Shown here piece by piece: positions 1-35,596 of a stretch of DNA of 35,596 nucleotides (its first letter is position 1; each line of letters starts with the position of its first letter). This DNA comes from a virus. Lineage: Duplodnaviria > Caudoviricetes. A program made the translations under genes and the position numbers. The notes beneath the pieces were generated by a model that was given only the letters and a program-made list of their open reading frames with translations, had not been told where the DNA came from and did no database searches. Where the stretch lies: IMG/VR virus record IMGVR_UViG_3300020181_000022, positions 1-35,596 of that record; one strand, 5' to 3'.

Positions 1-2058
1 TCCCTTAGCATAACAATATCTACCAGCCTTGTCCTGAACGACCTGGCGGCTGAACTGCTCTGCACCTGGCTTTGCTGCACGAGATACAATAGTACCATCA
101 TCACCCATCATCAAACCCTGAGCAGCTGCATTATTACGGAATGCAGTGGTTAGTGCATCAATCTTTTGGGTAAGCATGGCAGTTGAGCGAGCCTGGGAGT
201 CGAAGGCACTAGCGGCATTCTTTGCCATAATATTAGCAGCAGCTTCTTCGGCATTTACAGCCTTGAATCGAAGCACCAAATTACGCATACCAGTACCAAA
301 CTTAATAACGTTACCCATCAAGTTAGCAAAAATACCAATAAGCATTAGGAACGGACCAACAAGCGCTGCTCCAACACCCAGAACAATTAGAAAGTTCTTA
401 AGCATCGGGTTCAAACCATTGAAGTTTTCAATCATGCTAGCAACAAAATTCATGATTGGTGTCAACACGGCCATCGTCGCCTCACCAAGAGGAATCAATG
501 AATTTTTGATATTTTCGAATGCAGCCCTAAACTTGAAGCTGGCTGATTCTTGTAATGTTGCAAGCTCGGCTGCTGACTTTTCTGCCATGCTTGAAGCGCT
601 TTCGCCAATCAAGTCCATAGCGGTCTTAGTTTGGTTTGCTGTACCGGTCATAGCATCACCAAAGTTCGTTACCAGCGCAGTTGCGCGGTCGAACTGATAC
701 TTACCAAATGTCTTAGTAATTGCAGTCTGCTTTACCTGGGGATCAATACCATTAAGTTCTTCACCGATTAGCTTTAGGAATGTATATAGATTACCACCAG
801 CTTCTTCTACGATAGCCGGTAGGTCCTTATTTAATGCAGTCTTCCAGTAATCAATAGCTTCCTTAGTTGGGTCAAGCAAAGTAGAAGTAGCACTCTTTAG
901 GGCGTTAGCACCAACCTCAGGATCAACACCGGATTCACGAAGAGCGACCATAAGAACACCCATTTCCTTAGTTGTTACACCAAGGGTACTCATAGCGCTT
1001 GCTGCACGAGGAATTGCGGCAGCAATATCTTCCATCTGAAGACTTGTCTCCTGAGCTACGATGTTGTAGAAATCATAGGTTTCCTTAAGATCATCGATTG
1101 TCTTAATTTGATCACGGAAAGCGGTACTTAGAGAAATAGTCATCTCAGCAGCAACCGTTGGGTCGAAGTCACCCAATGTAGCAACTCGCATTGTTTCCTG
1201 AGTGAACTGCTGTAGCTGCGTTCCATTAAGACCTGTGGCAGCAAGTTGTGACTGAATTCCTAGAACGTCCTTGGCAGCTACTGCATATTCCTTTGTCATC
1301 TGAGTAGCTGCCTTTAGAGAAGTTTCTCTTAGTTGTGCTAGCTCTGCTTCTTTACCGGCGGCAGTGGTGGCTACCGTATCGTAAACACGAGCAATATTAG
1401 TAAGTTCCTTATCGACCTGATAGGCTAATGCAGCACCGGCAGCGGCTGCCATACCTAGAGGCATAGTCATACCTACAGTGATCTGACGACCGGCCCACTG
1501 AGTGTTCTTACCCCAATTAACGGTGTTCTGAGCAGCAGCGCTAATCAACTGGTTGATCATGCCATACTTTACCCTGGCCTTTTCTAGCTCGGGGGTAATC
1601 TGTTTCGGTGTAATGAGATCAACCTCATTCTTACCGAAAGTATTTGCGGTCATCTGACCCAACATAGAATGACGAAGTGCTGTCTGCTCTCTAATAGCCT
1701 CAGCTAGAGCACCTTGACCTGTCTTCTGAAACTTAACATATTCCTTAGCAGCCTGGGTCATTGTGACCTTCTGCTTCTGGATTTGTTCGGTTAGGCGCTG
1801 GGAAGCAGATACTGCCTTAACTGTCTGAACAGACCAATCGCCAGAAGCCATTGCTGTCTCCTGGTAAACCTTGCGCAACTCAGCAAGGTGCTTAATCTGA
1901 TCACGGTAAATATCAGTACGATCCATTGGGTCAGCCTGCATGCGCTGGGCCTGCATAACCTTTCCAAGATTGGCAAATTGAGCCTGTAGCTTTGCTACTT
2001 CGGCCCTTACGTCCTTGAAGTCGGCGTTACCATGAAACCGTACTACAATATCCTGAAT
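1..2058 (-). CDS. Tape measure protein, 5' part (runs off the left edge)
   Basis: Minus-strand frame absent from the ORF track, reading IQDIVVRFHGNADFKDVRAEVAKLQAQ...NWGKNTQWAGRQITVGM. It is Ala-rich and directly follows the tail chaperones. Start is uncertain: ATT at 2058 or first ATG at 1956. Confidence 0.93.
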   Translation of the reverse strand, partial: MQDIVVRFHGNADFKDVRAEVAKLQAQFANLGKVMQAQRMQADPMDRTDIYRDQIKHLAELRKVYQETAMASGDWSVQTVKAVSASQRLTEQIQKQKVTMTQAAKEYVKFQKTGQGALAEAIREQTALRHSMLGQMTANTFGKNEVDLITPKQITPELEKARVKYGMINQLISAAAQNTVNWGKNTQWAGRQITVGMTMPLGMAAAAGAALAYQVDKELTNIARVYDTVATTAAGKEAELAQLRETSLKAATQMTKEYAVAAKDVLGIQSQLAATGLNGTQLQQFTQETMRVATLGDFDPTVAAEMTISLSTAFRDQIKTIDDLKETYDFYNIVAQETSLQMEDIAAAIPRAASAMSTLGVTTKEMGVLMVALRESGVDPEVGANALKSATSTLLDPTKEAIDYWKTALNKDLPAIVEEAGGNLYTFLKLIGEELNGIDPQVKQTAITKTFGKYQFDRATALVTNFGDAMTGTANQTKTAMDLIGESASSMAEKSAAELATLQESASFKFRAAFENIKNSLIPLGEATMAVLTPIMNFVASMIENFNGLNPMLKNFLIVLGVGAALVGPFLMLIGIFANLMGNVIKFGTGMRNLVLRFKAVNAEEAAANIMAKNAASAFDSQARSTAMLTQKIDALTTAFRNNAAAQGLMMGDDGTIVSRAAKPGAEQFSRQVVQDKAGRYCYAKG

Positions 2059-2073
2059 TGTATCTCAACTCCC

Positions 2074-2457
2074 TTATTCTTCTATGACGTAACCGAAGCC
2101 CATCACAGAGAATTCTTCCTTATTTAGTTCAGCCTCGCCACCGGCAACCTTTGCTGCCGCGCGGCGCTTGACCTCCTCAATTCGCTTCTGAATCGGATCT
2201 TTCTGATTCTTCTCAAGGTCAATGCCCTTGAGAGCTGCAGTAAACACCTTGTTTAGTCTATCTTGTTCTCTCTTCTGATCTAAAATTAAATTGAGTTCTT
2301 TGAGACTGAGACTTTCTTCCAATTCATCAAAATTTCTCCATATTCCCAGCATAAATACTTCAGCCTCTAGTTCAGCTAACTCTAGTTCGTCCCAGCTTCG
2401 TCCGCTGCCTGTTCCTTCAGCAGCGCCATCTGAGCCGCTGCCTCTAGCATTTTTGGG
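2074..2457 (-). CDS. Tail assembly chaperone, -1 frameshift extension (gpGT-like)
   Basis: The -1 frame is open from 2457 through SWDELELAELEAEVFMLGIWRNFDELEESL to the stop at 2074. Slippery heptamer C CCA AAA lies at 2457-2451. Confidence 0.85.
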   Translation of the reverse strand, partial: PKNARGSGSDGAAEGTGSGRSWDELELAELEAEVFMLGIWRNFDELEESLSLKELNLILDQKREQDRLNKVFTAALKGIDLEKNQKDPIQKRIEEVKRRAAAKVAGGEAELNKEEFSVMGFGYVIEE

Positions 2458-2798
2458 TCATTCAGCTTGATTCCTAAATCAAGTTCAATTACCTTAAACA
2501 CAGTTTCCATATCAAAAAGTTCAGTCATTAGGTCGTAATTGGTAACCCTCTTTTTGCCCTTATCTTCATCCTCAGGATCAACTAGAACTTCAACTTCAAA
2601 CTCTGGGCGTTCGCGCTTAGTGCATAAACAAACAATATCAAGTAATCTATCAATACCCTCGTCGTCATCCTCAGCCTCGCTCAGCTTAGACAGAAGCTCC
2701 TGACCCTTACGCATAACCTTAATATTAGCAGGCTTGCAAGTAATGGTTGATCCGTCCTGTAGAATAAGCTCTTCTACATCGTACACAGTGGTTGCCAT
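2382..2798 (-). CDS. Tail assembly chaperone (gpG-like)
   Basis: Acidic protein between major tail and tape measure. AAGGAG precedes ATG 2798 (MATTVYDVEE), so the track's 2897 start is probably too long. Confidence 0.88.
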   Translation of the reverse strand: MATTVYDVEELILQDGSTITCKPANIKVMRKGQELLSKLSEAEDDDEGIDRLLDIVCLCTKRERPEFEVEVLVDPEDEDKGKKRVTNYDLMTELFDMETVFKVIELDLGIKLNDPKMLEAAAQMALLKEQAADEAGTN

Positions 2799-2824
2799 TT
2801 TATTCTCCTTTGGTTGGTACATGT

Positions 2825-2853
2825 AGTATACAACATTAAGAATTATGATGCAA
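2825..2853 (-). promoter_or_regulatory. Sigma70/SigA-type promoter for the tail chaperone gene
   Basis: TTGCAT-17 bp-TATACT on the minus strand, just downstream of the major tail terminator. Confidence 0.65.
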
Positions 2854-2886
2854 AATCTTAAGCGACTAAGAATTGCCTCCCAAACA

Positions 2887-2918
2887 GAACCGCCCATCTC
2901 CGAAGAAATGGGCGGTTC
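2887..2918 (-). terminator. Intrinsic terminator after the major tail gene
   Basis: GAACCGCCCAT/ATGGGCGGTTC stem with a CUUCGG loop on the minus strand, followed by TGTTTG. Confidence 0.75.
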
Positions 2919-2932
2919 AAACTTAATTAAGA

Positions 2933-3553
2933 TCAGAGACCGTAATCAAGACCGTTTCTAGTTGCAGCATCGGTAATGGTTCCATAAGCAGAACCACCAG
3001 AGCCTACACCTGCCTTTGGCAAGCAGCGGAAGGAAGCTGGCAAAGTAGTTGCCTCAGCCCTGCGAAGAGCGTGACTGGTGCTTTCTGTCTGAACTGCGCG
3101 CCATAGGTGGTACTGACGCTCTCCAGTAGCAGCAGCAGTACCCGGGCGTGGACCTGCAAAGTATAGCTGACGCTCAGTTGGAGCCTCACCTAGACGACCT
3201 GCAAGAATATCTACAGTTGGGTTAGCACCAGATGCGGTACCTGCCTGACCCCATGCAATCAACAAATTCTCAAGAGTTGCCTCAGAGAAAGTGGTGTTTA
3301 CGGTTACTCTCATACCCTGCTTGAAGATACGTGCGGAGTCAAGTAGCTGGTCAACCTCTACGTCTCCGTAGTCAGGCTCGTAGCTAACCTCAACACCCTC
3401 AGTAGTAAAACCTACGTGAGTCCAACCAGTAGGAGTAATTGCTCCATTGTTGGCTGGGACTGTTGGGCTCGTTGGACGACCGGCTGCTGTTGCGGCTGGG
3501 CCAATGAACACGTTAGCTGCACCAACGATGATGTTTGTATCGTTAAAAGCCAT
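2933..3553 (-). CDS. Major tail (tube) protein
   Basis: NIIVGAANVFIG and GFTTEGVEVSYEPDYGDVEVDQLLD motifs of actinophage tail tube proteins; strong SD AGGAGGTG; expected position. Confidence 0.92.
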   Translation of the reverse strand: MAFNDTNIIVGAANVFIGPAATAAGRPTSPTVPANNGAITPTGWTHVGFTTEGVEVSYEPDYGDVEVDQLLDSARIFKQGMRVTVNTTFSEATLENLLIAWGQAGTASGANPTVDILAGRLGEAPTERQLYFAGPRPGTAAATGERQYHLWRAVQTESTSHALRRAEATTLPASFRCLPKAGVGSGGSAYGTITDAATRNGLDYGL

Positions 3554-3638
3554 GTCTAATTTTCACCTCCTAGTGAAAGAAATGGTTGCTGGCTAGGCAT
3601 CTTCTCAATCTTGATAATAACACCTATACCATTCTAAT

Positions 3639-4178
3639 TCAAAATCTCGGCTCCGTAAAAGCAGCTGTGATAGTAATTAGAGCTTCGTTTTCCTCATTTT
3701 CAGCTTCTGCTGGCATTGGCCCGCTAATTTGAGTGAGGTTAATATATTTAAAACTATACTTCTTTAACAAGGCAGGAACCGGAGGGGTAGTCTGAGCTGT
3801 CTGTAGGTACCTATTGACATTGCGAGCAGATTCGTCATAACGTTCAAACTCACGTTCGAATAAATTGACTAGCTGCCCCATCTTGACTTGATCTGTTGAT
3901 CTGACAGAATAAGCAATCTGATGGGACTTGAGATACCACATTTGTCCAGTATTAATTCTATTCCAGGTATAAACAATATATGGATGTGATGTGATACCAG
4001 CCTGTGACTCGATAATTGTAATAAGATCAGCCGTTTCCTCAACAGGCACAACTGGAATCATGCCGGTTGTCATGCCTGGACCCTTGTAGTTGTTTCTATC
4101 AAGGATTCCTTCGGATGCAATCCGTTCCCACAAATATCTGTTGATAGCGTGAACCGGATGCACGTTATTAATCGGCAT
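3639..4178 (-). CDS. Tail terminator / head-tail completion protein
   Basis: Immediately upstream of the major tail gene, with a PYIVY motif. Likely start is ATG 4178, overlapping the stop of the previous gene. Confidence 0.7.
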   Translation of the reverse strand: MPINNVHPVHAINRYLWERIASEGILDRNNYKGPGMTTGMIPVVPVEETADLITIIESQAGITSHPYIVYTWNRINTGQMWYLKSHQIAYSVRSTDQVKMGQLVNLFEREFERYDESARNVNRYLQTAQTTPPVPALLKKYSFKYINLTQISGPMPAEAENEENEALITITAAFTEPRF

Positions 4179-5001
4179 ATAAATCATCCCTTCTTTTCTG
4201 TGCTTCTCCCACATAATCAATTGACTGTCTTTGCATATCTTTGATTGCTTGGCTCCTACCAGAGTCAAAATGAATTTTATCTGACATCTGATTAAGTGTA
4301 GCTCTTCTTCGGTAAATATCTCTACTCCACTTGACGAACTGACCCCTAGCGTTACGTGGAACCAGATTCCTTTCAAGTACCGGGCGAATCTCGTTGCTGA
4401 AAATGACCTCTGCTTGTGTGCCCCACCACGCATAAGTTATACCCGTAAATGCACCGGCATTTCCGTTATACATGCCTGGCTGAGTAATCACCGGCGTTTT
4501 GCGGAAAATCACCTTCCCATCAACAACAAAAGCCATACTTTTTACTTGACGCAGCTTAGGCTCAATACGAACAGTTTGCCCATATTCCATGACTGTAGCT
4601 TTCCAGGTAAAAATATGCACTCCTTCTTTTACTACCTGCCCATTCTTTCCTGGTTCTAGAAGTTCTGGCTCAATCGGAACCGGACGGACCGATGGAAGAA
4701 AAGTATATCCCAAGGACTTACTATTTCCTCTTCCATTTTCTATAATCTTCCATAGACGCATCTGTGGAACGCCAACTGTGCTGTAATCTCCATAATCATT
4801 ACCCCACTCATAGATATGGTGGAACTTTTCTGGATTGAGACGAGCAGCAAGATCAACCGCGCCCTCATAACGATTCCTCAAGATCGATGACGCATATTCG
4901 ATAGCAGACTCAAGATACTTAGGCGTCTCAATAGCATCAGCAATACCAGTCAAATACCCACTAAACTTATCTGCTGCAGAATTATCCATATCAAATTTCA
5001 C
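4168..5001 (-). CDS. Neck / tail completion protein
   Basis: 277 aa ORF with an FHHIYEWG motif, in the head-tail gene block, overlapping both neighbours. Confidence 0.65.
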   Translation of the reverse strand: MKFDMDNSAADKFSGYLTGIADAIETPKYLESAIEYASSILRNRYEGAVDLAARLNPEKFHHIYEWGNDYGDYSTVGVPQMRLWKIIENGRGNSKSLGYTFLPSVRPVPIEPELLEPGKNGQVVKEGVHIFTWKATVMEYGQTVRIEPKLRQVKSMAFVVDGKVIFRKTPVITQPGMYNGNAGAFTGITYAWWGTQAEVIFSNEIRPVLERNLVPRNARGQFVKWSRDIYRRRATLNQMSDKIHFDSGRSQAIKDMQRQSIDYVGEAQKRRDDLYAD

Positions 5002-5555
5002 TGAATACCAGACCTCTTTAATACTGCAAGATTATCAATATGGCGACCAAATGGATCGAAAGTTGGAGTAATACCTTGAACTTCAAATACCGTTGGCTGA
5101 CCAGTTTCTTCTTCCAACCAAAGCAGGCGATCATCACGACCTCTAATATTGGTTACAAATTGGCTACGGTTAAGGACATACTTGGCTGGAAAAGACATTT
5201 GGATAACTTCTAGTGCCTTGTAAAGACCATCTTCAAAACTTTCTGTGTTAGCTGACGAGCGGAATCCAACCTCAGGAAATCCTCGAATCATACATTCAAT
5301 ATCAAAGCGCCTTATATTAACCTCGGGTGTAGTGCCTGGACCCCTGACAGGTTGGACAACGGCTGCGTCATCCTTCCAAACCTTAATCAAGGCACCAGTG
5401 ATTTCATCTTGTTCCATCTCATAATGTCCACCTTGAAGAGCTGGATCAACATCCACCTTTCCCTCTTCATCGACTTCAATATTTTCAACCTCAAGTCGAT
5501 TAAGCACTGTTGCCTTCATGTTGAATCGAACATCTGTTAGGCTAAGCATTTTCAT
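4998..5555 (-). CDS. Head-to-tail stopper / head closure protein
   Basis: Follows the adaptor; C-terminal PTVFEVQGITPTFDPFG...LKRS motif. Confidence 0.7.
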   Translation of the reverse strand: MKMLSLTDVRFNMKATVLNRLEVENIEVDEEGKVDVDPALQGGHYEMEQDEITGALIKVWKDDAAVVQPVRGPGTTPEVNIRRFDIECMIRGFPEVGFRSSANTESFEDGLYKALEVIQMSFPAKYVLNRSQFVTNIRGRDDRLLWLEEETGQPTVFEVQGITPTFDPFGRHIDNLAVLKRSGIQ

Positions 5556-6433
5556 ATAATCACCATGCCTTGTCGGCGGTATTTTTCTAATAAACCGTCC
5601 GCTCGGGCATTACCCGTGCCTCTAAATGCCCCCTCATTAAAGGTAAGATTCCAATCACCGGCCTTGATGGCCTCAAGATAACGATCACGGTATAGGTTCT
5701 CCCCACTGCCAAAATCATTTGCTAAGAGAAGTGCAGCTTCCTGAACATCCTCAGGAACATTTGGATAACCCCATTCTCCCTCTATAGTGTAGGTAGTACC
5801 TCTGTGGAACTTCTTCCAGTAAGTATCAGGCACATAAATGACTCCACTGACAACAGTAACATTTTCAATATAATCTTCTGGTGGCATTTCCTTAATACCC
5901 ATGTAGTTCTTCCAGCCTAGGTTTAGGTACCAACCATCAGCTGATACAGTAAAGTACGTTACCGGGCCACCCTGGACGGTATATAGCCGGTTAAGGCGCT
6001 GTGGCAAAGCCATCCTTTTTTCACCAGTTCCTGTAACTTGCTTAAAGCCTAATTCATAGCCAAAGCTCTGACCGGTATGCGCTTCAATCACTAAGCGAAT
6101 ATTATTCTCTAATTCGGCAAGTTCAACTGGACCCCAGTTAGTATTGGTAAACAAAGTACGAAGCCTATTGATTGGCACAATGGGGCTACGAACATCAACA
6201 TGTTGAACTCTGCTAAATGGTGTTCCAGAGTCATCACCAGTCCAAATAATCTTTAGATTACCGTCAAACTGTGTCTCTCGGAATGTTAATCCAACCTTAA
6301 ACCTGCCAGCGTCGCCCTGAATTCCTGGAAATTCAGCAATCTTGGCCTCATTACGATAGACGGAAGCAGTCAATGGTCCATCAAATGGATGCTCAAAGAC
6401 TACATCGCTGTTAGTGTCACGGTAAATGCTCAT
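5552..6433 (-). CDS. Head-to-tail adaptor
   Basis: IEAHTGQSF, GEWGYPNVPEDVQEAALLL and TGNARADGLLEKY connector-type motifs. Confidence 0.8.
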   Translation of the reverse strand: MSIYRDTNSDVVFEHPFDGPLTASVYRNEAKIAEFPGIQGDAGRFKVGLTFRETQFDGNLKIIWTGDDSGTPFSRVQHVDVRSPIVPINRLRTLFTNTNWGPVELAELENNIRLVIEAHTGQSFGYELGFKQVTGTGEKRMALPQRLNRLYTVQGGPVTYFTVSADGWYLNLGWKNYMGIKEMPPEDYIENVTVVSGVIYVPDTYWKKFHRGTTYTIEGEWGYPNVPEDVQEAALLLANDFGSGENLYRDRYLEAIKAGDWNLTFNEGAFRGTGNARADGLLEKYRRQGMVII

Positions 6434-6468
6434 ATATGTATTGTACTGTCTCCTTCATTATTTTTCAA

Positions 6469-8727
6469 TTACAACTTGGTAGAACCCAGATACACTGCTG
6501 TTACTGCGGACGTTCCAACGAAAAGGTTTGTAGGAACATCGGAACCAAACCTAACCTTAGCTGCTGGACTAGAATTAATACTTGTGTCTCCACCAAGCCC
6601 ACGAGCCACGAGATACACATAAGAATTAGGAGGAACAGTCATTGTCCTGGCTAGAGGGTCCAGAACCTGCAACGGACCGTTATTCACAGTATAAAATTGA
6701 GTATCCGGAGCGCCAGTAACATTCCAGGTAATAACACCAGTAGCTCGGTTGTATACAAAGTCAGAAATGACCGGTGGCTTTACCCGAATAAACTTAGGCC
6801 AATATACACTAAGATCATTATTTAGGGCTGTAACGCTGCTATTGTCTACAAAGCTAGCGACCAATCCACGCTCATCAGACAGGTTAGGATGAGACTTCAC
6901 GGCATAGTTGAAGTATCCGGGGTCGGGGTCCATCCTTGGGTTACGGTAAACATATCGCTCTGTACGATTGGCAGATACAAGACTGGATACCGGCCTTAAT
7001 CCATACGAATTGTCAATTTCAAAGCGCAAGAATCTCTGACCATCAGAATTAATTGCCAATACCTTAGCCGTGTAAATACCACCCTCCTTAACATAATCAC
7101 CAGGCTGCATTTGTGGAGGAGGAGGAAGATAGCCATTAGCCCCCCAGCCAATCCAGCCTCCAAATCCATTATCAGACTGAGTGAGGCGCATGGAAACGTC
7201 CTGCTTGCCAAGCCCCCAAGGCCCAACAGATTCAGTTATCATCCATCTAGAATCGCTCACACGCTGGTGCACTGAGCCCTCTGCCGTAATTTGGTTATCT
7301 GCAATGGACAAAGACGGGACGCTGGAAAACTGTGTAGAGTCTCCATACTGCCAACCGGTGCCATTCCACCATTCAATTAGGTTCTGTTGGGTACCAGTAA
7401 GGGCAGATACTGGCCAACGGCACCAGCGCCAACCGGCATTTTGATTACCAGTTGCAGAGCGAGCAATACCGTATATGTAAATATAACCATCGCCACCATC
7501 GTAAGGGCTGTAAATTGGACGGCTTCCCGTTTCAGCCGATGCGTAAAGTAACGTAGCAACCGGCCACGAGGTGATCGGAAGATTTTTAGCATTCGGGATG
7601 CGATGAACAGTCCAGCCCGCCTCACTACCCATAGGGTTAGCCGAATTGACTCGCATTCCAAATACATACAAGTCATTACCTATAAAAATAGCATCAATAG
7701 GCCAGCAGAGATAAGATGCGTCGATATTAAACCAGTTTCCTCCACCGGGGGCTCGGTGGAATGTAACTGTAGCTGTAGCCAAATCCGTACCGGTTTGCAT
7801 TGCCAAACTGCTATTAGTAAACTGGTATCCAGAACGAGTAGTTGGCACCGTAGGAGTAGTAGTAGTACGCCACAAAGTGTCGGCAAAAATCCAAAGCGTT
7901 CTATTAGTGCCAGGAATTGGGATCGAGCGGGCAACGTCCGATCCTAACCACATACCAGTATTTCCAGTACGAGGATCGAACTTATTCTCGTACTCAGTGA
8001 TTCGCTCAACAATTGGCTTATCAATTGTAGGAATAATGTCCTGCAAAATAATACAACACTCAGCAGGCCGTGCAGCATTCGTAGTTGCAGAAAAAGTGGT
8101 GGCTGTGCTTAATGATGTTGCTGTCGGACTAAACATGTGAATCGTCTGATGAACGTCATCACCCAGAGTAGTTCCCTGATTAATGGCGAGAGTGGGCGCA
8201 GGGGAGCCTGTCAACGTAGGACTGGTAACGGTGGTCGTCGTTGGGTAAGATGTTAGAACAAATCCTCGTGCACCGCTAATCATTGGAAATCCACCAAAGT
8301 TAGCCGTAACGGCTGTGTTTACAGAAGTATCCGTAAAATTCCTAAAATACGGCTCCTGAAATTCCTCACTGGATGCCTTTCTGTAACCAACTATTGTGGC
8401 AACAGTAGCCGAAGCACCGCTAAAGTCACCACTAACCAAAAAGCTATAATCATTTACGGTCCAGCCTGCCGCATAGTCTCTCCAGAAAACTGCCTGCATG
8501 CGGGGTCCGGTAGCCACACCCTGCGCCCCAATTCCTGGGAAAACAGTCATATAAAGCTTGTTCCATCCAGAAGGCGGAAGAACATTTCCTCCACGAAGAG
8601 ACACACAAAAGAATAACCTATCTCCCGTGGTTGTACCCGCTGGTAGCCCCGGAGTAGCGGTTATTGTCGCATTATTTGTAAGACCATTTACATAAGGGGT
8701 TCCAGTACCCACCAAGGTCACTGCCAT
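6469..8727 (-). CDS. Virion protein with a probable beta-propeller (DUF4185/DUF5005-like) domain; putative receptor-binding or glycan-hydrolysing tip
   Basis: 752 aa. Thr-rich beta-sandwich N-terminus, WLGSDVARS...TLWIFADT and DGYIYIYG motifs, C-terminal LFVGTSAVTAVYLGSTKL. Confidence 0.6.
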   Translation of the reverse strand: MAVTLVGTGTPYVNGLTNNATITATPGLPAGTTTGDRLFFCVSLRGGNVLPPSGWNKLYMTVFPGIGAQGVATGPRMQAVFWRDYAAGWTVNDYSFLVSGDFSGASATVATIVGYRKASSEEFQEPYFRNFTDTSVNTAVTANFGGFPMISGARGFVLTSYPTTTTVTSPTLTGSPAPTLAINQGTTLGDDVHQTIHMFSPTATSLSTATTFSATTNAARPAECCIILQDIIPTIDKPIVERITEYENKFDPRTGNTGMWLGSDVARSIPIPGTNRTLWIFADTLWRTTTTPTVPTTRSGYQFTNSSLAMQTGTDLATATVTFHRAPGGGNWFNIDASYLCWPIDAIFIGNDLYVFGMRVNSANPMGSEAGWTVHRIPNAKNLPITSWPVATLLYASAETGSRPIYSPYDGGDGYIYIYGIARSATGNQNAGWRWCRWPVSALTGTQQNLIEWWNGTGWQYGDSTQFSSVPSLSIADNQITAEGSVHQRVSDSRWMITESVGPWGLGKQDVSMRLTQSDNGFGGWIGWGANGYLPPPPQMQPGDYVKEGGIYTAKVLAINSDGQRFLRFEIDNSYGLRPVSSLVSANRTERYVYRNPRMDPDPGYFNYAVKSHPNLSDERGLVASFVDNSSVTALNNDLSVYWPKFIRVKPPVISDFVYNRATGVITWNVTGAPDTQFYTVNNGPLQVLDPLARTMTVPPNSYVYLVARGLGGDTSINSSPAAKVRFGSDVPTNLFVGTSAVTAVYLGSTKL

Positions 8728-8743
8728 AGAATCTTTTCCTCCA

Positions 8744-11700
8744 TCATCCTACTATAACATACAATGTTGTAGAATTCTTAGTGGCAATTGCATCATAGGC
8801 AGCTTGTGTAAGTGATCTCACTTCGGTAATTCCTGTACCTGTAACCTTTGTATTTGTAACAGTTTTTAGCTTTAATGGAGTCACTGCTTTTGTATCAATT
8901 GTTCCTGCCGTTACTTCTGCGGCAGTAGCTATTGAAACTGTACCGGATGACGCCTCTGTTGCAAGACCGGGAAGATCATCATTTCTAATAACATGCCAAA
9001 CATCACCGCCATACTTAAATAGTCGTACGACACCATACTTCTTTGTCAGGGTAATACTATTTCCCCCGACTAGTGTGGCTCCAGGTTCTGCCAAATAAAC
9101 ATTAGATGCAGCACTAATTGTCAACGGATTATCAGTAACATTGGTGAAATAAAGCGATGAACCACTGACAAAAGGTACACTGGAAGCAGGCGGAATTGTG
9201 AAGGTGTTAGCACCGGACGTGTTGAAAACAAGTAACTTACCTTCATCTTCAATGGTTGGTGTATAAGTAGGTCCTGGTATTCCCTTTGGAGGGTTAGCTC
9301 GGCCCAGGCGAAGCCCCTGGGCCAAAGTTGCTGGAGTGATGACACGAGTAGTGTCCGTACCGAGTACGGTCTCGGACACAGTAGCCAATTCAGTAAGACC
9401 GGCGGCTGTATCAGTAGCCAGTGCATTTGATGCAGCACTAATTGCAGTTCTAGCAGCGGTGGCATCTGCTGCTGTAAGCACAGAACGCCCCACTGTCGTA
9501 GAATCTGAAATATTTGCAGCGGTGTGGGTGTGAGCCGTTGGCGTGCGAGCATCGCTTAGCCTAGCGTCATTACCTGCGGCTGCCGTACCTGCTGTGGTAC
9601 CCAATACAAGATTAGAGCTTCCTGTACCAGCCCCAATTGCTGTACGTGCTGCTGCTGCATCAGTAGCAGTAAGAACGCTTCGACCGACCGTAGTAGAATC
9701 AGAGATATTAGCTGCTGTGTGAGTGTGGGCCAAAGGAGTTCTAGCATCAGACAAACGACTATCGTTACCCGCTGCTGCTGTAGTTCCCGTGGTACCAATC
9801 GTTAGATTAGATGTACCGGCACCAATGGCTGTCCTAGCCGCTGCCGCATCGGCGGCAGTAAGAACAGAGCGACCCGTGGCAGTAGAATCTGTAATATCTG
9901 TAGAAGCTACTGACGAAATACCGGTTGTGATTGTGGCCCAGGTATTGTCTCCACGAAGAAAAGTAGAGGAGTTCCTACTTCCTGTTGCAGTCAAATCAGT
10001 TATGCTATGTGTGTGTGCTAGTGGTGTTCTAGCGTCGGATAGGCGTGAGTCATTACCGGCAGCCGCCGTACCGGCCGTGGTGCCGATGACCAAGTTAGAG
10101 TTACCAGTTCCTGCACCAATTGCAGTGCGTGCTGCTGCTGCGCTAGCAGCGGTGATTACTGCTACACCAGTGGCGGTTGCATCAGTGATGTTTGCTGATG
10201 TGTGAGTGTGAGTAATTGGAGCAAATCTTGCATCCAATTGATTCAACGGCTTAACGTCCTGAACTGGAATCCAGCGAGTGTATGCTGACTGGTACTCATA
10301 AATACGAGTAACGCCGTTAAGTGGCTCGGCTACTGATGTAGCGTTTCCTGTGCCAATGGTGTCAGATCCGCTTCTATTAATTGTTAGCAGTGCATTCTGG
10401 CTAGCACCGATCGCATGGAAACCACACAGAGTACCGTCTGCTGGTGCTGCCGGTAAGGTAAGAGTATTGCCACCACCGTTAACGACCATAACTGCAATCT
10501 CATTTGGCTGTACCGCGTACGCGCCAGTCTTGTTCGCTGTAAATAACAAGTCTGGCCTTGCGCCAATTGCAGTGCGTGCGGCAGTAGCAGATGCAGCAGT
10601 GATCAGCGTTCTACCCACTGTTGTTGAATCGCTAATGTTAGCTGCGGTATGAGTGTGACTTGCTGGTGCTGCTCCAACCTCGGCAGCGGTAAACGTCTTA
10701 TTACCGGCCATTGCCGTAGTTGATGTTGTACCAATTACCAAGCTAGAAGTACCGGCCCCAATTGCTGTACGGACGGCAGCGGCATCAGTAGACGTAATAA
10801 TCGTACGGCCAATGGTGGTCGAATCGCTAATATTTGCTGCTGTATGGGTGTGTGATGTTGCTGCACGAGTGGCAACTTGAGTATCGACATAATCCTTACG
10901 AGTCGCTTCATAAGATTGAGATGGGGCACCATCAATAGCTAAATATCCAACGGTAAATCCACCATATTGATTCCTACGCGCAACTGTATGCACAGTAGAC
11001 GCATCAGTACCAATAGCATCAACATATGCAGGGGTAGCTGCGCCAACTTCTGCCGCAGTAAATGTTTTATTACCAGCCATTGCTGTTGTTGCTGTTGTGC
11101 CAATTACCAAGTCAGAATTACCTGTACCTGCGCCAATTGCAGCCCTTGCAGCTTCTGCATCAACGGCTGCCAAAAGGTCTCTACCGATAAAGGTAGAGTC
11201 TTCAATGTCAGTAGAAACATGAGTGTGATCTACCGGAGTGCGAGCATCTGACAAACGTGGATCATTACCCGCAGCAGCCGTGCCAGCAGTTGTGCCAATA
11301 ACCAAATCAGAAGTTCCTGCTCCAATTACTGTTCTTGCTGCATCTTCATCAGGAACAGTCAAAAGAGTGCGCCCGAACGGCGTAGCGTCCGTGATATTTG
11401 CAGCAGTATGCGTGTGGTTTAGATTAGCCTTATTAGCTAGACCTGGAACTGTTGGGGAGTCAGCAGTTCCACCAAGATCACCAGTAAGTCTAATCAAACC
11501 CTTAACGCTAAAGCTTGCATCCGGGGCACCTGCACCCTGGGCACCTTGCAAACCGCGAGGAATAGCAAGGTTCAATGTTTGGTTGGGAGCAGAACCAGTA
11601 ATGGTTGCACTTGCTGGAACATCAGGGGTTACGGTTGTAACCGTACCAATAGTAATACTGTTGGCTGGACCGGAATCACCAACATCACCCTTATCACCCT

Positions 11701-13399
11701 TGGCACCGGCTGGAATCGTTAGACTTAGAGTCTGATTTGGAGAACTTCCAGTAATAGCTGCGCTAGCAGAAGTTCCTGGTGCTCCAGTATTTACGGTACC
11801 AATAGAGAGGGTGTTGGCTGGGCCAGTAAGACCTGTATTTCCAGTGTCACCCTTGTCTCCCTTAGTACCCTGGATTCCCTGGATACCTTGCTGACCCTGA
11901 GGAATAGTCAAACTTAAAGTTTGATTAGGCGCCGTACCTGTAATGGTGGCGCTTGCATTTGTACCCGCAGCGCCCGTAGTAACCGTACCGACTGCCAAGG
12001 TGTTTGCTGGTCCAGTATTTCCCTGGATACCCTGAATTCCCTGCAGACCTCTTAGACCCTGTGGAATTGTTAAATTCAAGGTCTGGTTTGGTGCAGTACC
12101 AGTAATTGAGGCGTCGGCTGCTGAACCGGCGGTGCCGGTGGTGATGGTACCGATGGTTAGCGTGTTGGCAGGACCAGTCGCTCCGACCGCACCTCTTGGA
12201 ATGGTAAATGCTAGGGACTGGTTTGGAGCCGTACCCGATACAGACACAGTTGCATTTGTACCTGGCAAGCTGGTGGTTGTAGAAGAAACACTCAGTGAAG
12301 TTGCTGGACCGGCTGGACCCTGGAAGGCTGTTCCCTGACCATTTGGCGGGAATGATGAACCCGACCAAATGTATAACTTACCATCTGCATTGACAAGGTA
12401 ACCCTTACCTGAATCTGATGCAGTTAGATTTGTTGGAAGACCAGCATAGGTTGCAACGGAACCGGCAATTGCAATACCCTGACCTGCCGGTCCAGTATCA
12501 CCTTGATCACCCTTGTCTCCCTTATCACCCTTCAATCCTTGGATTCCCTGAACACCCTGAACACCTTGAATTCCCTGAGGAATTACAAGGTTAAGGGTCT
12601 GATTGGGTGAGGCTCCTGTGATGGTAGCTGAGGCTGATGAGCCTGCGGCTCCTGTACCTACAGAACCAATAGTAATCGTGTTTGATGGACCGGCGCTTCC
12701 TGTGGTTCCAGTATCTCCCTTGTCTCCCTTGACTCCCTGAATTCCTTGAATTCCTTGCGAGCCTCTTGGAAGTGTCAAATTAAGAGTTTGGTTCGGAGCG
12801 GCCCCTGTGATGGTAGCTGCCGCTACACCACCTGATGCTCCGGTTGTTACAGTACCAATTGATAATGTATTAACCGGCCCGGTTGCGCCGGTGTCACCCT
12901 TCAATCCAGTTGCGCCCTGTGGAATTGATAGATTAAGAGTCTGATTAGGAGCAGCACCCGTTAAGGAAGCGGCTGCATTTGATCCTGGCGCCAAAGTGCT
13001 TACTGTACCAATCGTCAAAACGTTGGCAGGACCCGCACTTCCGATATCTCCCCTGTCACCCTTATCACCCTTTGGAAGAGTAAGGTTAAGGGTCTGATTC
13101 GGACTTGTTCCAGTAATCGTGGCAGCAGCAGTCGCGCCGCCAGCTACAGTGCCAATGGTTAGTGTATTTGATGGCCCCAAGCTTCCACGAGGAATCGTAA
13201 AGTCAGCTACCTGAGTACCATTTGCTAGGGTACGAACAGTAATGGAAGCACTGGTTCCTGGCTCTGAGGTAATAACATTACCCACTGTAAGAGCACCAGG
13301 AGGTCCCTGCATTCCAGCGACTTCAACAGTAAGAACCTGCGTTTCACCTGGAACGACGATATCAATGACTTCTACGTCACTTGTAAAATCTATTGCCAT
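8744..13399 (-). CDS. Long fibre protein with collagen-like and HxH repeats
   Basis: 1551 aa. Gly-X-Y runs, about 10 GPANTLTIGTV...NQTLNLTIPQG units, about 8 HTH-containing units, C-terminal LTQAAYDAIATKNSTTLYVI. Confidence 0.88.
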   Translation of the reverse strand: MAIDFTSDVEVIDIVVPGETQVLTVEVAGMQGPPGALTVGNVITSEPGTSASITVRTLANGTQVADFTIPRGSLGPSNTLTIGTVAGGATAAATITGTSPNQTLNLTLPKGDKGDRGDIGSAGPANVLTIGTVSTLAPGSNAAASLTGAAPNQTLNLSIPQGATGLKGDTGATGPVNTLSIGTVTTGASGGVAAATITGAAPNQTLNLTLPRGSQGIQGIQGVKGDKGDTGTTGSAGPSNTITIGSVGTGAAGSSASATITGASPNQTLNLVIPQGIQGVQGVQGIQGLKGDKGDKGDQGDTGPAGQGIAIAGSVATYAGLPTNLTASDSGKGYLVNADGKLYIWSGSSFPPNGQGTAFQGPAGPATSLSVSSTTTSLPGTNATVSVSGTAPNQSLAFTIPRGAVGATGPANTLTIGTITTGTAGSAADASITGTAPNQTLNLTIPQGLRGLQGIQGIQGNTGPANTLAVGTVTTGAAGTNASATITGTAPNQTLSLTIPQGQQGIQGIQGTKGDKGDTGNTGLTGPANTLSIGTVNTGAPGTSASAAITGSSPNQTLSLTIPAGAKGDKGDVGDSGPANSITIGTVTTVTPDVPASATITGSAPNQTLNLAIPRGLQGAQGAGAPDASFSVKGLIRLTGDLGGTADSPTVPGLANKANLNHTHTAANITDATPFGRTLLTVPDEDAARTVIGAGTSDLVIGTTAGTAAAGNDPRLSDARTPVDHTHVSTDIEDSTFIGRDLLAAVDAEAARAAIGAGTGNSDLVIGTTATTAMAGNKTFTAAEVGAATPAYVDAIGTDASTVHTVARRNQYGGFTVGYLAIDGAPSQSYEATRKDYVDTQVATRAATSHTHTAANISDSTTIGRTIITSTDAAAVRTAIGAGTSSLVIGTTSTTAMAGNKTFTAAEVGAAPASHTHTAANISDSTTVGRTLITAASATAARTAIGARPDLLFTANKTGAYAVQPNEIAVMVVNGGGNTLTLPAAPADGTLCGFHAIGASQNALLTINRSGSDTIGTGNATSVAEPLNGVTRIYEYQSAYTRWIPVQDVKPLNQLDARFAPITHTHTSANITDATATGVAVITAASAAAARTAIGAGTGNSNLVIGTTAGTAAAGNDSRLSDARTPLAHTHSITDLTATGSRNSSTFLRGDNTWATITTGISSVASTDITDSTATGRSVLTAADAAAARTAIGAGTSNLTIGTTGTTAAAGNDSRLSDARTPLAHTHTAANISDSTTVGRSVLTATDAAAARTAIGAGTGSSNLVLGTTAGTAAAGNDARLSDARTPTAHTHTAANISDSTTVGRSVLTAADATAARTAISAASNALATDTAAGLTELATVSETVLGTDTTRVITPATLAQGLRLGRANPPKGIPGPTYTPTIEDEGKLLVFNTSGANTFTIPPASSVPFVSGSSLYFTNVTDNPLTISAASNVYLAEPGATLVGGNSITLTKKYGVVRLFKYGGDVWHVIRNDDLPGLATEASSGTVSIATAAEVTAGTIDTKAVTPLKLKTVTNTKVTGTGITEVRSLTQAAYDAIATKNSTTLYVIVG
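9420..11420 (-). repeat. Intragenic repeats HTHTAANISDST...AAAARTAIGAG
   Basis: About 8 degenerate copies visible in the translation; boundaries approximate. Confidence 0.8.
11550..13310 (-). repeat. Intragenic repeats: ~40 aa beta units alternating with collagen G-X-Y segments
   Basis: About 10 copies visible in the translation; boundaries approximate. Confidence 0.8.
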
Positions 13400-13426
13400 G
13401 ACTTTATTCTATATTACTCGGAGTTA

Positions 13427-14371
13427 TTAAGCAAGACCGACAATATAAGGAGCATTCCACCATGATCCGTTACTATAGAAAGTGCCAGTAGGCATTCCAG
13501 TTGTTGCGCCGAGATAAAAGCGCTGACCGATAAACGGCTCATAGTTTGTGCCGGTATATAGGAAGTATGCCTGTGAAGCGAATATAGTGCTTCCCATGCA
13601 GCGTAGAGCAAAAGCATAACGCTGTCCCGGCGCAAACGTAAAGCTAGCGGGGAATCCTCCGGTAGTATCGAAAGGCAAAGATGCTACGCCATTGACTTGT
13701 GCTGCTGATGGTGTATTTGCCGTACGAGCCGTTAAAGTTAGTCTTCCGTCAGAACCTATAGTATAAAGAGCAAGCTGGAACCACGTTATACCGGAGCCTG
13801 CGGCCTCGATAGGGATAGACAACTTGGTAATCGTATTGGCAACCGGGGCAGTAAAGCAAGAAAATGTTACGAAATCATTACTATGAGTAACTTGATTTGA
13901 TGGTCTTGGAAATGGTTCTGCATTACCAATTGACCAAGGACTATTTCCATACTGTGCACGGAATATTGCCTTGATGACTTCACCATCCACGTAGTCCTTG
14001 CGCGTGACCTCCCCGACCCCAACCGGAGCCTGCTGCACGGTCAGCCGGTTGATGACAGTGTTCCCCGACGCGTCCCGCCTGACGATGGTGTTCGCCGTGG
14101 CGAGGTTTGTACCGATCCCGTCCACGTAATCCTTACGCGTTAGCTCGTCATTATTGGCTGGTGTGGGAGTTAAAGCATACACTCTACCGAACTTAGCGTT
14201 CCCGCCCGCATCGCGGCGTACTAAAGTGTTTGCAGTATTATCAGCAGTGCCAACGGTAGCAATTGCAGAATCCACCTGGGCCTGCGTTGGACCGGGACCT
14301 TGGATGCCCGGAACAACAATTTCAATAACTTCAATTCCCGTAGGTTGAACAATTTCAATTATATTAGCCAT
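13427..14371 (-). CDS. Short fibre / minor virion protein
   Basis: N-terminus resembles that of the long fibre (IEIVVPGIQGP); two T-x-VRRD...TRKDYVD repeats; aromatic-rich C-terminal domain. Confidence 0.7.
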   Translation of the reverse strand: MANIIEIVQPTGIEVIEIVVPGIQGPGPTQAQVDSAIATVGTADNTANTLVRRDAGGNAKFGRVYALTPTPANNDELTRKDYVDGIGTNLATANTIVRRDASGNTVINRLTVQQAPVGVGEVTRKDYVDGEVIKAIFRAQYGNSPWSIGNAEPFPRPSNQVTHSNDFVTFSCFTAPVANTITKLSIPIEAAGSGITWFQLALYTIGSDGRLTLTARTANTPSAAQVNGVASLPFDTTGGFPASFTFAPGQRYAFALRCMGSTIFASQAYFLYTGTNYEPFIGQRFYLGATTGMPTGTFYSNGSWWNAPYIVGLA

Positions 14372-14751
14372 TAGTCAACCTCATCGTGAACCGTAACGTC
14401 ACCCGCCAGGTACGTCCTAACATCACCGTTAGGAGCGGTCAATTGTAGATTCCAAATATAATCCCCGGCTGGGATCGTCTTGCTGATTGAGCTAGGTAGA
14501 TATACTCTTACCTCGTTGTTGTTCTGAACGTTTGTGGTAAAGGTATATGTGGTTGGAGAGTTAAAACTAGCCCTTATGATAGCTGATGGAGTGAATCCAG
14601 CAAGCTGCAATGGGTTACCCTGATCATCCTTGAACCGTATGATGAATTCCTGAGAGTCACCCTTCCAGAAAGCTAGGTCTACATTCTCGGGTAGCTTTGT
14701 TTCACCGATGACGCCAACCGGCGCCTCGTCTGGAAAAATAATATCTGCCAC
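14371..14751 (-). CDS. Small virion structural / fibre-adaptor protein
   Basis: 126 aa with WKGDS...GDYIWNLQLTAPNGDVRTYLAGDVTV, a pattern common next to phage fibre genes. Confidence 0.6.
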   Translation of the reverse strand: MADIIFPDEAPVGVIGETKLPENVDLAFWKGDSQEFIIRFKDDQGNPLQLAGFTPSAIIRASFNSPTTYTFTTNVQNNNEVRVYLPSSISKTIPAGDYIWNLQLTAPNGDVRTYLAGDVTVHDEVD

Positions 14752-14762
14752 TATCTATCTCC

Positions 14763-15050
14763 TCACTGTACCTTGATTACACCGCGAATTAACTCACGAT
14801 CTTCTAAATATAGTGTATAATACATTGTGCTGAATTCAAAATCAGCAGTGTCTGAGGCGGGGATTCGCCAATTAACTCTATTTCTTAACCTCTGCAGTCC
14901 ACCATTCAAAACAGTGTACTCCTTGGCGAACCCGCCGCGCTCCAAAACAACTCTAAACTTTCCAGACGGCATAGCAATAGGCTTCCCTTGAGAGTTTTTG
15001 AATTCAAAAAACTCATAGAAGTCCTTACCCCTTGTCATCGTAAAGTTCAT
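14763..15050 (-). CDS. Small virion structural protein, distant paralogue-like of 14371-14751
   Basis: 95 aa, MTRGKDF...LIRGVIKVQ; stop/start overlap with the upstream gene. Confidence 0.55.
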   Translation of the reverse strand: MNFTMTRGKDFYEFFEFKNSQGKPIAMPSGKFRVVLERGGFAKEYTVLNGGLQRLRNRVNWRIPASDTADFEFSTMYYTLYLEDRELIRGVIKVQ

Positions 15051-15682
15051 TAGCCTCCGTAAAACTCCTTTACTTCACGAGAACTTGCGCGACGGAATCC
15101 GCCTATTTCCTCAATAAGCTTATCTGCTGAATTCTCATCTACTAACATATATGGAGCTTCACGAGTAAAACGGTATCCATAACGCTCAAAGATTCGATTC
15201 TCACGAGTCATCTTAATCAAAGTATACTCTATTTCAGGCTCTTCCTCAACAACTACCGGAACTAATACAGTTTCAGAAGCACCAGTATCATTCACCGCCG
15301 TGGTATCACCTGGCTCTAGATTTACACTATTATCATAAACTGGTTCTGAAACAACCGGCTCATCCAAGTCAGAGAAATCCTCACCCAATAGCTTTTCAAT
15401 TTCATCCAGCTCGCGGACAGGAGCAGCGGTATCGTTTACAGTTGGTTCTGTTTCCTCTGGCTCTGAAACTTCTGGAAGATCGAATGACTCAGCAATTGTT
15501 GGCTCGTTAGGCACATCCCTTAGTCCTTCGTACATCTCCCAAGTAACACCGGAGGTTAGCAAATCATCAATAATCTCTGGCTTCCTTGTCTTTCCATTAA
15601 GATTCACCTTAAACGTCTTAGCCAACCCACGCAGGGTAGGCAAGTTTAGTTCCATGAACCTTGGGTCACTCTGTAGTGCCAT
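15050..15682 (-). CDS. Hypothetical protein after the capsid gene (Rho-N/HeH-like N-terminus, acidic linker)
   Basis: LPTLRGLAKTFKVNL...KPEIIDDL at the N-terminus; YRFTREAPY...GFRRASSREVKEFY at the C-terminus. Confidence 0.65.
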   Translation of the reverse strand: MALQSDPRFMELNLPTLRGLAKTFKVNLNGKTRKPEIIDDLLTSGVTWEMYEGLRDVPNEPTIAESFDLPEVSEPEETEPTVNDTAAPVRELDEIEKLLGEDFSDLDEPVVSEPVYDNSVNLEPGDTTAVNDTGASETVLVPVVVEEEPEIEYTLIKMTRENRIFERYGYRFTREAPYMLVDENSADKLIEEIGGFRRASSREVKEFYGG

Positions 15683-15706
15683 AATTTATCATCCTTTTCT
15701 ATTAAT

Positions 15707-15742
15707 TAATCAAGGGGCCAGGTTTCCCCAGCCCCTTGATTA
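15707..15742 (-). terminator. Hairpin after the major capsid gene
   Basis: TAATCAAGGGGC/GCCCCTTGATTA 12 bp inverted repeat followed by an AT-rich tract. Confidence 0.7.
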
Positions 15743-15763
15743 TACTACACTTCTATCTTAGAA

Positions 15764-16789
15764 TCAACGTAGTACGTCGGCGTTAACCGGACCATCAACG
15801 GCGATGTTGGTTACAACCACGAATGCGTCAAGATTCTCGACAGCGGTTCCAACACGGCAGAACATGGTGTACTCGATTGTATCCTTCTTAGCCTTGTATT
15901 CACGTACAACCTTGATTTCCCTCTTAACACCCCATAGGAGGTTCTTAGGGAAGGTTAGCCATACTTCACCGTGCTCACGAGCAGGATCAGTACCGGCCTC
16001 GGCGTCAGCGGTGTAATCACCATCCAAGTTCTCAAGGAACATTGGAACTTCCTGGTAAGGAACACCGAACATTGTTCCCATGTTGAATCCCGCAGGACCC
16101 TCTGGAACAACGCGACCTGAGGTATTTGCATAAGTACCTGCATTTACGTCACGGGTCAAGTTGTATAGGTAATCTTGAATCAAGTTTGAACCTACGAAGA
16201 ACTTTAGCTCGCCACGACGCTGCATGAACTCACGAGGTACTGCCCTAATTGCCTTGTTAGACACGGAGCGGTCAAGACCGAATCCCTCGTGGTCAACGAT
16301 AGTTGCACCCGCTAGGGCACGCTTACGCCAACCATCCATGATGCGAAGTGCTGGGTCTGTAGAAGTGGTATCACCGTTAATAGCAACGTCCTCAAGGTCG
16401 TTTCCGGCCTGAGTAGCCATTAGACGTGCGATGTGATCCTCCAAAGCCTCACCCTCAAGATTATCCTCAAGAGTTTCGGTTGAAAGCTCCCAGTCTAGAC
16501 GAATCTTCTCGGTACGTAGGGAAATCTTGCTGAAGAATACACCCTGGTTCTCACCAGTGTCTACTGCCTCAACAGCCCTACGAATAAGACGCTTACCAAC
16601 ACCAATCTTTTCAATCTCCTGCTCAGTTGCACGCATACGAATTGTGCGAACCTGGTCAGCAAGAACGGTAGCATCCCACATGTAATCGATGAAGCGATCA
16701 ACCTGCTCAGGACCCAAAAGTCCAGAGCCGTTACCACCAGCACCAATCTCAGTAGAAGTAATTACCTTCTGTAGTAGATCATCGTTCAT
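15764..16789 (-). CDS. Major capsid protein (HK97 fold)
   Basis: GLLGPEQVDRFIDYMWDAT, KIRLDWELSTETLEDNLEG and KKDTIEYT motifs; SD GGGAGGTG before ATG 16789. Confidence 0.95.
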   Translation of the reverse strand: MNDDLLQKVITSTEIGAGGNGSGLLGPEQVDRFIDYMWDATVLADQVRTIRMRATEQEIEKIGVGKRLIRRAVEAVDTGENQGVFFSKISLRTEKIRLDWELSTETLEDNLEGEALEDHIARLMATQAGNDLEDVAINGDTTSTDPALRIMDGWRKRALAGATIVDHEGFGLDRSVSNKAIRAVPREFMQRRGELKFFVGSNLIQDYLYNLTRDVNAGTYANTSGRVVPEGPAGFNMGTMFGVPYQEVPMFLENLDGDYTADAEAGTDPAREHGEVWLTFPKNLLWGVKREIKVVREYKAKKDTIEYTMFCRVGTAVENLDAFVVVTNIAVDGPVNADVLR

Positions 16790-16846
16790 TTGTTTTTTCA
16801 CCTCCCAGTGAAATAAAGTATTTGTCGTTCATGTATTGCGGTTGGA

Positions 16847-17449
16847 TCAGTTAATACTGTCCATTGAGAAGATAGACCCGCGCCACACACCCTTGCTATT
16901 GCTCTTCTGTAGAGAAGATTCTTCCTCAGACCCGCCAAGGTCTGCGGACTTCTTAACTGCACCTGACTTCTCGACAGTATCCAGCTTCTCCTGAACACTA
17001 GCGAACTTCTGAGTCAAAGTACCAATCTTTTCATCAAGCTCGTTACTCTTTGTTGCAAGCTCATCAAGCCTCTTTTCAAAACTAGCAGTTACATCAGTAA
17101 TCTTGTCACTGTTTTCGGTCAAAGACTTCTCGATGGCCTCACGTAGATCATCAAGCATCTTCTTCATAGGGTTTTCTTCTACAGTTCCCTCTTCGATCTT
17201 GGTATCTTCGTTTAGCTGCTTTGCCTCTTCGGTACGGGCTTCGCCTGTACCGGTTAGAGTAAGATCGTTTTCCTCCTTTACGTGAGTGGCAGTATCGCCT
17301 TCCTCACCCTCAGGTGCAACGACCTCTTCATCTCCCTTAGGAGAAACTTCTTCAGCGGAATCAACGTGGGTAGTTTCCTGGTCAGCAACCTCACTTTGGG
17401 TGGTGTCTTCAACCTTAACTTCCTCGTTGTTCTCGTTCTTTTCAGCCAT
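16847..17449 (-). CDS. Probable nested in-frame scaffold protein
   Basis: Internal GGGAGGTGAAAAC-ATG at 17449, in frame with the protease. Confidence 0.6.
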   Translation of the reverse strand: MAEKNENNEEVKVEDTTQSEVADQETTHVDSAEEVSPKGDEEVVAPEGEEGDTATHVKEENDLTLTGTGEARTEEAKQLNEDTKIEEGTVEENPMKKMLDDLREAIEKSLTENSDKITDVTASFEKRLDELATKSNELDEKIGTLTQKFASVQEKLDTVEKSGAVKKSADLGGSEEESSLQKSNSKGVWRGSIFSMDSIN

Positions 17450-18220
17450 GTTTTCACCTCCCTCAGTTGAATCAGCTTCAAACTTTTCGATGATGGCGCT
17501 AACCTTCTCTGCCCTATCACCGCCGTCGCTTTCAAACCATCCAATATTCTTCATCTCAGACTTGCATTCTACACAAGACTTAGATTCATCTGGACCGACT
17601 ACAGCAACCGGGTCGCCATCGTCGTGCTGATCTGCCTTATTGCAGTAGAAAACATTTTCAACCTGCATCTTGGCTAGCATTCCATCTACTTCGGTGCTTC
17701 CGTCAGCAGACTTCTGAATGCTAAAAATGTTGGACAACTGATTTGCTGGATTATCAACTAGAGACAACTCCACCATATCGTAGTCGTGAATGTAGCGTAC
17801 CGGGCCACCGGCGTCCTTTGAGAACTCACTTTTAGACTTCTTAACGTTACCGCCAATACTAAAGCCAGTCAAAGTGCCATCTAGTACCATCTTCCAAATA
17901 TTCTCAGCACCTTCGGAAACATAAGCGTCAACATAGATGCCAGTATAAAACTTGTTAGTCTTCTTATCGTAATATTCTTCCTCGCGGGCGTTAACTAACT
18001 TTCCTGCTGGGATTGGCTGGTGCATTAGACGCAAATTTCCACGGAATCCTTCAAACGCCTTGCGTGAGGCTTCTTTAGTTACAATATCGCCCTGTGTATC
18101 AGCATTGTCGAGTGTGGCGAAACCAGAGACAATTCGTCTCTTCTTGTCCACCTTCTGCAATGGCATGGTGATGCGAATATTATCGCCATCAGCACTCCAT
18201 ACTGCCTTCTCGATCTTCAT
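16847..18220 (-). CDS. Capsid maturation protease fused to scaffold
   Basis: RIVSGFATLDNAD.QGD, RLMHQ, GFSIGG and ELSLVDNPAN (HK97-type protease motifs); acidic coiled-coil C-terminal half. Confidence 0.92.
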   Translation of the reverse strand: MKIEKAVWSADGDNIRITMPLQKVDKKRRIVSGFATLDNADTQGDIVTKEASRKAFEGFRGNLRLMHQPIPAGKLVNAREEEYYDKKTNKFYTGIYVDAYVSEGAENIWKMVLDGTLTGFSIGGNVKKSKSEFSKDAGGPVRYIHDYDMVELSLVDNPANQLSNIFSIQKSADGSTEVDGMLAKMQVENVFYCNKADQHDDGDPVAVVGPDESKSCVECKSEMKNIGWFESDGGDRAEKVSAIIEKFEADSTEGGENMAEKNENNEEVKVEDTTQSEVADQETTHVDSAEEVSPKGDEEVVAPEGEEGDTATHVKEENDLTLTGTGEARTEEAKQLNEDTKIEEGTVEENPMKKMLDDLREAIEKSLTENSDKITDVTASFEKRLDELATKSNELDEKIGTLTQKFASVQEKLDTVEKSGAVKKSADLGGSEEESSLQKSNSKGVWRGSIFSMDSIN

Positions 18221-18260
18221 AATTGAATACTAACACCATTCTTTTCAAAAGGCAAAATTA

Positions 18261-18524
18261 TCATGACGTAGCGTTATTATCTAGGTACCTCAGCACAAAA
18301 CCTGGGTCTGCACCCAAAGAATCATCAATAGCAAATGGTATTCCCTCTAAAGTAGAAACCCCAAATTCCGCTAACTTCTGCTCATAAGTATGGCCCTTCA
18401 TAGAAAGAAGCTTGATTTGACTTATTGAAATCCAATCTGGCAACGGAGGATTCAATGCTGCATACCACTCAGCTTCCTCTTCTGGAGTAAACTCAACTCG
18501 TGGTCCTTCCTGATCCTTGTGCAC
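18261..18524 (-). CDS. Hypothetical protein (~87 aa) between portal and protease
   Basis: GGGGAGG SD before GTG 18524; fills the portal-protease gap. Confidence 0.55.
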   Translation of the reverse strand: MHKDQEGPRVEFTPEEEAEWYAALNPPLPDWISISQIKLLSMKGHTYEQKLAEFGVSTLEGIPFAIDDSLGADPGFVLRYLDNNATS

Positions 18525-20163
18525 TACGTCCCTCCCCTGCTGAATCGGTTGCATTAGCTGACCTTGCTTGGTCACGAGTTCTATTTCCTGTAGCCTGTGC
18601 GCGGGCCTCGTTGGCTGCTGGGTTGGCTGCCTTAGCCTTGGCTGCTTCCTTTGCTGCCTTTTCCTGAACAGCAAGCTGCTTGTTCTGGAATTCAACAGTC
18701 TCAGGAGCAATAGCACTTGCTGCAACCATTGGACGCTCATCACCCCAAGGAAGAGGCGATTCACCCTTACGCGCACGAACCTCGTTAACAGTAACAACTG
18801 CCAAACGAAGATTGCGTTCATCAATCTTGCTCTGCGTGTCTTCATCGGTTAGACTTAGCTCGTTAAGCCTTAGACGGAAGATATCTGTAATCTCACCAAT
18901 AATCTTGTTAAGCTTCTTTTCAAACATCTTCTGTGCTGGGCGAGTCACCTGCTCCTTAAAGTTCTTATCCATATCTCTAGCAGCAGCTAGACCTATATTG
19001 GTCTCGGCTGATGGAATCTTTGTAATAGGAACGCGGTGTGCCATTAGGACGTCACTCAGGTTACCGCGTCGGTAGTTGACGAAGCTGGAATCCTGAGTAC
19101 CGGCCTCAACCGGCTTCATTTCAAAGCTAGTCTTATTTTCCTGCGTATCGGCTGGAAGAGGAACATAAATAGTTCTATGATTCTGACCTTTTAGACCAGT
19201 TTCAAAGAAATCTAGAAGATTGGCTTCACCCTGAGCATTGAAATGTCCACCCTTAACTACAATTACATAACGTGGAACAGCTTTGTTCTCAAAATAGTCT
19301 AAGTTAAATCGCCCTGCAAACTCATTACCGGCGATTGCCTGCTGTGCAGCAACAATATCTGGAACACCATAAAACTGATTGCTTGGGCTATACTTCTTAA
19401 TATGGATGATTTCGTTTGGCATCGGATCATTTCCGATTGGATCGCTAGTTTCATTATCACCAAAGTTACGGAAGAATCTTGCTGCGCTACCAACCATCTG
19501 CACAAATCCATCACGATCCTTTCGGATACGAATACTTGATGCAGGAATGTGACCGATGTAGCCAATTTCTCCGCTAAGAGTGCGACCAACTTCAATATAA
19601 CCATTACCCATAACTTCATAGTCTGTCCAGACCTTGATCAAAGTTTCTGAGAATGTGTCTTCTGCGTTAGTGTCGTCAAGCCAAGAATATAGAGCTTCCT
19701 TGGTGCGGTCAAGCTTCTTACGCATGCGGTCCTTAGACTCGCCCTCTACCTCAGATAGCTTCCTCTGCATGGCATGGCTTAGAACAAAATCAAATCCAAG
19801 ACCGGCGATGTTGGACACCTTAGCGTTAACCGCTGAATAGTGAACCGCACTCATCTCGTAAATGCGTGCTAGATAGTCTAGGTTATACTTTGGTAGAACT
19901 ACGTTAAATAGATTGTAGGCGTCTACCTGCGCCTCTGCCTCTTCACGCTTTGTACCAGCTCCGTCCCGGCCAGTGTAGCTCTTTTCCAAACGACCACGCT
20001 TGCGGCGAACGTTTTCAGCAAGACCGCCTACCTTCTTTAGATGATCACCTGTAACTGCAAATGGGTCAACAAGATCGGTGACGAGCACGCGCTCCCTCAC
20101 CCTGCTAGTTCTCGGAGTAAGAGTTACCTCCTGCTCGTCGTCATTGTCAGCCTTACTGATCAC
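18493..20163 (-). CDS. Portal protein
   Basis: DYEVMGNGYIEV, EIIHIKKYSP...YGVP, FENKAVPRY and TVNEVRARKG portal motifs; upstream of protease and capsid. Confidence 0.95.
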   Translation of the reverse strand: MISKADNDDEQEVTLTPRTSRVRERVLVTDLVDPFAVTGDHLKKVGGLAENVRRKRGRLEKSYTGRDGAGTKREEAEAQVDAYNLFNVVLPKYNLDYLARIYEMSAVHYSAVNAKVSNIAGLGFDFVLSHAMQRKLSEVEGESKDRMRKKLDRTKEALYSWLDDTNAEDTFSETLIKVWTDYEVMGNGYIEVGRTLSGEIGYIGHIPASSIRIRKDRDGFVQMVGSAARFFRNFGDNETSDPIGNDPMPNEIIHIKKYSPSNQFYGVPDIVAAQQAIAGNEFAGRFNLDYFENKAVPRYVIVVKGGHFNAQGEANLLDFFETGLKGQNHRTIYVPLPADTQENKTSFEMKPVEAGTQDSSFVNYRRGNLSDVLMAHRVPITKIPSAETNIGLAAARDMDKNFKEQVTRPAQKMFEKKLNKIIGEITDIFRLRLNELSLTDEDTQSKIDERNLRLAVVTVNEVRARKGESPLPWGDERPMVAASAIAPETVEFQNKQLAVQEKAAKEAAKAKAANPAANEARAQATGNRTRDQARSANATDSAGEGRSAQGSGRTTS

Positions 20164-20495
20164 TTACCATCCAACTCCTTTTGGTATTTATAACTGTCCA
20201 TCAATTCGCCCAAGTCATAAGGGTCGGGAGTATAACCGGCTTCCATTCTAGCCATTTGGTCTTCCCATTCACTCTGATTGACAGGTCGAACTCCTTCTTT
20301 AAAAACAGGGCCGCCCTCATGGATATCAAAGTGCTTGGCGACAAAATCTCTAAGCCTCTTCATAGCAAGTAAATCCCCACGACGTGCGGGTGCAATAAGA
20401 TAATCGTAGTTTTCATTAACTAGTGGCTTGCCATTAATTTCCCAAATGTAAACACCATACGGGATGCCTTCATCAACTTTCCTGAGATTAGTCAT
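20160..20495 (-). CDS. Hypothetical protein preceding the portal
   Basis: 111 aa, YGVYIW...EDQMARMEAGYTPDPYD; overlaps the portal start. Confidence 0.75.
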   Translation of the reverse strand: MTNLRKVDEGIPYGVYIWEINGKPLVNENYDYLIAPARRGDLLAMKRLRDFVAKHFDIHEGGPVFKEGVRPVNQSEWEDQMARMEAGYTPDPYDLGELMDSYKYQKELDGK

Positions 20496-20544
20496 ACAAG
20501 AATAGTAACACGCAATACATTAATGTCAAACAAGTGTACCGACA

Positions 20545-22095
20545 TTAGCCTCCACCGGGCACATATGACCAGCTATAGGCATGAATCTTAGCTGCCGACG
20601 CCGATTCTGTCACAGTTAATCCACTCGTATCATCTACTCGCAAAGCAGGTGCCCCCACATTAAATTGATATGTTCCTGTAGGAATATATGAATAGGTTGC
20701 TAATCCATAAACTGTTGCCCCAGGGGCGGCTATATCAACTATCTTGTTATCAGCACTAATAAATCTCACTGAAAAGAAATTCCATTCATTAAATCGAATG
20801 ATGGTGTTGTTATTTACAGCGTAGATGTCGTTTATATAAATTTCAAAATCTCCTATATTGTATCCTATCAAACCGTCTGACTTGACAACAGCAGAACGAC
20901 CATCAGATAGAACAAGAGAACCGGCGGTGCTGAACTTAGCCCAAAACTCAACAGTCTTTATGTTAACCGGGTTTTCTGTTTGGTCTAGCCCTATAGTTAG
21001 GAGACCTCCCGCCTTAATTGTTGCTCCTGCGTCATTGTGGTAATCTAGCTGATTACCGGGGGTCTGATCAAGAGATACAGACTTAAATGTAAGATTGCGT
21101 GAACCAGATGCGGGTCTAATTACTTTACTTGCTAACACATCTAGGCGAAGACTCCGAACCCAAGAATTTTCATCGGATAGCTCTAAACGAATATACAAAA
21201 TAGCATCCTCTTCAAGAACAGAATCCTCTAATATAGTAGTTTTATTGGGAGCGGTTATCCAAAGTGTGCCGTCTAAAGAATATGAAAAAATTACTCCCTC
21301 TCCTTCATATGTCACATGTATGCCAGCACTAGTCGTACCAATCAAACTAAATAGTACAATCGACTGACGCCATTCACCAACACCAATAAGATTATCCTCT
21401 AAAATATTAACATTTTCCATGAAACCTTCATCGAAGTTTGATGAGTCATATGTAAAACTAACTTCCAAATCAACATTAGGATAAGCTAACTCCCAAGTGG
21501 TGGCTCCCTTTGCCATTGCAATGCTAATCGAATCAGGAACTGAATTGCCCCAGTTGTAGTGCTGCTGAATCTCCAAAGCAGTCAACGCCCTATAATATAG
21601 GGCCAAACTATCATAAATTGCTGTGCCCGTTCCACCATTAATTGTTACTGGAGCATCCTTGGGAGCTGAAAAACTTAGGTCTATCAACTCAAGGTTTGTC
21701 ACGCTTTGCCCATCAACGAATAGGTTGACCTGACCAGGCGAGTAAGTCATAACAACGTGAAAAGCCTTAATCTCTGTTGGAGTCCATGTTGACTGAGTGA
21801 TAACTGTTCCATCACCTTGCTTAACTCTTAAGACAAAGCTAGAGCCGTCCCACAGAACTCCCTCGCTTCCGTGACCAATAATTACTAATTCACCGGTGTT
21901 GGTAAGCGGTAAAAACCAGACTTCAAGAGTGAAAGAAGTGGCTTCATATCCTAGGCTGAAAGCTGAAAAGTTAGTATCAAGACTAGCGGAACGTCTGATA
22001 GCTGATCCTGAACCGGCGACGAGTGGAGGCACGCCACCATTTAATGTATTAAACACTGCGGGGCGGTGCTGGCTCAGTTCCATTTCGTAATTCAT
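20545..22095 (-). CDS. LamG/concanavalin-like domain virion protein
   Basis: SFTLEVWF, FHVVMTY...LFVDG and YDSLALYYRALTALEIQQHY are LamG-type motifs. Start set at ATG 22095 because a terminator and promoter lie just upstream. Confidence 0.75.
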   Translation of the reverse strand: MNYEMELSQHRPAVFNTLNGGVPPLVAGSGSAIRRSASLDTNFSAFSLGYEATSFTLEVWFLPLTNTGELVIIGHGSEGVLWDGSSFVLRVKQGDGTVITQSTWTPTEIKAFHVVMTYSPGQVNLFVDGQSVTNLELIDLSFSAPKDAPVTINGGTGTAIYDSLALYYRALTALEIQQHYNWGNSVPDSISIAMAKGATTWELAYPNVDLEVSFTYDSSNFDEGFMENVNILEDNLIGVGEWRQSIVLFSLIGTTSAGIHVTYEGEGVIFSYSLDGTLWITAPNKTTILEDSVLEEDAILYIRLELSDENSWVRSLRLDVLASKVIRPASGSRNLTFKSVSLDQTPGNQLDYHNDAGATIKAGGLLTIGLDQTENPVNIKTVEFWAKFSTAGSLVLSDGRSAVVKSDGLIGYNIGDFEIYINDIYAVNNNTIIRFNEWNFFSVRFISADNKIVDIAAPGATVYGLATYSYIPTGTYQFNVGAPALRVDDTSGLTVTESASAAKIHAYSWSYVPGGG

Positions 22096-22127
22096 ATTCT
22101 TAGTATACTGGAAATCCTCAGGAATGC

Positions 22128-22155
22128 AAAAACCCCGGTCCGTGGGGAACCGGGG
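22128..22155 (-). terminator. Intrinsic terminator
   Basis: CCCCGGT/ACCGGGG stem followed by TTTTT on the minus strand. Confidence 0.75.
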
Positions 22156-22171
22156 CCTTGCAGTAACTATG

Positions 22172-22369
22172 TTACCATGTTTCAACTAGCTCACGAAAAA
22201 CTTCGTAAGAGTTGAATCGCCATGATACATCATTGTTGGGGTAATTGACAAACACAATCGAACCATCATCTCCAAATATTGGCCTCTTTAGATTTCCCTT
22301 TGTGGCGTCAATTTCAAACGGTTCACTTCTGTCTTTTATCCATACATAGTATGTAATTTGCATATTCAT
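22172..22369 (-). CDS. Small hypothetical protein in its own transcription unit
   Basis: TGG-TATAAT upstream (~22414-22422), SD GGAGGTG before ATG 22369, terminator downstream. Confidence 0.65.
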   Translation of the reverse strand: MNMQITYYVWIKDRSEPFEIDATKGNLKRPIFGDDGSIVFVNYPNNDVSWRFNSYEVFRELVETW

Positions 22370-22414
22370 ATTTAACACCTCCGTCCGCAAGTTTCTCCTT
22401 GGCGGGTACATTAA

Positions 22415-22519
22415 TTATACCATGCCAGAGCGTTTTGCGGTACGAACCCTATGACAGTTAGCGCATACAGCCTCACACTTCTTAAGCTCGGCTTCAATGG
22501 CCGACAGAGTATACTGCAT
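22415..22519 (-). pseudogene. HNH endonuclease C-terminal remnant
   Basis: Reads MQYTLSAIEAELKKCEAVCANCHRVRTAKRSGMV*. It has the KCExVCANCH motif but no N-terminal CxxC or DH part. Confidence 0.7.
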
Positions 22520-22555
22520 ATATTTGCCTAGAATGTTACTGAATTCAAAATCAGC

Positions 22556-22580
22556 AAAAGCCCCTCCGAAGAGGGGCTTT
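22556..22580. terminator. Intrinsic terminator, copy 1
   Basis: AAAAGCCCCTCCGAAGAGGGGCTTT; UUCG loop and U tail on the minus strand. Confidence 0.85.
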
Positions 22581-22696
22581 GCCGGTAACTACTATTCCAT
22601 CCTAAGGCTGTTCGGGTCAAACGCGAAATTCAGGCACGAACGCCGTAGACAACTCTCAGACTGCACTCGGCCCACAAGCCGCGCTCCCAAGGTTGT
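22556..22696 (-). ncRNA. Candidate ~140 nt small RNA
   Basis: Own promoter TTTACA-17-TATAAT (22731-22703), several hairpins, terminator, no SD-led ORF. Confidence 0.45.
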
Positions 22697-22713
22697 ACCT
22701 ATATTATATCATA

Positions 22714-23652
22714 TTACTTTGCGTCTGTAAAGGTACCGTCAGCTAGAAGAACTAGCCTGCCCTTTTCAAACTTCTGCTCTAGCAGCCCATCCTTACGCTT
22801 ATACTCAGCACTCATTGGGTAGCCGAGACGGCCATTTTCCCAACCAGTTGACGCATAGTAATTAAGGAATGCGCCATGAACTTCCCAAGCTCCTGTCTTT
22901 GGTGACCAGTAAATTGCCCAATCCTTGGAGAAATGACTTGATCGTCCAACTCCATGAACCAATTCATCTGTTCTAGGATATCCAGTTGTCGTTTCACTAC
23001 CAATTGTACGCCAACGCTTTAGGATTTCACCATGAATTTCATGTGCGGTTCCCTTATCAACATTCGGATGCCAGTAAATAGCTCCATTATCGAACTCCTG
23101 CCAACGGCCGGTCTTGTCAGCCGTTGGAACTTCTGGTCCCTTTGGCTGGCCCAAGAATCCCTTTGTGCGATCATAGGCTGCTCTAATAGAGCCTCCAATT
23201 GGGAACTTGAACTGAGGTGCTGGTGGTGCTACAGGAGCGCCTAGATTCCAAGCGGCCTTGCTATCAAAACCGGCGCGGTTGAGACTGAATGATACGTGGA
23301 AGTGCTTGTCGTGTGGATTACTTCCTGTATATGCTCGCCACGTCTTGAAGTCTGGTGAGGTGATTCTACGGTTAAAAATAATATATCCTCCACCGGCCAA
23401 TCTCGGGTCACCTGCTGCACCCATCTGGCGTAGCTTTTCAACAATACCTGCTGCGTCGATTCCGTCCTTATCAACGTCACGCGCACGCACAACTCCTTGA
23501 CCATCTACAACAACCCAAGGGTTGTGATCGGAGTTTCTAGTTGCATGAGCAGCGTCACCAATCGTTCCGTCTGATGCCTTATCACGCTTTGGGTTAATGG
23601 CGTTAATCTCATTAACCAACGTTACACTAGCGTTACAATTACGCCATGCCAT
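22714..23652 (-). CDS. Endolysin (lysin A): Zn-peptidase-like domain plus LGFP repeats
   Basis: SDHNP...ARDVD...NPHDKHFHVSF N-terminal domain, Pro/Ala linker, and FLGQP / TGYPRTDE / RLGYPMSAE LGFP-like repeats. Confidence 0.88.
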   Translation of the reverse strand: MAWRNCNASVTLVNEINAINPKRDKASDGTIGDAAHATRNSDHNPWVVVDGQGVVRARDVDKDGIDAAGIVEKLRQMGAAGDPRLAGGGYIIFNRRITSPDFKTWRAYTGSNPHDKHFHVSFSLNRAGFDSKAAWNLGAPVAPPAPQFKFPIGGSIRAAYDRTKGFLGQPKGPEVPTADKTGRWQEFDNGAIYWHPNVDKGTAHEIHGEILKRWRTIGSETTTGYPRTDELVHGVGRSSHFSKDWAIYWSPKTGAWEVHGAFLNYYASTGWENGRLGYPMSAEYKRKDGLLEQKFEKGRLVLLADGTFTDAK

Positions 23653-23759
23653 TACTTATCATCATCGGGATTGGTTGGAGCATCTGCTTCCTCGCCTGCG
23701 AAAACCCAAGGATCAGAGTGATCCTGTTCGCCTGCGGTCTTTGCCTTTTGTTCTGTCAT
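23652..23759 (-). CDS. 35 aa acidic peptide coupled to the lysin
   Basis: MTEQKAKTAGEQDHSDPWVFAGEEADAPTNPDDDK*; SD GGAGGGAGGGG; TAATG overlap with the lysin start. Confidence 0.7.
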   Translation of the reverse strand: MTEQKAKTAGEQDHSDPWVFAGEEADAPTNPDDDK

Positions 23760-23783
23760 ATTTATCCCCTCCCTCCATATGCA

Positions 23784-23812
23784 TATCATACAATGAAAAG
23801 TTTTAATGTCAA
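23784..23812 (-). promoter_or_regulatory. Promoter of the lysin operon
   Basis: TTGACA-16-TATGAT just downstream of the RNR terminator. Confidence 0.65.
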
Positions 23813-23827
23813 AATGTCAGACAAGCA

Positions 23828-23852
23828 AAAAGCCCCTCCGAAGAGGGGCTTT
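23828..23852. terminator. Intrinsic terminator, copy 2 (after nrdJ)
   Basis: Identical 25-mer to 22556-22580. Confidence 0.85.
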
Positions 23853-23863
23853 TCACCTAATTG

Positions 23864-25810
23864 TTACTTGTCTGCCGAACCTACAAGATCACACTGCCCG
23901 CTTACACAAGCCAAAGACTGCGTTCCTGTGGTGTTGTCTTCCTTTTCGTATAGTGGAAGAGCTTCCCAAAGAACCTGCTTTGGCATATCTGCCATGAACT
24001 GCTTGTAACCGGACTCGTCGGTGTCCTGGTATGGAGCCTGCTGGTAAGTACCTGCATCGTATGGAAGGAATGAGATTCCACCAACAATGTCCCAATTCTT
24101 GTAAACCCAGTCAGATACTTCAATCCATTCGTGCTCACGAACGTTAACCGTGATAGATGGGTTATGTTCAGTCCAGTGTTCCTTGTAAATCTTCCAGAAT
24201 TCTAGGTGCTGAATAGCACTTAGTTCTAGCCTGGTAACCGCGCCTTCCGGTGCCTTCTGTGGGAAATAGAATACCGTTGTGTTGTCAGGAGCCATAAGAT
24301 CAGGCTCGCAAGGAATTCCTGCGTCCCTAAGGAAGTTTGTCAGTGGATCCTTGTTGTCCTGGCGAACGCTTCTGATGTAGAAATCGTTGTGCCACGGGTG
24401 CATACCGGAGCTTGTTCCGGTAAGCTGAGAAACTGTTCCACTAGGCTTGACAGTTGTGATTGCCGTGCTTCGATTAATTCCCATTGCATCTGCCACACGT
24501 CCATTGACTTCGATTGTGCGTTCACGAAGTCTGTCCAATGTTCCTGCAAGAGCTTCCAAACCCATTCGTCCCGAAGTAAGCTTGTTTCCAAACTGCCCGG
24601 TAAGTGAAACACCAAGTAGTCTTTCTTCCTCGCAGTTATCTCTCCAAATCTTTCTAAGATATTTGAAATTGGTGAAACTTGCCTGGATGGTTCCAAGAAT
24701 TGTTGCAATTTCTGCCTTTTCAAGAAGTGTTTCCTCTGTGTCGTCTTCCTCGATAATAATTTCAGTTAAGTTGCAGAACTGGTATGGACGAAGAGAAATC
24801 TCGCCACACGGGTTCGTACCGGCCAACTGACTACCGTCACGGCGGGGCGCGTATGCTGCCCTCTGCATATTTTCCATGTTGACGATTCCACGCTCTCCAG
24901 AACCGGACTCGTATAGATTCTGCCATTCCTGCATGAACTCTCCAACGCTTGGCTTCTTGTGATATACAGCAGAGTTGTTAGCCAACCTGCGGTATGGAGT
25001 TGCCTCCCACCAAGAACCGGTCTTTGCCTTTGCCATTTCGTAATCGTCAAGGTCTTGCAAAGAAATAAGGGCAGAACGCCTTACTCCGCCGACAACCACA
25101 ACGTCACCGATCTTGCACATAATGTCATGGCACTCTAGGCTGGTCAACTGACGGCCTGCGGCCTTCTTGAACGTCAAGATTGTGAAGTCAAAAAGATCCA
25201 CTAGTGGCTGTGGACCGCTTGAACGTCCACCGAACGTCTTTAGTTTTGCCCCGGCGGGACGCAATGCAGTAATATCGATCATTGGAATCTGACCGCTATA
25301 AAGCAAAGCGATTAGCTCACGAAGTGCGCGAGCCCAACCCTCCTTAGAATCTTGAACCTTGATTACAGTCTTTGTGTACTCAAAGTGCTCATTTACAATC
25401 GGCAACTTCTGTGTATACTTGCGCTCTGCGCTGAACCCAAGCCCGGTACCGTTCATCAAAATGTAGAGAGCCTCATCAAATGAACGTGGGCTGTCTACCG
25501 GGATGAAGCTACAGTTATATCCTGCAACGTGTGAGCGGTCTAGCGCCGGTCCTGCCGTCATCAATGCACGCATCGAAGGCATGACCTTGTGGTTCAAAAT
25601 TGAAGAATGAATGCGATCCCACTCATTCTCAGTTACTACATTTGGGTAGTTTCTTTCCATGTGGTTACGCATGTAGTCCACGTAACGATCTACTGTCTCA
25701 ACCCAGGTTTCACGACGACCAATATTGTCGTCCCACCTAGCGTATCGAGACACTGCAATGAAAGCCTTATATGGATCAGTTAGGGCTCCATTGTCGTCAA
25801 TAATACTCAA
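23864..25810 (-). CDS. nrdJ: Class II (adenosylcobalamin-dependent) monomeric ribonucleotide reductase
   Basis: MPSMRALMTAG, YNCSF, GGVRRSA, GTNPCGEI, TTVKPSGT and C-terminal ACVSGQC; TTG start with AGGAGG. Confidence 0.95.
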   Translation of the reverse strand: MSIIDDNGALTDPYKAFIAVSRYARWDDNIGRRETWVETVDRYVDYMRNHMERNYPNVVTENEWDRIHSSILNHKVMPSMRALMTAGPALDRSHVAGYNCSFIPVDSPRSFDEALYILMNGTGLGFSAERKYTQKLPIVNEHFEYTKTVIKVQDSKEGWARALRELIALLYSGQIPMIDITALRPAGAKLKTFGGRSSGPQPLVDLFDFTILTFKKAAGRQLTSLECHDIMCKIGDVVVVGGVRRSALISLQDLDDYEMAKAKTGSWWEATPYRRLANNSAVYHKKPSVGEFMQEWQNLYESGSGERGIVNMENMQRAAYAPRRDGSQLAGTNPCGEISLRPYQFCNLTEIIIEEDDTEETLLEKAEIATILGTIQASFTNFKYLRKIWRDNCEEERLLGVSLTGQFGNKLTSGRMGLEALAGTLDRLRERTIEVNGRVADAMGINRSTAITTVKPSGTVSQLTGTSSGMHPWHNDFYIRSVRQDNKDPLTNFLRDAGIPCEPDLMAPDNTTVFYFPQKAPEGAVTRLELSAIQHLEFWKIYKEHWTEHNPSITVNVREHEWIEVSDWVYKNWDIVGGISFLPYDAGTYQQAPYQDTDESGYKQFMADMPKQVLWEALPLYEKEDNTTGTQSLACVSGQCDLVGSADK

Positions 25811-25915
25811 TTAAATTCCTCCTATACCCCGCCTACAGTGGGGTTTTCCTCAAGATTTGGTCCCTCAAGTATACACCCTCAGAGTTTATGAGCGAGATTG
25901 TGACGAAGAATATTT

Positions 25916-27553
25916 TTACGGTCCCCCGACAGTAGCAGTGTTGTATGGGCCGATTAGAGAAACGTCATCAATTGACAATGTGCCAGCAACATTCAGCATC
26001 AAATTAAGCCTGTTATTACCAGTTCCCGCCAAGAGACGCTCAGTGTATGTGCCGTTACCTGAACGAGACAGCCCTAGATTTGTGGCACCGCCTGTAAATG
26101 ATCCATAAACAGTTCCAGAAGCATAATTGCTAATTGTGTATGTAAGCTCATAATACTTACCCTCAACAAGAGTTACAGGCTGATCGAATCCATCATAGGC
26201 TGGGGACGCAGTAAAGTTAGCCTTTCCATCTGAAATAGTCTTACCGCTCCAACCGGCGCCGTGCCAAGAATCGCTGCTATCGAACCCACCATTTACAACT
26301 ACATTGCTTACAGGTATTGGCGATTCAACCTTAACCTTAAGATCAGACCACTCATAATAGTAGTTTAGAACGTCTGGAAGGGCTGCCCTAAGTCTGTGCG
26401 TACCGGGAGTCCAAATCCTGCTCGTCGATTCAATAACCCATTCCCTCTTAGACCAAACATTAGGCTTATTGGTTGGAGATATAGTGGTTTGATTAACAAT
26501 TTCAGAAGATGGGTCGTTAGCTAACTGATGGAAAATGGGGTTAGTTGCAGTTGAGCGCTCCCACCAAGTTAATGTTACCTTAGAGCCCGCAGGAATAGCG
26601 TTACCTGCAAGATCAGCAAATGCGATTGCTCCCCAATCAAAAGGAGTTGCAGCGGTTCTAGTCATACGCCAAACAGGATAACCTGTAGGGCCTAGCTCTG
26701 GCCTCTCTCCATAGGTTGCTGCTGCTGGGTTAGAGGCATTGATATATGTTCCATGAATTAGATTCCTAACATCACCTGTGAAGATTGGCTCCATAATTAC
26801 ACCAAACTTGCTAATGTTCAGGCTACCAATACCACTATTGGGCTCCGGGCCGAAGGCAACGCCATTGACCCATTCATTTCCGGTGATTTGGCCCTGAGCC
26901 ACTAAGTAGTTGAAGTAAGTCTTATATGGCATGGCTCCCTGAATGTCTCCATAGTCACTGCGATAAGCAATGATGTATGGAACTCCTTGTGGGTTACCCG
27001 CGATCCTCACACTGTAGTTAACTCCATTATATGTGAAGCCAGTTCCTACTAGTGGCAATGAATCCAGCCAAGACCGGGCCTGTGTAGAGAACCGTGGGAA
27101 AAATGCAATTTCATGGGTTTTGGTAAATGGACCCGTGGGAGCGGCTTCGGCTCCCAACCACATTTCACACAAAAGCGCGGTTGAAAGATCGCCAGTCTGT
27201 GTCCAATTAGCATTAACAATCATGTTGCCAACATCTTTAACTTGCAAAGGAGTTACTGTTCCCGCTCCTGGGCTAGAGTCATAATTACCATATGAAATGT
27301 GAAGATATCCATTTATTCCTCCCCAGCTTGGACTAGGAGTTACGTCCCAATTAAATATTGTTGCTGATGGGAATGCACTACGAGTCACCTGCATAGATGA
27401 AGTTGCAACAAGGCCAGGAGCATCAGGATTAGTCAATCCCCACATTCCAGTGTAAGCACCATATGGCGTCTTTGAGAATGTCTGAAAGTTTCCGTTAATT
27501 ACGTACGTATCAGCGCCCGAGCGCCGGGTTGACGCTATGATTCCTAGACTCAT
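25916..27553 (-). CDS. GH12-like / concanavalin-fold protein with C-terminal carbohydrate-binding-like modules
   Basis: GYLHISYG, LCEMWL, HEIAFF and GVAFGPEP in a GH12-like arrangement; NVVVNGGFD...SIDDVSL CBM-like domain. Confidence 0.6.
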   Translation of the reverse strand: MSLGIIASTRRSGADTYVINGNFQTFSKTPYGAYTGMWGLTNPDAPGLVATSSMQVTRSAFPSATIFNWDVTPSPSWGGINGYLHISYGNYDSSPGAGTVTPLQVKDVGNMIVNANWTQTGDLSTALLCEMWLGAEAAPTGPFTKTHEIAFFPRFSTQARSWLDSLPLVGTGFTYNGVNYSVRIAGNPQGVPYIIAYRSDYGDIQGAMPYKTYFNYLVAQGQITGNEWVNGVAFGPEPNSGIGSLNISKFGVIMEPIFTGDVRNLIHGTYINASNPAAATYGERPELGPTGYPVWRMTRTAATPFDWGAIAFADLAGNAIPAGSKVTLTWWERSTATNPIFHQLANDPSSEIVNQTTISPTNKPNVWSKREWVIESTSRIWTPGTHRLRAALPDVLNYYYEWSDLKVKVESPIPVSNVVVNGGFDSSDSWHGAGWSGKTISDGKANFTASPAYDGFDQPVTLVEGKYYELTYTISNYASGTVYGSFTGGATNLGLSRSGNGTYTERLLAGTGNNRLNLMLNVAGTLSIDDVSLIGPYNTATVGGP

Positions 27554-30024
27554 GAAACTATATCACCATGTAGCTGCCAAGTGTCCGCGCCAATCTTGCG
27601 AAGTGTCGCAGCAGAATATCGACCCGCCAACTTATTTGCACCCTCACGAGAACGAAGGTTTACTCCCGCCGCTGGCGCTATAATTACTTCTCCCACATTT
27701 CCCTGAACAATATCAATATCGATTCCAATAGGGAAGGACGAAGTTGCATTCGTTGGAATAGTAAATGTTATAGCTCCTGCGGACTCAGACTGTAGGTGCC
27801 TACCGGCCATCCAGCCAACCAAAGTAGTATTCTCAGTGAAGAAATTAATGGTCTTCTGCGGAACAAAGCTGGTAGGAGTAGAAATGTTTTCTGCCACCCA
27901 TTCGTCTGTTGCTCTCTTGCGAAGTCTAATCGAACCAAACTGATCAGCAATCTTCAATCCACCCGGCGCTCTTAGAGTGACACCAGTAGCAGGAGCGATT
28001 GTTGTAGCGCCAGTGCCTAGCTGCATAACATCGATAACTGTACCAACCGCAAACCCTGCGGTGGCATTGGTTGGAACTACAACTGTATTGGCTGCTGAGT
28101 TATTCATTTCAATAACCTTGCGAGCATCAGTCAGAACAAGGGTGTATGAAGCCACCGTCTGAGTATTAGACTGGAATCCAAAGAATCTAAAATCATTACC
28201 GGCGGCGGCGGTGTTTCCTGCCGTTCCAAGGCTAAGGCTAGAAGTTCCAGCGCTAATAGCAGTTCTCGCTGCTGCTGCGTCAGTGGCAGTAATTAATGCA
28301 CGACCTACCGCAGTTGAATTATAAAGCTCGGCGGCTGGGTGCGTATGAACAGGAACTCCTGCTCCGATGCCAGTAACAGTTCTGGCCCAAAGCGTTGATC
28401 CAAAGCCATCTGTAGGATCAATCGTTGATGGGTTGGTTGGGTGAACGCCGTCAGCCTGAACTAGAGCGCGGCCGTTATCTGCTGCATAACTTACGAATGC
28501 TTCCAAAACCGGCACATAGCGGGCTCCATTATCCTTTGCGATCTGAGGAATAAGAGCCTGGCGTGCTGCATGAGTTGAAATCATGGAAGCATCACGCGGT
28601 GAAAATTCAGGGTTCTGAGAACCTAGATAGATAGTGGCCTTTGGGTGGGCTACCTTAATCAAATCAATAGTCTGCTTGTAATCAGCAGGAAAAGCTGCCG
28701 GGCCGCCCTGATTCAAATGACCATTGTGACTAAATGACAAAAATACACTATCCAAAGAGACCGGGAACATTGCAGCCAAGCGGCCCGGTGCCCTAAGATA
28801 GTCAGGATTCTTGCCAGCTACAGAACCATTGTAAAGCTTAATAGTAGGAGTAGGAATGATTTCTGTTTCTACCTTGACTTCATCGAGGGCAAGACCACCG
28901 GCAAGATTTCCAGGATTAGCAGCTACGCCCGCATAAAACCCAATCTCTGATTTTTCTTGAGCTGTTAGGTTAAAGGAACGGATGACGGGTTCTCTACCTT
29001 CTACTGTAATCTTAGCACTAAAAGTAAGACCAGACAAAGATGTTTCCACCTCAACGGCCTTATTGGTTACGTTAGCAAGTCCCAAATCAATCTGCTCGGT
29101 AGCCACCACTTGGACTCCTCCGACAGCAAGAGTTTTAGCCATCGTGAGATACGTAATCCATTGACCGTTAAGTGAGAGGTTCAAGTGTACACCAAACCCG
29201 GTCATTAAAGCGTTTGAAAATCCATTACCAAATCTAAAAGCATTAAACCCAGTCAAACCAGCAGTTGTAACCAGAACTTTACTAGTAACTGTAGAATCCT
29301 GAGTAGGGCAGAGAACGGAGAGGCCGGAAGTATTGTTGGCTAAACTGGCACGACCGCCTGACTTCGTGACTGTGCCCCAGCCTGCCCAAGTTCCCTTCGT
29401 ATCTGCCGCTGCGCCTACAGCATTACCAGCAACTGAGAAAGTGTCATGTGCAATTACTCCACCAGTAGCTGCTGCACCAGCATTAACAACTGTTGGTGCT
29501 CCATAAGTTTGAGTAGCATCATTAAATCCGTAATGCTCCATGCGAACATTTGGATACTTGGTGGACAGAAGCTTAAGAGTAATCAAAGGCCACTCGAATG
29601 CTGAAAGATTGTCTCCTGTTGAGTCACCAGCAACACCGGCAGTGTGGGAGTATCCGAACTGTGCAGCCCTAACGATATCCTCCCAAGGACCAACGGCTCC
29701 ACCTGCTGAACTTACAGTATTAGATTCAGTAGCAAGTGCTACTGGTGCCTGATAATCAATCCTACCGTCCTGAATAAAGCGACTCTTACCATCCTTGGTC
29801 AACTTTACACGGAAAAAGGCATCTCCAATGGCGTCAACGTCGGCTGCTGTCAGCGTAACATTGACTGTCCTTGTACCGGCTGTTGCGGTCTTAGTTAAGA
29901 GGACGCTTGGGAAGTCTCTCTTCTTAGAGAATTCTACTGCCAGAGTTGCCCCTGTTAGATCGCTTGAAACCGGGATCTTCACGGTTTCGCCGTTGCCCTT
30001 GCGGGTTGAGAATGAATATGCCAT
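27550..30024 (-). CDS. Fibre-like protein with an SGNH/GDSL hydrolase domain
   Basis: GDSTG, NGSVAG, SHNG and DGVHP blocks; an HTH...AAAARTAI repeat and C-terminal domains similar to those in 8744-13399. Confidence 0.75.
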   Translation of the reverse strand: MAYSFSTRKGNGETVKIPVSSDLTGATLAVEFSKKRDFPSVLLTKTATAGTRTVNVTLTAADVDAIGDAFFRVKLTKDGKSRFIQDGRIDYQAPVALATESNTVSSAGGAVGPWEDIVRAAQFGYSHTAGVAGDSTGDNLSAFEWPLITLKLLSTKYPNVRMEHYGFNDATQTYGAPTVVNAGAAATGGVIAHDTFSVAGNAVGAAADTKGTWAGWGTVTKSGGRASLANNTSGLSVLCPTQDSTVTSKVLVTTAGLTGFNAFRFGNGFSNALMTGFGVHLNLSLNGQWITYLTMAKTLAVGGVQVVATEQIDLGLANVTNKAVEVETSLSGLTFSAKITVEGREPVIRSFNLTAQEKSEIGFYAGVAANPGNLAGGLALDEVKVETEIIPTPTIKLYNGSVAGKNPDYLRAPGRLAAMFPVSLDSVFLSFSHNGHLNQGGPAAFPADYKQTIDLIKVAHPKATIYLGSQNPEFSPRDASMISTHAARQALIPQIAKDNGARYVPVLEAFVSYAADNGRALVQADGVHPTNPSTIDPTDGFGSTLWARTVTGIGAGVPVHTHPAAELYNSTAVGRALITATDAAAARTAISAGTSSLSLGTAGNTAAAGNDFRFFGFQSNTQTVASYTLVLTDARKVIEMNNSAANTVVVPTNATAGFAVGTVIDVMQLGTGATTIAPATGVTLRAPGGLKIADQFGSIRLRKRATDEWVAENISTPTSFVPQKTINFFTENTTLVGWMAGRHLQSESAGAITFTIPTNATSSFPIGIDIDIVQGNVGEVIIAPAAGVNLRSREGANKLAGRYSAATLRKIGADTWQLHGDIVS

Positions 30025-30048
30025 GACTATATTTTAGCAGATTCAGCT

Positions 30049-31011
30049 TTATGTTTCAAAGCGAGCAACGATAGGTGCAAATGCTTCTTCAGTTAATTTA
30101 TCCCAATCGTACGCCTTATGTACGGACTCGGCCCGGTTGAAAGCATCCTGTGCATAATGATCAAATCCCTCTACCGCGTCCTCAATGCACCAAGCAAGAT
30201 CAATGTCTGATGGATGCAGCATTTCTCCTGGGTGTGTTTTAGGCCACGGGCTAGGGCCAAGCCGGGTTGCTACCACAAGATTACTATTCACCAATTCTTC
30301 ATAAGGTGCCCAGCCTTCTGTGATGATAACCGGCATACCGGTGCTCATAGCCTGTAGCGGAATCAATCCAAAGCCCTCACCAAATGACGGGTAGATCAAC
30401 ATATCGTGATCGTGAACAAGATCAACCATCTGCTCGGTTGTATATTCGTCTGTTATAACGTCTACATTGCCCAGGTGCTCCCAATCATCGATCCACGTTG
30501 AACCGTTAGCCTTAAAGGTTAAAGTTACCTGGTTGCGACTGTTTCCATAAAGCTGTACGAACGTATCAAATAAAAGGGGTCCTCCCTTGCGGACAGCAGG
30601 CTCTCCGATATGCAGCAGCTTAACCGGGCCGCTAGTGCTACGCTCTCGTGGCGTCCACACAGCAGAATCTACGCCGTGCTGATACACCTTTGCAGGGAAG
30701 CCTTCGGCCTCAAACCAACTAGCGATTACAGGGGATGGAGTCCAGAGTTCATCACAACCTCGTAACAAATATTTCCAATTTCGAGGAAGGCGGGTTGACT
30801 CCCAGGGCACGTAGCCAATGTGGTATGCGTCCCGATTAGACCATTGCCAGTATTCAGGCTGGCAGAAAGCAAACTCAACCGGCGCGGTTTCGTCAAATAA
30901 TTTAACCTCATGACCTAGACGCTGGAGAGATGATACAATCTGATAGGAAGCCTCTCCGAAGCCGTTGGCTCTTTGGAGGTTTTCAATTGGCACACACATA
31001 CTGATCTTCAT
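30049..31011 (-). CDS. Glycosyltransferase (GT4 / group 1)
   Basis: PWEST, DELWTPS, HGVD, RKGG and YPSFGEGFGLIPLQAMSTGMPVI. Confidence 0.92.
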   Translation of the reverse strand: MKISMCVPIENLQRANGFGEASYQIVSSLQRLGHEVKLFDETAPVEFAFCQPEYWQWSNRDAYHIGYVPWESTRLPRNWKYLLRGCDELWTPSPVIASWFEAEGFPAKVYQHGVDSAVWTPRERSTSGPVKLLHIGEPAVRKGGPLLFDTFVQLYGNSRNQVTLTFKANGSTWIDDWEHLGNVDVITDEYTTEQMVDLVHDHDMLIYPSFGEGFGLIPLQAMSTGMPVIITEGWAPYEELVNSNLVVATRLGPSPWPKTHPGEMLHPSDIDLAWCIEDAVEGFDHYAQDAFNRAESVHKAYDWDKLTEEAFAPIVARFET

Positions 31012-31039
31012 GGATCAATTTTAACACAGGGAGATAAAG

Positions 31040-31282
31040 ATGCCAAAGCAACTAACGGTTGCGGAAACCAGAAAAGTTCTTGAAAGAAATGCTTCCTTCT
31101 GGTTTCCTCGCATGGAGCTTTTAGGTGCCTCTAAAAGAAGGCGCAAAGCATATGAGCAAGAGCAAGATGCTCTTGAAATAGAACACAATATTAGATGTCA
31201 GAAGCTTCGAGAAATTGCCGAGCTTCCTGATGAAGATTTGCAATGGCTGCTCGATAGCGGCTGGTCGCCGTTTGACTCATAA
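31040..31282 (+). CDS. Hypothetical protein
   Basis: 80 aa, SD AGGGAG; first gene of the divergent plus-strand block. Confidence 0.7.
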   Translation: MPKQLTVAETRKVLERNASFWFPRMELLGASKRRRKAYEQEQDALEIEHNIRCQKLREIAELPDEDLQWLLDSGWSPFDS

Positions 31283-31300
31283 AAGTCAACGTGCTAAAGT
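31272..31300 (+). promoter_or_regulatory. Promoter P1
   Basis: TTGACT-17-TAAAGT with a TGn extension. Confidence 0.55.
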
Positions 31301-31306
31301 ATATTT

Positions 31307-31760
31307 AGTTTCAACCGGTCCCCTAGTCACGGTTGCAAAGGACACAGATTTCTGCTACAATGGTAGAGAACTACAGCCCCAAGCAGCCTGACTAGGGTCT
31401 TCGAAAGAAGAAGGTTGCTTGGGGCCTTTCCTTTCCCAAGACTCTGCTTTCCTGGAATAATGGAACCCTAGCCATATGGACGACAAGCGGAGGTCAGTGT
31501 GGGCCAGCACTTATCAAGGCTATGGTGGAGCAATCTCCGAGAAGTGTCAATGTCCTCTCGGCTAGATGGTTTTCTTTTATCCCGTTCTTCTGCCAGGCTC
31601 CACCACCAGGCCGGTAAATAGAAAGAAGAACCCACTGAGTTAGTTCTCAAAGAGACTCGAAACGGTGGACCGAGGATAGGAGTGTGTGACTGTGAGGCTC
31701 CTATCGTGGCATTGACGCAGACTCTGACAGCGAGAGAAAACCTTTTACCCTTCTCTCTAG
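31307..31760 (+). ncRNA. Candidate large structured ncRNA with pseudoknots
   Basis: About 520 bp gene-free gap with at least nine complementary segment pairs, several with G-U pairs on the plus strand, downstream of two promoters. Confidence 0.6.
31333..31361 (+). promoter_or_regulatory. Promoter P2
   Basis: TTGCAA-17-TACAAT with a TGn extension. Confidence 0.7.
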
Positions 31761-31805
31761 GCACGCGGGGGGGAGAATGTACTATTCTATCTAAAAGGAG
31801 ATAAG

Positions 31806-31979
31806 ATGATAATAATTCCAGAAAATACAGAAGATGTGTTCAAATTAGCGAACTGGTATAATCAGGGTAGAATTACAGCAGAAATCTATTGGGATGCAAT
31901 GGACCGCTATGCCCAAATCCAGATAGAAAAGGAGATTAAAAATGGTTATCACGACAAAAGAGCTAGAAAACATTCCTGA
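31806..31979 (+). CDS. Hypothetical protein, 57 aa
   Basis: SD AAGGAG; MIIIPENTEDVFKLANWYNQGRITAEIYWDAMDRY...; below the track's size cutoff. Confidence 0.6.
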   Translation: MIIIPENTEDVFKLANWYNQGRITAEIYWDAMDRYAQIQIEKEIKNGYHDKRARKHS

Positions 31980-32019
31980 CAGAGACAAGAAGAAGCCAGA
32001 ACCAGAAAAGAAGTCCTGA
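31942..32019 (+). CDS. Possible 25 aa peptide
   Basis: SD AAGGAG then MVITTKELENIPDRDKKKPEPEKKS*. Confidence 0.4.
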   Translation: MVITTKELENIPDRDKKKPEPEKKS

Positions 32020-32057
32020 CCTCTGTGGTATACTTGATCTAGATGGAGGTGATATAG

Positions 32058-32231
32058 TTGATCGTACTTGGTATTGTTCTCCTGATTCTAGGAGCAATCT
32101 TTGACATCGGTATTCTCCTAACTCTAGGTTGGATTCTGATTGCTGTTGCTGTTGTTCTCTACGTTGTTGCTGCTATTGCAGGCGCACGCACGGGACGAGC
32201 ACTCTTCGGAAGAAGGAAGCATCTGTTCTGA
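32058..32231 (+). CDS. Small two-TM membrane protein (DUF6131-like)
   Basis: TGG-TATACT, SD GGAGGT, TTG start; MIVLGIVLLILGAIFDIGILLTLGWILIAVAVVLYVVAAIAGARTGRALFGRRKHLF*. Confidence 0.8.
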   Translation: MIVLGIVLLILGAIFDIGILLTLGWILIAVAVVLYVVAAIAGARTGRALFGRRKHLF

Positions 32232-32244
32232 TTTAAACACAATT

Positions 32245-32271
32245 GCCCCCTGGTGACAACCGGGGGGCTTT
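32245..32271 (+). terminator. Intrinsic terminator
   Basis: GCCCCCTGGT/ACCGGGGGGC stem followed by TTT. Confidence 0.7.
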
Positions 32272-32287
32272 GTGCTAGAATGGTGGC

Positions 32288-32389
32288 ATGAGATGTGACA
32301 CCTGCTGGAAGCCAGCCGACAAGCACGCTGGCTCGGACCATGCTGTAGTAGTTCGACTGCCTCATTTACCAATTAGAAGGAGCCAGTGA
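32288..32389 (+). CDS. Leaderless 33 aa CxxC/His peptide
   Basis: TAGAAT + 6 nt + ATG; MRCDTCWKPADKHAGSDHAVVVRLPHLPIRRSQ*; stop overlaps the next start. Confidence 0.55.
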   Translation: MRCDTCWKPADKHAGSDHAVVVRLPHLPIRRSQ

Positions 32390-32577
32390 TGTATAACATG
32401 CCAGGAGTCCCACCAGCGCGTACCAAAGAAGAGGTTGACAACCGGGTCGAGTTGTGGCATGATATGGACGACGAGACCTATGAGGCAAGAGGCCGACCCT
32501 CGTTGAATGAGTATCTAGGCTGGTCTGAACATGACTATGGAGTCTGGATGTTTACAGGAAGGATTCCAAATGGATAA
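32386..32577 (+). CDS. Hypothetical protein
   Basis: SD AAGGAG; VELWHD...SLNEYLGWSEHDYGVW, a pattern seen in small phage proteins. Confidence 0.75.
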   Translation: MMYNMPGVPPARTKEEVDNRVELWHDMDDETYEARGRPSLNEYLGWSEHDYGVWMFTGRIPNG

Positions 32578-32680
32578 AGATAAATACGCACGAAATTATA
32601 AGCATAGATTTGCGTTTGCTATCAGGTTTGGCAGAACTATTTATTCGTGGAAATTATTTCCAAAGAAGAATTGGGGCTGA
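32570..32680 (+). CDS. Possible 36 aa basic/aromatic peptide
   Basis: MDKDKYARNYKHRFAFAIRFGRTIYSWKLFPKKNWG*; fills the gap between two genes. Confidence 0.45.
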   Translation: MDKDKYARNYKHRFAFAIRFGRTIYSWKLFPKKNWG

Positions 32681-32681
32681 T

Positions 32682-32951
32682 ATGTGGAAGAAAATTAGAG
32701 CTTGGTTTGGTTATGTTGACGAGCGCGCAGGGCTTAAGGTCGAGATTCGTAAGAACCGGCCAGGCCAGGCGTATCACGGTCCCGGCCAGCGTGTTATGGG
32801 ACCACAACAGCCACGTCCGCAAGTACAGAGGCGGGCTCCTAGCGCGCCCCCACGCCGCAGCCGTCCGGTTTATCAAGATTCAGGATTGACATATATCGCA
32901 TATGATGCTGGTTCCAGCAGCGATTCAGGCTCTAGCGGAGGTTGCGACTGA
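32682..32951 (+). CDS. Hypothetical protein with an SSSDSGSSGGCD tail
   Basis: Likely start MWKKIRAW at 32682; Ser/Gly-rich C-terminus; TGATG overlap with the next gene. Confidence 0.65.
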   Translation: MWKKIRAWFGYVDERAGLKVEIRKNRPGQAYHGPGQRVMGPQQPRPQVQRRAPSAPPRRSRPVYQDSGLTYIAYDAGSSSDSGSSGGCD

Positions 32952-33220
32952 TGGGCAAGCATAGCGCACCAGATGAAGCGCTAGACTATTTCAGAAATAT
33001 GTTTGCTAGAGCAGCAGAACGAGATAAGCGCCGGTCTCTAGATGGAAACTGTTATGGCTTTGAAGATGGTATGGACGGCTTTGTCGTCCACGGAGCAGGT
33101 TGTTCATTGGCAGGTCGTAGTTGGCACAGCAGTTCTAGAGACTGCATTAACTATAGCACCTGGAGAGGATGGACACCAGATTGGGCAAAGGATGTATCAG
33201 AACCTGCGTTGGATCGCTGA
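32951..33220 (+). CDS. Hypothetical protein
   Basis: Starts MGKHSAP, coupled to the upstream stop. Confidence 0.6.
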   Translation: MGKHSAPDEALDYFRNMFARAAERDKRRSLDGNCYGFEDGMDGFVVHGAGCSLAGRSWHSSSRDCINYSTWRGWTPDWAKDVSEPALDR

Positions 33221-33500
33221 CACACATGCTACACTAGATTGGGCAGAAGTCCGTGACAAGCTTCCGGTAAATCCACCCGGTAGTCATTTCAGAGAGGGGT
33301 TCGACGTTATGATTGAAGATGTTGATGTTCTTAATTGGCACGCTTATGGTCCGCTGGTAGATGGTAGCGAGCTTGACGTGTTTGAGTTTAGACCCCGTTT
33401 GAGGGATAATGTTCAGCAGGTGCCTAGGAGTCGTATTCGTATGGCTCTAGTTGATGAGGCACCAGAATTGGATGATGATTATGAGCTTGACTGCGACTGA
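33192..33500 (+). CDS. Hypothetical protein
   Basis: C-terminal part of the 33042-33500 track ORF; ATG 33192 minimises overlap. Confidence 0.55.
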   Translation: MYQNLRWIADTHATLDWAEVRDKLPVNPPGSHFREGFDVMIEDVDVLNWHAYGPLVDGSELDVFEFRPRLRDNVQQVPRSRIRMALVDEAPELDDDYELDCD

Positions 33501-33672
33501 AAAGTTACAACTGATCGAACAATATGTGCGTGATCTGTACCCGGTCTTTCGACCTGCGATCTTGAAGCCTGACCTATTACAACAATATGATAACGGTTGG
33601 GACCATGCTATGTGCGAGGTCCAGGGTGCCCTTCTTGAAATCTTGGAGGCCGATGATGCAGATTTGGGCTGA
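33481..33672 (+). CDS. Hypothetical protein
   Basis: MSLTATEKLQLIEQYVRDL; part of the tightly packed plus-strand block. Confidence 0.6.
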   Translation: MSLTATEKLQLIEQYVRDLYPVFRPAILKPDLLQQYDNGWDHAMCEVQGALLEILEADDADLG

Positions 33673-33799
33673 TGATAACGATTCTATAAACATTTACACC
33701 TGGATGGTTACGTCGAAGGACGGTGAGATTGTTGGTTCTATCAAGAGTAATGGAGAAGTTTACATTAAGGACTCTATTCAGCAAGACCCCCAGGATTAA
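33653..33799 (+). CDS. Hypothetical small protein
   Basis: GGAGG before MMQIWADDNDS; C-terminal part of the 33587-33799 track ORF. Confidence 0.5.
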   Translation: MMQIWADDNDSINIYTWMVTSKDGEIVGSIKSNGEVYIKDSIQQDPQD

Positions 33800-33828
33800 G
33801 AATTCACGTTGTGGCTTAGGGTGTCCCT

Positions 33829-33996
33829 GTGGATGATTACGATGATCTACCGGAGATTCCTTGTGAACCACCTATACCGGCCGAGGTCGGTGACGTGTGG
33901 TACTGCCCCGATTGTGCAAGAAAGTTTTACTACGTTCTAATGACTTTAGATAATGACGTAGAGATAGAAGCATGGTTTACAAGTGAGATTGGATAG
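33829..33996 (+). CDS. Small Zn-ribbon-like protein
   Basis: VDDYDDLPEIPCEPPIPAEVGDVWYCPDCARKFYY...EIG*; ends 2 nt before the next ATG. Confidence 0.5.
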   Translation: MDDYDDLPEIPCEPPIPAEVGDVWYCPDCARKFYYVLMTLDNDVEIEAWFTSEIG

Positions 33997-33998
33997 TA

Positions 33999-34370
33999 AT
34001 GCCTAGATTTAGAAAGCGCCCGGTTGAGATTGAGGCGCGTAGAGTACCGGATTTCGATGAGTATGAAAGTGCTGTTGAGTATGTCAACACTATTGTTGCG
34101 TTGGGTCAATGGTTCAATGGCAAAACATACTTAATGACACCCGAGGGTGAATATGCCCATGATGGTGCTAAGGTTATAGGTCCGCATGTAGTTGTCCCCA
34201 CTCTAGAGGGTGATATGATTGGACTACCGGGCGACTGGATTATTCAGGGTGTGAACGGTGAGTTCTATCCTTGCAAGCCAGATATCTTTGAAAAGACCTA
34301 CGAGCCTGTAGACGCATACTTGGACCATGAGCCATTAACGGCTCCACGAGACGTATTGGATATGAGCTAA
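33999..34370 (+). CDS. Conserved phage protein of unknown function
   Basis: FRKRPVEIEA...TLEGDM...GDWIIQGVNGEFYPCKPDIFEKTYE, a widespread phage family signature. Confidence 0.85.
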   Translation: MPRFRKRPVEIEARRVPDFDEYESAVEYVNTIVALGQWFNGKTYLMTPEGEYAHDGAKVIGPHVVVPTLEGDMIGLPGDWIIQGVNGEFYPCKPDIFEKTYEPVDAYLDHEPLTAPRDVLDMS

Positions 34371-34642
34371 TGGCAGATTACAGTGGCGCTTACGAGCGCT
34401 TTGACCCTACCCCTGCACCTAAGCAGAATCTTAAGGACATATCTATTGGTATGCAAACTTCTATCCTTAGAGTCAGGGAGAGTAAGGTAACAACCATTGA
34501 TTTTGGAGAAGGTCCGTTCAAGGTTGAGCAGTTTCAGGAACTTGCCCGGTTGCTAAAGGATTTCCCGCCTGGCGCTAGGGTAGCTGTAGAACAACAAGCT
34601 TGGGACGATGGAGAAACATTTAAGGTGACAATAAGCACATGA
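34370..34642 (+). CDS. Hypothetical protein
   Basis: 90 aa, coupled to both neighbours. Confidence 0.7.
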   Translation: MADYSGAYERFDPTPAPKQNLKDISIGMQTSILRVRESKVTTIDFGEGPFKVEQFQELARLLKDFPPGARVAVEQQAWDDGETFKVTIST

Positions 34643-35439
34643 AGATTGATGTATTAGATAAGGGATACGTGCGCTATGACAAGCATATGGGATCGGATCT
34701 TGATGTGGTTAATTCGGCCAAGGTCTCTTTCGACCGGGCGAGTGCGACGTTTGAGGAAAAGGAAGCCCGACTCCTCGCTTTTCTCGTTAGAGACGGCCAT
34801 ACAAGCACCTTCCGCCATTCGGCGGTCACGTTGGAGGTCTATGCACCGCTCATCACTGCGAGACAATGGTGGAAGTACGCGGTAGCCTCAGCACACGTTG
34901 AAGATCAATTAGGCTGGAATGAGTCTAGTCGTCGCTACATTACAGAGACTCCTGAGTTCTATCTCGTGGCCCCTGATGAGTGGCGTAGTGTGCCAGAAAA
35001 CAAGAAGCAGGGTAGCGGACCAACCATCGAATCTTTGAGTGCTGAGGATTGGGAAAAGGGCAACCGAGAGTTTTTCTCTTGGAATCCAGAGGACGGTCAT
35101 TACCAGCCACCAAACATTGATGACGTGCTGGCATGGCAGATGCAGTATGGAAACTATTGGACCAAGCAGCTAGCTGGAATGTATTCTGCTGGTTTGCATT
35201 ACTACGATCAGGCTATTGAGCGAGGTATTGCTCCTGAGCAGGCCCGATTGTTCCTGCCTGCCTATGGACTTTATGTTAGATGGCGTTGGACATTCAGCCT
35301 AGGGGCCGGTTTACATTTTTTGCACCAGCGCCTAGCACACGATGCACAGAGTGAGATACGTTCATATGCCGAAGCTGTACGTGATATTTTAAAGATTCAC
35401 TTTCCAAAATCAGTAGAAGCAACATTGGAGTTGGTATGA
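34639..35439 (+). CDS. thyX: Flavin-dependent thymidylate synthase
   Basis: VLDKGYVR...MGSDLDVVNSAKVSF, GHTSTFRH, WNESSRRY, APEQARLFLP and RLAHDAQSEIR. Confidence 0.93.
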   Translation: MKIDVLDKGYVRYDKHMGSDLDVVNSAKVSFDRASATFEEKEARLLAFLVRDGHTSTFRHSAVTLEVYAPLITARQWWKYAVASAHVEDQLGWNESSRRYITETPEFYLVAPDEWRSVPENKKQGSGPTIESLSAEDWEKGNREFFSWNPEDGHYQPPNIDDVLAWQMQYGNYWTKQLAGMYSAGLHYYDQAIERGIAPEQARLFLPAYGLYVRWRWTFSLGAGLHFLHQRLAHDAQSEIRSYAEAVRDILKIHFPKSVEATLELV

Positions 35440-35588
35440 GTTTTCAGGTGTTTGTAGACGGTGATGGTGAGCAGTATTGGACCGCTCAGGATAATGTAGA
35501 AGATGCCTTGCGTAAGTTTCTAGAAGAAATGCAGCCAGCCCGTAGGGTTAGCTTGGTATGGGAAGATTTTGATTATGAACCGGAGTAA
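35436..35588 (+). CDS. Hypothetical protein, 50 aa
   Basis: ATGA overlap with thyX; MSFQVFVDGDGEQYWTAQDNVEDALRKFLEEM...*. Confidence 0.6.
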   Translation: MSFQVFVDGDGEQYWTAQDNVEDALRKFLEEMQPARRVSLVWEDFDYEPE

Positions 35589-35596
35589 TAATGAGC

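Follow-up and report, generated by a model that had tools for sequence, protein, structure and literature searches.

The 35.6-kb virus fragment analysed here (in full, the window; CheckV completeness 28%) contains a conserved non-coding element of about 340 nt, which we named element A. Comparison with its relatives supports a structured, multiply pseudoknotted fold that is favoured on the plus strand and has no Rfam family. In related phages the corresponding slot is filled by an unrelated element B, and in some satellite phages by genes which look like replication initiator genes. The slot is probably a replication module. Judging from sequence and by analogy to known systems, we see roughly even chances that element A is a replication origin that operates without an initiator, at which a read-through RNA would form an R-loop at the G run near the 3' end.

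Element A lies at the point where the genes of the window diverge (Table 1): the minus strand carries the genes for portal, capsid and tail, for ribonucleotide reductase and for a glycosyltransferase, and the plus strand a set of small genes. Between the start of the glycosyltransferase gene and the leader of element A, there is an 80-aa open reading frame (ORF) without family match (31040-31282); the BE phages which were opened have no annotated gene at the matching position. According to a preliminary description made from the sequence of the window, the gap harbouring the element was the sole long gene-free one. This was mistaken, since positions 698-1790, at the convergent end of the structural genes, likewise contain no ORF of 50 aa or more. 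The same description had set the RNA apart from tRNA, tmRNA, RNase P and group I/II introns, and here our scans agree: ARAGORN detected no tRNA or tmRNA gene in the window, and the proposed search of the window against Rfam (Rfam 15) gave no match at the gathering threshold, the best E value being 0.34 for unrelated miRNA and snoRNA models.

In a distant blastn search, the stretch was matched in 23 Streptomyces phage records with 67-88% identity. In total, 15 further distinct copies of element A were found, which are distributed across cluster-BE Streptomyces phages, four satellite phages and the Rhodococcus phage Trina; scans with patterns and searches among satellites contributed to this number. 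In the annotated cluster-BE (Boydwoodruffvirinae) records that were opened, the element is present in the same gap, adjoining the glycosyltransferase gene. The aligned set comprised 13 distinct copies with 49-98% pairwise identity, and two copies from satellites and one from Trina were added later. BLASTN with the Trina copy matches only Trina and does not connect this phage to the other copies of A; the 64-67% identity between Trina and the others in global alignments is inflated by lenient gaps and was left unused. Four chance pattern matches (L023, L024, L025 and L029) had no full-length profile match and were dropped. A glycosyltransferase-anchored scan of viral contigs revealed no further element A, and the element was found neither in a pattern scan of GTDB genomes nor in a plasmid collection, nor in 401 sampled Streptomyces genomes, a sample without positive control. 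Two Loccivirinae phages (Sham and BillNye) and the phage Weasels2 are also without it. None of the sequencing runs with element A is on record as RNA; the four examined are contigs, three of them probably DNA and one guessed to be RNA. In Trina, two annotated hypothetical genes overlap the homolog of A and the stretch after its leader (L016:4535-5280), and Jay2Jay gp45 and Targaryen gp42 likewise overlap the 3' half of A. The two Trina genes may be miscalls.

The reality of element A rests on this comparison, not on the folding of a single sequence. When the window sequence alone was compared with shuffled controls, a check put forward in the preliminary description, its pairing was not better than chance. 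The z-score of the minimum free energy was -1.93 for the plus strand (matched by 5 of 100 shuffles) and -1.05 for the minus strand. Five stems of -11 kcal/mol or below were counted versus a shuffle mean of 4.7 (reached by 30 of 60 shuffles), and two of -14 kcal/mol or below versus a mean of 0.95 (reached by 11 of 60). The helices were then read by hand from the sequences of the relatives and counted on a sequence-only MAFFT alignment (A2). In this alignment 94.9% of the cells are paired and 34 of 80 pairs have changed on both sides, values which none of 500 shuffles reached; slid controls gave 40-44% paired cells and 4-16 pairs changed on both sides. The measure of further pair types was unexceptional (74/500). 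Trina provides a fairer test, because the structure was derived from the rows of A2 and Trina is outside the model. All ten helices checked in it (picked by eye from the model alignment) are formed, including four crossing ones, which are kept with changed sequence. The five main helices of A form in all 15 other copies.

All 18 motifs named in the preliminary description were located where it had placed them, GGCUAG spanning positions 31560-31565, and a large part of its structure withstood the proposed covariation check in relatives. Both long-range pairings (31524-31531 with 31597-31604, and 31545-31554 with 31708-31717) are kept and covary. The latter has eight pairs in 13 of 13 rows, four of them changed on both sides, and nine of nine pairs in Trina. 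Four local helices (31537-31542/31556-31561, 31584-31591/31624-31631, 31632-31637/31663-31668 and 31675-31681/31699-31705) are also kept and covary. Two other helices, CUAGCC/GGCUAG and GGUUUUCUUUU/GAGAGAAAACC, are fully paired in the window and in none of 12 relatives in A2, and were rejected. The hairpin at 31376-31425, which had been counted as part of the RNA, is outside the conserved core and corresponds to the terminator-like hairpin of the upstream leader. On the named pairs, the cell counts (57 G-U versus 20 A-C) likewise favour the plus strand. Thus, the idea of a compact and multiply pseudoknotted structure held, while its proposed ends (31368 and 31760) had to be moved: the core starts at approximately 31432 and continues past 31760 through the run of seven G.

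The short hairpin of the 5' domain has a conserved loop of 9 nt (31453-31461), which we take to be T-loop-like, and CUAGCC is invariant in this domain. A second version of the 5' domain was detected in two helpers and one satellite (L021:1031-1110; L032:1160-1236, minus strand; L028:1030-1110). That this alternative domain is common to them suggests domain exchange between helpers and satellites. In the small pseudoknot, the crossing helix 31502-31505/31518-31521 is kept in Trina with a different sequence. The crossing helix 31682-31685/31763-31766 is near-invariant and was therefore only weakly tested.

Table 1. Features of the element A locus in the window.
Feature	Position	Strand	Description and basis
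Glycosyltransferase gene	30049..31011	-	Synteny anchor with cluster-BE phages
Promoter-like site P1	31272..31300	+	Sigma-70 type, extended -10; consensus scan
Leader hairpin	31314..31333	+	Loop 31321-31328 complementary to loop of terminator-like hairpin; shuffle test in relatives
Promoter-like site P2	31333..31361	+	Consensus match
Terminator-like hairpin	31376..31434	+	14 bp, loop motif 31390-31397, weak pyrimidine tail; belongs to the leader rather than to A
Element A, conserved multiply pseudoknotted core (~340 nt)	31432..31775	+	Match to model R1 at 31431-31779 (229 bits, the training set of R1 including the window sequence itself); covariation
5' domain	31442..31492	+	Helix 31442-31449/31485-31492 around short hairpin; changes on both sides in 5/8 and 3/3 pairs
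Small H-type pseudoknot	31497..31521	+	31497-31500/31507-31510 crossed by 31502-31505/31518-31521; covariation
Central domain	31524..31631	+	31524-31531/31597-31604, hairpin 31537-31542/31556-31561, short helix 31567-31569/31593-31595, crossing helix 31584-31591/31624-31631; covariation
Long-range pseudoknot	31545..31717	+	31545-31554/31708-31717, from loop of central hairpin; covariation
3' domain, hairpins	31632..31766	+	31632-31637/31663-31668, 31675-31681/31699-31705, 31732-31738/31751-31757; covariation
3' domain, crossing helices	31632..31766	+	31690-31696/31722-31730 and 31682-31685/31763-31766; covariation
G run	31767..31773	+	7-10 G in 15 copies, 7 in Trina
AT-rich stretch after G run	31774..31798	+	25 nt; 72% A+T here, 72-84% in 15 copies

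The leader upstream of element A is a recurrent feature of the slot. Relatives have a promoter-like pair at the place matching P1, and a hairpin with a T tail, equivalent to the terminator-like hairpin of the window, precedes A, B and the initiator-like ORFs. The predicted kissing-loop pairing between the two hairpins of the leader differs in sequence between phages, and in 19 of 25 leaders no more than 5 of 100 shuffles were as good. No pairing that beats the shuffles was found in L020, Wipeout, L028, L089, L104 and MiniFlayer; in L020, the script picked the wrong hairpin. Of the five ORFs found in the slot, four are preceded by the kissing-loop leader, and so are A, B and the other non-coding stretches.

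Element B was found after the same leader in Tomas, LukeCage, NootNoot, EGole, BoomerJR, Wipeout and Coruscant. It is shorter than A (approximately 220 nt; L018:1316-1534, L017:1377-1612 and L084:1111-1334, all on the minus strand) and is the commoner slot occupant in BE phages. It is apparently pseudoknotted, with compensatory changes seen by eye; behind it come an AT-rich run and perfect hairpins with short loops. In eight relative loci and in four satellites, neither A nor B gave a match in Rfam. Together, the 24 records with A and the 62 with B equal the 86 records matching the upstream promoter region, RefSeq duplicates included, an agreement by count and not record by record; none of the A-list phages is among the B matches listed. 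Among ten helper genomes searched as a whole, A is present in a single copy in five and absent from the other five. Yaboi, which has A, and BoomerJR, which has B, are 98.5% alike, and screening this pair against six genomes revealed no ORF or protein co-segregating with A or B. A itself is replaceable, as sister phages can be grown on the same hosts with B in its place. The helper phage MulchMansion encodes a DnaB-like helicase, a primase, SSB and DnaE; in the large block of its annotation that was read (45-95 kb), there is no RNase H and no Pol I. MulchMansion also has a Ro-like protein, which prompted a reading of A as a Y RNA with Ro as its partner. This reading was dropped, since the motif pairing expected for such an RNA does not persist through the rows of A2.

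A capsid-anchored search for satellites yielded 25 satellite-like loci. The slot was read in ten of these loci and in Mulchroom and MiniFlayer, giving 12 satellites; the remaining 15 loci (L086, L093-L101, L105-L109) were scanned for A and B only, with no match. The slot contains element A in four satellites (L019, L085, L087, L090), another non-coding stretch in three (L088, L089, L104), and an ORF of 260-370 aa in five (L091, L092, L102, L103 and MiniFlayer, gp13). All five satellites with an ORF harbour three to five iteron-like repeats, most of them partly palindromic, which are spaced by 21-22 bp inside the gene; the exception is L102, where repeats with spacings of 17 and 22 bp are located just upstream of the ORF. 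One uniform scan for repeat arrays was positive in four of these five, in none of the seven satellites with a non-coding slot, and in none of seven large-phage sequences; several of the loci scanned are partial. An initiator ORF with tandem iteron-like repeats is absent from the window, six BE genomes and the four A-bearing satellites, in which profiles of two satellite ORF families also revealed no counterpart.

Three of the five ORFs (L091, L092 and L103) look like initiators as far as sequence comparison and structure prediction can tell. Half of the homologs of the L091 ORF (11/22) match PHROG 391, annotated as 'replication initiation O-like', with a best E value of 3.3e-8; for the L091 ORF as such, no named PHROG was matched, and a PDB sequence search with its family returned nothing useful. 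The L091 and L092 ORFs show weak, sub-threshold matches to HTH_36. The L103 ORF has weak matches to initiator PHROGs and a confident N-terminal model resembling winged-helix folds, the matches in the fold search all having E values above 0.01 and corresponding mostly to MarR-type regulators. In L091:1160-1245, L092:720-800 and L103:3330-3440, a segment upstream of the initiator-like ORF looks by eye complementary to the ribosome-binding region, and the sequence suggests a possible translational control of the putative initiator by this upstream segment. The L102 ORF and MiniFlayer gp13 have no initiator-family match; they have a common C-terminal segment (E 4e-12). The gene of the hypothetical protein gp13 (L040:11911-13017) contains five palindromic repeats of 22 bp and, behind them, AT-rich 12-mers, and its features suggest an unrecognised initiator with the origin inside its gene. 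A cassette matched to that of the helper, with MiniFlayer carrying B like MindFlayer, was also considered and rejected, as MiniFlayer has neither A nor B and has gp13 with its repeats instead.

Mulchroom carries the leader together with A. According to three blastn searches spanning its genome, A is the only Mulchroom DNA that matches BE helper phages. In the accessible text of PMC10690885, Mulchroom and MiniFlayer are described as having no obvious replicase or primase. Detrended skew minima are located inside A in Mulchroom (GC and AT) and in L085 (AT only, the GC minimum being elsewhere), and beside the repeats in MiniFlayer; the skew turns in helpers and Mulchroom coincide with the switch in gene direction and are confounded by it. 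The three further non-coding stretches (L088:2056-2400, L089:2995-3290 and L104:3000-3200) follow the same leader. Those of L088 and L089 have plus-strand fold z-scores of approximately -2.1 and -2.5, and no relatives in the phage collection.

The preliminary description had mentioned an origin element as a minor alternative. This has become the favoured reading, since in related satellites the slot is occupied by an initiator-like ORF with iteron-like repeats. If the slot is a replication module, A must supply the origin without an initiator. Leader, element A, G run and AT-rich stretch follow each other, and the order of promoter, folded transcript, rG run and AT-rich stretch is like that of the R-loop origins of ColE1 and T4, which favours a model based on a read-through RNA. 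In this model, the transcript would read through the terminator-like hairpin, the kissing-loop leader would set the amount of read-through, and the read-through transcript would adopt the pseudoknotted fold predicted for the core. The RNA would remain hybridised to the template at the 3' G run, thereby opening the AT-rich stretch behind it, which is predicted to be the unwinding and RNA-to-DNA switch zone. More tentatively, and in analogy to ColE1 and T4, the 3' end of the RNA might prime DNA synthesis, or the displaced strand might allow loading of the phage DnaB-like helicase and primase. By this route, A-bearing satellites could use the replisome of the helper. The 25-nt AT-rich stretch also contains ribosome-binding sites. 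Further, the first Gs of the run are able to pair with the invariant CCC at 31581-31583 (9 bp in Trina), and with such an internal partner the run may be purely structural. No G run longer than four was found in the other non-coding slot stretches of satellites and none was seen in B, so that a single R-loop scheme would not account for all occupants of the slot. Also speaking against the model, A is lacking in Sham, BillNye and Weasels2, it is replaced by B in sister phages, and no RNase H or Pol I is annotated in the block of MulchMansion that was read. A bolder version appears doubtful to us: A would be an RNA initiator, a fold of ribozyme size that stands in for a Rep protein and captures the displaced strand, loads the helicase of the phage or cuts its own end for priming. 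Under this version, a single replication slot would freely exchange a protein initiator for any of five or more unrelated RNA folds, namely A, B and the three elements of the satellites, and A would give satellites access to the replisome of the helper.

At one hand, the slot may be an origin at which A acts as single-stranded DNA: folded on the displaced non-template strand, it would be read by helicase or primase, and transcription would merely open the duplex. Single-stranded DNA was raised for plasmid-associated motifs in the accessible text of PMC5737381. The swapping at the slot fits this explanation equally well, covariation cannot separate RNA from single-stranded DNA, and B ends in perfect short-loop inverted repeats. 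Nevertheless, we regard it as unlikely, since G-U pairs, short helices, kissing loops and T-loop-like loops are typical of RNA rather than of single-stranded DNA, and the 57 G-U cells, several helices of 3-4 bp, the kissing loops and the conserved T-loop-like loop would suit RNA better. On the other hand, A could be a trans-acting large non-coding RNA, a cargo like ROOL, GOLLD or raiA behind a strong early promoter, which is swapped like an accessory gene and serves host takeover, counter-defence or interference with the helper. Large ornate RNAs are known in prophages (PMC5737381, accessible text), and the ornate fold of A, the variable downstream ORFs, the exchange of A and B between phages that are 98.5% alike and the lack of a co-segregating protein are compatible with such a role. 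However, it would not account for the fact that A never co-occurs with an initiator-like ORF and repeats in the 12 satellites, for BE records apparently having exactly one of A and B by count, or for the missing 3' terminator. With A found neither in plasmids nor in the 401 sampled Streptomyces genomes, this role is improbable in our view.

The position of A at the head of a long operon, in helpers as well as in satellites, could also be explained by a cis-acting transcription element similar to the put and EAR antiterminators, which would modify RNA polymerase for the downstream operon. This is quite improbable: A is located after the terminator-like hairpin and not before it, and satellites with an ORF in the slot have the same downstream operon without A. 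Least of all do we expect a ribozyme or intron relic without a role in replication, despite the size of A, its density of pseudoknots and its long invariant single-stranded motifs, as there is no match to an intron, RNase P or ribozyme family of Rfam, and B is not an empty site.

ColE1 is not known to encode an initiator of its own. For the lasting RNA-DNA hybrid by which synthesis is primed or the duplex opened, it requires a promoter upstream and a stretch of rG (PMC4412123, accessible text). Element A is similar in having promoter-like sites upstream in the same orientation (31272-31300 and 31333-31361) and 7-10 G near its 3' end. It differs from ColE1 by its approximately six crossing helices, by the kissing-loop terminator leader which it follows, and by its occurrence in phages and satellites whose DnaB/DnaE replisome is either encoded or borrowed; no sequence, plasmid or Rfam relationship to RNA II or RNA I was found, and no equivalent of the antisense RNA I was identified. 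The T4 origins oriF and oriG combine a promoter with an unwinding element further downstream, at which the transcript remains hybridised, and the accessible text of the same source (PMC4412123) describes no conserved folded RNA for them. The promoter-like sites and the downstream AT-rich stretch at A may be comparable, although that stretch also contains ribosome-binding sites; the covarying fold of 340 nt between them is a difference. By analogy, A may work like the RNA-primed origins of ColE1 and T4 while being a member of neither.

Pseudoknotted motifs of 223-349 nt, namely ARRPOF, GEBRO and PAGEV, were tied to plasmid replication regions, and ARRPOF is present in a gene-free region supporting replication without a rep gene (PMC5737381, accessible text). 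Unlike them, A occurs in other hosts, is unmatched in the Rfam scans and gave no match in the plasmid collection. Prophages are a frequent location of ROOL and GOLLD, and raiA occurs in Actinobacteria (PMC5737381 and PMC12990946, accessible text). Element A is also large, ornate and rich in pseudoknots; however, it is shorter than ROOL and GOLLD, and it differs from all three by having no Rfam match and a fixed slot, where it alternates with an initiator-like gene. In initiators of the lambda O type, iterons inside the gene mark the origin. This likeness belongs to the alternative occupant of the slot, the ORF with its repeats, and not to A, which has neither an ORF nor an iteron-like array.

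No description of this RNA or of a cluster-BE origin was found in the literature covered; most subscription journals, supplementary files (including those of PMC5737381) and large viral candidate-RNA catalogues were outside its scope, and an unnamed listing is possible. The accessible parts of two papers on Streptomyces satellites do not mention a non-coding or intergenic element. The fold of A itself appears to be undescribed so far. It is a large ornate phage RNA fold without Rfam family which, unlike most orphan large RNAs, comes with a specific hypothesis on its function. The accessible text of PMC10690885 leaves open by what means Mulchroom, in which no replicase is obvious, is replicated; the proposed origin offers an answer, and it also gives cluster-BE phages a candidate for their origin. 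If this is true, RNA folds and protein initiators would be interchangeable modules at one slot, which would also bear on ARRPOF-like motifs.

Last, two further loci deserve mention. The divergent gap of Weasels2 (L015:4093-4503) contains A-rich short direct repeats and neither A nor B, and is possibly another type of origin. In Mulchroom, a short inverted repeat downstream of A (L019:9842-9863) is also present in element B of LukeCage-like phages.
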